Source: a virus
Taxonomy: Duplodnaviria > Caudoviricetes
DNA length: 64,000 nt
IMG/VR virus record: IMGVR_UViG_3300031867_000006
Location: 64,001 to 128,000 of that record
Reading direction: 5' to 3' (one strand)
Shown here in pieces: positions 1 through 64,000 of the stretch (within the stretch, counting starts at the first letter, position 1; every line of letters begins with the position of its first letter). The translations under genes were made by a program, and so were the position numbers. Under the pieces are notes generated by a model. That model ran no database searches, was not told the DNA's origin, and saw only the letters and a program-made list of their open reading frames with translations.

Positions 1-187
1 ATAATGATATGCCTTTAAGCATCTTCTCCTGACCATCTGCATATGTATATTTACGTAAATCCAGCTTTTCAGGTCTATCATTCCATGAAATCTTCCTTAA
101 GCAGATATTACCCATTGATGATTCCTCGATGATGAAATCGAAATCTGGATTGACTTCATATTTAAATTCGCTTGATCCCCTTGCCAT
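1..187 (-). CDS. PC4/YdbC-like ssDNA-binding protein (runs off window start)
   Basis: Manual translation MARGSSEFKYEVNPDFDFIIEESSMGNICLRKISWNDRPEKLDLRKY...KMLKGISL matches the YdbC/PC4 pattern (ISWN...DLR.W/Y...KGI.L); GGAGG upstream. Confidence 0.7.
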   Translation of the reverse strand, partial: MARGSSEFKYEVNPDFDFIIEESSMGNICLRKISWNDRPEKLDLRKYTYADGQEKMLKGISL

Positions 188-188
188 A

Positions 189-347
189 TTATTTAACCTC
201 CTCGTCTCTTAACAGTGTCTGTAAGTTTACGTCAATATAAGAATCCTCTACATTACGTAATGAATTATATATACCTTTAAGTATCCACAGATTGAATGCA
301 TTCAATCCTAAACTTAATATGCTAATCACTACAAAAATCACGTCCAT
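189..347 (-). CDS. small membrane protein
   Basis: Hydrophobic N-terminus MDVIFVVISILSLGL; GGAGG before ATG at 347. Confidence 0.6.
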   Translation of the reverse strand: MDVIFVVISILSLGLNAFNLWILKGIYNSLRNVEDSYIDVNLQTLLRDEEVK

Positions 348-434
348 CTTTCTGCCTCCAATCAAAAAATAAAATTCCGGGATGAGCCGTATGACCCATC
401 CCAGAATAAAGTACAACAAAACAATACGCTGATT

Positions 435-1322
435 TTAGAAGAACTGCAGACCCATAGGTCTTACATACATTGTCGGGTTCTCCATAGCATCGATACGAGC
501 GACCTCATCGGGATCAAACTGCTCAACATTCATGGAGAAAATACCATTAGCTGCGAGCGGCTTGATATAACGAACGTCATAATACGCCTTAGCCGTATAA
601 GATACAGTCTCACCCTTAGCATTCCTACCGGTCTCAACAACCATTGTAGGTCCATACAGTGCACGCAGGATTGCCTTAAGATTCAGATTCTTAACTTTGA
701 TAAGAACTTCCTGAGCGTTATTCCTGTACATTGCCTGTCCGGGATAAGATGCTCCCACATTGAGTACGATCGAATCGATGTTCTGCTCCCAACTCTTTGA
801 GTTCTTCTTATTAGCATTCCGACCACCATACATGAAGTCGGACAGAAGAATTCTTGTTTCATTGTTGAGAGTGAAGGACTTGCCTTCTGATCTGCTGTAA
901 ACACGCTTTACCGAATCAAAATATGAATCAGTTACAGCGCCGGGCTTGCTAAGATCAAGAATGCTTTCAATCTTTCCTTCCGGAAGCGGGTCCATATTCT
1001 TCTCAAAATAGAACTCTGTGAAGAAGTCCATTCTTCCATTCGGTGTGGGCTGATATGTGATCATAACACCTCTGAGCTCATGGAAGATACCCTGGAACTT
1101 AGCCTTGATAAGCTCGGACAGATCCTTGTTTGTTGTACGCATGAAGTTACCGAAAGACTTGAAATTCTCGAAAGTCAAACTAATGCTTGAATCTTCCGTG
1201 ATCGCCGGAGTCTTGGTCTCCTCATTCTGTACCTTCGCTTCTTCAGTATTCACCTGTACTCCAGATTCATTCTGAACAAACTTTGCCTCGTTGTTACCGT
1301 TGTTTTTGTTTTCGGATGCCAT
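435..1322 (-). CDS. hypothetical phage protein
   Basis: 295-aa ORF, AGGAGG RBS, early-type promoter motif at 1389-1400. Confidence 0.8.
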   Translation of the reverse strand: MASENKNNGNNEAKFVQNESGVQVNTEEAKVQNEETKTPAITEDSSISLTFENFKSFGNFMRTTNKDLSELIKAKFQGIFHELRGVMITYQPTPNGRMDFFTEFYFEKNMDPLPEGKIESILDLSKPGAVTDSYFDSVKRVYSRSEGKSFTLNNETRILLSDFMYGGRNANKKNSKSWEQNIDSIVLNVGASYPGQAMYRNNAQEVLIKVKNLNLKAILRALYGPTMVVETGRNAKGETVSYTAKAYYDVRYIKPLAANGIFSMNVEQFDPDEVARIDAMENPTMYVRPMGLQFF

Positions 1323-1428
1323 ATCGCATTACCTCCTTATAAAATTTTTATATATAATCAGGAAACAACAATCCTGCTTATACCTAACTATAATATATCA
1401 TTATATTTTTGTTTAGCCTTGTGTAATT

Positions 1429-2367
1429 TTATACATTGAAGGCTTTGGCAATATCATCATCTAAGATCTCGCTTAATACAGTATATGCTATAAGATAGAT
1501 CTCTCCGTTCTTATCAGAGAACATACCGTGAGTCCTGGTAATAATATTCGCTATATCAATGTCTTTATCATATTTTAATATGATATCAATTGTTACATGC
1601 TGCCTGAGGAACTCCTCGAATAGCTTATGCTGTTTCTTATTAAATACAATATCACCTTCAGAATTATGATTAACTCCAATGTCTATAACAAAGTCTAACT
1701 GAGTTATATTGAATATAGATCTATATGCTGTCATAAATCCATTATCATTTAATAAACTCTGAAAGTCTTTGCTGCAACCCTTAATCTGCGGAGTCTCTCT
1801 AAGACCTACACGAATCTCTTCTAATGCCTCTTCAACCTTATCGAGAGTCTCCTTATTGATGCATCCCATTATATCGCCAACAGTATCCTCAAGATATAAT
1901 GCTATGGAATATCCATAATCTATAGCCTTATAATCGAACATGTCCGATATCTTCATATCTGGAGTCGGCAGAGTATCTTTGGTAAGACAATCGCCTATGT
2001 AGACATCGCCACCCATGATAGAAAACATATTCTTAGCCGTAGACACACAATTCTGTTTAACCACCAGATCTGGATCATTAGATGTAAGCAAAGACTGCCC
2101 CTTATGAACACAAGCATAAACATCTTTAATGATCTTCTCTTCGAATGTGGTTGATGTGATCATTATATTCATAAAAGCATCTGCATTGAGAATGAGGAAA
2201 CCATCTTCATTAAGCCCATCCTCTGTAGACATCAATCGCTTTGGCTCAGTCTTTGGACCTTTAATTAGCTTCAGCAGCATTGATCCATCTTTATTACCAA
2301 AATATCGGTACATGATGATGTTCTTATCATCGTCATATTTATATACTTTAGTACCAACTGTAATCAT
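1429..2367 (-). CDS. hypothetical phage protein
   Basis: 312-aa ORF with GGAGG RBS. Confidence 0.8.
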   Translation of the reverse strand: MITVGTKVYKYDDDKNIIMYRYFGNKDGSMLLKLIKGPKTEPKRLMSTEDGLNEDGFLILNADAFMNIMITSTTFEEKIIKDVYACVHKGQSLLTSNDPDLVVKQNCVSTAKNMFSIMGGDVYIGDCLTKDTLPTPDMKISDMFDYKAIDYGYSIALYLEDTVGDIMGCINKETLDKVEEALEEIRVGLRETPQIKGCSKDFQSLLNDNGFMTAYRSIFNITQLDFVIDIGVNHNSEGDIVFNKKQHKLFEEFLRQHVTIDIILKYDKDIDIANIITRTHGMFSDKNGEIYLIAYTVLSEILDDDIAKAFNV

Positions 2368-2519
2368 GATAACTTACCCTCCTATAGAATTAGATTATTA
2401 TAAAGTACATATATTAATAATTTATAACATTTTATTAATAGTTACGGTTGTTTGTCATGTGTTTCTCCTTTCTTTTAAAAGCATCGCCCCTAGGGATAAT
2501 CCCTAGGGGTAAGCTATTT

Positions 2520-4133
2520 CTATAATATATACTTGATTATATCTTTAATCTGTCCAATTGTAGAACCTTTGACCTCTATAGTATGAGCATAGAAAGGCGA
2601 CTTCTCATAATATTCCGCAAAATTGAAGTTCCTATCCTTTCTAGATACTACTTTAATATACTTATTAAAGTCATTAAGTATTCTAGCTCTAGTCTTGATA
2701 TTCTTCTCCTTATTGGGAAGCATTTTATTATGATATAACTTTCTTTCAAGAACGTAATTCATATAGTATAATCTAGCCAGCTCATATTTCATACCTTCGA
2801 GATTATTGGTTCTATCATAATTCATCAGCAGCTTATGCGAGTTGAAATACTCAGCGTCAAAGTCAGGGAATGGGTTAGTTAATAACACATCTCCATCATC
2901 ATTAAACTCTATAGGTAGCTTTCTAGCTTCCTCTAAAGCACCTTCAATGATAGTGCATTCGTTAATCGGTAGTGCTTTTTTAGCAAACTTCTTAATATCT
3001 CTAGAAGCCTTCTTAAAATCAAAGTCTCCAACTATACCATCGAATACCTTATAAGCCTTAGGATTAGAACTAACCTTAAAAAATAATTGGTTAGGACTAA
3101 CTTTAGAAGATTTATTAGCTGTGAGATCAATATTAGCCATCTTAAGAACTGTATCTACAAATTGTGAGCATATCATCATGTCAGGCATATTGATGTTTAT
3201 ATTCTTAAATGGATAAGTAATTAGATTAATCACAGAATAAGTGCTCTTATTAATATTATAAGTAGCATTATTGATAAATCTCTCTATGGCCCTATAAGCA
3301 TCATTATCAACAAATACTGTGTATACAACCAGTCTACCATCCTTAGGGTAATTCTTGATATCCTCAATGGAGAACCCACCGAAAAGCTTATATTTATTAT
3401 CCATATTAAATGAATAAAGCTTGCTAATATCTGGATCTATAGATATAGCAGCATGAGAGAAATCACCTTTATCTACAGCTGTGATAATCTTAGCAATTGG
3501 ACTCATACCATTTACTACAACTATAGATATAGGATGCAATTCCTTATTACTCTTCTTGCGATTCCTATTAGCTTCTTCAACATATTCTGTTGTATCTGAA
3601 TCTACAGATATATTCATTATAGATTCATTAACCAACTTCTCAAATCTAGCCTTGGCCCTAATTCTATTCTCAGTATTGTATTCAACCTCAGGATTCCAAC
3701 CAAGTGCTGTAAGATCCTGCTTTATCTGGTTAATCTCTTCGGGGGAATTGGCATACTTAAGCTTAACTTCAAGCTCTTCTACTTTCTTATTCCAAGACTT
3801 TGGTTCTTCTGGAAGATCATAGAAATTCTCCTTAAGCTTGAACTCTTCATTACCCTCCGCCGGTTCTACACCAGTCTGCAATCTAACCTTATTAGATTCT
3901 ATCTTATTACGCCTAGTATATAAAGCAAAGTTGTCATTGATAGCCTTATAGAATTTATCAGCAGTCTCTTTAATATCATCAGATACAGATTCTGCATAAT
4001 AACCATCTAAAGCAAGAGACTCCTGTTGGGTGAAATATGGAGAATAATCGCCTATGACTTTGAAACTCATATCATTATTAATATTAGAGGTTCTATTAAC
4101 GAATGATTCTATAATCGAATTTACATTTTCCAT
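2520..4133 (-). CDS. probable virion protein with permuted papain-like (YiiX/NlpC-P60-type) domain
   Basis: FSHAAIS (His) precedes MICSQFV (Cys), the permuted order; several I/V-x-E putative head-protease sites. Confidence 0.6.
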   Translation of the reverse strand: MENVNSIIESFVNRTSNINNDMSFKVIGDYSPYFTQQESLALDGYYAESVSDDIKETADKFYKAINDNFALYTRRNKIESNKVRLQTGVEPAEGNEEFKLKENFYDLPEEPKSWNKKVEELEVKLKYANSPEEINQIKQDLTALGWNPEVEYNTENRIRAKARFEKLVNESIMNISVDSDTTEYVEEANRNRKKSNKELHPISIVVVNGMSPIAKIITAVDKGDFSHAAISIDPDISKLYSFNMDNKYKLFGGFSIEDIKNYPKDGRLVVYTVFVDNDAYRAIERFINNATYNINKSTYSVINLITYPFKNININMPDMMICSQFVDTVLKMANIDLTANKSSKVSPNQLFFKVSSNPKAYKVFDGIVGDFDFKKASRDIKKFAKKALPINECTIIEGALEEARKLPIEFNDDGDVLLTNPFPDFDAEYFNSHKLLMNYDRTNNLEGMKYELARLYYMNYVLERKLYHNKMLPNKEKNIKTRARILNDFNKYIKVVSRKDRNFNFAEYYEKSPFYAHTIEVKGSTIGQIKDIIKYIL

Positions 4134-4149
4134 TATTTTATAACCTCCT

Positions 4150-6006
4150 TTAGAATAATGACATAATTAAAGCTTCGTCTATATTTTCTCTACTCGGTAC
4201 ATACGCTGTACGCTTGTTAAGAATCTTAGACTCCACATAATATCCATCTATACAATACTTGGTTTCAAGCTGGAAATCCTTATACTGATTAAATAAGAAT
4301 CGTTCCTTGCCCTCAGGTGCTGGAAGAATCATATTAACTTCTTTGATACCTTTTATATCAGAATCATATTTAGCCTTGACTGTTGCAAGCTCACTAAGTA
4401 TTCCAAGTTTTAACCCAGTGAAATCGACTTTCTTGAAGTTCTCATCGAAATCTATCTGATCTTCTGTAAGCATAGGCTTTCCAGTAAGTGCTGTATAGAA
4501 GAATGTATTATCTACAGTCTTATTAGTCCTATAAGCTTCATAGACTTTCATAAATCTATGAATATCTCCAACAAACTCATACTCTGCTTCTAGATAATAA
4601 TCAGCAACTTCTTTATGAGAGAGTATTGTGAGATGACCCTCTTCATCAATTGCAATGTACTTATCTGATACTACATCTGGTGAGAATAAATACTGGGTTG
4701 GATCTATAGTCTTATTATACTTATTAGTATGAACCTTCATGATGAATGGTTTCTTTATACCAGCTATAGGATTCATTGCTGCTAGAGACATAGCCTCATG
4801 TTTATATAATTCCATATACTGCTCATCATCATACCTTACGGGATACTGTATTTTCCATTCATATGATAAGTCATCTGCTACAGAGATGATGCCCACACAA
4901 ATTGGCGTAAGGTGATCCGGAAGATCCTCTCTAGAACCATTGCAAATGAATACATAAGCGTCTTCTTTCTCACCATCCTGATCTGGCGTATAAGCTTCTA
5001 TAGCATCCTGAATAGATTCAGCCCATATATCCTCAGTAACATCTCCGGGATTACGCTGGTCTGATATATACCAATGCTGAATTTTATCTATATCAATAAG
5101 TTTCAATCCGCATGGTGTAGATATAATAATATTATTCATTCCTTCCATTACATCGGCATCTTCTTTGAGATATTTAGCAACCTGAGAGGTGTCTTTAATA
5201 GAAATATTATATCGCTTTGCCGCAGATCTAATCCTTCTAGCTAATAATGGTTTCTTATCTTCACTAGCATGACCAAACAACTTTATGGCAGAATTTATAT
5301 GCTTTTCAGAATCTAATGGGAACTTGCGATCTTCAGGAATACCGAACGCAGAATCTGGTAAATTAGATCTCTTTGTCGCAGCCTCATTAAACTTATGATC
5401 TGTCCAAACCTGATAATTCGCTTTAGTAAGCTTATCCTTATGGGATAAGAGATATTCCAAAGTAAATGGTTTATTACCATATACATTAATATTGTCTTGC
5501 CCATTGGTTGTGAAGTACATAGATAAATCATGGATATGACCATGAATATTCAGATCCACTCCAGGAATCTGCTCCACATTCTCAGGTCTATGCGAGAAAT
5601 ATACTCTAACTCCATCAAAGTCATGAATAAGATATTCATATATAAAATCGAATCCACAGTTTTCATAGAAATCAGAACCCTGCATACCATCATGATTGCC
5701 TATAATAAGCAGCTTCTTTCCAGGTATTGACTTCATGATCTCTTGAGCCTGAGCAGAATCTTCTTCATTAGCATATCTAAAGCAGATGTCGCCTAAGAAA
5801 AGAAAGACGTCATTGTCTTTAATATTCTTCTTACACCAAGAAACCATATTCTGTATATTTATCTTATTCTTACCCTTGCCGTATTTATGAGCATTTATAT
5901 GCCAATCGGAAGATAAGAAAATTCTATCTTTAGGCGTATTATCTAAAAGATAATGAATATCATTACTATCTATCTCTTCAGGAGTATTCAAATTAATACT
6001 ATCCAT
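4150..6006 (-). CDS. multidomain protein: calcineurin-like metallophosphoesterase plus probable virion domains
   Basis: SDWH, LGD, GNHD, HRP and HGHIH motifs; then an RSNLPDSAFGIPEDRKFPL module; late-type promoter at 6033-6044. Confidence 0.75.
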   Translation of the reverse strand: MDSINLNTPEEIDSNDIHYLLDNTPKDRIFLSSDWHINAHKYGKGKNKINIQNMVSWCKKNIKDNDVFLFLGDICFRYANEEDSAQAQEIMKSIPGKKLLIIGNHDGMQGSDFYENCGFDFIYEYLIHDFDGVRVYFSHRPENVEQIPGVDLNIHGHIHDLSMYFTTNGQDNINVYGNKPFTLEYLLSHKDKLTKANYQVWTDHKFNEAATKRSNLPDSAFGIPEDRKFPLDSEKHINSAIKLFGHASEDKKPLLARRIRSAAKRYNISIKDTSQVAKYLKEDADVMEGMNNIIISTPCGLKLIDIDKIQHWYISDQRNPGDVTEDIWAESIQDAIEAYTPDQDGEKEDAYVFICNGSREDLPDHLTPICVGIISVADDLSYEWKIQYPVRYDDEQYMELYKHEAMSLAAMNPIAGIKKPFIMKVHTNKYNKTIDPTQYLFSPDVVSDKYIAIDEEGHLTILSHKEVADYYLEAEYEFVGDIHRFMKVYEAYRTNKTVDNTFFYTALTGKPMLTEDQIDFDENFKKVDFTGLKLGILSELATVKAKYDSDIKGIKEVNMILPAPEGKERFLFNQYKDFQLETKYCIDGYYVESKILNKRTAYVPSRENIDEALIMSLF

Positions 6007-6064
6007 TTTAGTTTCCTCCTTAATTAATATTTTATTAAATTGTCCAAATTGGGCTTAATTACAA

Positions 6065-6100
6065 AAAATAATAGACCCTCATAAAAGAGCCTATTATTTT
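6065..6100 (-). terminator. intrinsic terminator closing the Cas7-like/array transcription unit
   Basis: AAAATAATAG...CTATTATTTT inverted repeat with internal CTC/GAG pairing, T-run on minus strand. Confidence 0.65.
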
Positions 6101-6644
6101 AGTACAGCGCCTCGCTATACTCCACCGAACTCATAGTTACTGAACAGCACCACACCCTGCTTTACCGTAACAGAGCATTACAGTAATTCGCATTACTTCA
6201 CCCCACCACCACGGCACTTTACTCTACAATACCGTACCTATACTATAACCTACTCCACAGCACTCCTCCTTTACAATACGCTACGGGACATTACTCTGCC
6301 CGGCCATACCTTCGCACTACTCTAATTGACTACACATTACTTTACCTAAACCCCACGAAACATCACAGCGGAAGACCACACGATACCATTACTTTACGTC
6401 ACATTGTGAAACTAAACTAGACTTAGTCAAAACGTCGCAACAGCATACCGCATAATACTGAACAATACCGAAACACAACTCCACAGCAATGTACGCCACT
6501 ACACTATACCATTGCTACACACTACTTTGCCTTACTTTGCCTTAACTACACCAGGCCGAACCGTACGAAACTATACCTATACTTCACGTAACTCTACGAT
6601 ACTGCACCATAACAGAACTTCACTCTATTATACAACACCATTAC
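6101..6644 (-). ncRNA. pentamer-periodic (GYNNN)n array punctuated by GYNNNG hexamers; putative guide-RNA array of the adjacent Cas7-like protein
   Basis: Parses without gaps into 92 pentamers (80 end in AC/GC on + strand) and 14 hexamers (CNNNRC on +) at 6166, 6207, 6238, 6269, 6310, 6346, 6387, 6428, 6469, 6510, 6541, 6577, 6608, 6639; no ORF of 60 aa or more. Confidence 0.8.
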
Positions 6645-6651
6645 AAAGTAA

Positions 6652-7290
6652 TCAGTCTTCGATGATCTCATAAGTGAATCTACCATATGAGCCATTGCGC
6701 CACTGGCCGAGTCCATTATACTTACCGAAATCAAGCCATTCGTATACTGCCTTCTCAAGCTTGTCATTCAATAGTCTGATAACAAACTCTGCTGTTGCTC
6801 CTTCGTGGATCATTTCGCTATTAGCGAGAGATATACGAGGACCCTGCGCTGTCTCGGCACGCAATGATCTCTGAAGATTATCCATCTCTCCATCATATGA
6901 GATAGGTATCTTGCGAAGCGCAGCATCAGCATTAAGATTACCATCTTTGTCAGGCCCATAGACGAATACCATACCATCTATATATTTCTTATGGGCTTTG
7001 ATGCTGGCTGACGCGTTCTTCTCACCAAGCAGCTTAAGAATGCCGCAGGCATGCTTGAAGAACCCGCGGATCTGGTAATCCCAAAGCAAGGGGTTTCCAT
7101 CTTCATCACGAAGGAATACTGTTTTGCCCTTACGCTCAACTTCCTCAGTACCTAACGCTTCGATCTCTTCTTGCTTATTAGGAGCATCGGGCGCATTACT
7201 AGCAATATACTGACTATAGATGTCAGGATCGCTAGGTGCTGAGCCAAGAACTGGTGTTGTAAAGGTTATTCTAATCTTGATATCTTTCAT
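6652..7290 (-). CDS. stand-alone Cas7/RAMP-like RNA-binding protein
   Basis: N-terminal strand IKIRITFTTPVLG, helix QIRGFFKHAC and C-terminal Gly-rich loop GLGQWRNGSYGRF typical of RAMP/Cas7 proteins; AGGAGG RBS; no other cas genes in window. Confidence 0.8.
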   Translation of the reverse strand: MKDIKIRITFTTPVLGSAPSDPDIYSQYIASNAPDAPNKQEEIEALGTEEVERKGKTVFLRDEDGNPLLWDYQIRGFFKHACGILKLLGEKNASASIKAHKKYIDGMVFVYGPDKDGNLNADAALRKIPISYDGEMDNLQRSLRAETAQGPRISLANSEMIHEGATAEFVIRLLNDKLEKAVYEWLDFGKYNGLGQWRNGSYGRFTYEIIED

Positions 7291-7334
7291 AATTTTATCC
7301 TCCTTATATTTAAGATATCTATATACTACAATAT

Positions 7335-7346
7335 TATAATATATAA
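7335..7346 (-). promoter_or_regulatory. early-type phage promoter motif (TTRYATAWTATA on sense strand) upstream of the Cas7-like gene
   Basis: Same motif at 1389, 13891, 14773, 18443, 22440, 26154, 32944, 36985, 47862, 49648, 57335, 58637, 60070, 63239, each upstream of a minus-strand gene. Confidence 0.7.
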
Positions 7347-7368
7347 CTCAAATATCTTAAATTCACAA

Positions 7369-7535
7369 GGCGATGAATTGTTGGTTAAGTAGCGCTACAT
7401 ACAGGACTGGATCTGCAGAATACTATGATAATCAATACAAATTACAAATGTTTTGTTTAATAAATCCTGGATCTAATAATTTGGCTGGTAGAGAAATGGC
7501 TAATAATTTCCATAATGATGGAATATATTACGGCG
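7369..7535 (+). other. solo variable cassette (GGCG-ATG...TAC-GGCG)
   Basis: Encodes MNCWLSSATYRTGSAEYY...GIYYG with the same boundaries as array cassettes at 28253-30077. Confidence 0.8.
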
Positions 7536-7575
7536 CGTAAAATTGCAGGTACCACTATTGGTACCCGCAATATGA

Positions 7576-10119
7576 TTATTTTTTGATTGTGCCTTTAGAT
7601 TTAGCTTTCTCTTTTACACACTTATAGATGGTGGATTCATCTATTTTATCATTCTTGGCAATATAATAAGCCAGAAGCTTAAGAGCAATGTCTCTAGTAT
7701 CAAACGTAACAACCCATTGCTTTTTATTCTTAACTTTCTTGACTTTACCATACCATGTAACTTTACCCTTGTTTTTACCAGAGGTTCGTTTAAGCTTATA
7801 CTCTTTCTTAGCAGCCTCAACCCATGTTTTGATTTTACCACCATTGTTCTTGATAGTAACCTTAATGGATTTACCAACTTTAAGAGCTGCATTATATCCA
7901 GCACCATTATCAACAGTAGGAGATGAAGTATTCTTCTTATACTTCTTCCACTGCGTCTTCTGCGGATGAGCTTCTGTAGGATAAGTAGTGCTATCGCATC
8001 CACTTGTAGCAACCATGTAATCTTCTTTACAGTATCTACAAAGCATTACATATGGTATAGATCTAGATTCATCAAGCTTCTCTATCTTACCAACAGTATT
8101 ACATGATGGACAACCATATTTATAGTAATCTTTAGAAGATATTATTTTTGCAGGTCCGGCTGCTTTGATTTCTTTCTTGGCGCCATCGCCAGCTACAAAA
8201 CCACCATAGATAAATACTTTTCTAATTACCCATACATTTACAGTATAACCATAATTTAAGAAGTGGGTAAGTCCCTTAATGAATTTCTTAGCATCGTCAA
8301 TCTTCTTAAACATTTTAGCATCTGTAACGATATTAGATAACTCGATAACATCAGAATTCTCACCAACAAAGAGTATCTTACCATTATCCTTATGATTGGT
8401 AGTAATTACATAACGTGTATACAGCTTATAGCAGGACTCTAAATCTTTAAGATTAATCTGCTTATTATTTTTATCGTCCTTAATGGTGAGATCTGCAAAA
8501 TCATCATAATCTTCTAACTCTTCTGTTGTCTGACCTTCATCAGCATCTTCTTCAAGAACTAATGTCTGACCATCATCGGCAACAACATATCCAGCCGGAA
8601 TAACCCATATTGTACAGAAGGCATTATAAGATACGCCAGCGTAATAGTAAGTTGCTTGTAATCTAGCGCGACCCTCTGCTTTACCATAAACCATACCATC
8701 AGAATCTACTGTAAATATATTAGTATCTTGAGAAGTATAATACATTGTACCATATGCGACTGCTGTACCATAAGGCTGAATCTCTATGTTAGGATATTCA
8801 CTATCTCCAACATTGATAACAAATACTGATTCGTCAAATGCGATACCAGTGACAGTATCATCATTTAAGTATTTATTACTATCGTCAACTTCGGAATTAT
8901 CATCTAAATCGTCTTCAGAAGATCCAGTCTCATAACTTGCTTGTACTCCAGTCACATAGCATTCATCAAACTTAGTAGCATCAGATACAGATATACACTT
9001 TATAATCGCATTTCCTGGAGATAAACATGTCACATAACCATTTTCATCAACGGAGAAGCATTCTCCATTAGTATCATCACAATCACAATCCCATGTAACA
9101 CCCTCTTTAGAAGCTATGTATGGACTAATACTATAATTTAACCCTACTGTTGAACCTACAGTGATGAGTAGATTATGACTCTTTAATGTAACAGAAGATA
9201 CAGCAATCTCATCGCCATCTGTAACGTCCTCAGGAATAACTATAGATTCTGAAACAACCTGAGCGGTGGCTGAGAATGTAGCGTCAATTTCTTCTGGATT
9301 ATCCTTCTTATATCTAGTATGAACTACAGTAATTGTAGCCTCACCAATGCCTTGCAGAGTAAGAACACCATGGTTATCTACTAATGCAACTCCAGTATTC
9401 GATGAAGTATACGTTAAGTTAGGTTCTTCATTAGCCGTAGATGGGAAATACTTAAGTTTAGTATATATAGTAGAACCTTGCTTACCTTGATAGATGCTAT
9501 CATTAAATTGCATGCCTGTAATATTAATGATTGTCTCGCCAGTATCAGGCGTAGTAGGCTCCTGATCATTTATAACAATCGTAGAGAAGCACTGCACTGA
9601 CTCATTATATACCGATGCAGATAATACAGCTCTACCAGCGCTTATAGGATAAATATTACCATAAGCATCAACCTTAAAGATTGTAGTATTCGACGACTTG
9701 TATTTAACCTTAGGATAATTAACCAATCCATCAGGCTTAAAACCTAATACAGTCGGAAATGAGCTAGTATTTATAGGAATAGTATATGAATCAGACTCAA
9801 AAAATAACTGCTCAACGAGCTGTCTCTCATCATCCGCTCCAGTAACTAATATGGTAGTAGTACCCTCTATAAGATCATCACCAGAATAAGCTGTTATTTT
9901 AATAACAGCAGTACCATAGTTCTTACACTTAATAGAGACTATACCATTATCTATACTATCTACTGAAGCAATAAGATCATCTGATGATGAAAACTGAAAA
10001 TTAGCATTGCTGTCAGTCAAATCAGATGGTAGCAATATCAAATTAGCTTGTATGGTAGAACCCTGAGCAGATGAGTAAGAAGTCTTCTCAAACTGAATAG
10101 AAGTATATTTTCTAGCCAT
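7576..10119 (-). CDS. Ig-like (Big_2) repeat protein with C-terminal zinc ribbon and basic tail
   Basis: Repeated (Y/F/W)xSS(D/N)xxI/VxxVDxxGxVxxxxxGxAxI motifs; CPSC...CRYC; late promoter at 10149-10160. Confidence 0.8.
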   Translation of the reverse strand: MARKYTSIQFEKTSYSSAQGSTIQANLILLPSDLTDSNANFQFSSSDDLIASVDSIDNGIVSIKCKNYGTAVIKITAYSGDDLIEGTTTILVTGADDERQLVEQLFFESDSYTIPINTSSFPTVLGFKPDGLVNYPKVKYKSSNTTIFKVDAYGNIYPISAGRAVLSASVYNESVQCFSTIVINDQEPTTPDTGETIINITGMQFNDSIYQGKQGSTIYTKLKYFPSTANEEPNLTYTSSNTGVALVDNHGVLTLQGIGEATITVVHTRYKKDNPEEIDATFSATAQVVSESIVIPEDVTDGDEIAVSSVTLKSHNLLITVGSTVGLNYSISPYIASKEGVTWDCDCDDTNGECFSVDENGYVTCLSPGNAIIKCISVSDATKFDECYVTGVQASYETGSSEDDLDDNSEVDDSNKYLNDDTVTGIAFDESVFVINVGDSEYPNIEIQPYGTAVAYGTMYYTSQDTNIFTVDSDGMVYGKAEGRARLQATYYYAGVSYNAFCTIWVIPAGYVVADDGQTLVLEEDADEGQTTEELEDYDDFADLTIKDDKNNKQINLKDLESCYKLYTRYVITTNHKDNGKILFVGENSDVIELSNIVTDAKMFKKIDDAKKFIKGLTHFLNYGYTVNVWVIRKVFIYGGFVAGDGAKKEIKAAGPAKIISSKDYYKYGCPSCNTVGKIEKLDESRSIPYVMLCRYCKEDYMVATSGCDSTTYPTEAHPQKTQWKKYKKNTSSPTVDNGAGYNAALKVGKSIKVTIKNNGGKIKTWVEAAKKEYKLKRTSGKNKGKVTWYGKVKKVKNKKQWVVTFDTRDIALKLLAYYIAKNDKIDESTIYKCVKEKAKSKGTIKK

Positions 10120-10185
10120 TGCTGAATTCCTCCTTCTTTGTAATCAATTACATCAATGTCCTCCAAATAAATAATTGCCATATCT

Positions 10186-10346
10186 GGCGATGAGTTGGTG
10201 GTTTAGAGGGGCTACAAAAACTCTTACTAATTATAATCCACTTAATGGTTTCTTTGGAGTAGAAAATTGTAAGAATATTAATAATGCTGATTATGCTTGG
10301 GCTGCATATGATCCTAATAATGGTAATAAAATAATGAATAACGGCG
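10186..10346 (+). other. solo variable cassette (GGCG-ATG...AAC-GGCG)
   Basis: Encodes MSWWFRGATKTL...KIMNNG, same architecture as array cassettes; lies between divergent late promoters. Confidence 0.8.
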
Positions 10347-10425
10347 CTTATATAATCTCAAAACATAATATTAATGATCATCGGTCATAATAAACTATCA
10401 AATACTATATAAGGAGGTATTAGCA

Positions 10426-12111
10426 ATGGCTAGGATTTTATCCAATAGACCAGAGCAGGAAGTTTCTCTTTCCGTAATTACCCACTTTAAAGATGGTTCT
10501 GAATCATCCAGAACTTTTAAAGTTGGTGATGTTGTCGAAGGTCTTAGATACGTAAGTAACAGCAAAGTTGTTACTGTAACCGGTAAGATTTCTGCTATCA
10601 AGTATAATACATTCACAGTATCTAGAGTAGATGCAGAGAATGTAAAGGATTTCTTCAATGATGATATTAGAGCAGAATTCTTAGTAATTGATTGTAGTGC
10701 TCAGTATGAGTCTAACATCGTTACGGTTCCTGTAATGGAGATCGTTGAAGATGATGGGGTTGTAGATGTAGTTAAAGTTACATCTTCTCTTCATCCTAGA
10801 GTAACTATGGATATGGAATATACTGACGGGTCTGTTGTTAATCAGGATCTTGAGGTTGGCGATGTAATTACAGATTTCGTAGCAATGAGCGGTACACCCG
10901 GAACGCCTGATATTACTGGTGATTTCAGAATTACAGCATTTGCTTATAAGAACGTAACAGATACTCCTGTAGTGACAGGTCTCTATCTTACGCCTCTGGA
11001 TGGCGGTAAGGCAATTAACGTACCTTTCGGTAATATGATTTCATTTGTAGAGCAGGTTTCCGCATACGTTACAGCAGATAACTCTCTTGGAGAAATCGCA
11101 GATGCTTTAACAGCTTCTGAATCTGGTGTTGTATACGCACAGCTTAATAATGACGTAACTATACCATTGCGTGAAGATGGCAGGATAACCACTCTTATGG
11201 TAGGAGAAGGACAAGAGCTCAACTTGGACTTAAATGGTCATGAGCTTAACTGTGTAGCATACGCACTGTATGGCGACGGTGGCGTGATCAATGTTGAGAA
11301 TGGTACTATTAAGTGCGGTATTGTTGATAAGACTTATGGCGCTATTCAGGCCGCTGGTACAACAGAGCTTAACATGAAGAATATCACTCTTGATACTACT
11401 AATGTAGAGGTTGGTGATAATGAGCACAATTGGCTCTATGGTGTTGTTGGATCTGGTTCTGCAACTATCAATATCGAAGATTGCAAGATAACTACAGATG
11501 AAGCAAGCTGTATCGGTATTACTAACCAGACTAGCGATAATGCTACATTTATCATAGGTGGAGACTCTGTTCTTAAGACCACCAATTGTGGTTGTTTGTA
11601 CATTGCGGATGAACGCGAGGTTATTATTAAGGATAATGCAGTTATCGATGGCTCTATCGTAGCACGTATGGGCGAATTTACTATCCAGGATAATGCTAAG
11701 GTTATGTCTCCTGCAGACAGAGAGCTTGTTGATGGTATTGGTGTTCAGGTTACATTCAGTGGAGTAACTAAAGCTACTGCTGCATTCTGGGCTCTTACTG
11801 GTATTTATGGTACCAATACTGAGAATAATGACATGATCGTTAACGTTAAGGATAATGCTAAGATTATCGGTAAACTTGATAAGGCTATTGAAGTAATGAA
11901 GATTGATACAAAGTTCGATCAGAAAGTTGTATTTGATATTGCTTCTAAGGCTAATCTTGTATCTGTCGATGAAGATCCTATCAGAGTTTACGATAATGCA
12001 GAGCTTAGAGAGATCGCATCTGCTGCTGGTAAGACACTTGGAGCTGCTACAAAGATTACAGATCTTACTATTAAGATCGCTAAGCAGCAGGTTTATCCCG
12101 CAGCTGAATAA
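10426..12111 (+). CDS. probable virion protein with C-terminal right-handed beta-helix repeats
   Basis: LNLDLNGHEL and repeated I.I.DNAxI motifs; AGGAGG RBS; late promoter at 10393-10404. Confidence 0.65.
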   Translation: MARILSNRPEQEVSLSVITHFKDGSESSRTFKVGDVVEGLRYVSNSKVVTVTGKISAIKYNTFTVSRVDAENVKDFFNDDIRAEFLVIDCSAQYESNIVTVPVMEIVEDDGVVDVVKVTSSLHPRVTMDMEYTDGSVVNQDLEVGDVITDFVAMSGTPGTPDITGDFRITAFAYKNVTDTPVVTGLYLTPLDGGKAINVPFGNMISFVEQVSAYVTADNSLGEIADALTASESGVVYAQLNNDVTIPLREDGRITTLMVGEGQELNLDLNGHELNCVAYALYGDGGVINVENGTIKCGIVDKTYGAIQAAGTTELNMKNITLDTTNVEVGDNEHNWLYGVVGSGSATINIEDCKITTDEASCIGITNQTSDNATFIIGGDSVLKTTNCGCLYIADEREVIIKDNAVIDGSIVARMGEFTIQDNAKVMSPADRELVDGIGVQVTFSGVTKATAAFWALTGIYGTNTENNDMIVNVKDNAKIIGKLDKAIEVMKIDTKFDQKVVFDIASKANLVSVDEDPIRVYDNAELREIASAAGKTLGAATKITDLTIKIAKQQVYPAAE

Positions 12112-12125
12112 AAGGAGGTATAGAT

Positions 12126-12260
12126 ATGGCAGATATTAAAGGAATTCAGCTCCCTGTTGAAGATCCTATTAAAGCAGGAATTGTTGTTCCTGTAGGCACG
12201 GTAGGAGAGAAGGAAGCTCCTGTAACTCCTAAAGAAGAGCCTAAGGATGGCAATCAGTAA
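12126..12260 (+). CDS. small hypothetical protein (44 aa)
   Basis: MADIKGIQLPVEDP...; AGGAGG RBS; lies in operon. Confidence 0.65.
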   Translation: MADIKGIQLPVEDPIKAGIVVPVGTVGEKEAPVTPKEEPKDGNQ

Positions 12261-12276
12261 ATAAGGAGGTAGCTTT

Positions 12277-12477
12277 ATGGCAAAACCTTCAAATAAAGAG
12301 GTTCATTTCGAAAACGGACCAATTATTATCGTACATGAATCCGCTAATTATCTATATGAGATAATGCAGCGGATATCTAACAACGAAAGTAGTATAGAAG
12401 GGAATGATGTTGATTTCGAAGACCTTGATAAAAATGGCGATGGAATCATATCTCCTGAAGAATTGCTTGGAAATTAA
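12277..12477 (+). CDS. small protein with EF-hand-like loop
   Basis: DLDKNGDGIISPEEL contains a canonical DxNxDGxIxxxE loop; AGGAGG RBS. Confidence 0.65.
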   Translation: MAKPSNKEVHFENGPIIIVHESANYLYEIMQRISNNESSIEGNDVDFEDLDKNGDGIISPEELLGN

Positions 12478-12495
12478 ATATGGAGGTAAACTAAG

Positions 12496-12831
12496 ATGGC
12501 ACAAATCATCAAGAATTTTGAGAATAGCGTTATCGCTGAGATCTTAGAGGACGTTACACCCATCCCTGAGATAGTTATGGTTGTTACAACTAAGCAGTAC
12601 TGTGAGCTTACTGGAGCTGAGTTTGATGAAGCTACAATGGGTTCTGGTAATGTATGTATTTCTTTCTCAGCAGAAGAGGCAGATGCATTCAAAGAGGCTG
12701 TTGCTGAGGCAGTAGAGAATGCGAATAAACCTGTTGGTGGTGGAGAGGGTGCAACCGGTGGTCCTACTCCCGGATCTGGACCTGCATTTCCTACAGACGG
12801 TGGCAGTGCAAGTGGAACAAGTAATCCCTAA
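12496..12831 (+). CDS. hypothetical protein with Gly/Pro-rich tail
   Basis: ORF with GGAGG RBS, followed by hairpin at about 12846-12880. Confidence 0.7.
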   Translation: MAQIIKNFENSVIAEILEDVTPIPEIVMVVTTKQYCELTGAEFDEATMGSGNVCISFSAEEADAFKEAVAEAVENANKPVGGGEGATGGPTPGSGPAFPTDGGSASGTSNP

Positions 12832-13053
12832 ATAATTTTGCAAAAAATAATAGAGGGTGGAGATATCCACCCTCGTTATTTGTTTATATGCTCAATAAAT
12901 ATCTAAGATAATCTACCACATTCATGATTAGCCCTCACGTCCGATTGTCTGATTGTCATCCATATTAATGACCTCCTCTCATTATTATTTTTCGAAAGAA
13001 GATCATTATAGATCATAGGATATTTCACCATACCTTTCATAACTCCTAATTAC

Positions 13054-13857
13054 TTAATCTACCGCAAAGATCTTGAATATCTTAGCATACGCATCGCCAA
13101 TATGCTTAAACACATCTGTCTTGGCGGTCTTATCATCTTTAGAGACTGTCATAACTACTCCAATATTAGATTTAATTATAAATATGAAGTAGTTATCAAT
13201 CTGATATTGACTGGCATAATTACTTTCTAAACTTACCACTTTGAAATAAGTATTTAATATATACTCATAAGCGTGGAAGTATGTATTAAAGCGTTTAACC
13301 TCGATACGTTTATCTTGCTTGCCGGGCTCATTCATAGGAAACGCATTAAGCTTCCAGACATCCATAACTATCTTATCTTCCAACTCAGATAGGAATATCT
13401 GGTATTCTCCCATCTTATAAGTATGGAAGATCTCATCATCTGCTGACTGATTAGCAAGGCCATCAATAGCTTCCTGATCTATATCTGGTTCATGTGTCAT
13501 ATCTGGATTTTGACATAACTTCTCACAAAATTCAGAATACTTGTTATTTGATGCTTTGATAAACGCATCATAATACATATCTTTCTTTTCATTATACCTA
13601 TCATAGTAAGCTTTGGAAAGATAACGATCTCGATAAGCACCAAGATAAGTATCAACCATAGCTTGATCGATGCGGAGCTTATCAACAAAATATTCTTTGT
13701 TTAAGCCAAATTCTGCTGCTTCTCTATTAAATAATTCAGCATACTCTTTAAGATATGCTTCAGATTTAGCAGCAACGACTATCTTGTCTGTTATCCCGCT
13801 TTTTGCATCTCGGACTCTCGATTTGAGAAAGTAAATATACTCCTCCATTTTAACCAC
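13054..13857 (-). CDS. hypothetical protein
   Basis: 267-aa ORF, RBS, early motif at 13891. Confidence 0.75.
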   Translation of the reverse strand: MVKMEEYIYFLKSRVRDAKSGITDKIVVAAKSEAYLKEYAELFNREAAEFGLNKEYFVDKLRIDQAMVDTYLGAYRDRYLSKAYYDRYNEKKDMYYDAFIKASNNKYSEFCEKLCQNPDMTHEPDIDQEAIDGLANQSADDEIFHTYKMGEYQIFLSELEDKIVMDVWKLNAFPMNEPGKQDKRIEVKRFNTYFHAYEYILNTYFKVVSLESNYASQYQIDNYFIFIIKSNIGVVMTVSKDDKTAKTDVFKHIGDAYAKIFKIFAVD

Positions 13858-14047
13858 CTCCTAAAATATTATTGGTTATTGCTACAACTTTATAATATAT
13901 AATTCAAAAACTTTAGTTGTCCTATTTATATATAAATATTCGACTCCAATACATATGCATCTAATGAAAACACTCATTGCAAACAATATGAATGGTATGC
14001 AACGCTCTACAAAAAAAGAATCCCTAGACCAAAGCCTAGGGTTCTTA

Positions 14048-14731
14048 TTATCTGAATGATTTATATATGTTATAAGCGGAATACTTCTCTGGGATCTGCC
14101 AATTGCTAATAGTGTCAGTGATCTCTGCATTCTTATTTATTACGTAATCATAAGAACCATATTGAAGCCATTCCTTATGGATTGGTTTATTATCGAAGTC
14201 ATAAAATACAACGTCTATTTGCACATTGCGATCTATTGCGTTACCGGTATTTTTAATAGTAATAACAAGATCGCCAACCTCATCAATTGTATCAGTCACT
14301 TTGATATTATCGATAGAAGCATTCTTTAATCTATCGTAAATGACCGCATTGAGATTATGCACGATCTTTAAATCCTTCTCATATAGATGAGCATCTTCGA
14401 TAACTTCCTGTCCAGGTTCTAATATCATAGAAGCGTAATTATTATTATGCTTCTTAGAACCAAAGTTGTCTCTAACCATCAATGTTTTGTCTGACTGGTT
14501 AATATAATGAGATACTATATAATCATCGCCAATCTCATCAACAACTTTAATAGAGCTAGAATAATCTTTACTAGCTTCATCCAGCTCTTCTGCTACTTCT
14601 TCTTTAGTATGCTTAGTTTCTGTCGACCCAAATAACACATAGTACACATAGTATACTGAAGTACAGAACAAAATAATTACTACAAGCGGTATTATTGGTG
14701 TAAATTCTTTGAGCCAATTCTTAATTTCCAT
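14048..14731 (-). CDS. membrane-anchored protein with C-terminal Ig-like (FxLYD-like) domain
   Basis: N-terminal TM segment; ITIKNTG...VQIDVVFYD. Confidence 0.6.
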   Translation of the reverse strand: MEIKNWLKEFTPIIPLVVIILFCTSVYYVYYVLFGSTETKHTKEEVAEELDEASKDYSSSIKVVDEIGDDYIVSHYINQSDKTLMVRDNFGSKKHNNNYASMILEPGQEVIEDAHLYEKDLKIVHNLNAVIYDRLKNASIDNIKVTDTIDEVGDLVITIKNTGNAIDRNVQIDVVFYDFDNKPIHKEWLQYGSYDYVINKNAEITDTISNWQIPEKYSAYNIYKSFR

Positions 14732-14822
14732 TTTATATCCTCCTCTAAATGAATATTTTACTACTACATATTTATAGTATACAACTAAATATATTTAATA
14801 GACTAAAAATAATAGAGGTGGT

Positions 14823-15035
14823 TTAACCCACCTCTATAGGATACTTTTCTTTCCATTGTGCTAATAGATTTCTATGATATTCGCTATCACTACAAGAGTC
14901 GCCTTCATGGAATCGTTTACATTCTCTAACTCCAGATTCACAATGTTTATCAGATACCAAACATCTAGAACATTTATATTCACATATTGCACATAAACAC
15001 TTCTTTATATGGCATTCAGGATTTATAGCGCTCAT
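14823..15035 (-). CDS. small Cys-rich protein
   Basis: Multiple CxxC pairs; start overlaps the stop of the upstream gene. Confidence 0.6.
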   Translation of the reverse strand: MSAINPECHIKKCLCAICEYKCSRCLVSDKHCESGVRECKRFHEGDSCSDSEYHRNLLAQWKEKYPIEVG

Positions 15036-17137
15036 TCATCCTCCTTCAATAAATCTAAATCGCTAGGTTTATCAGATGGATCTTTAACCAATCCATTAGA
15101 TATAGATTTCTTCTCAGGATCAACATCAGTCTTCACCATGGGGTCATTTTCAGCAGTTTCTGATAAAATACTCTTAAATCGAGGATTATCTTCAATATGA
15201 TCAATTAGGAAACTGCTAAGTGTCGCATAGGCTTCGCTGAAAGGACTCTCTGGAATAACAACACTCTCTTTAAGCTTCTTTTTGAAGTCATTCTTCTGTT
15301 TTTCCATAGATAAATACCAATCTATATATTCTTTTAAACCAGCAATAGATTTAAATGATTTCATATATTCTAAGAAACCACATTCTTCTCTTTTATATGC
15401 TCGCCACATAGACTTAATCATAGAAGTATTAACTACTATAATTGGATATGGTTTAATAATATCTATTGAATCTGGAATATCCATAAGCTGTATACCTTCA
15501 AGGATGTATATTTTATCCTTATTCTTCTTGGCTATATCTATACAATATTTAAGAAATCTCTCAACTTCCTTAGCCCATGCTTTCTCATTGTTAGAAATCT
15601 TAAATTTATGAGCTCCATGATGATACTTTTCCATGTAATCTTTAATGATTAAATTACCTTCATCATTAGTAGTATTCTTATCGAAGATTATATCATTATG
15701 CTCCAGCAAATCTATCTCTATATTAACAGCGTCATACTTTTTAGCCAGTTTCGCAGCCATACTGCTCTTGCCGGAACCTGAAAGTCCTGTAATAAAGAGT
15801 ATATTAGACTGCTTAGGAAACTTCTCTACATTGTATTCAAGATTCTTAGCCTTCATAGGATTTCTATATTCATCCATGAAAGTCTCATGAATAATATCTG
15901 CAGAAGTATCTATAGTACACTCAATTATCCCTTCAGGATGTTCCAGATTAGGTTCAAACTCGATCTTAAGATCTACGAGCTGACCATCTCCTAAACGATT
16001 CCATGTAATCTTCCTAACGGAGCATAAGTTTATTCCCATATTATTAGGAATATACTCCAACTCTATAGGACAATCATATGGTTTACCAGGACCAATATCG
16101 TTAGGATCTACACGTATCATATCATATTGTACAGATCCATCATCATTAAACCATATGAAATGATAGAACTTATGCATATCATCTACCGAAGCCTCCTGAA
16201 TGAATGATTCATTAAGTTTCTTATATGAATCGCCGACTGTGCCTAAATAAGTATCGCAATCCTTGCATTTGAATATCGGTCCACCTTGAAGAAATATGCC
16301 AATATTTGTTGATCCACATTTTTTACATATTTTGGGTTTAGCATAATTAGCTTTCTCATTAACATGGATAGCTTTACGAGTATCTCCGCATAATTGCTTA
16401 TACTTAAGATCCATAAATATATTAATAAGCTGAACAAATTCATTATTGGTTAATCTGAGATAGTTATATTCACCATCTGATGTGAATAGCTTCTCCTTCT
16501 CGATTGTTCTAGCCCTTGAATCAGTTCTAGATGATGAAACTTGTGTATTAGGTCTGCTACCGCCATCTTTAACTTCAATGATAAGATTATATGGTATATA
16601 TAAGAAGTCAGGAATATACATATGTTTCTCACCATTATATTCATATTCCATTATCGGTCCAGGACTCAATATATCTTGAGATTTAATCTCTAAGTATTGA
16701 TCCATGAATTCAAGAGCCTGCTTCTCGAATGTACCAGTATAACCAACTTTACCACCATCTGTAAATGTATACATTCCAGATATGCGTCTATTCGCAAGCA
16801 TCTTCTCTTGCTGCTCAGGATCATTGAGAAGTGTCTCTTTGCCGTAGACCTTCATTGTGTTCTTCTTATACTTCTCATGAAGTGCTTCTTTACATCTAGG
16901 ATTACCGCATAATACATCATATCTCCCAGCCGACTCATTCCATGGAGTATCTTTACCGCATATTCTACATTTACCCCTCTTAGTCTCATTAGGGTTTGCT
17001 ATATCGAATACTACTCTTCTTGCTGTGTATCCTTCAGGGATCATCTCATCATGTCTTTTATATATATGATTTATTAAATCATTACGCTCATATCTATTCT
17101 TACAATATGGGCACGCTAATTTGGGTTTAGCCATCAT
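15032..17137 (-). CDS. multidomain protein: Zn fingers, TnsA-like PD-(D/E)xK nuclease, Zn ribbon, P-loop kinase
   Basis: CPYC..H..H; YIPDFLYIPYNLIIEVK; CKKC/CKDC; GLSGSGKS Walker A; late promoter at 17163-17174. Confidence 0.7.
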   Translation of the reverse strand: MMAKPKLACPYCKNRYERNDLINHIYKRHDEMIPEGYTARRVVFDIANPNETKRGKCRICGKDTPWNESAGRYDVLCGNPRCKEALHEKYKKNTMKVYGKETLLNDPEQQEKMLANRRISGMYTFTDGGKVGYTGTFEKQALEFMDQYLEIKSQDILSPGPIMEYEYNGEKHMYIPDFLYIPYNLIIEVKDGGSRPNTQVSSSRTDSRARTIEKEKLFTSDGEYNYLRLTNNEFVQLINIFMDLKYKQLCGDTRKAIHVNEKANYAKPKICKKCGSTNIGIFLQGGPIFKCKDCDTYLGTVGDSYKKLNESFIQEASVDDMHKFYHFIWFNDDGSVQYDMIRVDPNDIGPGKPYDCPIELEYIPNNMGINLCSVRKITWNRLGDGQLVDLKIEFEPNLEHPEGIIECTIDTSADIIHETFMDEYRNPMKAKNLEYNVEKFPKQSNILFITGLSGSGKSSMAAKLAKKYDAVNIEIDLLEHNDIIFDKNTTNDEGNLIIKDYMEKYHHGAHKFKISNNEKAWAKEVERFLKYCIDIAKKNKDKIYILEGIQLMDIPDSIDIIKPYPIIVVNTSMIKSMWRAYKREECGFLEYMKSFKSIAGLKEYIDWYLSMEKQKNDFKKKLKESVVIPESPFSEAYATLSSFLIDHIEDNPRFKSILSETAENDPMVKTDVDPEKKSISNGLVKDPSDKPSDLDLLKEDE

Positions 17138-17220
17138 ATCTAACCTCCTTATCTAGTAAGATTATTAAGATGTCGAGGCTTCAAAAAATAACGCTAGACA
17201 TATCGCCTAGCGTTATTATA

Positions 17221-18417
17221 TTATTTATTAAGATCCGATTTTATCCATTTCAGTATATTATTCTGTAATATCGCAGGATTTACATAATCACTATCATATG
17301 CACGTAATATAGATTTAGATATTTCTGGATTTAATCCAAAATCTCTACACATTTTATACGCCACATTTTTGCTTATATCTTCCATTTTAATTATCTTATC
17401 AAATCGACCGGCCCTTGTTACAGCTTCATCAAATAAATATATATAGTTTGTAGTTGCAACAAATATAGTATTATTTGGTGAACTTGGTGAATCTAATAAA
17501 GATAATAACTTAGCTATGTTTTCCTTATCCTGAGAAGTTATACTTTTTGATTCTCTTGATGATAAAATAGTATCTATATCATCTAATAGAACAACATTAA
17601 GATCTGTAAAGGCGCCGCCGCCGCAACAACTATCGATTTCTTTAGATAAATCTGATACATTCATATATTTGAATGTGGATAAATCTACCATTGTTAAATT
17701 GCAATTCATATAGCTTGCTATTGCATTTACTATGGATGATTTGCCTACGCCTGGTTTTCCATATAATAATATACCGGTTTTAAATTTGATGCCTCGTCTA
17801 TTATATATATTTTTATTATTTATCCATGTATCTAAATAATTTATTATATTTTCTTTAACACCATCATTTAAATAAATGGTTTCAAATTTCCTATATGCAG
17901 ATCTAATATCGTTACAAGTTATTTTACCATCTTTATCACAATGTAAACATGAAACGATTTTGCTCCTAGAAATATCAGTATTTGCTTTATTTAATATATC
18001 ATTATAATATTTATGTGCGTGCTTTCCAAATATATAAAATATACCATAGAAATTAGTTCCTTCTGAATTTGGAACTGATCTAAAATTATCATGATATATG
18101 AAAAGATATGTTCTATTATCAAGCTGTATCAATTTAGTTATTATATTAGAAGTTATTTCTAATTTAGCATTAGTGGCATCTCTAATAATTGTTTTATGCC
18201 CATATTCCTTCAAATACTTATTGATCGCATCAATTGATCGTGATTCAGTACCATCCCATATTATATACCCTAAGCTATCTATATACTTTTTCAGTATAAT
18301 TTTTATTGTTTTATTTCTAACTTTCCTAAGCATATGATTTATAGTTGCCGAATCCATAAAATCACTAACTTTAATTTTATCATTATCAAATACCATATTG
18401 ACCCTCTCTTTAAACAA
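17221..18417 (-). CDS. AAA+ ATPase (BCS1-like)
   Basis: GILLYGKPGVGKS Walker A, LLDDID Walker B, ATTN, RAGRFD arginine finger. Confidence 0.85.
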   Translation of the reverse strand: MFKERVNMVFDNDKIKVSDFMDSATINHMLRKVRNKTIKIILKKYIDSLGYIIWDGTESRSIDAINKYLKEYGHKTIIRDATNAKLEITSNIITKLIQLDNRTYLFIYHDNFRSVPNSEGTNFYGIFYIFGKHAHKYYNDILNKANTDISRSKIVSCLHCDKDGKITCNDIRSAYRKFETIYLNDGVKENIINYLDTWINNKNIYNRRGIKFKTGILLYGKPGVGKSSIVNAIASYMNCNLTMVDLSTFKYMNVSDLSKEIDSCCGGGAFTDLNVVLLDDIDTILSSRESKSITSQDKENIAKLLSLLDSPSSPNNTIFVATTNYIYLFDEAVTRAGRFDKIIKMEDISKNVAYKMCRDFGLNPEISKSILRAYDSDYVNPAILQNNILKWIKSDLNK

Positions 18418-18486
18418 AATTAAGTTTACTTTACTACATAATTATATTATACAATCTTAATCTTGTTTAAATAGTATTTTTGCTAA

Positions 18487-19077
18487 CTACTTTGCTTCAG
18501 TAAAGTTTAATCCTTTAAAAGTCTTAACTGGATTGCCTCTCTCGATATTATTATGCTTGCTCCACGCATCATTCTTCTGTTTAGCTTTAGCAGATCTTTC
18601 TTTCTCTGATAATATCGCATTGAGCTTCTTAATACACTCTTGCTTATTGGCATACTGGCTACGCTGAGAGGTAGATTGAGTAGTTATTCCTGTCGGAATA
18701 TGTATTACTCTAACTCCAGTTTCAACTTTATTTACATTTTGCCCACCATGACCACCAGAATGGAACTTCTCTATTCTGATATCATTATCTTTGCAAATCT
18801 CTTCTACTTCATCTATTATACTTACATTGATAAACCAATTCTTACGTTTGTGACCTTTACGGATAGGACTTTCACATGTCCACTTAATACTACCAGCATA
18901 TTCAGATAAATCAAACTCAGTATAAAACATCACTGATGTTAAGCTATCATTAAATCTAGATTCATGCTTAGATAATATCTCTATATCAGGATATTTTATT
19001 TCGAAAAAAGAAAGGAGCTTGCTTACAGCAAGCTCACATTCTACAGGTCCCATTCCAGAACTAATCTGTATTATCAT
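18487..19077 (-). CDS. prfH: peptide chain release factor H-like ribosome rescue factor
   Basis: MIIQISSGMGPVECELAV N-terminus, HKRKNWF, SGGHGGQNVNKVETGVR (GGQ), RSQYANK. Confidence 0.88.
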   Translation of the reverse strand: MIIQISSGMGPVECELAVSKLLSFFEIKYPDIEILSKHESRFNDSLTSVMFYTEFDLSEYAGSIKWTCESPIRKGHKRKNWFINVSIIDEVEEICKDNDIRIEKFHSGGHGGQNVNKVETGVRVIHIPTGITTQSTSQRSQYANKQECIKKLNAILSEKERSAKAKQKNDAWSKHNNIERGNPVKTFKGLNFTEAK

Positions 19078-19549
19078 TCTGTTTCTCCTTAAATTTATCA
19101 ACCGCTCTTATTATCTCAAGGATTTTATCTCCAAAATGAGTTTTAAATAAAGTTCGCTGATAATTCATTGCAGTTGCGCCTAAGAAGGCTGTAGTTATTT
19201 CGTCAAGTTTCTCTAATTCATCTTTAGTCTTTACGTACTGTTTAATATCTCTCAAATCGCGTATTATGATTATGCTATCATCTAATATACGTCTATATAT
19301 AAGTACATCTGTTGTTGATCGATCAATATATTTCTCAGTAGAAAATTCTGTATTTTTAATAGCGTCTTCTTTATTATCATAAAATTTAGCGCGTGTTGTA
19401 AAGATATTATAAAGTGGCGCCATTCCAATTGAATCTAAACCAATCTTACATGCCTCATCAAAAGAATTAGCTTCATGCTTACCAAAATATATTGGTAATA
19501 CGCCAGCAATACCATCAGTGTATCCATTTACCCATACTTCAAAGATCAA
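19061..19549 (-). CDS. hypothetical protein
   Basis: ORF overlapping neighbours in operon. Confidence 0.65.
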   Translation of the reverse strand: MIFEVWVNGYTDGIAGVLPIYFGKHEANSFDEACKIGLDSIGMAPLYNIFTTRAKFYDNKEDAIKNTEFSTEKYIDRSTTDVLIYRRILDDSIIIIRDLRDIKQYVKTKDELEKLDEITTAFLGATAMNYQRTLFKTHFGDKILEIIRAVDKFKEKQNDNTD

Positions 19550-20085
19550 TTTTCATCACCCTTTCTCCATGTTACACTAGCACTACAATCAGGCTTTTGA
19601 GCCACATCAACACTAAGTATGCGATCACCAACCATTCTTACAGCCAATGCATCGTCAGGTAGTGGATGCTCACATTCACCTTTGAATTTGGGAAGATTAT
19701 TCTGATGATTTTTAATGTAGTTCTCATAACTCTCCATAGCTTTATTATATAATCTTGCAGAATAATACCTATGATTTCTGGTATACTGATATATTTCTTT
19801 AAAATATTTATATAAGCAAGCATTTGTTGTTGCTACATTAACGTTATCTATAGTAATATCATAATATACCGATACTTTTAATTTAGCATACCTAGTATCT
19901 TCATCATATCCAGTTATGCTACATATCTCACCCATGCGATAATTAATATCGCCTTTGAATCTCTTCTTGATGAATTTGACCAGCTTCTCTTTGGATGAAA
20001 ACCAATATATGCTTGGATTTTTAACTTCAGCCTTAAATAAAGGATCTGTATTATTAATCTTTAAATAATATCGCTTCTTTGCCAT
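19546..20085 (-). CDS. hypothetical protein
   Basis: ORF with GGAGG RBS. Confidence 0.7.
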   Translation of the reverse strand: MAKKRYYLKINNTDPLFKAEVKNPSIYWFSSKEKLVKFIKKRFKGDINYRMGEICSITGYDEDTRYAKLKVSVYYDITIDNVNVATTNACLYKYFKEIYQYTRNHRYYSARLYNKAMESYENYIKNHQNNLPKFKGECEHPLPDDALAVRMVGDRILSVDVAQKPDCSASVTWRKGDEN

Positions 20086-20087
20086 GT

Positions 20088-21176
20088 TTACCTCCCATTC
20101 TTAAAGCTATACACAGGTCTGCATATAGTAATTATATTGATTTTGCCTTCAAGGGCCGATTTAATAGATTCAATATCTCTATATACCATAGGTGCTTCAT
20201 CAAGAGTCTTACTACTTATAGTGCTAGAATAAACACCTTCCATAGCCTTCTTATACTGATTAACTGTAAAGTTATCCTTAACATCAGATCTAGCCATCAA
20301 TCTACCAGCTCCATGAGGCAGACTATAGTTCCATGATTTGTCCTCTATAGGTTGAGCTAATATAATACCATCTCTAGAGTTTATAGGAATAACCGCAAGC
20401 TTCCTAATATCCTCATTGAATACTGCAGAGATAGCACCTTTGCGACATACATAAAGACTAATATCATTATGTATTCTATCTTCATGAATAGAACCTTCCT
20501 TCCAGCCCATATTTTTGATTATAGTCTTTGCTATATTGTATCTATTAGTCATAGCATACTCGCAAGCTAAGTTTACATCAGCAAAGTAATCATTAGCCTG
20601 CACACGCGTCAGATAAGCCAATTCTATAGGTAAATCCGGACAATTCTCCTTCGCCAGCTTAGTATAATAATTATATATAGACTGACCTAAATGGCGACTA
20701 CCAGTATGGATTGTTAAATAAATATCTCTAGCATCTGCATCAACTTCAATGAAGTGATTACCACCGCCTAAAGTACAGAATGCTTCTCTACATCTATCAA
20801 GATCTATATGATCTTTACATCTTAGATTATTTAATGTAGATTCTAATATGGGATCGTATTCATACTTCCTCTTAACAGCATTAATACAACGATCCCTGAT
20901 AATGGTATCAATTTTCTCCCAATTCATTGTCTTTGGTTTACAATTAATCTGTATACATAATACCCCGCAACCTATATCATTACCTATGACTGCTGGTATT
21001 ATATAATTCTCATCATAGCAACTTGCTGTAAATCCTATAGGAGCTACCTTTCCAGGATGACAATCTGGCATAAGTGCTATATAAGCATTCTTAAACATAG
21101 GTTGAGAAGCAAGCTGTTCCGCTTGCTTCATTGCATAATCTTCAATGTCTTTACAATAGTTGACAATTTCTGCCAT
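20088..21176 (-). CDS. rtcB: RtcB family RNA ligase
   Basis: MPDCHPG, GNDIGCG, TLGGGNHFIE, IHTGSR, HN, SLPHGAGR, DEAPMVY motifs. Confidence 0.93.
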   Translation of the reverse strand: MAEIVNYCKDIEDYAMKQAEQLASQPMFKNAYIALMPDCHPGKVAPIGFTASCYDENYIIPAVIGNDIGCGVLCIQINCKPKTMNWEKIDTIIRDRCINAVKRKYEYDPILESTLNNLRCKDHIDLDRCREAFCTLGGGNHFIEVDADARDIYLTIHTGSRHLGQSIYNYYTKLAKENCPDLPIELAYLTRVQANDYFADVNLACEYAMTNRYNIAKTIIKNMGWKEGSIHEDRIHNDISLYVCRKGAISAVFNEDIRKLAVIPINSRDGIILAQPIEDKSWNYSLPHGAGRLMARSDVKDNFTVNQYKKAMEGVYSSTISSKTLDEAPMVYRDIESIKSALEGKINIITICRPVYSFKNGR

Positions 21177-21403
21177 TATTTTCTCCTCCAATCATAGTCC
21201 TTGATATGTGTCAGTTTCCCGCCACATTCATTGCAATAGTTCATATTCTGTTTAATGTAGACTATCTTACACTGATCGCATACAGACAAATCATACTCAA
21301 CGTATATAGAAGTCCATATAATATAACTAATGAAGTAGCCTAGCATTACAGCGCTAAATATTATTTTAAGTATGTCTCCTCCGGAAATTTCATATTTATA
21401 CAT
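21176..21403 (-). CDS. small membrane protein with zinc ribbon
   Basis: TM segment plus CDQC/CNECG. Confidence 0.6.
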   Translation of the reverse strand: MYKYEISGGDILKIIFSAVMLGYFISYIIWTSIYVEYDLSVCDQCKIVYIKQNMNYCNECGGKLTHIKDYDWRRK

Positions 21404-21405
21404 GA

Positions 21406-21720
21406 CTAAAACTCCTGTAAGGCTATATAATCATATTCAGCCTTCTTTATACAATCTCTCAATTCATTGAATAAACCACAATAGTTATCATTCATGAATT
21501 CTATTAACGAATCCTTATGATATACGCATGAATCAAAAGTACTTACTTCACAATCGCTATTCTCTGGTACAAATAGATGCTTACAGCGATTCTTAAGTTT
21601 ATACCAATCATTCATCTTTTCGCAAGTTAGATTGATATAATCTAAGTGTTCCCATTTAGTATTTGGATTAACTTGCAAATCTGGAAATTCAACTGTTAAT
21701 ACCTTAAGGTCTCGACTCAT
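21406..21720 (-). CDS. hypothetical protein
   Basis: ATG at 21720 with GGAGG RBS. Confidence 0.65.
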   Translation of the reverse strand: MSRDLKVLTVEFPDLQVNPNTKWEHLDYINLTCEKMNDWYKLKNRCKHLFVPENSDCEVSTFDSCVYHKDSLIEFMNDNYCGLFNELRDCIKKAEYDYIALQEF

Positions 21721-21863
21721 TATCTGCCTCCTGAAATGCTGTGACCGCAACCTTTGATGCGTTTTGTATTACCATTCTTGCGATCTGTATTAACCTTACC
21801 ACCTCCAAACTTAGAAGACTGCTTAAGCATATTGCTCTTTCTAGAACTCTTGGTCTTACTCAT
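21720..21863 (-). CDS. small basic protein (47 aa)
   Basis: MSKTKSSRKSNMLKQSSKFGGGK...; GGAGG RBS; fills operon gap. Confidence 0.55.
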   Translation of the reverse strand: MSKTKSSRKSNMLKQSSKFGGGKVNTDRKNGNTKRIKGCGHSISGGR

Positions 21864-21864
21864 T

Positions 21865-22362
21865 TTATTTACCCTCCTTTGTTGGTAATGCTATAACTTT
21901 ATCTGGATAGTATTGGGATTTGATAGACATAGCCCATTCATCCAGATTTATAATATACTTAAAATCATAATTAGCATTGAATGCACTGTTGTTATCCAGC
22001 ACTTTCAATCTTCCTGTTTGAAGCATGCTTTCAAATACATTCATGCCTGAGAAATCATTTATAAAGCATCTATTATCCAGCTCAGGATACATAACTAAGA
22101 ACTTCTTGTGTCCCTCGGGATCGGTCCATGTCTTTTCATCGAAATTATAATAATCATGCAATCCAGCAAGCTTAACCATCTCTACGTAATCATTTAGAGT
22201 GGCATATTCCATATCAAGGAACATCCTCTTTATCTTATTCTTCTCATTCGAGTTGAAAAACTTATTAAGCTGGTATAAATACATATCCGCATTGTACTTA
22301 TATTTAGTGCAGAACTTAGACTTATCATTTATAACAACTTTAATTATACCTGTATAATTCAA
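21865..22362 (-). CDS. hypothetical protein
   Basis: ORF with AGGAGG RBS, early motif at 22440. Confidence 0.7.
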   Translation of the reverse strand: MNYTGIIKVVINDKSKFCTKYKYNADMYLYQLNKFFNSNEKNKIKRMFLDMEYATLNDYVEMVKLAGLHDYYNFDEKTWTDPEGHKKFLVMYPELDNRCFINDFSGMNVFESMLQTGRLKVLDNNSAFNANYDFKYIINLDEWAMSIKSQYYPDKVIALPTKEGK

Positions 22363-22522
22363 ATTAGATCACCTCCTAAATTAATTCTATGTAATATCGT
22401 ATTTATAAAGTTACCTGGCCAGGTAACCCCACACGTTACTATAATATGCAATTGTAAGCAATGTTAATAAAGCAAATAACATATGTAAATTTTAAATTGC
22501 GAAACTATAAATTAATATAAGG

Positions 22523-22936
22523 ATGGAGGTGTATATAATGGAAGCACATCTTTTATCTCTAAATAACTTTAATATGCCAAGGGTATTAGATAAGTCTAAT
22601 GCTAACTATATGCATATAGTTTATCTATTACTTTTAGATAAAGGCACTTTTCAATCTCATCCTAATATGGGTGTTGGTCTAAGATCAGAATACCGATATA
22701 ATAATGATGAGAATATGCTTGATCAATTACGTGAAGAGATTAGAGAGCAGATTACTACTTATTTGCCCCAAGTCGAATACGTAATGAACGTTACGGTAGG
22801 CTTCGCTGGACCAGATCATGTTCTTGGTATAGTCATCGAAGTCTCTGATGGAGCCTATGTTATATCATACGACCAAGAAAATGACGATATAAACGTAGGT
22901 AGTTCTTCTGTATTAAGTGATCTGATATCTAACTAA
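22523..22936 (+). CDS. baseplate wedge protein (gp25/GPW-like)
   Basis: LLLLDKGTFQSHPNMGVGL...IREQITTYLP pattern; late promoter at 22503-22514. Confidence 0.6.
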   Translation: MEVYIMEAHLLSLNNFNMPRVLDKSNANYMHIVYLLLLDKGTFQSHPNMGVGLRSEYRYNNDENMLDQLREEIREQITTYLPQVEYVMNVTVGFAGPDHVLGIVIEVSDGAYVISYDQENDDINVGSSSVLSDLISN

Positions 22937-22952
22937 AGGAGGATAATAAAAA

Positions 22953-24653
22953 ATGAGTAAAAAGATTACATTGGATGAGTTGGCAAGAAATAATAACGCT
23001 AAGGCTACCATCACAACTCCTAAGCCTGTTACAATGGGTACATCTAATAAAGCCAATATGAAGGTTGGTGATGTTAATGTATTAGGAGCTGAGCTTCAGA
23101 AAGCACACCCTGAGGCTGCAGCAGCGAAGGCAGAAGAGCAGGAGATTAAGAATCCTGAGATTGTTGATGATGCATTTGCTTCTCTTACAGATACCATTAA
23201 TAAGAAAAAGAAGATGGCTGATGAAATGATGAGTAAAGCGCAGGAAGTTGCTGAAGAGAATGAGAATAATGCAGAACTCCAGGCTGAGTTTGGTGAACTC
23301 GCTGGAGTAGAAAACGATGAAGTCGAGACTGAGAATGATGATCCTATTGATGTGATCGAACCGGAAGAAGAGAAGACTCCGGATGAGCTTATCGATGATA
23401 TTGATAAGGATCTTGCTGAGCTTGGTGGTGAAGATGACGATGATGAGGTAGAAGCACCTGCGACTGTTGTTAATATGAGCAACCAGCCTGATCCTGTTAA
23501 GTCTGTTACTAAGAATATTAAGAATGAGCCTAAGCAGCCGGTGAATGACGAAGAGTTCGCTAAAGAGCTTGAAGATATTGATGATCTTCTTAGCGAGGTA
23601 GAGATTTCTGATCTCGAAGAAGATGATGATGAGAGAATGGCTAGGATTAAGAGCAGCATTGGTGAGAAGGTTCATGCTTCTGATAATCTTATTGATTTCT
23701 CTCAGTATACTATCCAGAGTGAGCCTGTATCTATGTCTGCGATTCTTAACAGCACTAAGATGTCTAGAGATAAAAAATATGCAGATTGGCCCCTGTATTA
23801 CACTGGCAGAACCATTAGGATGGAAGAGTGCGATGGTATTGAATTGGATACGCTTCAGTCTACCATCAATAGATCTAATTCTATGAACAGAGTTATCGCT
23901 ACTCTTAAGTTTGCATATAACCATAATGTGGACGCTAATAAGCCTCCATTCGAAGCATGGTGCCAGTCCATCCGTACAGAGGACTTTGATTCATTGTATT
24001 TCGGACTCTTTATGGCTACATATTCTGACTCTTGTCTGTTAGCTGTAACAGATGAGGAGGGCGATGGTGCTTGCGGAAAGCCTGCTGTATATGATGTAGA
24101 TCCTATGAATATGGTATCTTTCAAGGATGATGATGTTAAGAAAGCTTTCTATGAGCTTATGAATACTGATACTACTACCAGCAGCAAGCTTCAGGAGTCT
24201 ATCCCTCTTCAGATTAGTGATGACTTTGTTATCACATATAAGCATGCTAGCTTATACAGCACATTCGTACAATATGCTACCATCAAAGAGGAGATTATGA
24301 ATAAGTATGGAGATATGCTTAATACCATGGCTTATGTAGATCAGTTCTTTAAGATCGATAGAGAGAATAAGAAGCTTGTTCCTCTTAAGATTAAGAGCTA
24401 TCCTAATGATCTTAATAAGACAGTGCTTACTAAGCTTAAAGCATATAACCAGATACTTAAGACCCTCAACGCAGATCAGTACAATATGCTTAATGGCAAG
24501 CTCAATAATATCATTAAGGAGCCTGAGGTTACTTACCAGTATCCGGAACTGAAGTGTTCTGAATGTGGTCATACTATCCCGAGTAAACCTCTGGATTCTG
24601 TAGTAAACTTGCTTTTTACACGAGCTCAGTTGGCCCAAATCAAGAATTCATAA
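22953..24653 (+). CDS. probable baseplate/tail assembly protein (acidic N-terminus, C-terminal CxxC)
   Basis: 566 aa, downstream of gp25-like gene; CSECG near C-terminus. Confidence 0.45.
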   Translation: MSKKITLDELARNNNAKATITTPKPVTMGTSNKANMKVGDVNVLGAELQKAHPEAAAAKAEEQEIKNPEIVDDAFASLTDTINKKKKMADEMMSKAQEVAEENENNAELQAEFGELAGVENDEVETENDDPIDVIEPEEEKTPDELIDDIDKDLAELGGEDDDDEVEAPATVVNMSNQPDPVKSVTKNIKNEPKQPVNDEEFAKELEDIDDLLSEVEISDLEEDDDERMARIKSSIGEKVHASDNLIDFSQYTIQSEPVSMSAILNSTKMSRDKKYADWPLYYTGRTIRMEECDGIELDTLQSTINRSNSMNRVIATLKFAYNHNVDANKPPFEAWCQSIRTEDFDSLYFGLFMATYSDSCLLAVTDEEGDGACGKPAVYDVDPMNMVSFKDDDVKKAFYELMNTDTTTSSKLQESIPLQISDDFVITYKHASLYSTFVQYATIKEEIMNKYGDMLNTMAYVDQFFKIDRENKKLVPLKIKSYPNDLNKTVLTKLKAYNQILKTLNADQYNMLNGKLNNIIKEPEVTYQYPELKCSECGHTIPSKPLDSVVNLLFTRAQLAQIKNS

Positions 24654-24706
24654 AGAAGGTTGAATCTTTATGTACATTCTATAGAGGTAGAACAACATTT
24701 GGAGAA

Positions 24707-24841
24707 ATGATGCATCTACCTCTAAGTTATATGAATGTGCTCTATAGAATAGCTGAGGAACGTGTTAAGACCAAAGAGGGCCAAGAACAACAAGAAGGCG
24801 AAGTATTAGAGGATGAATTGGAGGCTGCGATATATGAATAA
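24707..24841 (+). CDS. small ORF, possibly a -1 frameshift extension of the upstream gene
   Basis: -1 frame open 24587-24841; MMHLPLSYMNVLYRIAEE. Confidence 0.5.
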   Translation: MMHLPLSYMNVLYRIAEERVKTKEGQEQQEGEVLEDELEAAIYE

Positions 24842-25139
24842 TATAGAATTCGCAAAAGAAATTCCAGCGGCACAGTTAGCTGATATATTCAAAAGCTATT
24901 TTGAACAGCATATGATTGCCTATGGAATACTAAGGGATGTGGAATTCGTATCGCTAAATGATATAAGTATGGATAAGGCTTCCATCACATACTCAGTGAA
25001 ATTGCTTGATGCGGAGAATAAGGAAAGATTGCTGAATACATTGCAATCTAATTCTGCTAATATAATTATGTATGGCAAATCCTATACTCCTAACGTATTT
25101 TTGAATGGCGATCTACTATGTATTACTATAAATAAGTAA
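24834..25139 (+). CDS. hypothetical protein
   Basis: GGAGG before ATG at 24834; terminator hairpin follows. Confidence 0.7.
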   Translation: MNNIEFAKEIPAAQLADIFKSYFEQHMIAYGILRDVEFVSLNDISMDKASITYSVKLLDAENKERLLNTLQSNSANIIMYGKSYTPNVFLNGDLLCITINK

Positions 25140-25174
25140 AAAATAATGGGGTGCTAATAAAGCACCCCGCTATT

Positions 25175-26104
25175 TTATTGCGATGATAAGAGCATGTTAT
25201 TCTGCATAGTTTCAACATCCCACTCTATAATATCTATTCTATGCTTAGTAGTGATTTTACCACCCTCATAGAGCTTTGAGCTGATTCTGGTGAATTTATT
25301 TAGTGCATCCTCATAGGACTTTGCTATAAAGCTCTCTGAGCCATAACCTGTGAGTGAAAATCTTAACTCATATAAAGTGTCTTCTAGATCTTCTATCTTG
25401 CATTTATATAAATATAATTTGCTTGACCTTATCTTTATATAAGTCATGAGTTCGTATATCTTGTTATTAGCCATCTCGAACTGATCGAAGATAACTTGTT
25501 CTACATAATAACCCAGAGAGTCCTCAGACTCCTTATGGTAATGCATGGCAACAAGATTTACTTGTCTAGAGCAGCATACCTTAATCACACTTGTTAAGGC
25601 GCAACTTAACCCAGTTACATACACTCTTATCGCTTTTGTGGCTTTTCCATTCATGAATATTATGTTTTCTTCAATGAACTTATTAACCACTGTTTCGAGA
25701 TAATCAAATTGGTTAATCTGATCATCTGCAATGTTGTTGAATATATATTTACCAACAGGTATCTTATGCCTCTTGGCGACTAGACCGCATTCTACAAATA
25801 AGTTATTATTATTTGCTTCTATATCATTAATCAGATTATTTAGTTCTTCATCTGGGATAAACGCTATACTATAATCATAGCCTGCGTCAATAATTTTATT
25901 TATAGATGATGTAGATTCATCCTCTAAGAGATTATTAACTTGGAGTGGGACTAGATTTTTATCATCGCATATTTCATCTAGCGATTTACCGTTATCTATA
26001 TCTTGTTTAATAGACTCCATCTCTTTCTTGTCTGTAAGAAGTCTATACTGCCCCTTTATATTAAGTCTCTTCCTTTTCATTTCACACACCTTTCTGCGAT
26101 CCAC
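25175..26104 (-). CDS. hypothetical protein
   Basis: 309-aa ORF, early motif at 26154. Confidence 0.7.
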   Translation of the reverse strand: MDRRKVCEMKRKRLNIKGQYRLLTDKKEMESIKQDIDNGKSLDEICDDKNLVPLQVNNLLEDESTSSINKIIDAGYDYSIAFIPDEELNNLINDIEANNNNLFVECGLVAKRHKIPVGKYIFNNIADDQINQFDYLETVVNKFIEENIIFMNGKATKAIRVYVTGLSCALTSVIKVCCSRQVNLVAMHYHKESEDSLGYYVEQVIFDQFEMANNKIYELMTYIKIRSSKLYLYKCKIEDLEDTLYELRFSLTGYGSESFIAKSYEDALNKFTRISSKLYEGGKITTKHRIDIIEWDVETMQNNMLLSSQ

Positions 26105-26218
26105 ACATTCGCTAGTTGGTTATGTAAAACACGGTCTCATATATATCTACATATATAATATGCAATCGAAATATTTTACCGAAACAATAAATTAATAATC
26201 ACCCAAGGAGGTTATAAG

Positions 26219-27474
26219 ATGGCTAATAAACGATTTAATATAAGCCAATTGGATCAGAAAAGGTTCATTAAAGTTAATGATAGCACATTAGAAGTTACTA
26301 ATCCTGCCATGTTTAACGCTACGAATGGACCAACGCCAGATGGCTTATTAAGTAATACAATATTTGGTATCACCAAAGCTGAGCGTTCTGGTATATATGG
26401 ATATATAGATCTTAAGGAGAAGTTTATCAATCCTTACTTCTATAAGATATGGCTTAAAATAGATAATAAAGTACGTGGATTAATCTATGAAACAGAAACC
26501 TTCTCTATAGATAAGCATGGCTATCTTGTTCAAGATGATAATGGTCAGACCGGTATAAAGTTTATCGAAAAGAATATTCAGGACTTTAAGTTTAAAGATA
26601 CAAAGCAGAAGCACTTTGTGGAAGCTCTCATGAAGGGCGCTAAAGATGGCTTATTCTTTACAGATAAGCTTATTATTATCCCTCCATTCTATAGAGATGT
26701 AGATACATCTGGAGGTGGTCGTATAGGTGTTGGTGAAGTTAATAAGCTATATATTAACGTTCTTAATAAGGTTAAAGCATTGCAAGATGCTAGCGATTAT
26801 GGATTCGATATCAAGGGTGGTATCAGAGGACAAATCCAGGATATTCTATTAGAGTTATATAACTGGTTTACTCTTGGTGAGACTACTATAGGTGGTGAGC
26901 ATACTGGCTCTGGCATATTTAAGAAATTTGGTAGTATGCGAAGATCTGTAATGGCTAAGACTGCAGATTATAGTAATAGATTAGTACTCTCTGCAGCGGA
27001 TACTAATGTAAATAGCAAAGAAGAACTAATGGTAGATTTAGACTATTCTGCTATACCATTAGCATCTGCTTTATCTGTTGCATATCCATTTGTGGTTTAT
27101 AATCTAAGACAGTGGTTTAATAATGAGTTTGGTGGAAAGACTCATTATGACTATATTGATAAAGATGGTAAACCTCAGCAGGTTGAATTAGATAATATCC
27201 TTATTGAATTCTCTGATGATAGAATCGATAAGGAGATTAATGAGTTCATTCATGGATACTCTAATAGATTTAAACCTATAGAAGTGCCCAATAAGGAAGG
27301 TAAGAAGATTTATGTACGCTTTAAGGGTTATTCTATTACTAGAGAGGAATACGCTAAAGGCGTAAGAGAGAATGATACTCTTATAGACAGAGATATAACC
27401 TGGTGCGATTTATTTTATATAGCCGCGTGTGAAGCAACTAAAGATAAATATGCTATTATAACAAGATATCCCAT
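26219..27474 (+). CDS. phage multisubunit RNA polymerase beta' subunit, exon 1
   Basis: GLLSNTIFG..ER..YGYIDL, IIPPFYRD, KTADYSNRLVLS and TRYP motifs of beta'; late promoter AACA-N6-TA at 26183-26194. Confidence 0.88.
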
Positions 27475-27800
27475 AAGTATGAATTGTGGCATCACATTGG
27501 AAACAGTGTGTTGAAAAATCCATTGAATTGCTGGGAAAGGCTAAAGCTTAGATTCCTATAACGGTGAAGAAATTCAGAAACAATATCTAAGATTGATTAA
27601 TGATGAAATACAAGCCTATATTTAGGTTCTACAATCAATTAATGTCTAATCAGCATCCAGAAATACTGGTTCAACGACTAACCCTGGAATGGGTGTAGGG
27701 CTATTCAATAGTTCGAAGTGATGGAGACCTAAGTCTTATATAGATATGGTCGTGATATAGTCTAATCTTTATGTAACTCATAAAGCTGAATCTTATAATG
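27475..27800 (+). mobile_element. group I intron (326 nt, no homing endonuclease ORF)
   Basis: Exon ends in T, intron ends in G; P/Q/R/S-like elements AATTGCTGGGAA, AATCAGCATCC, GTTCAACGACTA, GATATAGTCT; splicing restores TRYP-I-DSYFNN in frame. Confidence 0.9.
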
Positions 27801-28197
27801 AGATTCATACTTCAATAATTTATATAGCAAGGTTCATATATCTTCTACAAATAAGACAGAGCCTGTTGTTATAGATGGCGAATTCTATCAGTGGTATCCA
27901 ATGATACGTCAGAATGATATTGGTGAGAATACATCTAATAGATTTGTAGATACTTGCAATATCTGCAATCTATACTGTAAAGGCATGGGTGCCGATTACG
28001 ATGGTGACACGATATCAGATAAGCTTATGTTTACCAATGAAGCTAATGCCGAGCTTGAGAAATATGTAAATTCCAACGCTCAGTTTATAGCCTTAAATGG
28101 TGTAAGCTTAAGATACCCTTCCATGGAGGCAGTCCAAGCTATATATAACCTTACACTTACATTAGATCAGAATCAATTAACAGATCCAAAGTTCTAA
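27801..28197 (+). CDS. phage RNA polymerase beta' subunit, exon 2 (catalytic motif)
   Basis: GADYDGD (NADFDGD equivalent); spliced product 550 aa. Confidence 0.9.
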
Positions 28198-28205
28198 TAT
28201 TAATA

Positions 28206-28240
28206 CCCTAGGCTTATAGCCTAGGGTTATTCTTTTATTT
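28206..28240 (+). terminator. CCTAGG-family intrinsic terminator
   Basis: CCCTAGGC-TTATA-GCCTAGGG followed by T-rich tract. Confidence 0.75.
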
Positions 28241-28252
28241 TAGCTTAATACT

Positions 28253-30077
28253 GCGATAACATTGGCTACGGTTTTAAGATCAATGGCATCCTCTTCATCT
28301 CCAGAAGTTTGTATGGTTGGCTGGTTAGATTCTGGTAAAGATAGGCCTTGGTCTGCAGCATTACATGATAATGGTAGTACATTATATAATTACGGCGCGA
28401 TGGAATGGTGGTTAAGGGGAGCTGCTGATCATGGTTTATCAATACCTCCGCATATAACAAATGGAGTATTTACAATGGTATCTAAAGATGCTAGATCTGA
28501 AAGGGTTAATGCTTATACTCAAAGTAATATAACTAATGGAGTTAAATACGGCGATGTATTGGTGGAGTAGAACTAGCACGTACTATCCAGAAGCCCCTAA
28601 TCATTCTGATAATAAAATTAGATTTAATGCTAAAGCTGATGGTGAAGAACATATATGGACAATTCCAGCTTATAGTTGGAATGGTGTTGATGTAGTAATT
28701 GTCGGCGATGAATTGTTGGTGGTTTAGATCAGGATGTTATGTATATATAACTGGAGGTGGTTGGCCAGCTAGGTCTGATAAATCTGCATTCGTTATGTAT
28801 ATGAAAGAAAGGAATCCACCAGTATGGGCTCATTGTGCTAATTTTACATATGTATATGATATTAGTACACCATGTAATTACGGCGATGGAATTGGGATGG
28901 TTATTTAGATCATTTTATGATGTAAGGACACAACCTTCAAATTATTTAAATAAAGATGGAACTGGATATTGTGTATATTGCCAAAGCTATAATAATACTT
29001 CTGGATTAAATTGGATTGCTTATCCTATAAATAAGCCAACTGATAGATATTATTACGGCGATGAGTTGGTGGGAAAGATCTGGCTATAAGCCTGACAAGG
29101 CATCATTTTGTTGTTCAGGATATTATAATACACCTAATGGAACACCTCAAGGTACTAATGCTGCAAAACATAGTGGTACTGGACAATTATTTAATCTCGG
29201 CGATGGAATGGTGGTTGAGGACTTGCCCAAATCATGATATAAATGCTGGTGCTTTAGAAAATAATAAGTCTGTTATAAGTTGCGTTTGGGCGGATGGTAA
29301 GAGTTATTATGCTATACAAGGCGGTAATGGCTATTATGTAAGAAATTTCGGCGATGGATTATTGGGATAGATCTGCTTCATCGAAAATAGTGCAATGTTA
29401 TTAATATTTTCAACAGATGATAGATTTATAAATACAGGTTGGAAAGTTCCGGCATATAAATTCCCTAGTGGTATTGATTGTATTTACGGCGATAATTTGT
29501 TGGTTAAGAAGTGCAGATTATAAAAGTATACCGTGGTATGGCACTCAATATGATAATAAAGATGTGAGTTTTATTTATATTAGCCCAGATGGTTCAGTAA
29601 ATTGTACTGTTGCATGCCATGGATCATCTAGCCCTAGTAATTACGGCGATGTATTGGAGAACAAGAACTAGTTCATCTCAAGCTGGCGATTGGGCTACAG
29701 ATAATAAAAGTTGTTATATGTGTATTAATGGTACTTATGTAATTAAAGCGGTGAATACATATGCTGCAACTAGTGTCGGCGATAACTTGGTGGAATAGAT
29801 CCGCTGCTGGAAACCATTGGAAATATAAAACTATTGGATTTACTGAAACTACTATTGATGGAGTATCAGACTTTAATTATGCGTGGAGATGGGAATCTGC
29901 TGAACCATATCAAATAATATATCACGGCGATGGATTGGTGGACAACTAGTGCTATGTCTGTATATGCTAATATTTATCATAGTGGTAGCACTGGTAAAGA
30001 TTATTGCCCTATAGATAATAAAGGTGAACCATCGTATCAATTTGCTGGTAATTGTGGATATAATATAGATTTCGGCG
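28253..30077 (+). repeat. array of 12 variable coding cassettes joined at CGGCG
   Basis: CGGCG at 28393, 28549, 28703, 28881, 29056, 29198, 29349, 29487, 29644, 29777, 29925, 30073; each unit reads (M/I)x(1-3)WWxR(S/T/G)-like...(Y/F/V/L/H)G. Confidence 0.9.
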
Positions 30078-30080
30078 TTT

Positions 30081-30116
30081 AAAAAAAGAAGCACCCTAGG
30101 CAATTAAGCCTAGGGC
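30081..30116 (-). terminator. CCTAGG-family terminator bounding the cassette array on the right
   Basis: CCCTAGGC-AATTAA-GCCTAGGG with A7 run to its left. Confidence 0.75.
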
Positions 30117-30148
30117 AATTATTAATGGAAAACAATAAATATGAATAA

Positions 30149-30736
30149 TTAACCCTCTGCGAGAGTCTCATTACCTTCATTAGTCTGAGCCTGTTTCTCA
30201 GCTTCTGCACGCCTTGCAGCTCTGCGCTCAGCCTTTGTGAGATGTTTAACCTGAGGCTGCTGTTTGGGCTGTTCTGCAGGTTTCTCATCGACCTTCTCTT
30301 CTTCAGCCGAAGTTTCTGCTGACCCTCCTACGCTGGGTAATGCAGGAGCTTCATTAGCATTATCATGCTCAGAATCATCAACCGGCTCTTCAGCAGGTTC
30401 TTCTGCCTTAGGAGGCTCTTCCTTCTTGGGATGTTCTACAGGTACAGCAGCCTGCATGGGGGAGATCTTATCTCTCTCAGCCTTACGCTTTGCTTCTTCT
30501 GCTTTCTTGATCTCTGCTTCCATCTGGCTGTCAGCATTACTCTTATCATAGTTAGTGATATCGAGATTTACTATAGTACCATCCGGCAGGACTTCTTCTA
30601 CCATAGCTCTCCCCATAAGTGCAGCGCGAATCTCCTCGTTGGTCATGCGAGTATTCTTTACAGCGCTCACGATAGGCGGGTTAAACATGGTAAGTGGAGC
30701 CTTCGGGTAAACGTTAACGACTTTTCTTTGTTTCAT
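30149..30736 (-). CDS. hypothetical protein with Pro/Glu/Ala-rich tail
   Basis: 195-aa ORF with RBS. Confidence 0.75.
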   Translation of the reverse strand: MKQRKVVNVYPKAPLTMFNPPIVSAVKNTRMTNEEIRAALMGRAMVEEVLPDGTIVNLDITNYDKSNADSQMEAEIKKAEEAKRKAERDKISPMQAAVPVEHPKKEEPPKAEEPAEEPVDDSEHDNANEAPALPSVGGSAETSAEEEKVDEKPAEQPKQQPQVKHLTKAERRAARRAEAEKQAQTNEGNETLAEG

Positions 30737-30738
30737 TT

Positions 30739-31086
30739 TTAATCATCCTCCTCATTATCTTCGCTATCGTCATCAGAGTCATCATCAGACATAGCGTTCT
30801 TTACAGCCTCAAGATCATCCTCGTCGTCATCTTCGTCATCGGATAAATAAAGAACATCATCTGTGCCTTCATTATCTACCGGAGCATCATAATCCTCATC
30901 TGCGAGGAATTCTTCATCCTCGTAAGGATCATAATCACTGGCTTCAATATCCTCATCGGTAATCTCTGCGATGTCATCAATGTCGGTACTATCATGCTCA
31001 ACAACGTCTTCCATTGCATCTTCAATATCTTCAGCTTCAGAATCTAACAGATCATCATTAGCCATATCTACCATAAAATCATCCAT
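30739..31086 (-). CDS. highly acidic hypothetical protein
   Basis: Asp/Glu-rich, AGGAGG RBS. Confidence 0.7.
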   Translation of the reverse strand: MDDFMVDMANDDLLDSEAEDIEDAMEDVVEHDSTDIDDIAEITDEDIEASDYDPYEDEEFLADEDYDAPVDNEGTDDVLYLSDDEDDDEDDLEAVKNAMSDDDSDDDSEDNEEDD

Positions 31087-31099
31087 TGTTAATACCTCC

Positions 31100-31294
31100 T
31101 TAATCAAATAAGTCATCTAACTCGTCATCATCGAGATAGTTATCACCATCTCCAAAGAGATCAGTGTTTTCTGCATCATCTAAGAGATCATCAATAGCGT
31201 AGCTATTTTCATCTTCTCTTACTATCTCGCGTGTATCATCGTCCATCATTTCCCTAAGAAGCATATCTTCTATAGGTGTTCTTAATGAATCCAT
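31100..31294 (-). CDS. small acidic protein
   Basis: MDSLRTP..., AGGAGG RBS. Confidence 0.65.
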   Translation of the reverse strand: MDSLRTPIEDMLLREMMDDDTREIVREDENSYAIDDLLDDAENTDLFGDGDNYLDDDELDDLFD

Positions 31295-31323
31295 AGTATT
31301 TACCTCCTGGCTTAATATCATGT

Positions 31324-32604
31324 TTAAGATAACATATTTTTTAATTGCGATGTTAAGCAATATATTACCATAGGAATCTCATAAAACTGCTCCCTTGTAG
31401 GCATATAATCTAAATGCTTGAGAAGATCAATATCATCATCAGTAATCTCTTCATGATTGAAGTATTTGATTATGATATTCTTAAGAATATCCTCTTCTCT
31501 ATATTTAGTATTGCTCTTTATATTATCCGCAAATGCTGGATCATCAAACATATTGAGCATATAGAATTTACCCATATGATCAATCTTACGATAATCCATT
31601 ATATAGTAATCAATTGGATACTGATATAATAAGCTAAGTCTCTGTTCGCATTTAAGAGCATGACCTACATAGGTTCCAATATGGTGCTTAAGATCACATT
31701 CCTCTACATTAACAAAAAACGTCTTGCTATAATCTATAGGAAATGTTGTCGGCATGATATATTGATGTTGTACATAGATATATTTAGTAGACCCACCGAG
31801 AATATCATTTCTAATTAGGAACTCAATTAGGTAAGGATCATATATCTTAAAGCCTATAAAATCATGATATCCATAAGCATTAGGTCTGCTGCCACCATCA
31901 GTACCATTATTGCTATAATTAAGAGCAAATGATTGAATTCTATTATCATAGAATAAACCAATATAATAGTCTTTCAATGCTGTCAATGTGCTCTCAATAT
32001 CAGAAGCAGCATTATAACTCTCTTCCTCCATTAAGCAAGCAAAGTTTGTACCAACATTATCAATCATGAAGTTGTATCTTTTAACAACCTGCGGTTCAAT
32101 ATTCTTTAATCCATCAGAAGATTTCAATGAATAAGCAATCTTATACATCAATGCCCCAGTCTCTATCATATTAGGATTAACTGCAGTGATTTCAAACAGC
32201 ATAGGCGTCGCTAACTCATCAATATAAAAGAAATCTCCCGGGTATGGAACAACCGTAAATGGAAGCACTATAGCTTCACCAGTTATATCAGAACCCTCAA
32301 GACCATATTCACCTATCTCAAGGCTTGGATCTGGCTTAGTATATCCATAAATATAGAAATTATTAATCTTATTGAATCTTAACGGTGACTCAGGCGATAC
32401 TTCACCGAAATTGCCTCTAGTCGACTCATCCAATGTAGTCATCGTAGTATTAAGATTATAATATGTACACTTAGTACCTTGCTTATCGCTCCACATATAA
32501 TATGGATTTTTGATAATATTTTGGACTAAGTTCTTATCCAGTTCAGTAACCTGATGCTGAGTTAGTACACCAGATCGGTCAGTATTTATAAACTTCCCAG
32601 CCAA
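31324..32604 (-). CDS. probable virion structural protein
   Basis: Long ORF with TTG start after GGAGG; late promoter at 32636-32647; PYPGDFFYI motif. Confidence 0.55.
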   Translation of the reverse strand: MAGKFINTDRSGVLTQHQVTELDKNLVQNIIKNPYYMWSDKQGTKCTYYNLNTTMTTLDESTRGNFGEVSPESPLRFNKINNFYIYGYTKPDPSLEIGEYGLEGSDITGEAIVLPFTVVPYPGDFFYIDELATPMLFEITAVNPNMIETGALMYKIAYSLKSSDGLKNIEPQVVKRYNFMIDNVGTNFACLMEEESYNAASDIESTLTALKDYYIGLFYDNRIQSFALNYSNNGTDGGSRPNAYGYHDFIGFKIYDPYLIEFLIRNDILGGSTKYIYVQHQYIMPTTFPIDYSKTFFVNVEECDLKHHIGTYVGHALKCEQRLSLLYQYPIDYYIMDYRKIDHMGKFYMLNMFDDPAFADNIKSNTKYREEDILKNIIIKYFNHEEITDDDIDLLKHLDYMPTREQFYEIPMVIYCLTSQLKNMLS

Positions 32605-33008
32605 AGCGTATACCTCCCTTCGCATTATTATTAATTATTAAAATGTCTTCTTTAGAATTATATACCCATCCCAACAGGCTATTAATAGTATATATCGAGG
32701 TGAGAAAAAATAATAGCGATGCTGGCGGCACCGCTATTATCTTTGTATGATTTATTTTTAATCCTTCATACTAGGATTGTTTTCGATCATGGACTGAAAT
32801 AAATCCTGCCAATAATCATTGCTAGCGATTTCAATTCTTTGCTGGAGAACCTCATCAGTAGCATAGATATTTTCAACCATTATTCTCACCTCCTTATATA
32901 TTATTTCTTTATAAGTCTCCTTTCAATACTTATAAATCAAATATATAATATACAACACAAAATGAGAACTTTGACAAAAAATAATCCCCTAGGCATAATA
33001 GCCTAGGG

Positions 33009-33575
33009 TTATTCATTGTTCTTTATAAATATATCCATCATATGACTATTTGTAGCCACATAGAATCTATAGACTTCTGAATTGGCTCTCATAGCCTGCT
33101 CGAATACTCTATGTACATCTAGCGGTATGCTAGGATGCATCTTAGCGAACGCGTCAAGAGTATCGCATTGATCTATAATACACTCATACATATCCATAGA
33201 ATTATACCTATAACAACTATCCATAGATTGAACCATGAATTTAATAAGCAACTTCTTAGTCAATGATATTACAGGGTCAGGATCTACATAATTAACCATC
33301 TTATGAATCCAACCGGATAAGAATTTATGCTCTTTAAATGCAGGATTATATATAGTACCCCAACTCTCATAAGATTCATGATCCATTACTGTTTGTTCTA
33401 GAGTTTCTTTATCCATGCAGATGACTACATCAGTCTGTCTATAGAATTTAAACATAATCTTACCATAATCAGCTATAGCAAGATTAGGATTCTGCATAGT
33501 TATTTTAGGTTCGGCAATCTTCTTTTCTTCCTCACCATTTTCATTCTCTTTGTCTACTAAGATAAAATTATTCAT
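33009..33575 (-). CDS. hypothetical protein
   Basis: ORF in primase operon. Confidence 0.7.
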   Translation of the reverse strand: MNNFILVDKENENGEEEKKIAEPKITMQNPNLAIADYGKIMFKFYRQTDVVICMDKETLEQTVMDHESYESWGTIYNPAFKEHKFLSGWIHKMVNYVDPDPVISLTKKLLIKFMVQSMDSCYRYNSMDMYECIIDQCDTLDAFAKMHPSIPLDVHRVFEQAMRANSEVYRFYVATNSHMMDIFIKNNE

Positions 33576-33961
33576 TTTACTATCCTTACCATTTGTATTT
33601 TGTACTTCTGATTTTCACACTCATCTTTTAGAAATGGGTATTTCTCAGCAATCTCGTTTAATACCATATTCTTATATCTCTTATAATAAGTATCGCCGGG
33701 AATACGCCTATCTAATTGATGGACTATTTTCATGTCTCTATCATACGTTGAACCAGTATGTCTGATACTATTAACTAGTATACGCTTAATATCGTCTTCT
33801 TGTAAAAACACCCCATGCTCAGCCTTGCATCTCAGGCGTTCTGAGGAGTTATCATAAAATTCACGCACTGGTTTTTCCTCAACAACCATGTTATTATGTA
33901 TGCGATTAAACAGATCTTTCTTACGCAACATCCGTTTTTCTCTTTTACGATTCTTTGTCAT
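33572..33961 (-). CDS. hypothetical basic protein
   Basis: ORF overlapping neighbours. Confidence 0.65.
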   Translation of the reverse strand: MTKNRKREKRMLRKKDLFNRIHNNMVVEEKPVREFYDNSSERLRCKAEHGVFLQEDDIKRILVNSIRHTGSTYDRDMKIVHQLDRRIPGDTYYKRYKNMVLNEIAEKYPFLKDECENQKYKIQMVRIVK

Positions 33962-35019
33962 AATGCTTCTCCAATTCTATAATAAGAATCTTCTATATGA
34001 TCTAATGGAACCCCATAATCTTTTTCTCCATTATGCTTATTTCTATGTATTATAATATCACATGGGAGATTCCTTATCTTATTAAGTATAAGCTTATTAA
34101 GCTCCTTCTCATTAACATCACCATCTGGATATAAATGAACCTCATAATTCACTAGTCCAGTTTGTTGTAATATGAATTGCAATGCTCCTATGTAAGATTT
34201 ACCTCCACAGGCTATATAGATATTCTGCATATTAATTCTATTATTCAAATTATATATGCCGAGAACATCGAATGGACCTTCTGCAATATGTATCTTCACA
34301 GGATTATTATCATAATAGTTAAATTGCGTTGGTATTACATAGAAATTCTTGCTACCATCTTGCTTACCAATAAGGCTATAATTCATATATCTCTTATTGA
34401 TAAAATCTGGTAAACCCTTCTCAAATACTCTACGCATATTTGTAAATGAATTATCAAATGAGATAAATCCAATAAAGTTTGTCGCAAATAAATTGACTAT
34501 ATTAGGATCTCTGGTTAATTCCAAATTATTCATCTGTATGAGTTTATTAAGATCTAAGAATATCTTTAGATTTAATATATCTTGAAAACTATAATTAGTG
34601 CCCAAGCGTTCATTTATATACTTAAGCTTCAATAAATTAAGATTTGTATTATCAATCCAATTGTTGTTTAATGGATAGATATCTACATTCTTAAGATACT
34701 TATACTTAGGCAATTTCATTACATCAGCATTATGTCTATCTATATTAACTAATACATCAGAATCATTACACCCTAACTTAGTTAATAACTCACCACTAAC
34801 CCTTCCAGCAGCCGGGCACCTCTTGCAATCATACATTGCAATCTCATCTACATTCTGAGGCACGCCAATATATAAATGATGATGTATGTCTTCCTTTAAG
34901 CCATTCGAAACACAAAAAGGACAGCAGACTCTAACTTCACGTCCGCCAGAAGCCACTTTTAGGTTAGGATAGAAATTCCTAATCATATTTATAAAATTCT
35001 GTCCAATATAATTATACAT
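33958..35019 (-). CDS. DNA primase (zinc finger plus TOPRIM)
   Basis: CPFC...H...CKRC zinc finger; IAEGPFDV, YPDGD, KDYG. Confidence 0.85.
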   Translation of the reverse strand: MYNYIGQNFINMIRNFYPNLKVASGGREVRVCCPFCVSNGLKEDIHHHLYIGVPQNVDEIAMYDCKRCPAAGRVSGELLTKLGCNDSDVLVNIDRHNADVMKLPKYKYLKNVDIYPLNNNWIDNTNLNLLKLKYINERLGTNYSFQDILNLKIFLDLNKLIQMNNLELTRDPNIVNLFATNFIGFISFDNSFTNMRRVFEKGLPDFINKRYMNYSLIGKQDGSKNFYVIPTQFNYYDNNPVKIHIAEGPFDVLGIYNLNNRINMQNIYIACGGKSYIGALQFILQQTGLVNYEVHLYPDGDVNEKELNKLILNKIRNLPCDIIIHRNKHNGEKDYGVPLDHIEDSYYRIGEAL

Positions 35020-35126
35020 ATTAGCACACCTCCTTTCATATATATGTAGTAATACGTATAAAAAAGAACCACCTAGGCCCATGCTGGGCCTAGGCTTTTA
35101 ACAAGAGGAAACATTTTTACCATGGA

Positions 35127-35375
35127 TTATCTATTATCATTATGTTCATAGCCTATGTAGAATTGTATTCCCAATGCTGTAGAATATTTTATTAAACTCC
35201 GTAGAGTTGGAGATGTAGTTTCATCTCCAGACTCTATAGAGCTAATGCAAGATACTGATAATCCGCTAATTTCAGATAATTGTTTTTGTGTCAAATTCTT
35301 AGATTTCCTCGCGTTAGTCAGTTCCATTCTAAGTAATTTATCTTGTATCATAGATTCTGTATTTGTCATAGGCAT
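35127..35375 (-). CDS. XRE-family helix-turn-helix protein
   Basis: ARKSKNLTQKQLSEISGLSVSCISSIESG...PTLRSL. Confidence 0.88.
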   Translation of the reverse strand: MPMTNTESMIQDKLLRMELTNARKSKNLTQKQLSEISGLSVSCISSIESGDETTSPTLRSLIKYSTALGIQFYIGYEHNDNR

Positions 35376-35381
35376 ACCTCC

Positions 35382-36947
35382 CTATATACAAATTACATAT
35401 GATAAGAACTCTTCGTCTATCATATCATCTATCATCGGTGCATTTATACCGTCATACTCTGTAGGGCAATCATTTTCTTCATCCCAATCTATCATTTCAA
35501 ATTGAGATGATTTAATTGTGCCTAAGAGCTCGAAGAACTGAGCTTCTACTTTAGGGTTATTATACTTCTTTCTAAACTCATTCCATAATGTAGCATTCTT
35601 TATCTCATTAGTATTGTTTTTATTGATTACCTTACGAGATGAAATTCTGCTAACTTTAGAACTGATCAAATATGGTAATATAACCATCCCGAGAGCTTTT
35701 AGTTTCCTTTTCGCAGCAATCATAAGTTTTATATAATGAATCTGGTTAGGGATACTTTTCCATGTCTCAGGATCGCCAAGATTCTGGTAGAATATATATC
35801 CAAGCAACTTATTAGTTGTTGGATTAATTACTCCACTTCCATCTTTGGTTAACATCTTCTTATAATGAGCTATCTCTTTCTCACTGTACGGCCCATACGT
35901 AGCTTCAATATCAAGAATAGCCATTTCTGCAGCGACTTTGTTTTGCATCGCCAAGGCTTCGTCTTTCTTCGATATTTTGGACTCATAACGATCGAATTCA
36001 GAGTTTTGATCTGCGTCTCTCTCGCTAGAACTTAATCTATTGAGCGTGTACTCATATTCAATATCCGTTATCTTATACGAAATTGATCTACGATTAGAGA
36101 AATAATTGAAGTTTACAATATTGCTATTGTATACGTATTTAGGCATAATCTGTAGAATTATGTCGTCTACAGAATCATGAGTGTGCGTTGTGGCGTTATT
36201 GCCACGGATACGATTCTTATCCCACAGTGTTTTGTTAGGGTTTCTGGACTTATTGACTACAGAGAGAGCTGTTTCATAGATTTTCTGGTGTACGTCAATA
36301 TTCTCCTCTTCTACGTATTTAGTAACACACATATCATAGAGTGTTCTCATAAAGTCTATTACATCTTCAGATTTCTTAATGAAGTTCATATACATATAAT
36401 GAGTAGCCATCGGTATATAGATATTCATCATAAGACTTACTTCATAAAGTATCTTTGCGTGATTGTTATTGAACTGAAGATTAGGTGTTCTGCCACCGTT
36501 ATTAGACAGGTTCATCTGATAGTTATCAGATACAAAGTGCTTTATCTTCCTAGTAAGACTAGGATTGCGGATAATATAGATATTCACATCATCCATGAAG
36601 TTCTCTCTAGAGTACTTCTTATTATAATCAATAAGATATTTAATCCTATACATATACATCAAAAGTTCCCTATCATGATCATAATACTTCTCAAAATGAT
36701 TCAGATACTGGCAAATGTGATCTCTTGTCTTATCCGAATTGTAACTTCTCTTTGGACTCATAGCAAAATAGTTTATCTGCTGTGATTCCTCATCTGTATT
36801 GCCGAAGAACTCGGCTATTGGTAAAATAATATCACCTTTGATATTCTTAAATATAATATCTTCTGGCGCTATAGGATACTTTGGGTCAATACCCCATTCG
36901 TCTACAGGCGGTATAGCATTTCTGTCAACTATACTACACATTTCCAT
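35382..36947 (-). CDS. conserved jumbo-phage protein, possibly the sigma-like promoter-specificity subunit of non-virion RNAP (AR9 gp226-like)
   Basis: 521-aa helical-looking protein with early promoter, close to the chaperonin as gp226/gp228 are in AR9; function inferred from position and size only. Confidence 0.4.
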   Translation of the reverse strand: MEMCSIVDRNAIPPVDEWGIDPKYPIAPEDIIFKNIKGDIILPIAEFFGNTDEESQQINYFAMSPKRSYNSDKTRDHICQYLNHFEKYYDHDRELLMYMYRIKYLIDYNKKYSRENFMDDVNIYIIRNPSLTRKIKHFVSDNYQMNLSNNGGRTPNLQFNNNHAKILYEVSLMMNIYIPMATHYMYMNFIKKSEDVIDFMRTLYDMCVTKYVEEENIDVHQKIYETALSVVNKSRNPNKTLWDKNRIRGNNATTHTHDSVDDIILQIMPKYVYNSNIVNFNYFSNRRSISYKITDIEYEYTLNRLSSSERDADQNSEFDRYESKISKKDEALAMQNKVAAEMAILDIEATYGPYSEKEIAHYKKMLTKDGSGVINPTTNKLLGYIFYQNLGDPETWKSIPNQIHYIKLMIAAKRKLKALGMVILPYLISSKVSRISSRKVINKNNTNEIKNATLWNEFRKKYNNPKVEAQFFELLGTIKSSQFEMIDWDEENDCPTEYDGINAPMIDDMIDEEFLSYVICI

Positions 36948-37008
36948 AAAACAAATACCTCCTAAAATCTTATTGTTACAAAATTATAATATACAATAGA
37001 AATTAAGT

Positions 37009-37800
37009 TTATTTTCGTTTTACGTTTCGTGTGGTTCTGACTGTCTTTGCTGTCTTGACTGTAGATACTTTCTTAATTGAGGTACTCCGATTTCCCCCTG
37101 AGTTGTTGTTTCCATGGCTGTTACCTCTTTCTTTATATCTTTCTTCTTTCTTCGATAGTTTTTCGCCTTCCTCTTGACGAGCTTTGATCTTCTTGTCAGC
37201 ATGCTCTATACTATCAACTAAAGCATGTTTACTGTATTTATTAGATAATCTATCTAGATTATGCCTATAGAATAACCCGTATCGCTCCATAGCCAGATAC
37301 GCAAAATATAATGATTTTACATAGAAGATATCATCATTAGGATTCTTCGTTCTAGCTTTAGTTCTTAATGCAGTTTTACTCATTTTAGGCTCGCAATCCT
37401 TAATGAATATATCATGCTTAGCGAAGGCATGAACAAACGTATATACAAATGCCGGGTCATTCGAGTAGAATCTAACCATATATTGTCTCAATGAGTCGTT
37501 AGCCTTCTTCTCATTAACCTTAGTGCTAAGCTGTATAACTACATCATAATAGAAATTCGCTATAGGCTCACTAGGGATTTTAAAATGAATATAATAAGTA
37601 TCATTAGCGTCAGACTGATGATATACTTTGAACTGGATATCCCCCTGCTCTCTAAGCAATATCTTATCAAACTTGGCTTGATACATATCCTTATACATTT
37701 TCCTGTTGGTTATTACTGTTGCTCCACCATTTGGATTATCTATATATTTATCAAAACTCATACCATCAACGGCTTGTTTCAATACTTTAGTCGATGGCAT
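37009..37800 (-). CDS. hypothetical phage protein with basic tail
   Basis: 263-aa ORF. Confidence 0.75.
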   Translation of the reverse strand: MPSTKVLKQAVDGMSFDKYIDNPNGGATVITNRKMYKDMYQAKFDKILLREQGDIQFKVYHQSDANDTYYIHFKIPSEPIANFYYDVVIQLSTKVNEKKANDSLRQYMVRFYSNDPAFVYTFVHAFAKHDIFIKDCEPKMSKTALRTKARTKNPNDDIFYVKSLYFAYLAMERYGLFYRHNLDRLSNKYSKHALVDSIEHADKKIKARQEEGEKLSKKEERYKERGNSHGNNNSGGNRSTSIKKVSTVKTAKTVRTTRNVKRK

Positions 37801-37818
37801 ATTTATACACCCCCTTTG

Positions 37819-38244
37819 CTATATAAGTGCATGTAACACTGCTATTATAATGATCTGTAATAGATGATATAGCTGATCCTCTGCAAGGTTTATTGTTTTC
37901 ATATTAGCTTTAGAGTTGTCTATAGATGCGTGTAAAAATGCATTGAATATTATAGTCAAACACAGTAGGTTAAAATTGAAATTGCTCTTATGCCAGTGAT
38001 AAATAATAATCGGAATGTGTACGCTAAAACTCCATTCAAACCCATGGCAAATAAGAGCAGCTATATAATCATACTTATATTTATCAGAATATTCTTTCTG
38101 ATTCTTCCACCAAGACTTCTGCTTCATTTTAGCAAGAACATCTTGCAAGACATAGTCATCTATTATATGACAATAAATCATACACAGTATCATAAATAAT
38201 AGAACGCCGAATTTTAACTGAAACATATTTATATCCTCATGCAT
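37819..38244 (-). CDS. DUF3307-like membrane protein
   Basis: HIIDDYVLQ, HG, HASID, EDQLYH motifs with TM segments. Confidence 0.75.
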   Translation of the reverse strand: MHEDINMFQLKFGVLLFMILCMIYCHIIDDYVLQDVLAKMKQKSWWKNQKEYSDKYKYDYIAALICHGFEWSFSVHIPIIIYHWHKSNFNFNLLCLTIIFNAFLHASIDNSKANMKTINLAEDQLYHLLQIIIIAVLHALI

Positions 38245-38287
38245 ATTATGCTAGGCTGACCTATGAAGATCAGCCCAGTCATAAGTA

Positions 38288-40015
38288 TTATCCCTCGTTG
38301 TCTCTAATATCTGCAGTGTAAATATTATGCATTGGCGTCTGTACAAGATACTGATTGCTGGTAAACATAAGGATCAGAATCTTATTGATTGTCTCCAGAA
38401 TAGCCACATCTGACTTAATGGAAGACTTAACCTTACCATCGCAATCATTAGTCCTGATATTTAGTGGGCACTTCTTCTTAATCATAAGATCAATAAGCTT
38501 ATCAAGCTCATCCTTATCTGTAATATTATACAGAATAGAGATAAGCTCAGTATATGCCTTAAGCAGAATATTAATAATATTCACGCAGCTGTTATCAAGA
38601 TCTTTAGATTCGCTAAGCTCTTTAAGAGCCCGCAGAGCCATGAAGTTAGCTCCGTAACCAACGCCTTCCTTAGCAGCAGATCTACAGTTAAATACAGCAT
38701 CTTCTACTGAAGCCTTGAGATTATTCCTGTCGGAGATAGTTACTCCGCCGACCATAAAGTCAATCATATTACCCTTGAAGCTATTAAGACGACGCTTAGT
38801 ATTCTGAATCTCATTGGTACCCTCAGCACCATCAATAGCCTTCTGTACTCTGCTTTCAAGCCAGTTTACCATAGCTTTATAATCATCAGAATACTCACCA
38901 TTCTCATCAAACATATTTCCAGGTTTAACGAACTTGGTCTTATAATCATCAGCTGTTACAGCCTCAGCAGTACCGCAGAAATCAGTAATTGTCTCCATTG
39001 TAGGTGCTAAGCCCTTCTCCTGATCCTGTTCCTGGAGATCGAGATTGAGATACTTCTTAATGAATTTGGCGCCGCACATCTTTGCGATATCATCATACAT
39101 ATAATCCTCTGTAATATCTGATACAATAATAAGAGGAATGTTAGCACCCGGCTGCTTACACAGATTGATTACATTATCGAAGTAGCTCTGTGTGTCAGGA
39201 GAGATCTGATGGCACATAATGACTGTCGGTACATACTCATACTCGCTTCTGGGATCGACTGCACGGATGATATTATCATTGATGATCTTCATTACAAAAT
39301 TTGTCATCTCAGGCGTATCGATAGCATCTTTAAAGCAGTATACTCTGGCATTGGGCACTGTCTTATTGAATGCAGAATCTGCAGCCCCTGTCTCGATAGT
39401 CATACCATCATACTCTTTAATGATATTCTGTACTTCTGGAGATTCAAGAACATCAATGAATACATCTAAACCGTACTTCTCATATACATTCTTGATAGTC
39501 TGTGAGATCTCCACATTGTTATTAGTAGAGATCAGCGCAATATCATAGATATCATCAAGAGTACAATCCCACTTATAGGAGTAGATCTTATCCTTAATGA
39601 TTTCGAATGTCTTATTAAAGATATTAACAACATCCGAAGGCGCCCAACTCTTCATAACTTCATTATTGCAAAGTACATCAAACAGAGTCTTGCAAAGAAT
39701 AACAGCAGATGTGGTTCCATCGCCGACTTCCTTAACAATATGAAGAGTAAGATCTCTAAGCAGATCCTGTACAGAACGCTCGATAGGGTTAGCAAATAAA
39801 ATATTGCTTACTATAGTATGACCGTCCTTTGTATATTCGATAACAATATTAGCCTCATTAGGGTCCATATTCTTAACGAACGCTGTTGTAGATCCCTTAG
39901 GTCCAAAAGATTTCTTTACTGCATCAGAAATTATAGTGAGAGTTCTCTGCTGAACGTCTCTAACTATCTCCTCTGGAACAATATTAGAGTAAATTTTAGT
40001 CACCATTTGTTTCAT
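38288..40015 (-). CDS. phage chaperonin (GroEL-like)
   Basis: SFGPKG, TKDG, VGDGTTS, VEDA, GVGYGAN; no GroES ORF recognised nearby. Confidence 0.9.
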   Translation of the reverse strand: MKQMVTKIYSNIVPEEIVRDVQQRTLTIISDAVKKSFGPKGSTTAFVKNMDPNEANIVIEYTKDGHTIVSNILFANPIERSVQDLLRDLTLHIVKEVGDGTTSAVILCKTLFDVLCNNEVMKSWAPSDVVNIFNKTFEIIKDKIYSYKWDCTLDDIYDIALISTNNNVEISQTIKNVYEKYGLDVFIDVLESPEVQNIIKEYDGMTIETGAADSAFNKTVPNARVYCFKDAIDTPEMTNFVMKIINDNIIRAVDPRSEYEYVPTVIMCHQISPDTQSYFDNVINLCKQPGANIPLIIVSDITEDYMYDDIAKMCGAKFIKKYLNLDLQEQDQEKGLAPTMETITDFCGTAEAVTADDYKTKFVKPGNMFDENGEYSDDYKAMVNWLESRVQKAIDGAEGTNEIQNTKRRLNSFKGNMIDFMVGGVTISDRNNLKASVEDAVFNCRSAAKEGVGYGANFMALRALKELSESKDLDNSCVNIINILLKAYTELISILYNITDKDELDKLIDLMIKKKCPLNIRTNDCDGKVKSSIKSDVAILETINKILILMFTSNQYLVQTPMHNIYTADIRDNEG

Positions 40016-40661
40016 CCTCCTGCGGTGGTATATATTTGATATCAGTATACAGATCCATCATATGAATTAGGTTTACATCCCCATAGAGTTGTCCTAAGGA
40101 GAGATTGACACATGGAAGTCCTGGCTCCATATTATATTGAGCATTGGCTATATAGATATGCTTACCTTCAATATTATTATATAGAGCTACATAACTGAAA
40201 TACTTCTCCCAAAAGACCGTATAGTCTTTTAGCTTAACTTCATTTCTTGGTATTGTTATCGTCTTAATTCTATCGTTTAATTTGGAAATAAACTTAGATT
40301 GTAGTTCTGAATCGCATCTGGCTATAATATCTACACTAGATGCATTATTTAGAAATGTAATTAATAAGGGAAAAGTATCATAAACTTTAGCATAACCCAA
40401 TAGATCTTCCATTTTGGTCTCTAATATCTCATTATAGAGATCAACTAACCCATTAGGATCTTCATTAGGTATGAAGACCTCTAATGGATTAATGTGTTGC
40501 CTTGATAGAAGCTGTAATTTGACATTGTGTTCATCTTCTTGAGATAGAAACGCTCTGTCTACATAATCAGAGTTATAGAAATTGTCTCTAAAATACTGAA
40601 ACATGGCGTAATCTAAATCAACAAGCATATCAAAGTTTGCCAAGATTACATTGTCTTTCAT
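39996..40661 (-). CDS. hypothetical protein
   Basis: 221-aa ORF in operon. Confidence 0.7.
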   Translation of the reverse strand: MKDNVILANFDMLVDLDYAMFQYFRDNFYNSDYVDRAFLSQEDEHNVKLQLLSRQHINPLEVFIPNEDPNGLVDLYNEILETKMEDLLGYAKVYDTFPLLITFLNNASSVDIIARCDSELQSKFISKLNDRIKTITIPRNEVKLKDYTVFWEKYFSYVALYNNIEGKHIYIANAQYNMEPGLPCVNLSLGQLYGDVNLIHMMDLYTDIKYIPPQEDETNGD

Positions 40662-40663
40662 AT

Positions 40664-41467
40664 TTAGCTCAATCCCATGGAATTAGCAATATCTGCAAAT
40701 GTGGAGGTCTCATAATCTTCAGGCACATTATTCATTCCGCCTGATGAATTGCCACCTCCGCCATTGTTGTTATTAAGGAATGTCCTGCTATTATAACCAC
40801 CGCCGTTCTGATTATAAGCTCCTGAATTATTAACAACAACTGCACCGATTTTATCAGCAATAGCCTTGATCATTCTATACTGACCATCTCTCTTATACAT
40901 AGAAGCTTCCATTACTGTAGCCGCAAGTGCATAAGATGAAGCCTTCCAGTACTCATCCAGAGTCATAAGGAATGTATCAAACTCCATATTATCGAACTGC
41001 TTGGTAGAGAACTTGCCGTTCTTATAGTCATATGCAGCCTGGTAGAAGTCAGCCTTTGTCTGGTATACAATCTCTTCCACATTGCCGCTATTATCAGTTG
41101 TAAGGATGCTGAAGCAGGGCGTATCTGATCCAAACTCTGTACCATTTGAAATCTTAAGAAGACCATTCTTAAGCTCAATACAAACATTCATCATCTTACC
41201 ACCATCACGCATCTCAACCATAAGATCATGCAGCATCTTAGCCTTTGTATTACTTACATAAACTACGGTCTGGTGATCGTTATCGAACGTACTTATATCA
41301 CCATTCTGACCAATCTTCTTAGCGATACTGATCTTCATGAGCTTATTAAAATAGCTCACTGTAAACCTGGTTGCGTCAACGACGCTATCACCGTGACTGA
41401 AGTTAATTGCTGAAAAAGTGTTGTTGCTTGGGCCATTGTCCACATTATTGCGATTTCCGAAACTCAT
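40664..41467 (-). CDS. hypothetical protein, possibly ssDNA-binding
   Basis: Beta-rich core, Gly/Asn linker and acidic-aromatic tail resembling SSB architecture. Confidence 0.4.
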   Translation of the reverse strand: MSFGNRNNVDNGPSNNTFSAINFSHGDSVVDATRFTVSYFNKLMKISIAKKIGQNGDISTFDNDHQTVVYVSNTKAKMLHDLMVEMRDGGKMMNVCIELKNGLLKISNGTEFGSDTPCFSILTTDNSGNVEEIVYQTKADFYQAAYDYKNGKFSTKQFDNMEFDTFLMTLDEYWKASSYALAATVMEASMYKRDGQYRMIKAIADKIGAVVVNNSGAYNQNGGGYNSRTFLNNNNGGGGNSSGGMNNVPEDYETSTFADIANSMGLS

Positions 41468-41634
41468 TGCTAAATCTCCTCTCTTAGATATAAATTTGTT
41501 ATTCCAGCGATTTATGCGTTTATTCTTGGCGCTGTTACTTAGATGTATATATAATAGTAAAAATATACAACATTATAATTCCCCTCTAGACCGAAGCCTA
41601 GAGGGTAAAGAAGGGAAACAAAATAAACGACACC

Positions 41635-42783
41635 TTATTCAGGGTAAATCACGTTAATATAAGATGAGTACCTATCATGGACCTTCTTATCTTTAGCAGC
41701 CTTCTGACGGATTTCATATAACTGCTGAAGAATGTTGTAGATCTCCTGACGTTCAACCTCATCGGTAACCTCTGAGAGATAATCTGTAAGTATAGCAACG
41801 TCTGTATTAACGGCACGGATAACAAAGAAAAGATCATCTTGAGATTCTGCACATCTTAATCTGAGGTTAAGCTCATAGATATCATTCTTTACAGAATTGA
41901 TACCTTTAACTTTAAAGGTATGGATTTTCTTGCTGAATCTATCCTTAACGTTATCAAATACATTAGCCTCATGAATATCATTAATATTATTCATGAGATC
42001 AAGCGCATACCTAATGTCTTTCTTCTCAAGCTCAGAGCCTGTCATAGCGATGGCTTTATTCAATGTATGTATAGCAGGGATTCTCTTTGTATGGAACTCC
42101 TTATTGAGTCTGAGCACCCATGAGAGAGTCAGCAGTCTGTTGTCGACAGTCTTATTGATATATACATTATTACGCATAATCTTCTTCATTGCAGACTCTA
42201 AGTAAGGTCCATAACCAAGACTAGCAACAAAGCTATCTGCTATAATCTCATCATCCTTAGAGATCTTGGAGAATACAGAACCAACCTTCATAATGGAGTC
42301 TTTCATAGCATAAGCAATGAGCTCCTTATATGATCTTGTAGCATTCAATCCGATAGCATCATCAGTCTGGCTGAAATAATAATTGACTGCATTGCGAACT
42401 TCATCTATAGTATTAAGATCATATACAATATGGCCTATCTCATGAAGCAATATAGCCATAAGCTCCTTCTCATCAAGAGCAAGCATAGGATCAAACAGCT
42501 TACTATCGAACTCAATATAATAACTCTCAACAGGCTTAGTATCCTTATCACCAAGCATCTCAAGAGCCTCATCCCCCGTAAGGTTAGGGTAAACTCTCAT
42601 ACCGAAAAACATCTTATCTGTATTAAGTGTATAAATAACACCCTTGCAATTTGCAGCCTTAAATATCTTATTTATATCATTTGCAAGCCCCTTGAGATCA
42701 CTAGTGGAATGTCTCTCATCTAAAGCAAACAGTCTCTTCTCTACGGAAGCAAATATTGTAGAACTATTGTTTATCTTCTGCAT
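41635..42783 (-). CDS. probable virion protein with HExxH metallopeptidase motif
   Basis: AILLHEIGH...EIIADSF; late promoter at 42940-42951. Confidence 0.6.
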   Translation of the reverse strand: MQKINNSSTIFASVEKRLFALDERHSTSDLKGLANDINKIFKAANCKGVIYTLNTDKMFFGMRVYPNLTGDEALEMLGDKDTKPVESYYIEFDSKLFDPMLALDEKELMAILLHEIGHIVYDLNTIDEVRNAVNYYFSQTDDAIGLNATRSYKELIAYAMKDSIMKVGSVFSKISKDDEIIADSFVASLGYGPYLESAMKKIMRNNVYINKTVDNRLLTLSWVLRLNKEFHTKRIPAIHTLNKAIAMTGSELEKKDIRYALDLMNNINDIHEANVFDNVKDRFSKKIHTFKVKGINSVKNDIYELNLRLRCAESQDDLFFVIRAVNTDVAILTDYLSEVTDEVERQEIYNILQQLYEIRQKAAKDKKVHDRYSSYINVIYPE

Positions 42784-42916
42784 TGCTATTATCCTCCTTA
42801 GATTCTTTATTAAACTCCTTAGGCGGTAAGTTTACACCCTTCTCTTTATCATAAGTTTTGAATACAGAATTCAAATCATTCATTGGATGTAGAACGCCTA
42901 CTCCAGATATATTCAT
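42764..42916 (-). CDS. small hypothetical protein (50 aa)
   Basis: MNISGVGVLHPMNDL...; GGAGG RBS directly after late promoter. Confidence 0.5.
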   Translation of the reverse strand: MNISGVGVLHPMNDLNSVFKTYDKEKGVNLPPKEFNKESKEDNSNAEDKQ

Positions 42917-43023
42917 AGGATACACCTCCATATTTCAATTACTTAGATGTTTTCAACAAAAAATAAAATAGAGGTGCCCAAACGGACACCTCATAAATAT
43001 GAATAACTTATCTCCCCAGATAG

Positions 43024-43296
43024 TTAATCAACTCTGTTAAGCGTAACGAGATAAACTTCCTCATTACCACCTTTATTAGCAAAGTATTCTTTAACGCCTT
43101 CCAGATAATTGTTTGCAATCTCTTTAGATGCAAACAGCTTTATATACGGAAGATCAATAAAGTTGTCTTCCTTACATGCTACAATATCACGCACTTCTAC
43201 CTTAGATGGTATATTATTTAACTTAGTAAATATTGTATTAATATAATAGTTATCTTTACCATCATTAAATCCGATGGCATATAATTCAAGCTTCAT
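43024..43296 (-). CDS. hypothetical protein, possibly related to the 45.6-49.6 kb paralog family
   Basis: LYAIGF..G..YY...KLF.SKEIA pattern. Confidence 0.6.
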   Translation of the reverse strand: MKLELYAIGFNDGKDNYYINTIFTKLNNIPSKVEVRDIVACKEDNFIDLPYIKLFASKEIANNYLEGVKEYFANKGGNEEVYLVTLNRVD

Positions 43297-43298
43297 AA

Positions 43299-43898
43299 TT
43301 ACCTCCCTACGAGTGCTGTGATGTTGTTAAACAGATCATTTTCGAGAGCCTCTGTATAATTGTCACTTCCATTCTTAGCCAGAAGCTCAGCGAGCTCTGC
43401 TGCTGTACTTGCAATTTCCTTTGCTGTCTTGATTTTCTCTTCAACTGTCATGGTTCTTTCCTCCTTATTATTGAAATGATTTGCTACATCTTCATATATA
43501 TTATTACTATCTTTGAACCTACTCATAAATAAACCTATTGGCGGTCTTTTTGCTTTAATAGCATAATCAAGAATGCTATTAGGTTCTATCTTGCCTACAA
43601 CACTTTTACTACCATATCTACCAGTGATCTTCTTAGGTGGGTTATTATCTTTGCTGAAAGAGATTTTATACTCTTTCTCTGTCTCTTCAATATTATAAGA
43701 ATTAGCCACTTTAATAATAAGCACCTGCCCATTTGAAAATTCTATCTTTGTAGCAAGGTTATTTGCCATACTTTCATTGATAACAACAGGCTGAGTAAAT
43801 TCTTCATCTATATCAAGATGATTATTAAATTCTTTAAATGTATCACCAGTTTCAGAAGACTGTACTAGAAATCCAGTTGTAGTCTTTATATCACCCAT
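43299..43898 (-). CDS. hypothetical protein with RNAP beta-like motif remnants
   Basis: PVVINESMA and KITGRYGSKSVVGKI. Confidence 0.5.
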   Translation of the reverse strand: MGDIKTTTGFLVQSSETGDTFKEFNNHLDIDEEFTQPVVINESMANNLATKIEFSNGQVLIIKVANSYNIEETEKEYKISFSKDNNPPKKITGRYGSKSVVGKIEPNSILDYAIKAKRPPIGLFMSRFKDSNNIYEDVANHFNNKEERTMTVEEKIKTAKEIASTAAELAELLAKNGSDNYTEALENDLFNNITALVGR

Positions 43899-43901
43899 AG
43901 A

Positions 43902-44840
43902 TCATACCTCCCCTCCAGTACTTATCACAACACCATAACTGGATAACTTGGTTACAAGCTCATCGAGTGATATTTTGCCCATATTACGTATTTTGCTAAG
44001 CTGTTCTATAGACACATTTTCGAAATCTGCTATCGTTCTATACCCAGCATGCCTAATGCGATTATATGTCCTTACAGATAAATCTAATTCCTCTATAGGG
44101 CATTCTTTTTTATTGCCAATAATAGCATTTGCTTGAGCAATACATTGTTTGAGATCTTTCTCTGATTTCATTTTGATGGCATCATCAAATGCATTTTTTA
44201 AGAAAGCAATTTTTTCTTTATGATATTCACGATACTCCTCTTGCTTCTGAATATTCTCCTGCTTAGCACGATCTATATCAGCAATAACATCAACGCCGTA
44301 TTTAAGAATATCACTGCATTTAGGGTGTCTTAATTTTCTAAGAACACGCCGTTCTATTTGACGTGGTCTCTCACGGGTAATATTGTATTTTTCTGCAATC
44401 TGTCCGAACGACCAGCCATCTTCAAAATATAATTTTATTATATCTCGCTCCATTTCAGAGAATGTATTAAGTACATAATCTACAGACTCCTCTATATTTG
44501 GCGGAATATTATTATAGTTATACTCACCAAATACTTCACAGAAAAGCTTCTCCTGCCAGCAGTAATCAGCCCATCTCTGTCTCCAATACTCTCTATATAC
44601 CCTTAGATCTTTTTCTTTATCAGGAGGCATATCGATAGGCTTATAATCAAATCCCAGTTTCTTTTCGAAGATAATTCTTCTAAAGAACATACGATCGATA
44701 TTATACTTATCGCATACTGAAGTCTCTGTAGCTCCAGATTTAATTTCCTCACATGCTGCTATACAGCGTTTAAACATCTCTATATTCGCATCAAGCAATT
44801 CTATTTTGTCTTGCGACTGTGTATATTTTTCTTTTGACAT
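43902..44840 (-). CDS. sigma-70 region 4 fused to RNAP alpha C-terminal domain
   Basis: SFGQIAEKYNITRERPRQIERRVLRKLRHP; IEELDLSVRTYN...IRNMGKISLDEL. Confidence 0.85.
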   Translation of the reverse strand: MSKEKYTQSQDKIELLDANIEMFKRCIAACEEIKSGATETSVCDKYNIDRMFFRRIIFEKKLGFDYKPIDMPPDKEKDLRVYREYWRQRWADYCWQEKLFCEVFGEYNYNNIPPNIEESVDYVLNTFSEMERDIIKLYFEDGWSFGQIAEKYNITRERPRQIERRVLRKLRHPKCSDILKYGVDVIADIDRAKQENIQKQEEYREYHKEKIAFLKNAFDDAIKMKSEKDLKQCIAQANAIIGNKKECPIEELDLSVRTYNRIRHAGYRTIADFENVSIEQLSKIRNMGKISLDELVTKLSSYGVVISTGGEV

Positions 44841-44848
44841 ATTTCCAC

Positions 44849-45673
44849 CTACACCTCCCCAACGGCAGCTCTGTATTTATCAGGCATGCCTTTAATAAGA
44901 CCACACTTATCACATCTGAATTCCTTACATTTGCGATCGATCTCTTCAGGACTATCAAATACTGTAGCTCCAATGCTAGGACACAAATAAGATTCACCTA
45001 AGTGGATGCTTCCATCAGGCATTATAGCTGGTGTACAAAATTTACCAGCCATGCGAAGCTGCAGAATCGCAATGCCAAGATTACTACTCCTTGTAGCCGA
45101 TCTTATATTGAAGCACTTTGGAGCCTTACTATTAATTGGTTCAGAATGGTTTTCTTTAGCCCGACCCTGCAAATACAATGACTCAATATGAGTACATACG
45201 GTCACATCTTTCCTTTTAAATATACCCCGATCAAGATTAATCTTTGTGGGATAATATCTATCATCGCTTGTTACTTGCCACATATACAATGCATTCGGAT
45301 TATTATTGGAAAGCTCATCCATAAACTTAGTATAAGTCTTTGGATCTTTAGCCATATTGTAACCATTTGTGGCTATGGTTACGCTAAAGAATGCACCAAG
45401 ATTCTTATAATGATGCATACATAAATCAAAGAATCTCATTAATTCAAAGAACTCCGGATGCTCAGTCGGCTCACCGCCAGCCAAAATGATAAACCTATCA
45501 GTTGTCATCATGGTGAATTTGATAGCCTCTTTTAAAACATCCTTACTCATATGATCTGTACCCGTGGGTATTGAATTATTCATACAATGATTACAACCCA
45601 TAGAGCACTTGTTAGTTAGATGAATTAACATCTTTAGTTGTCTCCTTTCTATATATCTTTTTAGTAACTCCAT
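44849..45673 (-). CDS. radical SAM protein
   Basis: CSMGCNHC (CxxxCxxC), GGEPTEHP, IATNG, C-terminal Cys cluster. Confidence 0.88.
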   Translation of the reverse strand: MELLKRYIERRQLKMLIHLTNKCSMGCNHCMNNSIPTGTDHMSKDVLKEAIKFTMMTTDRFIILAGGEPTEHPEFFELMRFFDLCMHHYKNLGAFFSVTIATNGYNMAKDPKTYTKFMDELSNNNPNALYMWQVTSDDRYYPTKINLDRGIFKRKDVTVCTHIESLYLQGRAKENHSEPINSKAPKCFNIRSATRSSNLGIAILQLRMAGKFCTPAIMPDGSIHLGESYLCPSIGATVFDSPEEIDRKCKEFRCDKCGLIKGMPDKYRAAVGEV

Positions 45674-45968
45674 TTTCTATAATAGCTCTAGTTATTATTT
45701 CTTCTACCTTAACTACATCCACATTTAGTATATCTTTATTTTGGATATGCTCTCCAACAAGATATATATTTTTATGCATAATTTCTTTAGCTGCATTGAC
45801 TGCTGATTCCATATATTTATAAGTGCCAGCATCATTTTTTGTTTTGGTGAACATAAATCTTGTTGAACCATCATCCAATGTAGTGGCTCCAAAATAGTAT
45901 ATAGTATCCTTCCAAAGCCTAGGATTTTTAGAAGCAATATCCATTCTGATTATATATCTATCTGCCAT
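45612..45968 (-). CDS. paralog family protein
   Basis: YII...YYF...A..Y....A..A..I pattern. Confidence 0.65.
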   Translation of the reverse strand: MADRYIIRMDIASKNPRLWKDTIYYFGATTLDDGSTRFMFTKTKNDAGTYKYMESAVNAAKEIMHKNIYLVGEHIQNKDILNVDVVKVEEIITRAIIENGVTKKIYRKETTKDVNSSN

Positions 45969-45977
45969 ATTGCCTCC

Positions 45978-46343
45978 TTACAGTGCTTTAATTGGCTTGG
46001 TTTTGATTGATGGACCATCTATACCTATATATTCTCCCGCTCTAGGAAACATCTCATCAGACCCATCAGATATTCTGGTTACTACAGGCTTCATATCCAC
46101 ACGAACTTTGCGAATCCAGCACTGAGATATTGGGTTAATGAATGATATATTTAAAATATACTTATCATTATTTAATAGCATATCTATTATAGGTTTTGCT
46201 TTCTCCTTACTATACATAACTTCAGCATCATCCTGACGATGGGTGGTTATTAAGTTTACTCTATGATTGTCTGTTTTCTTTAATGCACAGAAATATTCTT
46301 TATAACCATCCATATGAACGATTTCTATAATATAACCTATCAT
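45978..46343 (-). CDS. paralog family protein
   Basis: GYIIEI...G..EYF...DAEVM.SKEKA. Confidence 0.65.
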   Translation of the reverse strand: MIGYIIEIVHMDGYKEYFCALKKTDNHRVNLITTHRQDDAEVMYSKEKAKPIIDMLLNNDKYILNISFINPISQCWIRKVRVDMKPVVTRISDGSDEMFPRAGEYIGIDGPSIKTKPIKAL

Positions 46344-46690
46344 AATGCTTCCTCGCCATTATTAACCCTTACATTATAGCTCTGCTGATTGAAGTTGCTT
46401 ATGATATGATCCACAGAAACCTCAGTAATGGTTCTAGTAATTACAGCGCAAACGATAGCGTTTACTACAGGAACTAACTCGCCATTATCACCTAAGGTTA
46501 ATTCAAGATGATCAGCCATTATATTTCTAGCAACCATGTTAGCAATTTCTACATCTTTAAAGACGTAAGCGTCATTTGGGCTACCAAAAAAGATGGGTTT
46601 TACAGCACTACCAAAATACTGCTTAAAATACAGCTCTAACCCATTAGCGAGCTGTACTTTTATAATGCAATCTATATCATTCTGATTCAT
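46340..46690 (-). CDS. paralog family protein
   Basis: IIKV...G..LYF...DAYVF..VEIA. Confidence 0.65.
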   Translation of the reverse strand: MNQNDIDCIIKVQLANGLELYFKQYFGSAVKPIFFGSPNDAYVFKDVEIANMVARNIMADHLELTLGDNGELVPVVNAIVCAVITRTITEVSVDHIISNFNQQSYNVRVNNGEEAL

Positions 46691-47076
46691 TAAGCATTGC
46701 CCTCCCTTTCTGAGGCGTGAGGAATATGCTGCGCTTTCACAATTTTTACTTCACGCTTTATTATTTCCATAACCTTAACAATTTCATATGATAATTCATC
46801 CTGTTTACCATAAAATGATTCGCCACCCAAAGTACAATTCTCATTTTTAATTAATCTGGCGACAATCTCATTAGCAAAGTTACGCGCAATTTCTTTAGAT
46901 TGATATAATGCTGCTACATTAATATTTTTTGATACTGCATGTTTGGTAACATCAAATCTAACTTCCAGCCCAGCATAATAATATACATTATTATCATAAG
47001 TAAAAGTAAACTGTATAGCATATCCAGTATTACAACTACCGGTTGGTGAATTTATTTTGCCTATCTTATTAAACAT
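46690..47076 (-). CDS. paralog family protein
   Basis: GYAIQF...YYY...AALYQSKEIA. Confidence 0.65.
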   Translation of the reverse strand: MFNKIGKINSPTGSCNTGYAIQFTFTYDNNVYYYAGLEVRFDVTKHAVSKNINVAALYQSKEIARNFANEIVARLIKNENCTLGGESFYGKQDELSYEIVKVMEIIKREVKIVKAQHIPHASEREGNA

Positions 47077-47087
47077 ATTTAATCACC

Positions 47088-47405
47088 TCACTTAATACTA
47101 CTGAGTTTGTAGGGATTTATGGAAGGGAACAGGCGTCTGTCACCATCATCGATAACCACATTTCTGTCGGGTTTATACTTACCGACAATTTTAGTATACC
47201 CGCCACGCTGCATTAGAACTGTACCATCTTCTTTAATGACAATAGAAGCTCCATTAGGAACCTCTCGAATGTCAATGTTCCCATCGGGATATGTAAGCCG
47301 TATATGCAACTGCTTCATCATAGACTGTGCTGCAGAGACGTTTGAGTTTATTGCTATAAACTCCTTATTACTTATGTATCCCCATTCCATAATTGGCATT
47401 TCCAT
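47088..47405 (-). CDS. hypothetical protein
   Basis: ORF with GGAGG RBS. Confidence 0.65.
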   Translation of the reverse strand: MEMPIMEWGYISNKEFIAINSNVSAAQSMMKQLHIRLTYPDGNIDIREVPNGASIVIKEDGTVLMQRGGYTKIVGKYKPDRNVVIDDGDRRLFPSINPYKLSSIK

Positions 47406-47417
47406 AACTAACCTCCC

Positions 47418-47816
47418 TTATACTCTCTTTCCAGCAGATAATCTATCCCAATGCTTAGCCAAGAAGTTAAATACCCCAGGCCAATGGAATAATGCTGTCT
47501 TAAGCACCAGATTATCACATATAGTGAAGTCTGCGCCTTCTTTACTTAGCATTTGGTATGCTGGAACTTTATCTAACCGCCACATTTTAACAACCCTTAT
47601 TTTGGTTGCATAATAGAGCACTCCATCAGGATTCTCTTCGAAGCCTTCAAGTGGTTCTACCTCTAATATCCAAGATCCATCATTGATGTATCTGAAGATA
47701 TCTTTAGCCAAAACAAATGATATTCTGCAACCTTCAAGCGCAGTGATATCACCCACGAAATACTTTTTCGCCTTCGTGTCAAACTTAGTACTGTCAATGA
47801 TTTTGAAATATTTCAT
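47418..47816 (-). CDS. hypothetical protein with ankyrin-like C-terminal segment
   Basis: GADFTICDNLVLKTA; early motif at 47862. Confidence 0.55.
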   Translation of the reverse strand: MKYFKIIDSTKFDTKAKKYFVGDITALEGCRISFVLAKDIFRYINDGSWILEVEPLEGFEENPDGVLYYATKIRVVKMWRLDKVPAYQMLSKEGADFTICDNLVLKTALFHWPGVFNFLAKHWDRLSAGKRV

Positions 47817-47918
47817 TACAAAACCTCCTTATAAATTTTAATTGTTTGTACGTTACATAATTATATTATACAATTAAAAAAATAAACGAGGCGCCACACA
47901 TGGACGCCTCTGTATTAT

Positions 47919-48536
47919 TTAGATTAAACTTACCTGTCGAGCTTCTGCTCTTTTTACTTTGGTATCTTTCAATGCTAAATCAGCTATCTGATATGCTTCG
48001 GTAATTGTTTTATAAAGTTCGGCTTTGAATAGATCATACGTGACAGCATATTCATTAGCACCATCAGATATAGTATTATTACAAAAATACCTATCATTTG
48101 CAAAATATGCAGTATTACCATCCTTAAGAAGTATTTCAACAACAAATGCTTCAGGTAATGAATTATATAAATCCTCCATCTGCTCAATTTCAAATGGTTT
48201 TATTTTCACCACGGCTATTGCATTTAATGGAGTCTTGGCGCCTTCGGGATCTCTGTATGTGACACATCTATCACTAGTATCTATTATATTGTTCATGCAT
48301 GTAAGTGCAGCATTTCTATATTCATACATTCCGGCTTCAGAAAGTTTATCGGTTAATATAGCGATACTAGACTGTGAATTCATAAATTTAACATAAGCAT
48401 GTTTTTTATCTTCTTCGGTAAGATCTTCCACACGTTTTATATCTTTTATATACCCCGACTTTAGCCCCTCTTTACCAATTATCACATGTACAATATATGT
48501 TTCATCAAGAGGTATTCTATTGTCTAATTCATCCAT
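47919..48536 (-). CDS. paralog family protein (two domains)
   Basis: Two copies of the family pattern; AGGAGG before ATG at 48536. Confidence 0.65.
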   Translation of the reverse strand: MDELDNRIPLDETYIVHVIIGKEGLKSGYIKDIKRVEDLTEEDKKHAYVKFMNSQSSIAILTDKLSEAGMYEYRNAALTCMNNIIDTSDRCVTYRDPEGAKTPLNAIAVVKIKPFEIEQMEDLYNSLPEAFVVEILLKDGNTAYFANDRYFCNNTISDGANEYAVTYDLFKAELYKTITEAYQIADLALKDTKVKRAEARQVSLI

Positions 48537-49221
48537 TATTAACCTCCTTTTTTGATGATGTTTTCTTAGGTTTCTTATAACTAGTATTGCCAGATGGAGT
48601 AGTCTCCTTAATGGTTCCAGAACCAACGACATCATATTTTATTTCATCAGCTTCTTTAAGCTTAACGATATAAACCGACTCGATATCTTCTGTTGGATCT
48701 TGCACTGCTATATTTAAATATTCAGCATCATTTTTTGCAGACTTTAAGGATCTATATACTTCTGCATGATTGAGGTCTTCACAACCTTCAAAATTTAACG
48801 AGAATCTGTTTTTCTTATCATCTTCATCTTTAGCAACTACTTCAGATACATACAATGTATAACCACTCTTATATTTAGCCTTAATAACATATAATGAATT
48901 ATTGGCATAGTCATATGTATCAATAATTTCAGAACCATTTGCAGTCATCTTAATAATGATGAGATTTTTAACAACATCATTGACAGCTTCATTTCCATCT
49001 TCGTGCTTATGCATTGGCTCATCCAGCAATCCATTATCTATGATTCTATTAATCTCATTCTCGGCATACTCTATCTTTCTATAAAAGCACCCATCGAGCA
49101 TTTCTTTAATAATGAAATTCTTATCGTTATAAAACTCAACATAATCTTTCTTATCTTTTACTAATGTAACTCCAATCACATAAAAGCAACTATCATTATT
49201 TACTTTAAATTCATTTGCCAT
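48529..49221 (-). CDS. paralog family protein (two domains)
   Basis: FYVIGV... and LYVIKA..SG..LYV...AEVYRSLKSA. Confidence 0.65.
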   Translation of the reverse strand: MANEFKVNNDSCFYVIGVTLVKDKKDYVEFYNDKNFIIKEMLDGCFYRKIEYAENEINRIIDNGLLDEPMHKHEDGNEAVNDVVKNLIIIKMTANGSEIIDTYDYANNSLYVIKAKYKSGYTLYVSEVVAKDEDDKKNRFSLNFEGCEDLNHAEVYRSLKSAKNDAEYLNIAVQDPTEDIESVYIVKLKEADEIKYDVVGSGTIKETTPSGNTSYKKPKKTSSKKEVNNG

Positions 49222-49222
49222 T

Positions 49223-49582
49223 TTACTTAACCTCCTCTTCAATGTTGTTAATAGCTTCTTCATCGAGCTCTTCCGCAATCATTATCAATTCGCAAGGTAC
49301 TGCTTTTGTGATCTTACCAAACGTAGGATTCCAAGCCTCTCTTTCGATTAAATCTCCACATAATTGTTTAACGAACCACAATTGACCTTCACCAAATGTT
49401 TTTGCAAATATAGGATCTGGCGATATATAAACCACACCGTTTAAAACCTGATCATAATACAGTGGTATATCTAGTGTTGGTACTAAATGAAATGTACCAT
49501 GTTGCTCATAACCGAAATACATAATCTTTCCATTTTCAAATTCCAATTTGATTATATATTTCTTAATTTCTCCAATATCCAT
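49223..49582 (-). CDS. paralog family protein
   Basis: KYIIKLEFENGKIMYF; early motif at 49648. Confidence 0.65.
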   Translation of the reverse strand: MDIGEIKKYIIKLEFENGKIMYFGYEQHGTFHLVPTLDIPLYYDQVLNGVVYISPDPIFAKTFGEGQLWFVKQLCGDLIEREAWNPTFGKITKAVPCELIMIAEELDEEAINNIEEEVK

Positions 49583-49724
49583 ATATACTCCTTTCTAGCG
49601 GAATTTGTTTTGAATCCGCTAACCATCTTTTACTACTACGCCATTATTATAATATACAATTAAAAATAAAAACTAACAACAACCGCAAAAAGATCGCCCT
49701 GGCAAATCGCCAGGGCTTACTGCA

Positions 49725-50939
49725 TTAATTATTTTCTTTATCTTTCTTATCGACTATACGGCACATTACTTTTCTTTCAGGTATATAATTTATATCATGA
49801 CCTTCACGAACATGTCTTTCATACGCATTTACTTCATGAGGTATAAACATACATGTATCTTTACTATAGACCTTATCCCAATTATCAACGCCTGGTTGTA
49901 GTGTATCTTTATCTAAATCATATTTACAACCAGCTTTCCATTGAGAGTAGCCAGGAAGTGATGGTAAGTCATCTATAAACTTTCTAAGATGAAGCCATTC
50001 TGGATCTACAGACACGCCGCCTTCTATACCAACTTCTTCTCCACACCCACCATAATCTTTAAATGCATCACAATTTTCATTATAGCATCTACATAATACA
50101 GAATTCCATAACCTTGATTCCTTTGGATATTTAGCATATAATCCTGGTTCATCTAATATACCAACTCCATATAATGTAGGTACTGAATGGTCTCTAATCA
50201 TATTATTAACTATGCTGCTATAACTATATTCATATTCGTAACCAGTGTCAAATCTAACTTTAAAGAACTTACTTCTTCCCTTATTACCAACATATTCTAA
50301 AACTTTATAATGAATACCTTGACCATTTACATTCTCATAATCAACAAGCATTCTTTTATCGTGATCTTTAACATATCCGGATAAAATATTGAATTTTCTA
50401 GCAGTATCAAAATTACCGGTTTCTAAAAATTGTATCTTATATAATGGTGGATTTTTACTACCTTCTATATATTCTATAACTTTAATTGGACCATCGCATC
50501 TACTCATATATTCACATCCAACTATTTCATATGGATCTACATTTTTATGACCATCACAACTAACCAATCCCTTTTGTATATTTGCTTTAGTTGCAATACC
50601 AGTGCCACCATTATCAAAAGTTACTTCATATTTATGCTGACCGTCTTTACCTAAATATCCAGTGACTGTAAATGGACCAAATACTTTACTTTCTCCTCGA
50701 TGACCAACAAAGTCCAGCGGATTATTAACTTTATAGGTTATTCTCCCATTTTTAATATTATATTTATCTTTGCTAATTGGTGTTTGGCTAGGGTCTTCAT
50801 CAAATAATACCATATAATAATGCTTTTTATCTGGATCTTTTCCTACTACTTTAAACTTACCTGCAGTTAAACTAACGCCTTCGTAATTTAACATTTCATC
50901 ATCGTCACTTATTTGTACAATTTTTACTTCATTATTCAT
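49725..50939 (-). CDS. free-standing HNH-type homing endonuclease with N-terminal repeated DNA-binding modules
   Basis: PTLYGVG, WNSVLCRCY, YGG, EW..F, LDKD, YSKDTCMFIP..VN; four repeats of V..Y.....Y.V.F..G......I..G. Confidence 0.75.
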   Translation of the reverse strand: MNNEVKIVQISDDDEMLNYEGVSLTAGKFKVVGKDPDKKHYYMVLFDEDPSQTPISKDKYNIKNGRITYKVNNPLDFVGHRGESKVFGPFTVTGYLGKDGQHKYEVTFDNGGTGIATKANIQKGLVSCDGHKNVDPYEIVGCEYMSRCDGPIKVIEYIEGSKNPPLYKIQFLETGNFDTARKFNILSGYVKDHDKRMLVDYENVNGQGIHYKVLEYVGNKGRSKFFKVRFDTGYEYEYSYSSIVNNMIRDHSVPTLYGVGILDEPGLYAKYPKESRLWNSVLCRCYNENCDAFKDYGGCGEEVGIEGGVSVDPEWLHLRKFIDDLPSLPGYSQWKAGCKYDLDKDTLQPGVDNWDKVYSKDTCMFIPHEVNAYERHVREGHDINYIPERKVMCRIVDKKDKENN

Positions 50940-51042
50940 ATTAAATTCCTCCTTAAAAATATTATAAGTATTATAAACATGTTACATTATATGTATATTT
51001 TTACATTTATATTCATATCTTATAATAAGTAACGAAAATAGA

Positions 51043-51066
51043 CCCCTAGGCTATTACGCCTAGGGG
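51043..51066 (-). terminator. CCTAGG-family terminator after the capsid gene
   Basis: CCCCTAGGC-TATTAC-GCCTAGGGG; same core at 58679-58700. Confidence 0.75.
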
Positions 51067-51101
51067 AATTATTATAAAAAATAAATATATTATTTTTTAT
51101 T

Positions 51102-52961
51102 TTAGCCGTTGAACTCTTCCGGAGCAACGTTAGTATTGGTAGTAGCATCAAAACTAGCGTACACTTTCTGGAGATCGTTGTTCGCATATAAAAGTTCAGA
51201 GCCAGGGATGAGCTGTTCGTCAGTCGGTGTAGGAAGGTACTCACGGATTCCTGTAGGATTAGCCACTAAGATCCGCCCTTGAACCGGCTGATACTCCCAG
51301 AATTTGTACCTCTGGAATGCAGTAAGTGCAGGCAATGCAGGATTAGCAGCACTTCTCACCTCATTCGATATATAGAGCATATAATCGTAGCAACGATATA
51401 CAATCCTATTGCTATTCTTCGGGTTAAGAAGAACGATGATAGAATCGTCACCATACATCTTATCGGAACTGATGAAGTTGTATACACGCTTGGTGGAGCT
51501 TACTACAGTCTTGCGATAATTGAGCTCGATCGGGCCAACGTTATCGCCTGTCTGATAGCTGAACTCCTGAGGAATGATCTGCTCGATGATGCCAGGGCGA
51601 GCTACAAGGCTGATCTCCATATTAGGATCACGCAATACAGTAAGAAGGCCGCTGATGTAGTTATTCAGGGTATTCATAAAAGTCTTGCGTAACCACTCAA
51701 GGTGATCACTGTAGTATCCATCGCGGGGAGCGAAGTCGATTGTTCTCTTAAGTCTGTTGTTGTCATCCAGACGAAGGAAGCTCTCGTTAAGCTCGTTATG
51801 GATATCGTCATCCTTTACGTTGTCCATGATATCCTTAATGATGCTCATGTACTTAGTAACCTGATTGATGCCATACATAGCACCGATATCCTTAACTTCC
51901 TCGGGAGTGATAGGTACGGTAATACCATCATTCTCAGGGATCTGCACGAAAGTTGTACGTTCCTGCCATTCAACACGGCTGGTCTTAAGCTGGCGAGTAG
52001 AAGCGTCATAGCGAGCTGCCATCTTAACAGCCTTGATATTTCCGCCGGAGTTGATCTCGAACATGTTATCCTTCTCGGTTGCGTACAGAGAATCATGGAA
52101 GTCCTTAGTAGTAGTTGCGGAATCTGCAAGTACCATATCTACGGGCTGCATGATGATTCTGTTGTAATCACCGTATCCAGGATTAAACTCAGCTTTCCAG
52201 GGCTTCCATACTAATGCCTTACCAGCAGAAGCAGCCTTAGACTCTGTAATTGTACCGTCGTTACCAATTGTAAGTACATCAGCGCCTGCAGCAACATACT
52301 CTTCTACTGCAACTGCACAGATATGTGTAGCAACGGAAAGATTGTGATCTACGCGAGGCACATGGAAATACTCGTTAAGGATATCAACACTATTAACCTC
52401 GGGAAGAGCAATAGCTACTTCAACTACAGGGTTAGCAGACTTCCAAGCCTTGAAGATCTGGTTCTGCTGATTAGCGATATCGATACGAGTTCCATCGGGA
52501 GTTACCATGTAACGAGTTTCCATAGTCTCAGTCCATGAAGGCGCCTCGGCTACGAATCTCGGGATAGCCTGTGCGAATACACAGTTAAGCATAAGGTACT
52601 TATGCATAGGCAGTGAAATACCTACCATAGGATTGTACTGTGCAAGACCTGCAACAGCATTTTCCTGAACGGCCTGCATATCGTTAAGGAACAGTGCCTT
52701 CATATCCTTAACGTGATCCTCATACTGAGCCTGAGTCATATTGTTCTTATCACCAACGAGGGAATCTTCTACGAAGAACTCCTGAAGAGCATCCCTATTG
52801 GAAGGAATAGAAAGCGTGTGAATGGGATCAAATCCGTAGTTCACATGACTTTCACGCAGCATATTCTGCTGGGTCTCTAAGAATTTCTTAGCATAACCAT
52901 ACATGGGGTTTTTAGACATATCACCCATGTTACGGGTTTTTCTTTGTCCTACCTGCGGCAT
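51102..52961 (-). CDS. major capsid protein precursor
   Basis: 619 aa with strongly biased codon usage, late promoter AACA-N6-TA at 53018-53029, clustered with head genes and protease; probable cleavage near AVQE/N. Confidence 0.75.
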   Translation of the reverse strand: MPQVGQRKTRNMGDMSKNPMYGYAKKFLETQQNMLRESHVNYGFDPIHTLSIPSNRDALQEFFVEDSLVGDKNNMTQAQYEDHVKDMKALFLNDMQAVQENAVAGLAQYNPMVGISLPMHKYLMLNCVFAQAIPRFVAEAPSWTETMETRYMVTPDGTRIDIANQQNQIFKAWKSANPVVEVAIALPEVNSVDILNEYFHVPRVDHNLSVATHICAVAVEEYVAAGADVLTIGNDGTITESKAASAGKALVWKPWKAEFNPGYGDYNRIIMQPVDMVLADSATTTKDFHDSLYATEKDNMFEINSGGNIKAVKMAARYDASTRQLKTSRVEWQERTTFVQIPENDGITVPITPEEVKDIGAMYGINQVTKYMSIIKDIMDNVKDDDIHNELNESFLRLDDNNRLKRTIDFAPRDGYYSDHLEWLRKTFMNTLNNYISGLLTVLRDPNMEISLVARPGIIEQIIPQEFSYQTGDNVGPIELNYRKTVVSSTKRVYNFISSDKMYGDDSIIVLLNPKNSNRIVYRCYDYMLYISNEVRSAANPALPALTAFQRYKFWEYQPVQGRILVANPTGIREYLPTPTDEQLIPGSELLYANNDLQKVYASFDATTNTNVAPEEFNG

Positions 52962-53030
52962 GATATATACCTCCTTATAAATTTTTTATCATGATTTAGG
53001 GGTGGTAACCTAAATATTATTATATTGTTA

Positions 53031-54056
53031 TTACTTTTCATCTTCTTTTTGCTTTGCAGAAGACTGTATTAGCGTTTTTAATACCTCACTAATTTGCGAT
53101 AGATACATGAGATTCATCTCATAATTCTCTTTATTCTGTATATACGTTCTCGTTACATAAGTCTTAGTAATGGTATCGTTAAGTATCTCCTTAAAGTTGT
53201 CCAGATTCTTACCTAAGAAGTCTAGCGTTGCTATATTCTTAGCAGTCTTATCTATCTTATTAAGATCTTCAATGATAACACATACTGTATCATACATATC
53301 TATATAATTCCTAATAAGTTCTGCGTTCATTATAGCCAACTGAGCTGGTTCTAAATCCTGGAATAAATTCTTCTCCTGCTCTTTAGGATCTACTTCTCCT
53401 TCATCTTCTCCATCCATTCCAAGATCTTCAGTATCATCGTTATTATCAGCATCAGGATCATCATTGGTAGATCCAGTATCGTCTCCACCATCGCCCTCAG
53501 CATCCTCATTACCTTCTTCATCATCTATCCCTTCTGTATAATCTGTTCCTCCTCCGGCGCCATCATCTCCACCAGCTCCAGCACCATCGTCGGTATTACC
53601 TTCAGGAACATCACCATCGTTAGGATCGCCAGCATTATCATCACCAGTATCTCCATCATCGCCTGTATCATCTCCTCCATCGTCATCGTCTTCTAAACCT
53701 TCTAAATCGTCAGTATAGTCAGTAGCTGTATCATTATCAGACCCTGCATCAGTATTATCAGTGTCTTCTCCAGCTTCCCCATCTTCACCGGCAGCTTCAT
53801 CATTATCCTGCCCATTGCCGTCATCCCCATCAGTATTAGCGTTGTCAGTAGTGTTATCATCTACATTACCGCCATCATTAGACTCTGCATTGGTACTAAC
53901 AGTGCCATCACTATCTCCCCCACCTGCAGTATCGCCTCCATTATTTTCTTCTTCTGTATCATCATCTACTCCTGCGGTGTAGTCGTTCTCGTCTTCATCT
54001 TCACGAGTATCTACACCATTTATTTCTAATTCTTGTAAAATTTCTAAATCGTTCAT
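53031..54056 (-). CDS. acidic head/scaffold-like protein
   Basis: Long Asp/Gly-rich low-complexity tract and helical C-terminus, adjacent to capsid gene. Confidence 0.55.
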   Translation of the reverse strand: MNDLEILQELEINGVDTREDEDENDYTAGVDDDTEEENNGGDTAGGGDSDGTVSTNAESNDGGNVDDNTTDNANTDGDDGNGQDNDEAAGEDGEAGEDTDNTDAGSDNDTATDYTDDLEGLEDDDDGGDDTGDDGDTGDDNAGDPNDGDVPEGNTDDGAGAGGDDGAGGGTDYTEGIDDEEGNEDAEGDGGDDTGSTNDDPDADNNDDTEDLGMDGEDEGEVDPKEQEKNLFQDLEPAQLAIMNAELIRNYIDMYDTVCVIIEDLNKIDKTAKNIATLDFLGKNLDNFKEILNDTITKTYVTRTYIQNKENYEMNLMYLSQISEVLKTLIQSSAKQKEDEK

Positions 54057-54085
54057 AGAGGAACTTCCTCCTTTCAATATGTTAA

Positions 54086-56593
54086 TTAATCACCATCTCT
54101 TAAGGACTTAGGCGTCGCCGTAGAGTCAGGAACATTCTGGTTATGCTCTACGTTCATTTTATATTTGATTCTCTGCTGTTGCCTCTCGAGATTTCTCTGG
54201 ATCTTTTCATATTCACGAACCTTCTTAAGATCGTTATTATTCTCAGCCCGCTGGATATATCTCTCGCACATCTTCAATTCGATCTCTATATCATCAAGAA
54301 CTAATTGACGTTCTTTATTCTGCATCTTCTTCATGCAAGCAAATGTGCCAATTGCTCCTATAACAGCGATGGCCGGATTTATAGCCCAAGCAACGCCTAC
54401 AGTCAATGCAAGCTTAATACATTTAGATGCTGAAGGAATAATGCTTCCTTTGATGACTGCTTCCCGATTACCGTTCTGTAATGAAGTCTCGATGCTCTTA
54501 GATATAGAGTTTACTGAAGCATCTATATTGCTGGATAATCTCTTCTCTTTATCGGATAAGTTCATAGCGTCTCTCTTAAGATTCTTCATAGCAAGCTTCA
54601 GAGAATTGGTAAATTCCATCTCATTAATATATCCATCATTCTTAATCTTAGCAGCCTCATTGATGAATTTAAGATAACAAATAATACTCTTCATAGAAGA
54701 CGCTGTATTATATACGTTAGTTGATTCCATCTTAGCAATATTACTGTTAAGAGTCTCAATACGCATATAGTCTTTGTAGCTCTTCTCTCTGATAGCCCTG
54801 AGATTATATCTTTCGGAAATAAGTGCTTCTTTAAACGCATTCTTTTCCATAATCACAGGCACTGTGATTACAAAATCGCCTAAAGCATCAATATCGTCAT
54901 TACTCATCTTGAATATATTATTCTTAATAATGCCATCGAGATTATCCTCAACAGTCTGATCTGTTATAGAAGACATAAGCTGCTCAATAAGAACTATTGA
55001 AGCCAAATTAGCTCTGGTCTGCTCATCGAAATCGGTATCCCAATCATCATCACCCCAGTCGTCATCATCAAGATCAAAGTCATCATCATAATCGTAGTCC
55101 ATTCTTTCATCATTCTCCTCATCGGTGAAATTGGAATATGAATAATCTTTAATCTTTTCCAGATCTTTTTTAAGAGCATCGAGATACTTATTGTAACGAT
55201 CCTTTGTATCTTCATCTTTAGCGTTCTTTAGCTTATCGTTAACAGCGGCGATCTCATTCTTATACGCCTCGATCATCTTATCGCACTGCTTACGTGTCAG
55301 ATGAAGCTTCACAGTCTGGTCAGCTATAAGAGTGACAATACCAACAACCGGATGTATAGCAAATCCGCCAACTACGAAGACGCCTCTAATAATACTAAGC
55401 ATATTCGGTAGCTCATATACTATCTGATATGGAGATTGTGCGAAGAATTTGTTGATGAATTGCTTGAGCTTATCTACTGTAGTGTCATCCTTATTCTTCA
55501 GACAATTCTCTCTAAATTCAGCAACCATCTGCTTAACCTTATCGTCACGTTTCTCTTCCGGAGTACGATTATCCTTCTTTTTGAATTTACTCTTGATATC
55601 TTTTAAGAAGTGCTTATCGCCTTCAGAGACAGCTAAGAGACTAGCATCATCTGCTGTGAGATCAAGATCATCCTTACTGATGGTATCTGCTGATAAGAAT
55701 ATATTATCCCACATACCATACTCAAATAATACAGACTTCTTAGCAACTTTATCTATAGATTCCTTAATGGATTCATCATAATCACCAGAAAAAATAAAAT
55801 AGTCTGTTACACACTCGACTATAGTTTCAGATGGAATCTTAATAAAGTGCTTATTGAATACATAATAAGCTGTCTCTAATGCTGTATTATATTTTACATC
55901 AAATGATGTATCCAGAGTATCAATACATCTAGCTATCTGATATATAGCCGGTTTGATATCCTGCTCAAGAACACCATAAACCATACTATCAAGATTAAAG
56001 ACTTTCGACAGCTTACCATAATTAGACAGTATTCTATCACACTGTGCCGCATTTCTAGCATGCTCCAGAAGTGTACTCATTACTGATTCTAATGCGGCTT
56101 CATTCTGCTGATTATCATCACTTTTAACAATACCATCCTTAGTAACATCCGTCTTAGGCAGCGCACCCTTAAGACTGTTCTGAAGGTTATTCAGACTACC
56201 AAATATAGCATTAGTTACATCATCATGCTTATTATTGATCTTGGTAAGGATCTTTGACTTAAGATGGCTATTTCTATAATTGATAGAATTCATAAGCTGT
56301 TTAGCATCACGAACTTTATCAACGTTCTCATTAAGAATATTACCATAATAAGTAATCTTGCTAGCTGTAGCGTTAGGATCGCTAGCATATTCGATGAAAA
56401 CATCAAGAGCCTTCTCGAAGGCTCTATTAGTATCTTCATTAAGCCTCGTCCAATTACCAATTGTGGAGGCTACATTATTCTCTGTTAGAACGCCTGCTTC
56501 ATTATATGCAGACCTCTTGCATTTCTGAAAGGTGTTTTCAAATCGGCTACAAACCGATTTTTCACGTTTGTTTATATCTTTAATCGATAACAT
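54086..56593 (-). CDS. virion structural (head) protein
   Basis: 835 aa, coiled coils, many xNE/xxE sites; late promoter at 56622-56633. Confidence 0.6.
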   Translation of the reverse strand: MLSIKDINKREKSVCSRFENTFQKCKRSAYNEAGVLTENNVASTIGNWTRLNEDTNRAFEKALDVFIEYASDPNATASKITYYGNILNENVDKVRDAKQLMNSINYRNSHLKSKILTKINNKHDDVTNAIFGSLNNLQNSLKGALPKTDVTKDGIVKSDDNQQNEAALESVMSTLLEHARNAAQCDRILSNYGKLSKVFNLDSMVYGVLEQDIKPAIYQIARCIDTLDTSFDVKYNTALETAYYVFNKHFIKIPSETIVECVTDYFIFSGDYDESIKESIDKVAKKSVLFEYGMWDNIFLSADTISKDDLDLTADDASLLAVSEGDKHFLKDIKSKFKKKDNRTPEEKRDDKVKQMVAEFRENCLKNKDDTTVDKLKQFINKFFAQSPYQIVYELPNMLSIIRGVFVVGGFAIHPVVGIVTLIADQTVKLHLTRKQCDKMIEAYKNEIAAVNDKLKNAKDEDTKDRYNKYLDALKKDLEKIKDYSYSNFTDEENDERMDYDYDDDFDLDDDDWGDDDWDTDFDEQTRANLASIVLIEQLMSSITDQTVEDNLDGIIKNNIFKMSNDDIDALGDFVITVPVIMEKNAFKEALISERYNLRAIREKSYKDYMRIETLNSNIAKMESTNVYNTASSMKSIICYLKFINEAAKIKNDGYINEMEFTNSLKLAMKNLKRDAMNLSDKEKRLSSNIDASVNSISKSIETSLQNGNREAVIKGSIIPSASKCIKLALTVGVAWAINPAIAVIGAIGTFACMKKMQNKERQLVLDDIEIELKMCERYIQRAENNNDLKKVREYEKIQRNLERQQQRIKYKMNVEHNQNVPDSTATPKSLRDGD

Positions 56594-56768
56594 CTTAAAC
56601 CTCCCATATAAATAAACTTATTACTATAAAGTTCACTAATTTAAGCAAAAAAGAATACCGCGGTGGCCTTCCACGGTATTCTTTGCTATATATCAAACAG
56701 AAGGAGTCGTAACAAATCGGTAACGGTGTAACAAATCCGTATGGAGATTTCTCCCTCTGTTGATACCA

Positions 56769-57254
56769 CTACTTACGATCGGGATGCTTTTCCATATAAT
56801 TCTTAATATGGATTAATTCAGCACTAGCCCAATCATCATTCTCAAGCTCCTCTTCTGTATAGAGATGCTTAAGAATCTCAATAGCCTTGGCGGGATGCTC
56901 GAACTTAAGGTCTGACCATTCACACCAACCAAGACGATAACCACCTTTAGATGCACGATAATAGTCATTATAAACCATATCATCAACTACATCAGCAGGC
57001 ACTTCTGGATGGTTTTTCTTAATCCACTTTTCGAGCTCATCTGATGGTACGCCATTACACTTAATTGGATCATCATAAATACGATTACAATAATCGCACT
57101 TAGCGCCCGAACAAGTACCGCAGTCGTCATCCATTTCGAATGGCGACATATAATGATCATGACCAGTCAAATGCGAAGGAATATACTCCTTCCAGCGATC
57201 CCAATGATCTACATTTTCGAAAAGCGGGTAAAGATCAATAGTTTTAATATCCAT
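56769..57254 (-). CDS. hypothetical protein with CxxC motifs
   Basis: CGTC/CDYC; early motif at 57335. Confidence 0.7.
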   Translation of the reverse strand: MDIKTIDLYPLFENVDHWDRWKEYIPSHLTGHDHYMSPFEMDDDCGTCSGAKCDYCNRIYDDPIKCNGVPSDELEKWIKKNHPEVPADVVDDMVYNDYYRASKGGYRLGWCEWSDLKFEHPAKAIEILKHLYTEEELENDDWASAELIHIKNYMEKHPDRK

Positions 57255-57378
57255 AATGATATCTCCTTTCTTTGTATGCATTAGGACTCTTTATTAGCAC
57301 TACGCTAAACCTAATATCCATATCATTACATTATTATATTATACAATTAAAATAACCCAAATTAACACATAGCCTTAA

Positions 57379-57390
57379 AACATTAATATA
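57379..57390 (+). promoter_or_regulatory. late-type promoter RAC(A/T)-N6-TA
   Basis: Same motif on + at 10393, 22503, 26183, 60088 and on - at 6033, 10149, 17163, 32636, 42940, 53018, 56622, 61695. Confidence 0.7.
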
Positions 57391-57436
57391 ATTGATTACG
57401 AACTAAATTAGTATAAATAGATATGGAGGTTTAATC

Positions 57437-58276
57437 ATGAATGGAAATAGAGCAATTGCATCTATCATCCTTGAAGGCGCTTCTACCGTCGAGGATGTTA
57501 TTCTTACTAAAGATAAGAAATCCAACAGAGTAATTGGAGAAGGAACTCTCCAGGATATGGATAAAGAAAATAGAAATGGTCGTATATATGCAGAAGCCGA
57601 TCTTAAACCTGAGATTAATGGAGCTCGTATGAAAGAGCTTATTAAGCATGGTTATATGCTTGGTGAAGCCGGTCATCCTCTTTCAGATGATCTTATTAGG
57701 CAGCAGACTATTGATCCTAAACTCACTGCAGTTCGTTACCTCAAAGTTTGGACTGAAGGTAAGCTCGTTAGAGGTCAGTTCATGGGAACTAATAATAATT
57801 ATGGTGAGACATTCGATCAGGATATGAGAGATGGATATAATCCTTCCTTCTCACTTAGAGCTCTTGGTTCTATAGAAAACGTTGGCGGAAAGGCTTACGT
57901 TAAAGGTATCAAGATTATCACATGGGATTGGGTTGTCTATCCTTCGCACGTCACCGCATATCAAGATAAACTAATAAGTGAGAGTGCGGTAAGAAATAAA
58001 GAGCAGATTAATGAAAATCAGATTATTGTTCCTGAGAACGATCCTGGTACAATTATCTCTATCACAGGTCATGATGTAAACACAGCATTAGATAAACTGC
58101 AGAAAGAGTCTGCAAATGTTACAACAATTATTAATACATTCGATGGTATTTATGACCGCATCGATCTTGTAAATGAGCACACTCTTAAGATGACTTCAAA
58201 ATTCGGTGAAACTATTACAGTTAATCTTGAGAATCATGTTGGAAATGTTATCCGCGATTACTGTTTCAAGTTCTAA
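57437..58276 (+). CDS. prohead core protease (T4 gp21-like)
   Basis: NRNGRIY, GEAGHP, SFSLRALG, TWDWVVYPSH catalytic motifs. Confidence 0.88.
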   Translation: MNGNRAIASIILEGASTVEDVILTKDKKSNRVIGEGTLQDMDKENRNGRIYAEADLKPEINGARMKELIKHGYMLGEAGHPLSDDLIRQQTIDPKLTAVRYLKVWTEGKLVRGQFMGTNNNYGETFDQDMRDGYNPSFSLRALGSIENVGGKAYVKGIKIITWDWVVYPSHVTAYQDKLISESAVRNKEQINENQIIVPENDPGTIISITGHDVNTALDKLQKESANVTTIINTFDGIYDRIDLVNEHTLKMTSKFGETITVNLENHVGNVIRDYCFKF

Positions 58277-58706
58277 TATACTTCATTTTCACCTCGCGCC
58301 CTCTAGGCTTAGGTCTAGAGGGTATTTTTATACAATATACTAAACAAAAAAATAAGCGGCGCTTGTTACACCGCTTATTATAGGTAGTCGAACTTTGAAT
58401 TTTTTGGTTTAAACATGTTTATGCTTTGTAAGTATAGAAATTAATACCAGGAAATTTAGTTATTTCAACAGTAACTTTCTCTGGCAATTTTCTTTTGCTA
58501 ATTAACGCATCTAGCTCTAATCTAGCGCGTATATCAGCAGGAAGATTTTTGGTCTCGACTACCATACTTTTCACCTCCTCTGATGTAGTGATATTAATAT
58601 AGAATAAAAATAGCCACTATATTGCTACATCAGAGATATAATATATAAGTGAAATACAGAACTTTAACAAAAAATAATCCCTAGGCTATTACGCCTAGGG
58701 AGTTTA

Positions 58707-58874
58707 TTATTCATCTAATAATTCGACTACGTCTAATCCAGGTGATAAATTAATTCCTTCTTTATCATTAAATTCAAATATTTTATCCAAGAAATAGTTT
58801 ATCCCTTCAACATATTCTTCTTTTACTTCAATAATAGTTTCCCGACCATCTATAACAACTCTGTACTTTCTCAT
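58707..58874 (-). CDS. small hypothetical protein (55 aa)
   Basis: MRKYRVVIDGRETIIEV...; overlaps upstream stop, GGAGG RBS. Confidence 0.6.
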   Translation of the reverse strand: MRKYRVVIDGRETIIEVKEEYVEGINYFLDKIFEFNDKEGINLSPGLDVVELLDE

Positions 58875-59038
58875 TTCCTATCCTCCACTATTCTACACAT
58901 TGTTTTTCTCTGGTTCTTATCTTCTGGTATATGGATCTCTAAATCTATCTTTCCATCTCGTGTTTTATTGAAATCTATTGTAGTATTAGAGATTCTGTCA
59001 ATAGTATTAATTACTTTCTTGAGTGTATCATTCTGCAT
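58871..59038 (-). CDS. small protein, paralog B, ending KNQRKTMCRIVEDRK
   Basis: Manual translation; paralogous to 59028-59201. Confidence 0.7.
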   Translation of the reverse strand: MQNDTLKKVINTIDRISNTTIDFNKTRDGKIDLEIHIPEDKNQRKTMCRIVEDRK

Positions 59039-59201
59039 CTTTATTGTCTCCTATGATATGACACATTGTTTTTCTCTGGTTCTTACCTTCAGGAATATGA
59101 ACTACATCTATCCTGCCATCTTCTCTTTTTCTAAAATCTACGGTATTTCCAATAACTTTATCTATAAATTCTGTTGCTTGCTCGAATATATTCTTATCCA
59201 T
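59028..59201 (-). CDS. small protein, paralog A, ending KNQRKTMCHIIGDNKDAE
   Basis: Manual translation; AGGAG RBS. Confidence 0.7.
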   Translation of the reverse strand: MDKNIFEQATEFIDKVIGNTVDFRKREDGRIDVVHIPEGKNQRKTMCHIIGDNKDAE

Positions 59202-60042
59202 TTATATTCTCCTTTCCTCCTACAATACACATTCTGTTTCTTGCTGCCTTTATTATAACGCCTACATAATAGACATTATTTTTCTCATCATAATCATTTC
59301 TACATTCTAAATCGAAATATATATGGTTTAGTATTATATTTCTCTTCCACTCTATGAATTCTTCTACATCTTGTTTTGCTATGCAAGAATTAGCCATTAA
59401 TACCATAATTTTATTCTTAGTATTATCAGCATTCATATCTACTAATACAATCTTCTTAGTTGGATCTTGGCAAGCCTCCATCATATTGTGTTCTAAAGCC
59501 TTAATATGATCTTCAGATAAGAAGAATGATAGATTCAAGAATACCACTTCCATATAAGTCATTCTACGATAGAATAAGCCTACATCATAACGCTGCATTG
59601 TATATGGATATTCCACACTTACATACTCAGACATATCTACACCAAATAGATTATGAATCTCATTAATATGATTCGCTATGAATATATTCGTATGTACTTC
59701 CACAGGCGCTTCTATAGAGAACTGATATTCTGGATATTGCTTAGTATTATATCGCTCTATGATATACTGATCTACATGATGTAATTCATGTAGTACTGTC
59801 ATGACTATATATTGCTTATAAATATTATAGTCTGTTGGACAATATCTAAATCCAGCCATTGGAAATATGTAAACTATCCCGGGTGCTATACAGCATCCAG
59901 CTTCATTAGTTATATAATTACCCCTCCAATCTATTATAAGTTTAGCCTTGATTATATTATTAATCTTACCATTATAATAATTAAATATATTTTTTATTAG
60001 CATTTCAATTTCATTCTGTTTTTCTATAATATCAAATTGCAT
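59194..60042 (-). CDS. HExxH motif (putative zinc metallopeptidase) protein
   Basis: VLHELHHVDQ...IE; early motif at 60070. Confidence 0.6.
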   Translation of the reverse strand: MQFDIIEKQNEIEMLIKNIFNYYNGKINNIIKAKLIIDWRGNYITNEAGCCIAPGIVYIFPMAGFRYCPTDYNIYKQYIVMTVLHELHHVDQYIIERYNTKQYPEYQFSIEAPVEVHTNIFIANHINEIHNLFGVDMSEYVSVEYPYTMQRYDVGLFYRRMTYMEVVFLNLSFFLSEDHIKALEHNMMEACQDPTKKIVLVDMNADNTKNKIMVLMANSCIAKQDVEEFIEWKRNIILNHIYFDLECRNDYDEKNNVYYVGVIIKAARNRMCIVGGKENING

Positions 60043-60131
60043 TTATATTATCCTCCTCTCTTACAGCTTTATAATATACAATTATAAGACATTTTATTAA
60101 TGAAGCTTAATTAACCCTTGGAGGTGATTAT

Positions 60132-60884
60132 ATGTATAAAGATGTAAACACGCCGGCGAATAGAATGACTCTATTGCTGAATCGAATAGAACGTAAATTG
60201 GGAACAATTACACTAGATCTTCCCGATAAGATTGGTAAGAATTACTGGCCTACGATAATTAAAGAAGAGAGCATCCCTACATTTAGTAGGTATTTCCCTT
60301 ATGCTATAACTATCATAGTCGATAGATCATGTAAGAAAGACGAATTCTATTTTATCGATAAGGATGTTCCTGCTGGAGCTACCATCCTAGGTGTACAAGA
60401 CGTAAACTGGGATATTTATAGAGCAAACTCTGGTTATGATAGGTTCGCATTCTTGCAGAATTATGGACCCGATCAGATAGCACTCACTCAGGCTGCTGCG
60501 GATTACACTAGCTTATTTAACTTAGGTATATTCCCAATATTTTTACCGCCCAATAAGATTAGGTTGGAAACAACTAACGGTAATATCTATAATAAGGCTT
60601 TCAATTTCCCTCTTAGGATATTTATCGAACATCCTGACAACTTGATGACCATTGCGCCTACAAAGATGGAGACATTTGAGCAGCTCTGTATGTGTGATGT
60701 TGCTATATTCCTCTATCATCAGCTTAAATACTACGATGAGGTTGACTCCTCATTCATAACCACATCATTAAAGCTTGATGTTCTGCAGGAGTATGCGAAT
60801 AAACGACCTGAAATAATTGAGCGGTTAGAAAACGCTTATGTATCACAGGCTAATGATGACCAACCATCTATGATTTGTCTATAA
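60132..60884 (+). CDS. probable virion neck/head-completion protein
   Basis: Late promoter at 60088-60099; N-terminal IERKLG pattern; function inferred. Confidence 0.45.
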   Translation: MYKDVNTPANRMTLLLNRIERKLGTITLDLPDKIGKNYWPTIIKEESIPTFSRYFPYAITIIVDRSCKKDEFYFIDKDVPAGATILGVQDVNWDIYRANSGYDRFAFLQNYGPDQIALTQAAADYTSLFNLGIFPIFLPPNKIRLETTNGNIYNKAFNFPLRIFIEHPDNLMTIAPTKMETFEQLCMCDVAIFLYHQLKYYDEVDSSFITTSLKLDVLQEYANKRPEIIERLENAYVSQANDDQPSMICL

Positions 60885-60914
60885 ATAAACTTATGCGGAG
60901 TAGGCTCAATTGGC

Positions 60915-61670
60915 CTACTCCACAATTCTGCACATTACTTTCTTTTTTCTTTCTTCAGCTCCTGTAGATGATAAGAATCCTTCTTTAAAATATAATTTAT
61001 TGGGACTATTTCTCTGTTGTCTTTCATGCTCTATATTGCCGTTTATATTCTGATAATTATATGGCACATAATGACTACCGATATAATTAAGCATAGTCAT
61101 CGCAGACAAACTCATGTTAAAATTCCTTATAAAATATAAGAACCCTAAGAATTTTTCGACTGGAACCATAAAACTCATAACTTCACTATTTACATAGAAA
61201 ATCACTCCAATTCGCTCGTATCCATCGCGGTCAGTGAATACAGTCGGTTCCATTGAAATATACCCATATCTGAAATTCACTCTTTCTGAGTACTGCCTAA
61301 CGGGTATGATTATATGGCCATCTTTTTTCGCAAACACATCTTGATCGCCAGTAAACCACTTCTCTACAATATCCAGCTTATGCAAAAAGAAATACATATC
61401 ATCTTGATATATCCTTAATTGATATCTTAATCCAGAACTATCTCTTTCAGAAGATTCTATCATTAAATAATATACATACCTTCTATTAATCGTTATAGCA
61501 AATCCATTCTTATTATTATATCCATATTCAGAAACATAATTTCTAATACGATCATCTGTATCTTTAACGTTTAATTCAACGCAAAATTTCATATGCCATT
61601 TTGTAGTAAAATAATATACATCATCTTGAATCTTATTATAATCATTATGATTTATCTTTCGACTCATCAT
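60915..61670 (-). CDS. hypothetical protein ending KKKVMCRIVE
   Basis: 251-aa ORF with GGAGG RBS. Confidence 0.75.
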   Translation of the reverse strand: MMSRKINHNDYNKIQDDVYYFTTKWHMKFCVELNVKDTDDRIRNYVSEYGYNNKNGFAITINRRYVYYLMIESSERDSSGLRYQLRIYQDDMYFFLHKLDIVEKWFTGDQDVFAKKDGHIIIPVRQYSERVNFRYGYISMEPTVFTDRDGYERIGVIFYVNSEVMSFMVPVEKFLGFLYFIRNFNMSLSAMTMLNYIGSHYVPYNYQNINGNIEHERQQRNSPNKLYFKEGFLSSTGAEERKKKVMCRIVE

Positions 61671-61813
61671 TCGTCCTCCATAATAAACTCCATTTACTCT
61701 AAAGTTTATTACTTAATAAAAAATAAAAATAATACCGGATTAATTGAGCCCTCACTAAGAGGGCCCTAATCCGGTTGAGTAATAACCAACAAATATTTGA
61801 CTGGGCTTACGTA

Positions 61814-63181
61814 TTATTTACGCTTACCCTTTCCTTTGTTTTTCTTTGACTGTGTCTTCTGCTGCTTTGCCGGTGTAACTGTTTCTTCCTTAGATGCTTC
61901 TGCTTTACAGTCATCGCAGTCACATCCATCATGATGTTCCACCGGTTTGCCGAATCTTCCAACCTGCATTCTATAACTCGGTCTACCATCCGGCATCGAT
62001 ATAGAAGTCGGGTCCATCAGAACTAAGATATCATCCTTATCCTTAGATGCAACCTTAAATGCAAGGCTATAGTTAGGATCTCCGCCCTGCTCTACAGACG
62101 GCATTGGAATCTCGATGAACTGCGGATTGTTGGGCCTGCACGTTGAATGCAGCTCTCTCATCTTTTCCTTAATGAAAGGACTCTGATGAGCCATATGCCA
62201 TAAGTTCTTCAGATTATCTCTGTTGAACTCATGTGTTCCGGGAATGAACTTATAGTTCTTCTCAAGTTCCCTTGTGATGTCCTTTAGATCTGAATTATTC
62301 AGATCGATCTTACCATGAACCACATTATTCTGCGCTATATTCGCAGCATTCTGCATAGCCTGAGCTGGCGTTGTAGGCGTAAGAGTCGGACCCTGCGGAG
62401 CCATCTGTTGTGGTGTTACAATCGTTGCTTGATGCTGTTGATTAACAAACCTACTAGCATCAAATCCTACAGGTGCAGGATTAGGCTCTGCAACTACCTG
62501 CTGACCAGGCTGCTGGAACTGCTTACGAAATTCCTCACTGTCTTCAGATCCCTTGATATCAGACTTAATATCTTTTACAATCTGATCTACAGTCTTAGCC
62601 GCTGCAGTTGTAGCTGCTGCCTGAATAGCTTCAGCTTTTTCGCTATCAGTCAACACCTTATCCTTAGAGTCGCCATCCTTGGCTTTATCTTTTCCGTCCT
62701 TGGATTCCTCTTTGGATTTAGCTTCCTTGCTATCTTTATCAGCATCCTTGCCTTTAGCTTTGGCATCGGCTTCGTTAAGCTTCTGCTGTTTCGCCTTCTT
62801 TTCTTCCTCTGACACTGCCTTGCGATCGATCTCGATATCTTTAATAATATCTTTAACGATATCGGTAAAGTTATCGATTTCAGCTACCTTGAGCATATTG
62901 AATAAACCGGCGAACGCTTCATAGTCTCCATGCTTATTTGCCATCGCCAGCTCGACATACTCCTTACCCATTCCGATGTCGAATTTGCCGTCATCATCAT
63001 ATATTCCTTCGATGATATCTTTAGCCATCTGCTCATCGTCGGAATCAATAAAGAACTGCATAGGTGAGCAAACACACGCAGATTCAAGAATCGCATTCCT
63101 TGCGAGCTCTTTACTATCAGATGAAAAGGTTACGTCCTTCGAAAAGGCATGTCCGTTCTTGATTACTAATTGCTTTGCCAT
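61814..63181 (-). CDS. hypothetical protein with charged and Gln/Pro-rich linkers
   Basis: 455-aa ORF, early motif at 63239. Confidence 0.75.
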   Translation of the reverse strand: MAKQLVIKNGHAFSKDVTFSSDSKELARNAILESACVCSPMQFFIDSDDEQMAKDIIEGIYDDDGKFDIGMGKEYVELAMANKHGDYEAFAGLFNMLKVAEIDNFTDIVKDIIKDIEIDRKAVSEEEKKAKQQKLNEADAKAKGKDADKDSKEAKSKEESKDGKDKAKDGDSKDKVLTDSEKAEAIQAAATTAAAKTVDQIVKDIKSDIKGSEDSEEFRKQFQQPGQQVVAEPNPAPVGFDASRFVNQQHQATIVTPQQMAPQGPTLTPTTPAQAMQNAANIAQNNVVHGKIDLNNSDLKDITRELEKNYKFIPGTHEFNRDNLKNLWHMAHQSPFIKEKMRELHSTCRPNNPQFIEIPMPSVEQGGDPNYSLAFKVASKDKDDILVLMDPTSISMPDGRPSYRMQVGRFGKPVEHHDGCDCDDCKAEASKEETVTPAKQQKTQSKKNKGKGKRK

Positions 63182-63273
63182 ATTTATATCCTCCTTATCA
63201 ATTGTAATCTATTTAACCATCTGGCTACTACTCAGATATATATTATACAATTGAAAATTTGGATAATACATAT

Positions 63274-64000
63274 TTATTCTTTATAGACTCTCATACACAT
63301 AACCTTCTTCTCTTTGTATTTCTTTTTAACCTTAAGGAACTGCTCTTCTATCTCTACATCAGATAGAGGTACATCCTTACAGGTTTTAGCATACTGTGAG
63401 AATACTGGTTTCTTAACCTTATAGTACTTCTTAGTAAAGTAGAATCCATTATCTACAATATCTATATAGAATGTATTATCGGCACGGCAACGACCAAGTG
63501 TCTGTCTGGCCAATACAGATGATCTAAATGGCTCAGCTAAGTTTATAGTACATTTAAGATCCGCTATATCTTGGGCTGCACCACATGACTTAGTAGTGGA
63601 TAAGATAATCTTTTTATATAGATTATACTCCTTATCTTCTTTATCAACTATAGATGTATATACACCCACATGGCGTTCTAAGAATGGGAAGTTCTCTACT
63701 ATATATTCGTATGTTTTCATTACACCTTCATTCATGCCTATATAGACAAGAATCTTACCATCCATATTCATCATCATATCTACTAATATGCAGACTATCT
63801 TATAATACACTTCTTTAGAAGTTATATATTTCACATATGCATTTCTATTGAATCCATATGCATTTGAGCAAGCCTGTATATCCAATGGTGTAGGATGAGA
63901 ATTAAAATGCATAGCTATATAGTTTACATGAGGATCTGAATTAGGATCAAATAGAGATATAGAAGGTACATTCTTGAAATACAACTGATATATTGCATTC
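63274..64000 (-). CDS. SF2 (UvsW-like) helicase, C-terminal part (starts beyond window)
   Basis: ILSTTKSCGAAQDI (motif V), QTLGRCR (motif VI), YIDIVD. Confidence 0.8.
   Translation of the reverse strand, partial: NAIYQLYFKNVPSISLFDPNSDPHVNYIAMHFNSHPTPLDIQACSNAYGFNRNAYVKYITSKEVYYKIVCILVDMMMNMDGKILVYIGMNEGVMKTYEYIVENFPFLERHVGVYTSIVDKEDKEYNLYKKIILSTTKSCGAAQDIADLKCTINLAEPFRSSVLARQTLGRCRADNTFYIDIVDNGFYFTKKYYKVKKPVFSQYAKTCKDVPLSDVEIEEQFLKVKKKYKEKKVMCMRVYKE

Follow-up and report, generated by a model that had tools for sequence, protein, structure and literature searches.

This locus raises the question of why a phage should carry, next to a small gene, a long tract of five-nucleotide repeats whose phase slips forward by one base at regular intervals, and of what the slips might mark. 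The tract was analyzed within the window, by which we mean the whole stretch of 64,000 nucleotides that was examined, taken from a 165.8-kb virus record. The part of the window from 6000 to 6700 falls between two minus-strand genes, and the tract itself occupies positions 6101–6644 of the minus strand, where periodicity and parsing resolve it into ∼105 G-Y-N-N-N repeats arranged in 14 units (U1–U14). It starts at 6644, 8 nt past the stop codon of a 212-aa gene (6652–7290; protein P0001), and directly after 6101 it is closed by a predicted intrinsic terminator consisting of a 16-pair stem and then a T-run (6065–6100). On the 5′ side of the gene, the sequence reads as an A/T-rich region (7291–7365) with the ribosome binding site AAGGAGG 7 nt before the ATG, presumably the promoter region of the gene–array unit. 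All of these elements lie on the minus strand, and the locus as a whole spans ∼6065–7365.

Beyond the terminator, with its own ribosome binding site at ∼6020, lies the gene for a 618-aa calcineurin-like metallophosphatase/DUF6582 fusion protein (4150–6006, minus strand), and the neighbor on the other side is an Ig-like protein whose gene, located upstream, has a hairpin at ∼7570–7545. The metallophosphatase-DUF6582 gene is not conserved beside relatives of the 212-aa gene. Within the 165.8-kb record the array is unique (score 89.5, with the next-best tract at 10.2), the record holds only one gene of the P0001 kind, and no 5-nt-periodic tract was seen in the intergenic stretches 7369–7535 and 10186–10346.

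The periodicity of the array was measured as base autocorrelation on the minus strand, which reaches 0.44 at lag 5 versus 0.20–0.29 at lags 1–4 and 6–9, in a tract that is G/T-rich and C-poor on that strand (GC skew −0.45 to −0.57). Across 105 pentamers, position 1 is G in 90% and position 2 is T in 83% or C in 15% (98% together), with positions 3–5 close to random (1.74, 1.96 and 1.87 bits, respectively). An earlier note on this DNA had claimed that the 5-nt phase shifts by exactly +1 fourteen times, always through a GYNNNG hexamer. In accordance with this, dynamic-programming parses of 6644–6101 give 103–105 units, of which 13–15 are 6-mers, the register slips by +1 at 13–14 places with no spacer between units, and every one of the 14 hexamers has G as its sixth base. 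Their start positions are 6644, 6613, 6582, 6546, 6515, 6474, 6433, 6392, 6351, 6315, 6274, 6243, 6212 and 6171, coordinates from which the spacings listed in the note are reproduced exactly, and the terminal segment of 13 pentamers that it described matches 6165–6101. The span it gave, 6166–6644, does hold all 14 hexamers on the minus strand according to the parses, but misses the last unit, with which the array extends to 6101. Three to four boundaries (near 6546, 6433 and 6274, and in the stretch 6468–6428) adjoin pentamers without the G and could shift by a pentamer, and it is there that the parses disagree.

Read in the sense direction, U1–U14 measure 31, 31, 36, 31, 41, 41, 41, 41, 36, 41, 31, 31, 41 and 65 nt. 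Each of U1–U13 equals (GYNNN)n plus an extra G, that is 5n+1 nt, and the 65-nt U14 has no closing G. The hexamer spacing is highly regular, with an sd of 0.99 units that was equaled in 0 of 100,000 random placements (permutation p<1e-5). The boundaries also differ in composition, as positions 3–5 of the terminal repeats are 83% A/T versus 61% in mid-unit repeats (p 0.013). The units also differ from one another, as had been claimed, with a median best identity of 43% at variable positions. U4 (6540–6510) is the only unit resembling others above chance; it is of low complexity and partly duplicated inside (GCAAA GTAAG GCAAA GTAGT; TRF period 10). Folding of the array as RNA gave z = −1.75 and no convincing predicted structure. 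The array matched nothing in Rfam (E up to 10) or, by blastn, in 50,697 phage records, as would be expected of hypervariable guides. Stop codons are depleted within the variable triplets (observed/expected 0.70), but a control frame is similarly depleted, so the depletion is no evidence of codon phasing.

The protein encoded next to the array bears on what the array might be for. An AF2 model, Foldseek, VIA-align and profile comparisons together present P0001 as a predicted single-RRM RAMP protein of the Cas7/Csm3 kind. The model is confident (pLDDT 90), Foldseek ranks type VII Cas7 and Csm3 highest (E 7e-9 to 1e-6), and VIA-align gives Z 11–13 to Csm3, Cmr4 and type VII Cas7. Compared as a profile of 49 members, the family matches Csm4 and, with E 1.8e-4, the type VII complex chains that PDB names ‘Cas7’, through a C-terminal glycine-rich loop; P0001 compared with Csm4 gave a sub-threshold match only. 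The family was not found in Pfam, PHROG or PADLOC, and its members carry no source annotation beyond ‘hypothetical protein’. It is nonetheless large, comprising 1,686 clusters at 50% identity (E<=1e-3), or 312 clusters in a word-indexed search, with most of its members in phages and prophages of the gut and rumen. Distant homologues (24–26% identity, E 5e-5 to 1e-4), likewise annotated as hypothetical proteins, were seen in Aquificae Conch Spring virus and Hydrogenobaculum phage 1 (BK013345.1; KP282676.1 / NC_028651.1), and this sequence similarity suggests that the family extends to thermophile viruses.

A lone small RAMP protein beside a five-nucleotide tract recalls VIPR, an RNA-guided system for silencing DNA that is related to CRISPR and was made known in bioRxiv preprints of 2026 (10.64898/2026.04.26.720920; 10.64898/2026.04.26.720927). 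As described in the text of the first of these, a VIPR system consists of a ∼20-kDa RAMP protein (Vipr) and vrRNAs of 9–16 YNNGG repeats, whose NN letters pair with dsDNA while each third target base is skipped; the effect is transcriptional silencing directed against rival phages and satellites (10.64898/2026.04.26.720920). The same text distinguishes seven VIPR types, treats a vap gene beside vipr as typical, not obligatory, and reports experiments on type II, which has GGY/NN repeats and tailed guides; in Escherichia phage SUSP1, which carries a type II system, the tracts are stated to be transcribed and to co-purify with Vipr (10.64898/2026.04.26.720920). In the structure, one protomer occupies each repeat and the protein forms a right-handed helix with six subunits per turn, or five when DNA-bound; G1 is contacted by H17 and D177, G2 by R138 and W178, and Y3 sits in a pocket that includes R179 (10.64898/2026.04.26.720927).

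We located the SUSP1 locus in KT454805 through its GGYNN tracts. On the minus strand of that record, vipr lies at 28474–29061 and vap1 at 28031–28471, and of the four tracts, one lies upstream and the others lie downstream; all have 10–15 repeats in unbroken register and then a structured tail. The residue numbers of the 195-aa ORF (C173, D177, W178, R179) agree with the structure paper, which identifies this ORF as Vipr. In the SUSP1 genome, the P0001 family escaped both tblastn and an HMM search, and only profile comparison succeeded: with hhalign, the family profile aligns to the 195-aa SUSP1 Vipr over its full length (probability 83%, E 9e-6, 173 aligned columns), and the 146-aa neighbor protein of SUSP1 gave no alignment to the same profile. 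By profile alignment and predicted structure, then, P0001 is a remote homologue of SUSP1 Vipr with a Cas7/Csm3-type RAMP fold, and both proteins have the G-loop motif G-x-G-x-W-R...G-R-F. SUSP1 W178 and R179 align with the near-invariant W197 and R198 of the window family, and the G1 contacts H17 and D177 align with S17 and Q196. At the position of that first G, the window repeats have G in 16% (entropy 1.87 bits) versus 65% in the SUSP1 tracts as parsed, and the replacement of H17/D177 by S17/Q196, as placed by this remote alignment, would fit the missing first G of GGY.

The two loci thus share a full-length Vipr homologue and 5-nt repeats that lie on the gene's strand in flanking intergenic DNA. 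They differ in the guides themselves. SUSP1 has GGY/NN repeats with two variable letters and 10–15 repeats per guide, whereas the window has GY/NNN and 6–8 per putative guide. SUSP1 has four vrRNAs that are separated, each with a ∼40–60-nt tail, and vap1 is present; in the window, the guides would abut, without tails and without vap. The window consensus G-Y-N-N-N is therefore not the canonical GGY/NN, but corresponds to the YNNNG type, one of the alternative repeats (NNNGG, YNNNG, NNNNG) that the Methods section ‘VIPR type classification’ lists (10.64898/2026.04.26.720920), so the departure from GGY/NN is no bar to VIPR membership by that classification.

The arrangement of the window array has its closest counterpart in what the preprint calls ‘staggered vrRNA arrays’, presented in fig. 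S18 with a legend that mentions ‘boundaries of individual processed vrRNAs’ (10.64898/2026.04.26.720920). Compared with that legend, the window array shows the same hallmarks: guides that would abut with a 1-nt offset and no spacer, at 13–14 +1 shifts, with a lone small RAMP gene beside a long 5-nt tract that has one or two fixed letters, all carried by a phage. The likeness is drawn from text and legend. The preprint text gives no numbers for the staggered layout, and in that text sRNA-seq confirmation extends to ribozyme-interspersed arrays and single-vrRNA systems only, the staggered layout not being among them (10.64898/2026.04.26.720920). What the window and its relatives add is the 5n+1-nt unit (mode 31), the identity of the extra base as G, A/T-rich boundary repeats, whole-unit indels and the lack of a conserved vap gene.

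A further comparison is with the Csm3/Cmr4 (Cas7) backbone of type III systems, which has the same fold (Z 11–13), likewise forms a helical filament measuring RNA in fixed steps, and carries crRNAs similar in length to the putative guides (31–41 nt). The type III step, however, is 6 nt without sequence preference, in contrast to a 5-nt step with fixed letters in the window, which moreover has no CRISPR repeats separating its guides and no Cas5, Cas6, Cas10 or Cas1-2. Searches with Pfam, PHROGs and PADLOC found no other cas-like neighbors, and tandem-repeat analysis found no CRISPR repeats, only the 5-nt tract. Because the predicted Cas7/Csm3 fold of P0001 comes with homology to SUSP1 Vipr, we read the locus as a VIPR system, and we consider it probable that the locus is a phage VIPR system in which the hexamers are the boundaries of ∼14 guides of 31–41 nt.

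The DNA around ∼120 related loci was retrieved from IMG/VR, from GTDB genomes and from ENA/JGI contigs. At 85 of 85 loci and at 36 of 38 loci from metagenome-assembled genomes (MAGs), a 5-nt-periodic array adjoins the gene, with its G-rich strand being that of the gene; the two remaining MAG loci are short contigs. The array usually lies downstream of the gene, with about one third of loci having it upstream, and arrays on both sides of vipr were seen at L091, L102, L111, L115 and L116. No neighbor gene is conserved across 45 Vipr clusters; the commonest family occurs at 11 of 45 and is absent from the window. The array at L001 reaches the contig end (5541 of 5550), and the contigs of L002 and L005 end no more than ∼150 nt past theirs. 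Assemblers may break at or near such tracts, and array lengths in metagenomes may be underestimated.

The tracts of relatives have the grammar in common without any alignable sequence. The 97 distinct arrays that were parsed contain 1202 hexamers, 94% of which have G as their sixth base, and the mean period is 5.146 ± 0.021. Slip intervals peak at 5, 6 and 7 repeats (253, 334 and 220 of 1075, or 75%), the modal guide having 6 repeats, and their sd over the 97 arrays is 2.3 versus 6.3 for random placement. Family-wide, the first and last repeats of units have A/T fractions of 0.77 and 0.79 versus 0.63 in the middle (p 2.5e-70), and the terminal hexamer frequently reads GCAANG in the largest clade. 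These A/T-rich end repeats imply that the junction is a semi-conserved signal beyond the mere insertion of a base.

Arrays of related phages were also compared with each other, the check that the earlier note had proposed, and the outcome favors it: indels are whole units or single pentamers, and cassettes are swapped. When coded by unit, related arrays resemble CRISPR spacer maps. L084 lacks four consecutive units found in L039 and L079, and one additional 26-nt unit occurs in L079 and L084; L078 has three more units than L016 and L013 two more than L011; L022 and L027 have ten units in common, followed by different blocks that recur in L085 and L058. In pairs at least 98% identical, the gaps measure 124, 93, 67, 52 (34+18), 31 and 26 nt, corresponding to 1–4 whole units, or exactly 5 nt. 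Several gaps fall exactly on junctions, and others lie about a dozen bases off, inside similar unit ends, as would be expected from recombination between such ends. The pairwise comparisons are partly non-independent, and more diverged pairs align messily. Indels of this kind indicate that the units behave as modules. Together with VIPR membership and the semi-conserved boundary repeats, these whole-unit indels lend support to the view, first put forward in the earlier note, that the hexamers delimit ∼14 guides of crRNA-like size, as far as sequence comparison can speak to it. Substitution rates in near-identical units at positions 2–5 (8.8, 9.5, 11.9 and 13.3%) do not discriminate between a two-letter and a three-letter code.

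From these observations a mechanism can be proposed for the VIPR reading. Transcription would probably run from the A/T-rich region 5′ of vipr to the terminator, yielding one precursor. One Vipr protomer would occupy each repeat, gripping the G and the Y, and, as in SUSP1, the fixed letters would be held and the variable letters displayed for pairing with dsDNA, such that rival mobile elements are silenced; a DNA-silencing function of the window locus is suggested by analogy with the SUSP1 experiments. Each guide would consist of (GYNNN)n, n being 6–8, and a closing G, so that an anchoring G flanks every variable triplet. Since n triplets anchored on both sides need n+1 Gs, such a guide would have 5n+1 nt, and the next guide would begin with its phase shifted by one base. 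Put differently, the junction would restore a full G-G-Y, possibly setting the register of the next guide. A guide of 6–8 repeats would correspond to about one turn of the published Vipr filament, and guides would be separated from each other at the GG junctions. Under the published two-letter rule, 6–8 repeats fix 12–16 bases, few for specific targeting, versus 18–24 in a three-letter reading, similar to type II guides, and this difference provides a weak argument for the three-letter reading in the window family.

A natural target was established for none of the window guides under any decoding rule tried. Read as three contiguous letters (positions 3–5), U5, U8 and U10 have no exact counterpart in IMG/VR, and the U10 21-mer had no match in metagenome contigs. 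With two letters and one skipped base, IMG/VR returned 30 matches for U10 and 25 for U8, which by a rough estimate is about chance for 16 fixed bases. The third-letter agreement of these matches is at chance level except in one lineage, no second guide matches the loci concerned, and neither 401 sampled Clostridia genomes nor 5 MAGs contained the U8 pattern. Seven decoding rules applied to 250 family guides against 2 Mb of sequence gave no excess over shuffled guides, the only exception being leftover array homology.

One observation on U8 (6386–6346) concerns its variable triplets, which read as codons spell I-V-L-A-D-F-G-L, containing the DFG motif of protein kinases. Five of the 25 U8 matches in IMG/VR (L161, L166, L171, L172 and L176) fall exactly on the DFG motif of related viral ORFs of 600–700 aa, with all 16 first and second letters in agreement and a third-letter agreement of 5/8 at best. 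The one ORF tested, L171:3487–5538, has a Pfam Pkinase match (E 1.9e-9) in which the site falls where the profile would place it. No DFG-type kinase was found in the 165.8-kb record. With the total number of matches at chance level, the kinase match is a lead, not a target.

The readings diverge on how the putative guides would be separated. No vap gene, 3′ tail, pseudoknot, ribozyme or nuclease gene was seen at the window array, which counts against the VIPR reading with separate guides, as do the failure to establish a target, the few bases that 6–8 repeats would fix under the two-letter rule and the remoteness of the homology to SUSP1 Vipr. We regard it as possible, but less likely than not, that the family reads GY/NNN in guides of 5–8 repeats closed by G, with a ribozyme- and tail-free separation carried out by Vipr or a host RNase at the A/T-rich GG junction. 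The array could instead stay uncut, as a long RNA with ∼105 Vipr protomers in which the extra G is a register break and the segments are independent target-binding modules. A single terminator closing the whole array would suit such an RNA, as would the lack of a ribozyme, tail or processing enzyme between units, and unit-wise evolution fits uncut segments equally well. The semi-conserved A/T-rich boundary repeats, on the other hand, resemble a recognition site, and the legend of fig. S18 speaks of the published boundaries as those of ‘individual processed vrRNAs’ (10.64898/2026.04.26.720920). Weighing the two sides, we regard an uncut array as unlikely.

Explanations that dispense with guides altogether fare worse. 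The array might act as DNA, as a protein-wrapping, origin or packaging element presenting a G every half helical turn, and twice the mean period, 10.3 bp, is indeed near the DNA helical repeat. Such an element leaves the strong strand asymmetry (the GC skew given above) unaccounted for, as well as the placement of the tract on the gene's strand, where it abuts a Cas7-type RNA-binding protein and ends in a terminator. Unit lengths of 26–46 nt are not predicted by any fixed helical geometry, and the homologous SUSP1 tracts, according to the preprint text, are transcribed and co-purify with the protein (10.64898/2026.04.26.720920). We therefore consider a DNA element highly improbable. We give still less credence to the idea that the +1 slips are functionless and simply reflect errors of replication or duplication that a simple repeat tolerates. 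The general proneness of short tandem repeats to slippage is all that speaks for it, and it is opposed by the regular spacing in the window (the permutation test above), by the inserted base being G at every hexamer of the window and nearly always in the family, by the recurrence of the same grammar in arrays without sequence similarity, and by the window units not being mutual copies. Several other candidates, namely a ring binder resembling TRAP or Hfq, an RNA ‘tape measure’, a coat of the nucleocapsid kind, a DNA element acting through curvature and an anti-CRISPR decoy, were dropped in view of the Cas7-type fold of P0001, its homology to SUSP1 Vipr and the mechanism published for VIPR.

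Going by the text and legend of the preprint, the locus belongs to the published VIPR kind, in its least documented, staggered layout, which there has been represented by one supplementary figure, with no RNA confirmation reported in the preprint text (10.64898/2026.04.26.720920). The window and its ∼120 relatives give this layout a quantitative and directly testable grammar: (GYNNN)n plus G, with 6 repeats as the commonest number, in which boundary repeats are semi-conserved and units are gained or lost whole. The P0001 family appears to work without an accessory gene or an RNA tail. If all three variable letters take part in recognition, the published code of two letters plus a skip would not be universal, which would bear on target prediction and on the use of very small proteins as programmable DNA binders. 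Should the GY/NNN reading and the ribozyme- and tail-free separation both prove true, VIPR would have a further decoding rule and a further route of guide maturation besides the published ones.

Follow-up and report, generated by a model that had tools for sequence, protein, structure and literature searches.

The locus considered here raises the question of why a short open frame, bounded at both ends by the letters GGCG, stands alone in an intergenic gap about 20.7 kb from an array of similarly bounded units, and whether such a solo unit is a gene, a relic, an independently mobile cassette or a stored part of a protein encoded elsewhere. The window, by which we mean the whole stretch of 64,000 nucleotides that was analyzed, comprises bases 64001-128000 of a single virus record of 165,769 bp (35.9% G+C; completeness 59% according to CheckV), and coordinates below are those of the window unless marked as genome or record coordinates. 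The source is an uncultured rumen jumbo phage, and DNA of the phage is contained in bovine gut metagenomes. A piece of its RNA polymerase beta' subunit has its closest counterparts among GenBank phages in AR9, PBS1 and Listeria LPJP1; as the identity is only 31-33%, the virus is a remote member of those jumbo phages that encode a multisubunit polymerase of their own. GenBank phages yielded no DNA match to window positions 6000-11000, and no Rfam family matched anywhere in the window. The beta' piece (26219-27514) is followed after 386 nt by a 98-aa ORF (27901-28197) with the catalytic A-D-Y-D-G-D motif; no Rfam intron family matched between the two, and the gap could be an unrecognized intron or a natural split.

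The solo cassettes and their family

An earlier note, made from the letters of this DNA, had described the solo cassette (hereafter S1) as GGCG-ATG at 7369, followed by 54 in-frame open codons and a TAC-GGCG end, and this description is right in every detail (Table 1). The 163 nt from its ATG to its last G equal 3x54+1, the same phase as in the array units, and the called ORF extends slightly beyond the core (7373..7540, 55 aa). Coordinates and sequence comparison likewise bear out that S1 shares the strand, boundaries and 3n+1 length of the array units and has an unrelated interior. The base 5' of its GGCG is A, where the array word CGGCGATG and all 20 internal junctions have C. To its left lies a 212-aa Cas7-like gene on the minus strand (6652..7290, start at 7290) and to its right a gene with an Ig-like (Big_2) domain; scans for promoters and hairpins agree with the note's placement of S1 between the promoter of the former and the terminator of the latter. 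Folding of the hairpin is strongest on the minus strand, at -20.1 kcal/mol (z -4.2). The sigma-70-like sites around S1 and the second solo cassette are no more frequent than in shuffles. An equally long open stretch in the S1 reading frame arose in 0.85% of shuffles. Transposon-like ends were considered for S1 and rejected, as its two ends are direct and not inverted repeats.

Table 1. Coordinates of the solo cassettes, their relatives and the adjoining signals
Feature	Position	Strand	Remarks
S1, 5' core GGCG	7369..7372	+	directly abuts the ATG at 7373 (7369-7375 = GGCGATG)
S1, body, 54 open codons (MNCWLSS...FCLINPGS...GIYYG)	7373..7534	+	equivalent of the DGR-variable stretch of the DUF6273 lectin-like domain
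S1, 3' core CGGCG	7531..7535	+	TAC GGC G at 7529-7535, then CG TAA
Best sigma-70-like site, 10 of 12, for the Cas7-like gene	7333..7360	-	ends 9 bases before the S1 5' core
Hairpin, terminator of the Big_2 gene (7576..10119)	7546..7569	-	starts 10 bases past the S1 3' core
Second solo cassette, S2	10186..10346	+	GGCG, ATG, 52 codons, AAC GGC G, then C
Array A	28283..30082	+	short first unit and 11 units, joints CGGCGAT(G/A)
Two further arrays (B and C), six units each	about 155 and 162 kb of the record	-	from a whole-record pattern scan
S3, in-frame cassette copy in a 311-codon tip ORF	ORF at genome 14628..13696	-	both cores in frame

With the short core on either side, S1 is a genuine member of the array family. 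As counted here, this family comprises 26 units and one short unit, distributed over S1, S2, S3 and the arrays A, B and C; the cassettes lie dispersed on both strands across more than 90 kb, and their cores are all direct repeats. S2, with the same anatomy as S1, was found by the genome scan for more solo units that the earlier note had suggested. Its frame continues to 10390, and it sits between the divergent starts of the Big_2 gene and a gene at 10426..12111. Array A is flanked by two terminator-like hairpins. The sequence C GGCG AT is present at 20 of 20 internal junctions, with G as the next base in 18 of them, and the record contains the word CGGCGATG 22 times, compared with an expectation of 1.2, 21 of these occurrences being cassette junctions. 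All 26 units end in the codon GGC followed by G, a context that accounts for 8.6% of the glycine codons in long ORFs, in which GGC itself makes up 18.5% of glycine codons in this phage; this uniformity indicates that the core is kept at the level of nucleotides and not by the protein. The cassette frame is open in 25 of the 26 units and the other two frames in none, and for each of the solo frames, at 52-54 codons, the probability of staying open is about 0.006-0.009.

Beyond the cores the units have little in common. Self-BLAST of the 166-kb record recovered no DNA match among the units and no partner for S1, and the identity of the other units to S1 averages 13-30%. The shared protein pattern is M-x-W-W-x-R-S ... 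F-C/A-x-V ... G ... Y/F-G; S1 begins with MNCWLSS at the place of M-x-W-W-x-R-S and also carries FCLI, PGS and YYG. A leave-one-out HMM detects S1 weakly (10.4 bits, E 0.11 among 2,203 frames), with an alignment over its full length and still as the top frame outside the training set, so that by protein profile alone S1 is the weakest member of the family. The leave-one-out cassette profile recovered no further solo unit across the record, and a DNA search of IMG/VR with the junction word, single and paired, gave chance matches in GC-rich contigs and no arrays. One unit of array A (29354-29490) measures 137 nt from ATG to GGC, a length not divisible by 3, and its frame is interrupted by two stops. 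Since the tail of this unit can be read openly in a different frame, a stored unit seems to have lost a single base here.

The part of the DUF6273 domain that a cassette encodes

Searched on its own, S1 matches no Pfam family at E<=1. The domain to which the cassettes belong was recognized through two larger proteins of the phage, as DUF6273 (PF19789) matches the S3 tip ORF with 22.1-23.3 bits and a fiber diversified by the phage's DGR with 31.1 bits. In this 915-codon fiber the domain forms the C-terminus (genome 24980-25462; variable region 25333-25459, template 26304-26430), and the variable region differs from the template by 18 mismatches, 17 of them at template adenines. DUF6273 has been described as C-type-lectin-like, with the DGR variable region on the surface. 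When 15 database homologues were aligned with both phage proteins, the C-terminus of the family was found to run ...N-R-I-K-x-x-G-x-x-G-S-A, then x-x-W-W-x-R-S ... F-C-x-V ... G ... A-S ..., and finally G/L-V-A-P-F-x-x-I. A cassette reaches from the position right after G-S-A to the glycine just before the last constant strand (V-S/A-P-F-C), and the DGR variable region begins at the same G-S-A residue. Profile comparison by hhalign places the cassette profile on the last variable block of the DUF6273 family alignment (92%, E 6.6e-7, columns 276-306 of 321).

An AlphaFold model of the S3 tip ORF (pLDDT 77.7, pTM 0.78) assigns to the cassette residues, 256-304, three strands (258-263, 276-280 and 286-290) together with two loops modeled at low confidence; the strand that closes the fold, 308-310, falls outside the cassette. 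The sole clear PDB match of this model is a Thomasclavelia IgA peptidase (9qa6, E 5.9e-4). The composition of the cassettes is that of a binding loop or site: tryptophan stands at 5.5% versus 0.7%, asparagine, tyrosine and glycine are raised, and lysine, glutamate and leucine are lowered. S1 keeps the W-x-S-S strand, F-C-L-I and the glycine, and is without the remaining ~250 residues of the fold. It is accordingly a fragment of the DUF6273 domain and not a whole domain, and the missing remainder of the lectin fold marks it as a stored part rather than a gene. Compared with the repeats of the DGR, S1 has no constant GC-rich 3' homing block (V-A-P-F-C); its core is followed directly by CGTAA. 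The three units outside the arrays (7373-7534, 10190-10345 and genome 13717-13863) contain 15%, 23% and 25% asparagine, where long ORFs have 7.3% and the cassettes taken together 10.4%, and in this they resemble a DGR template repeat.

Reading phase, probable silence and change of place

S1 is probably silent, to judge from the expression signals in and around the cassettes. A Shine-Dalgarno-like motif precedes 85 of 120 long ORFs (71%), but among 25 cassettes it is present at one, which is not a solo. No RNA run was listed as containing the stretch, which speaks neither for nor against expression. Two units of array A start with ATA and not ATG, and to these signs are added the chance-level promoters and the frameshifted unit mentioned above. 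Each array unit is displaced by +1 relative to the preceding one, so that reading through a junction yields five to eleven junk codons and then a stop; terminal and solo units meet a stop or a switch to other sequence just past the core. The one in-frame array junction, at 28394, has two extra bases (GGC GCG ATG). The core can be read either as G followed by GCG, giving alanine before the methionine (in the S3 ORF and at junction 28394), or as GGC followed by G, giving glycine and one surplus base, and by virtue of this double reading a unit placed between two cores of a tip gene stays in frame.

The S3 tip ORF has 311 open codons and no in-frame ATG with a Shine-Dalgarno motif. In its upstream region (genome 14440-14640, minus strand) an ATG lies nine codons ahead of the frame and one base out of phase with it, and would join the frame only through a +1 shift at CAC GGG G. 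The expressed DGR fiber carries no GGCG cores, and no acceptor gene with a recognizable start was found in the 59%-complete record; such a gene may lie in the missing part of the genome.

We then looked for the cassettes in other contexts. A search of 1.84 billion representative proteins with the cassette profile returned only 17 small ORFs, all from this phage lineage. One of them, on a 54,149-bp JGI contig (P0016), carries the S3 cassette with 49 of 49 residues identical. There V-L-T-D-T-A stands before the cassette and G-D-E-L-V-D-stop after it, as is usual when an array junction is read through out of phase. Judged from these translated flanks, one and the same cassette thus lies in the tip ORF here and in an array in the JGI contig, with the context changing at or next to both cores. 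Another, from ENA (P0009), is a diverged copy of unit B1, in which both indels are in frame and the next unit begins differently. P0016 had no match among viral contigs. S1 itself was seen in no second context, being absent from longer proteins and from other cluster members; its cluster has one member in 15 billion proteins. With the 212-aa neighbor as query, viral and genome contigs gave nothing, and metagenome contigs yielded a single remote locus (L239, 56% identity). Its genes are arranged differently and it contains no cassette, so that it is uninformative as to an empty site.

The region 6600-10500 was further compared with contigs of four other runs, which are single low-depth Logan contigs. 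In run X3, a 778-nt contig matches 6626-7376, a stretch that ends with GGCGATGA, with 15 differences (2%), and then departs with 27 unlike letters; a second contig of this relative, which is about 2-3% different, covers 7622-8046, and at a threshold of 80% likeness nothing in the run resembles S1. In run X5, one contig matches 9949-10204, ending with the first 15 bases of S2, which are conserved, and then 24 unlike letters. Run X2 has S1 unchanged (160 nt, 0 differences) and S2 in its context (10005-10405, 0 differences), and a second contig of this run departs from the locus at 7360. The unlike end letters of the run contigs match nowhere else in the record. The points of divergence hint that the relatives in X3 and X5 may carry different cassettes at both solo sites; coverage holes over S1 in these two runs were not counted as evidence by themselves. 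A joint in run X4, 7346>9083 (side 25, 80% likeness), was set aside as unreliable. Among the contigs of the four runs, neither an empty site with a single GGCG (CACAAGGCGCGTAAAA) nor a joint across a solo unit was seen.

A proposed store of spare parts and its alternatives

With a confidence a little above even, we propose that S1 is a stored spare part, belonging to a store with core-directed exchange. Such a store would hold at least 26 mutually unrelated coding versions of a variable stretch of about 50 residues in a DUF6273 receptor-binding domain. The stretch would form three strands with surface loops between them, and its limits would be those of the region varied by the DGR in the sister fiber gene. 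A part copied between two cores of a tip gene would be in frame, and parts lying head to tail would be one base out of phase and silent. Copying or exchange would proceed by recombination at the core, through short-homology gene conversion or through repair after a cut at CGGCGATG, and S1 and S2 would have arisen in this way at GGCGC sites, within gaps that lie beside promoters and are transcriptionally quiet. On the left the available homology comprises 8 invariant bases plus the TGGTGG motif, on the right 5 bases; as this is too short for ordinary RecA-type conversion, template switching and cut-and-repair come into consideration. The former could take place as short-homology template switching during recombination-dependent replication. 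The latter would resemble the events at the yeast MAT locus, at which HO cuts and repair follows.

The earlier note had taken the cassettes to be individually mobile units that integrate at GGCG, which we retain as a hypothesis. It agrees with the cores at both ends, the second solo and the change of context, and it lacks an empty site and a recombinase: neither tyrosine nor serine recombinases (PF00589, PF00239) matched in the record, which is weak evidence given that the record is 59% complete. Removal of S1 or S2 would leave GGCGC, and the 4-base repeat can equally be the unit's own end together with the end of its neighbor. The data agree no less well with a stored unit being replaced or copied at the core. 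That the cassettes are autonomous units moved by a core-recognizing enzyme, comparable to an integron or a mating-type switch for protein segments, we consider doubtful; were it so, S1 and S2 would be fresh integrations at secondary GGCGC sites, and the gaps around the Big_2 gene would be live landing pads whose contents vary from strain to strain.

Two further readings treat S1 as a relic or as a small gene. It might, together with S2, be the relic of an old two-unit array split by insertion of the Big_2 gene at a shared GGCG, or else a stray duplicate, in either case without a role. Since S1 ends in GGCG and S2 starts with GGCG ATG, deletion of 7536-10185 restores a perfect array junction, which means that the Big_2 gene itself may be inserted at a core; decay would also suit the position of S1 as the most atypical member (WLSS instead of WW-R-S) and the presence of one unit that is already frameshifted. 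However, both solos keep open frames and intact cores though their interiors resemble the DNA of no other unit, no contig joins 7535 to 10186, and the contigs from X3 and X5 suggest that the sites turn over and do not decay, and we regard the relic as unlikely. The possibility that S1 is a small expressed gene, making a 55-aa protein from a weak promoter of its own with a bidirectional hairpin as terminator, draws on its complete ATG-to-TAA frame, a 9-of-12 promoter-like site on the plus strand (7310-7337), the folding of the hairpin 7546-7569 on the plus strand as well (-16.5 kcal/mol, with a U-run 8 bases behind) and the unchanged S1 of run X2. We find it improbable in view of the missing Shine-Dalgarno motif, which 71% of long ORFs possess, the chance level of promoter-like sites, the encoded product being a lectin-fold fragment without the core or last strand, the absence of S1 from the 98%-identical X3 relative, and the lack both of a Pfam match and of a second cluster member among the 15 billion proteins.

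The DGR of the phage offers another source, as the cassettes might be alternative templates or archived products copied via RNA by its reverse transcriptase. Their limits are those of the DGR variable region; the template repeat is directly followed by GGCGC (genome 26431-26435), as the solos are (7532-7536 and 10343-10347), although the record has 14 copies of CGGCGC where 10.8 would be expected and the match of the flanks may be due to chance; S1, S2 and the tip-ORF cassette have a template-like asparagine content of 15-25%; and the frame of the template repeat is the next-best match of the cassette profile. On the other hand, self-comparison gives no partner for any cassette, and what makes this route quite improbable is that the units are without the constant 3' V-A-P-F-C homing block common to template and variable repeat, and that the cassette seen in two contexts is identical in both, with no adenine-specific changes. 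Translation of the units in place, whether as coupled mini-ORFs or as a repeat protein made through +1 frameshifting or four-base decoding at GGC-G, would account for the need for exactly +1 at every junction, with the sole in-frame junction having two extra bases, and ATA-initial units would be harmless within a polyprotein. Decoding of this kind was nevertheless rejected: no tRNA genes of any kind were found in the window or the whole record, GGC cannot re-pair on GCG and GGC-GAU offers no re-pairing, and the frameshifted unit contains stops. The first ORF moreover is without a Shine-Dalgarno motif, a chain of half-domains has no plausible fold and the idea is inapplicable to a solo unit; as a whole we hold it to be highly improbable.

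Returning to the proposed store of spare parts, its nearest known logic is silent-cassette gene conversion, and its nearest known object is the DUF6273 DGR variable region. Silent-cassette conversion operates at Borrelia vlsE/vls, Neisseria pilE/pilS and the Treponema tprK donor sites. These share with the phage cassettes the presence of many promoterless, open copies that each cover a portion of a surface-binding protein, namely its variable part, and are arranged as head-to-tail units with short conserved boundary repeats and dispersed singles, and in the phage too one cassette is found both in the store and in a gene-like context. The bacterial boundaries are 17 bp or long conserved blocks, whereas here, in a virus, the boundaries share only 4-8 invariant bases, or as many as ~16 if the TGGTGG motif is counted; furthermore, the phage units are mutually unrelated and one base out of phase, while the bacterial ones are variants. 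BPP-1 Mtd is a DGR target with a C-type-lectin fold. The cassettes belong to the same domain family as the DGR target of this genome, in which a complete template/variable pair is present, and comprise exactly the stretch that the DGR varies; they differ in that S1 is without a template partner, adenine pattern and homing end, whole alternatives being stored instead of one template being mutagenized. DGRs with DUF6273 or C-type-lectin targets have been reported as the tentaclins of gut phages (PMC10743442) and at a Toutatisvirus hotspot (bioRxiv 10.1101/2024.10.15.618418). In our full-text literature searches DUF6273 appeared solely among the targets of DGRs, and donor or silent cassettes were encountered in no phage.

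Alternative C-terminal receptor-binding segments, joined to a constant part at short crossover sites, are also kept in the genome in systems with invertible or shuffling tail-fiber ends, such as Mu G/Gin, P1 C/Cin, p15B Min and the R64 shufflon; there, however, the sites are inverted with an adjacent invertase, in contrast to the direct repeats seen here, and no serine or tyrosine recombinase was found in the record. Integrons resemble the phage cassettes in having promoterless units in one orientation, a short core, arrays and occasional singles at secondary core-only sites, but integron cassettes are whole genes with a folded attC and IntI, unlike the present gene fragments, for which neither inverted repeats nor an integrase were found.

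Phages are known to retarget their receptor-binding tips by DGR mutagenesis, by invertible segments and by slow modular exchange. If a phage could draw on stored, ready-made and unrelated loops and insert them into a lectin scaffold without loss of frame, this would add another strategy to these. In form it would correspond to the antigenic variation of spirochetes and Neisseria, and it would exist beside a DGR that works on the same loop. To this picture the solos add units outside the arrays, with cores on both sides and at sites that look variable between strains, and with one unit, unique flanks and two cores they would provide the simplest test bed. If the core-directed exchange is enzymatic, the 8-base word and its enzyme could serve for in-frame loop swapping.

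A separate observation concerns a 72-82-bp element that is 98.6% identical at window 13921-14003, genome 13905-13976 and genome 158698-158782. One copy lies within the tip ORF, 38 nt upstream of that ORF's GGCGATG junction; the other two are intergenic and have a common promoter-like word upstream, one of them being then followed by a terminator hairpin. The element may encode a small RNA with the same sequence as the sense strand of the tip ORF.
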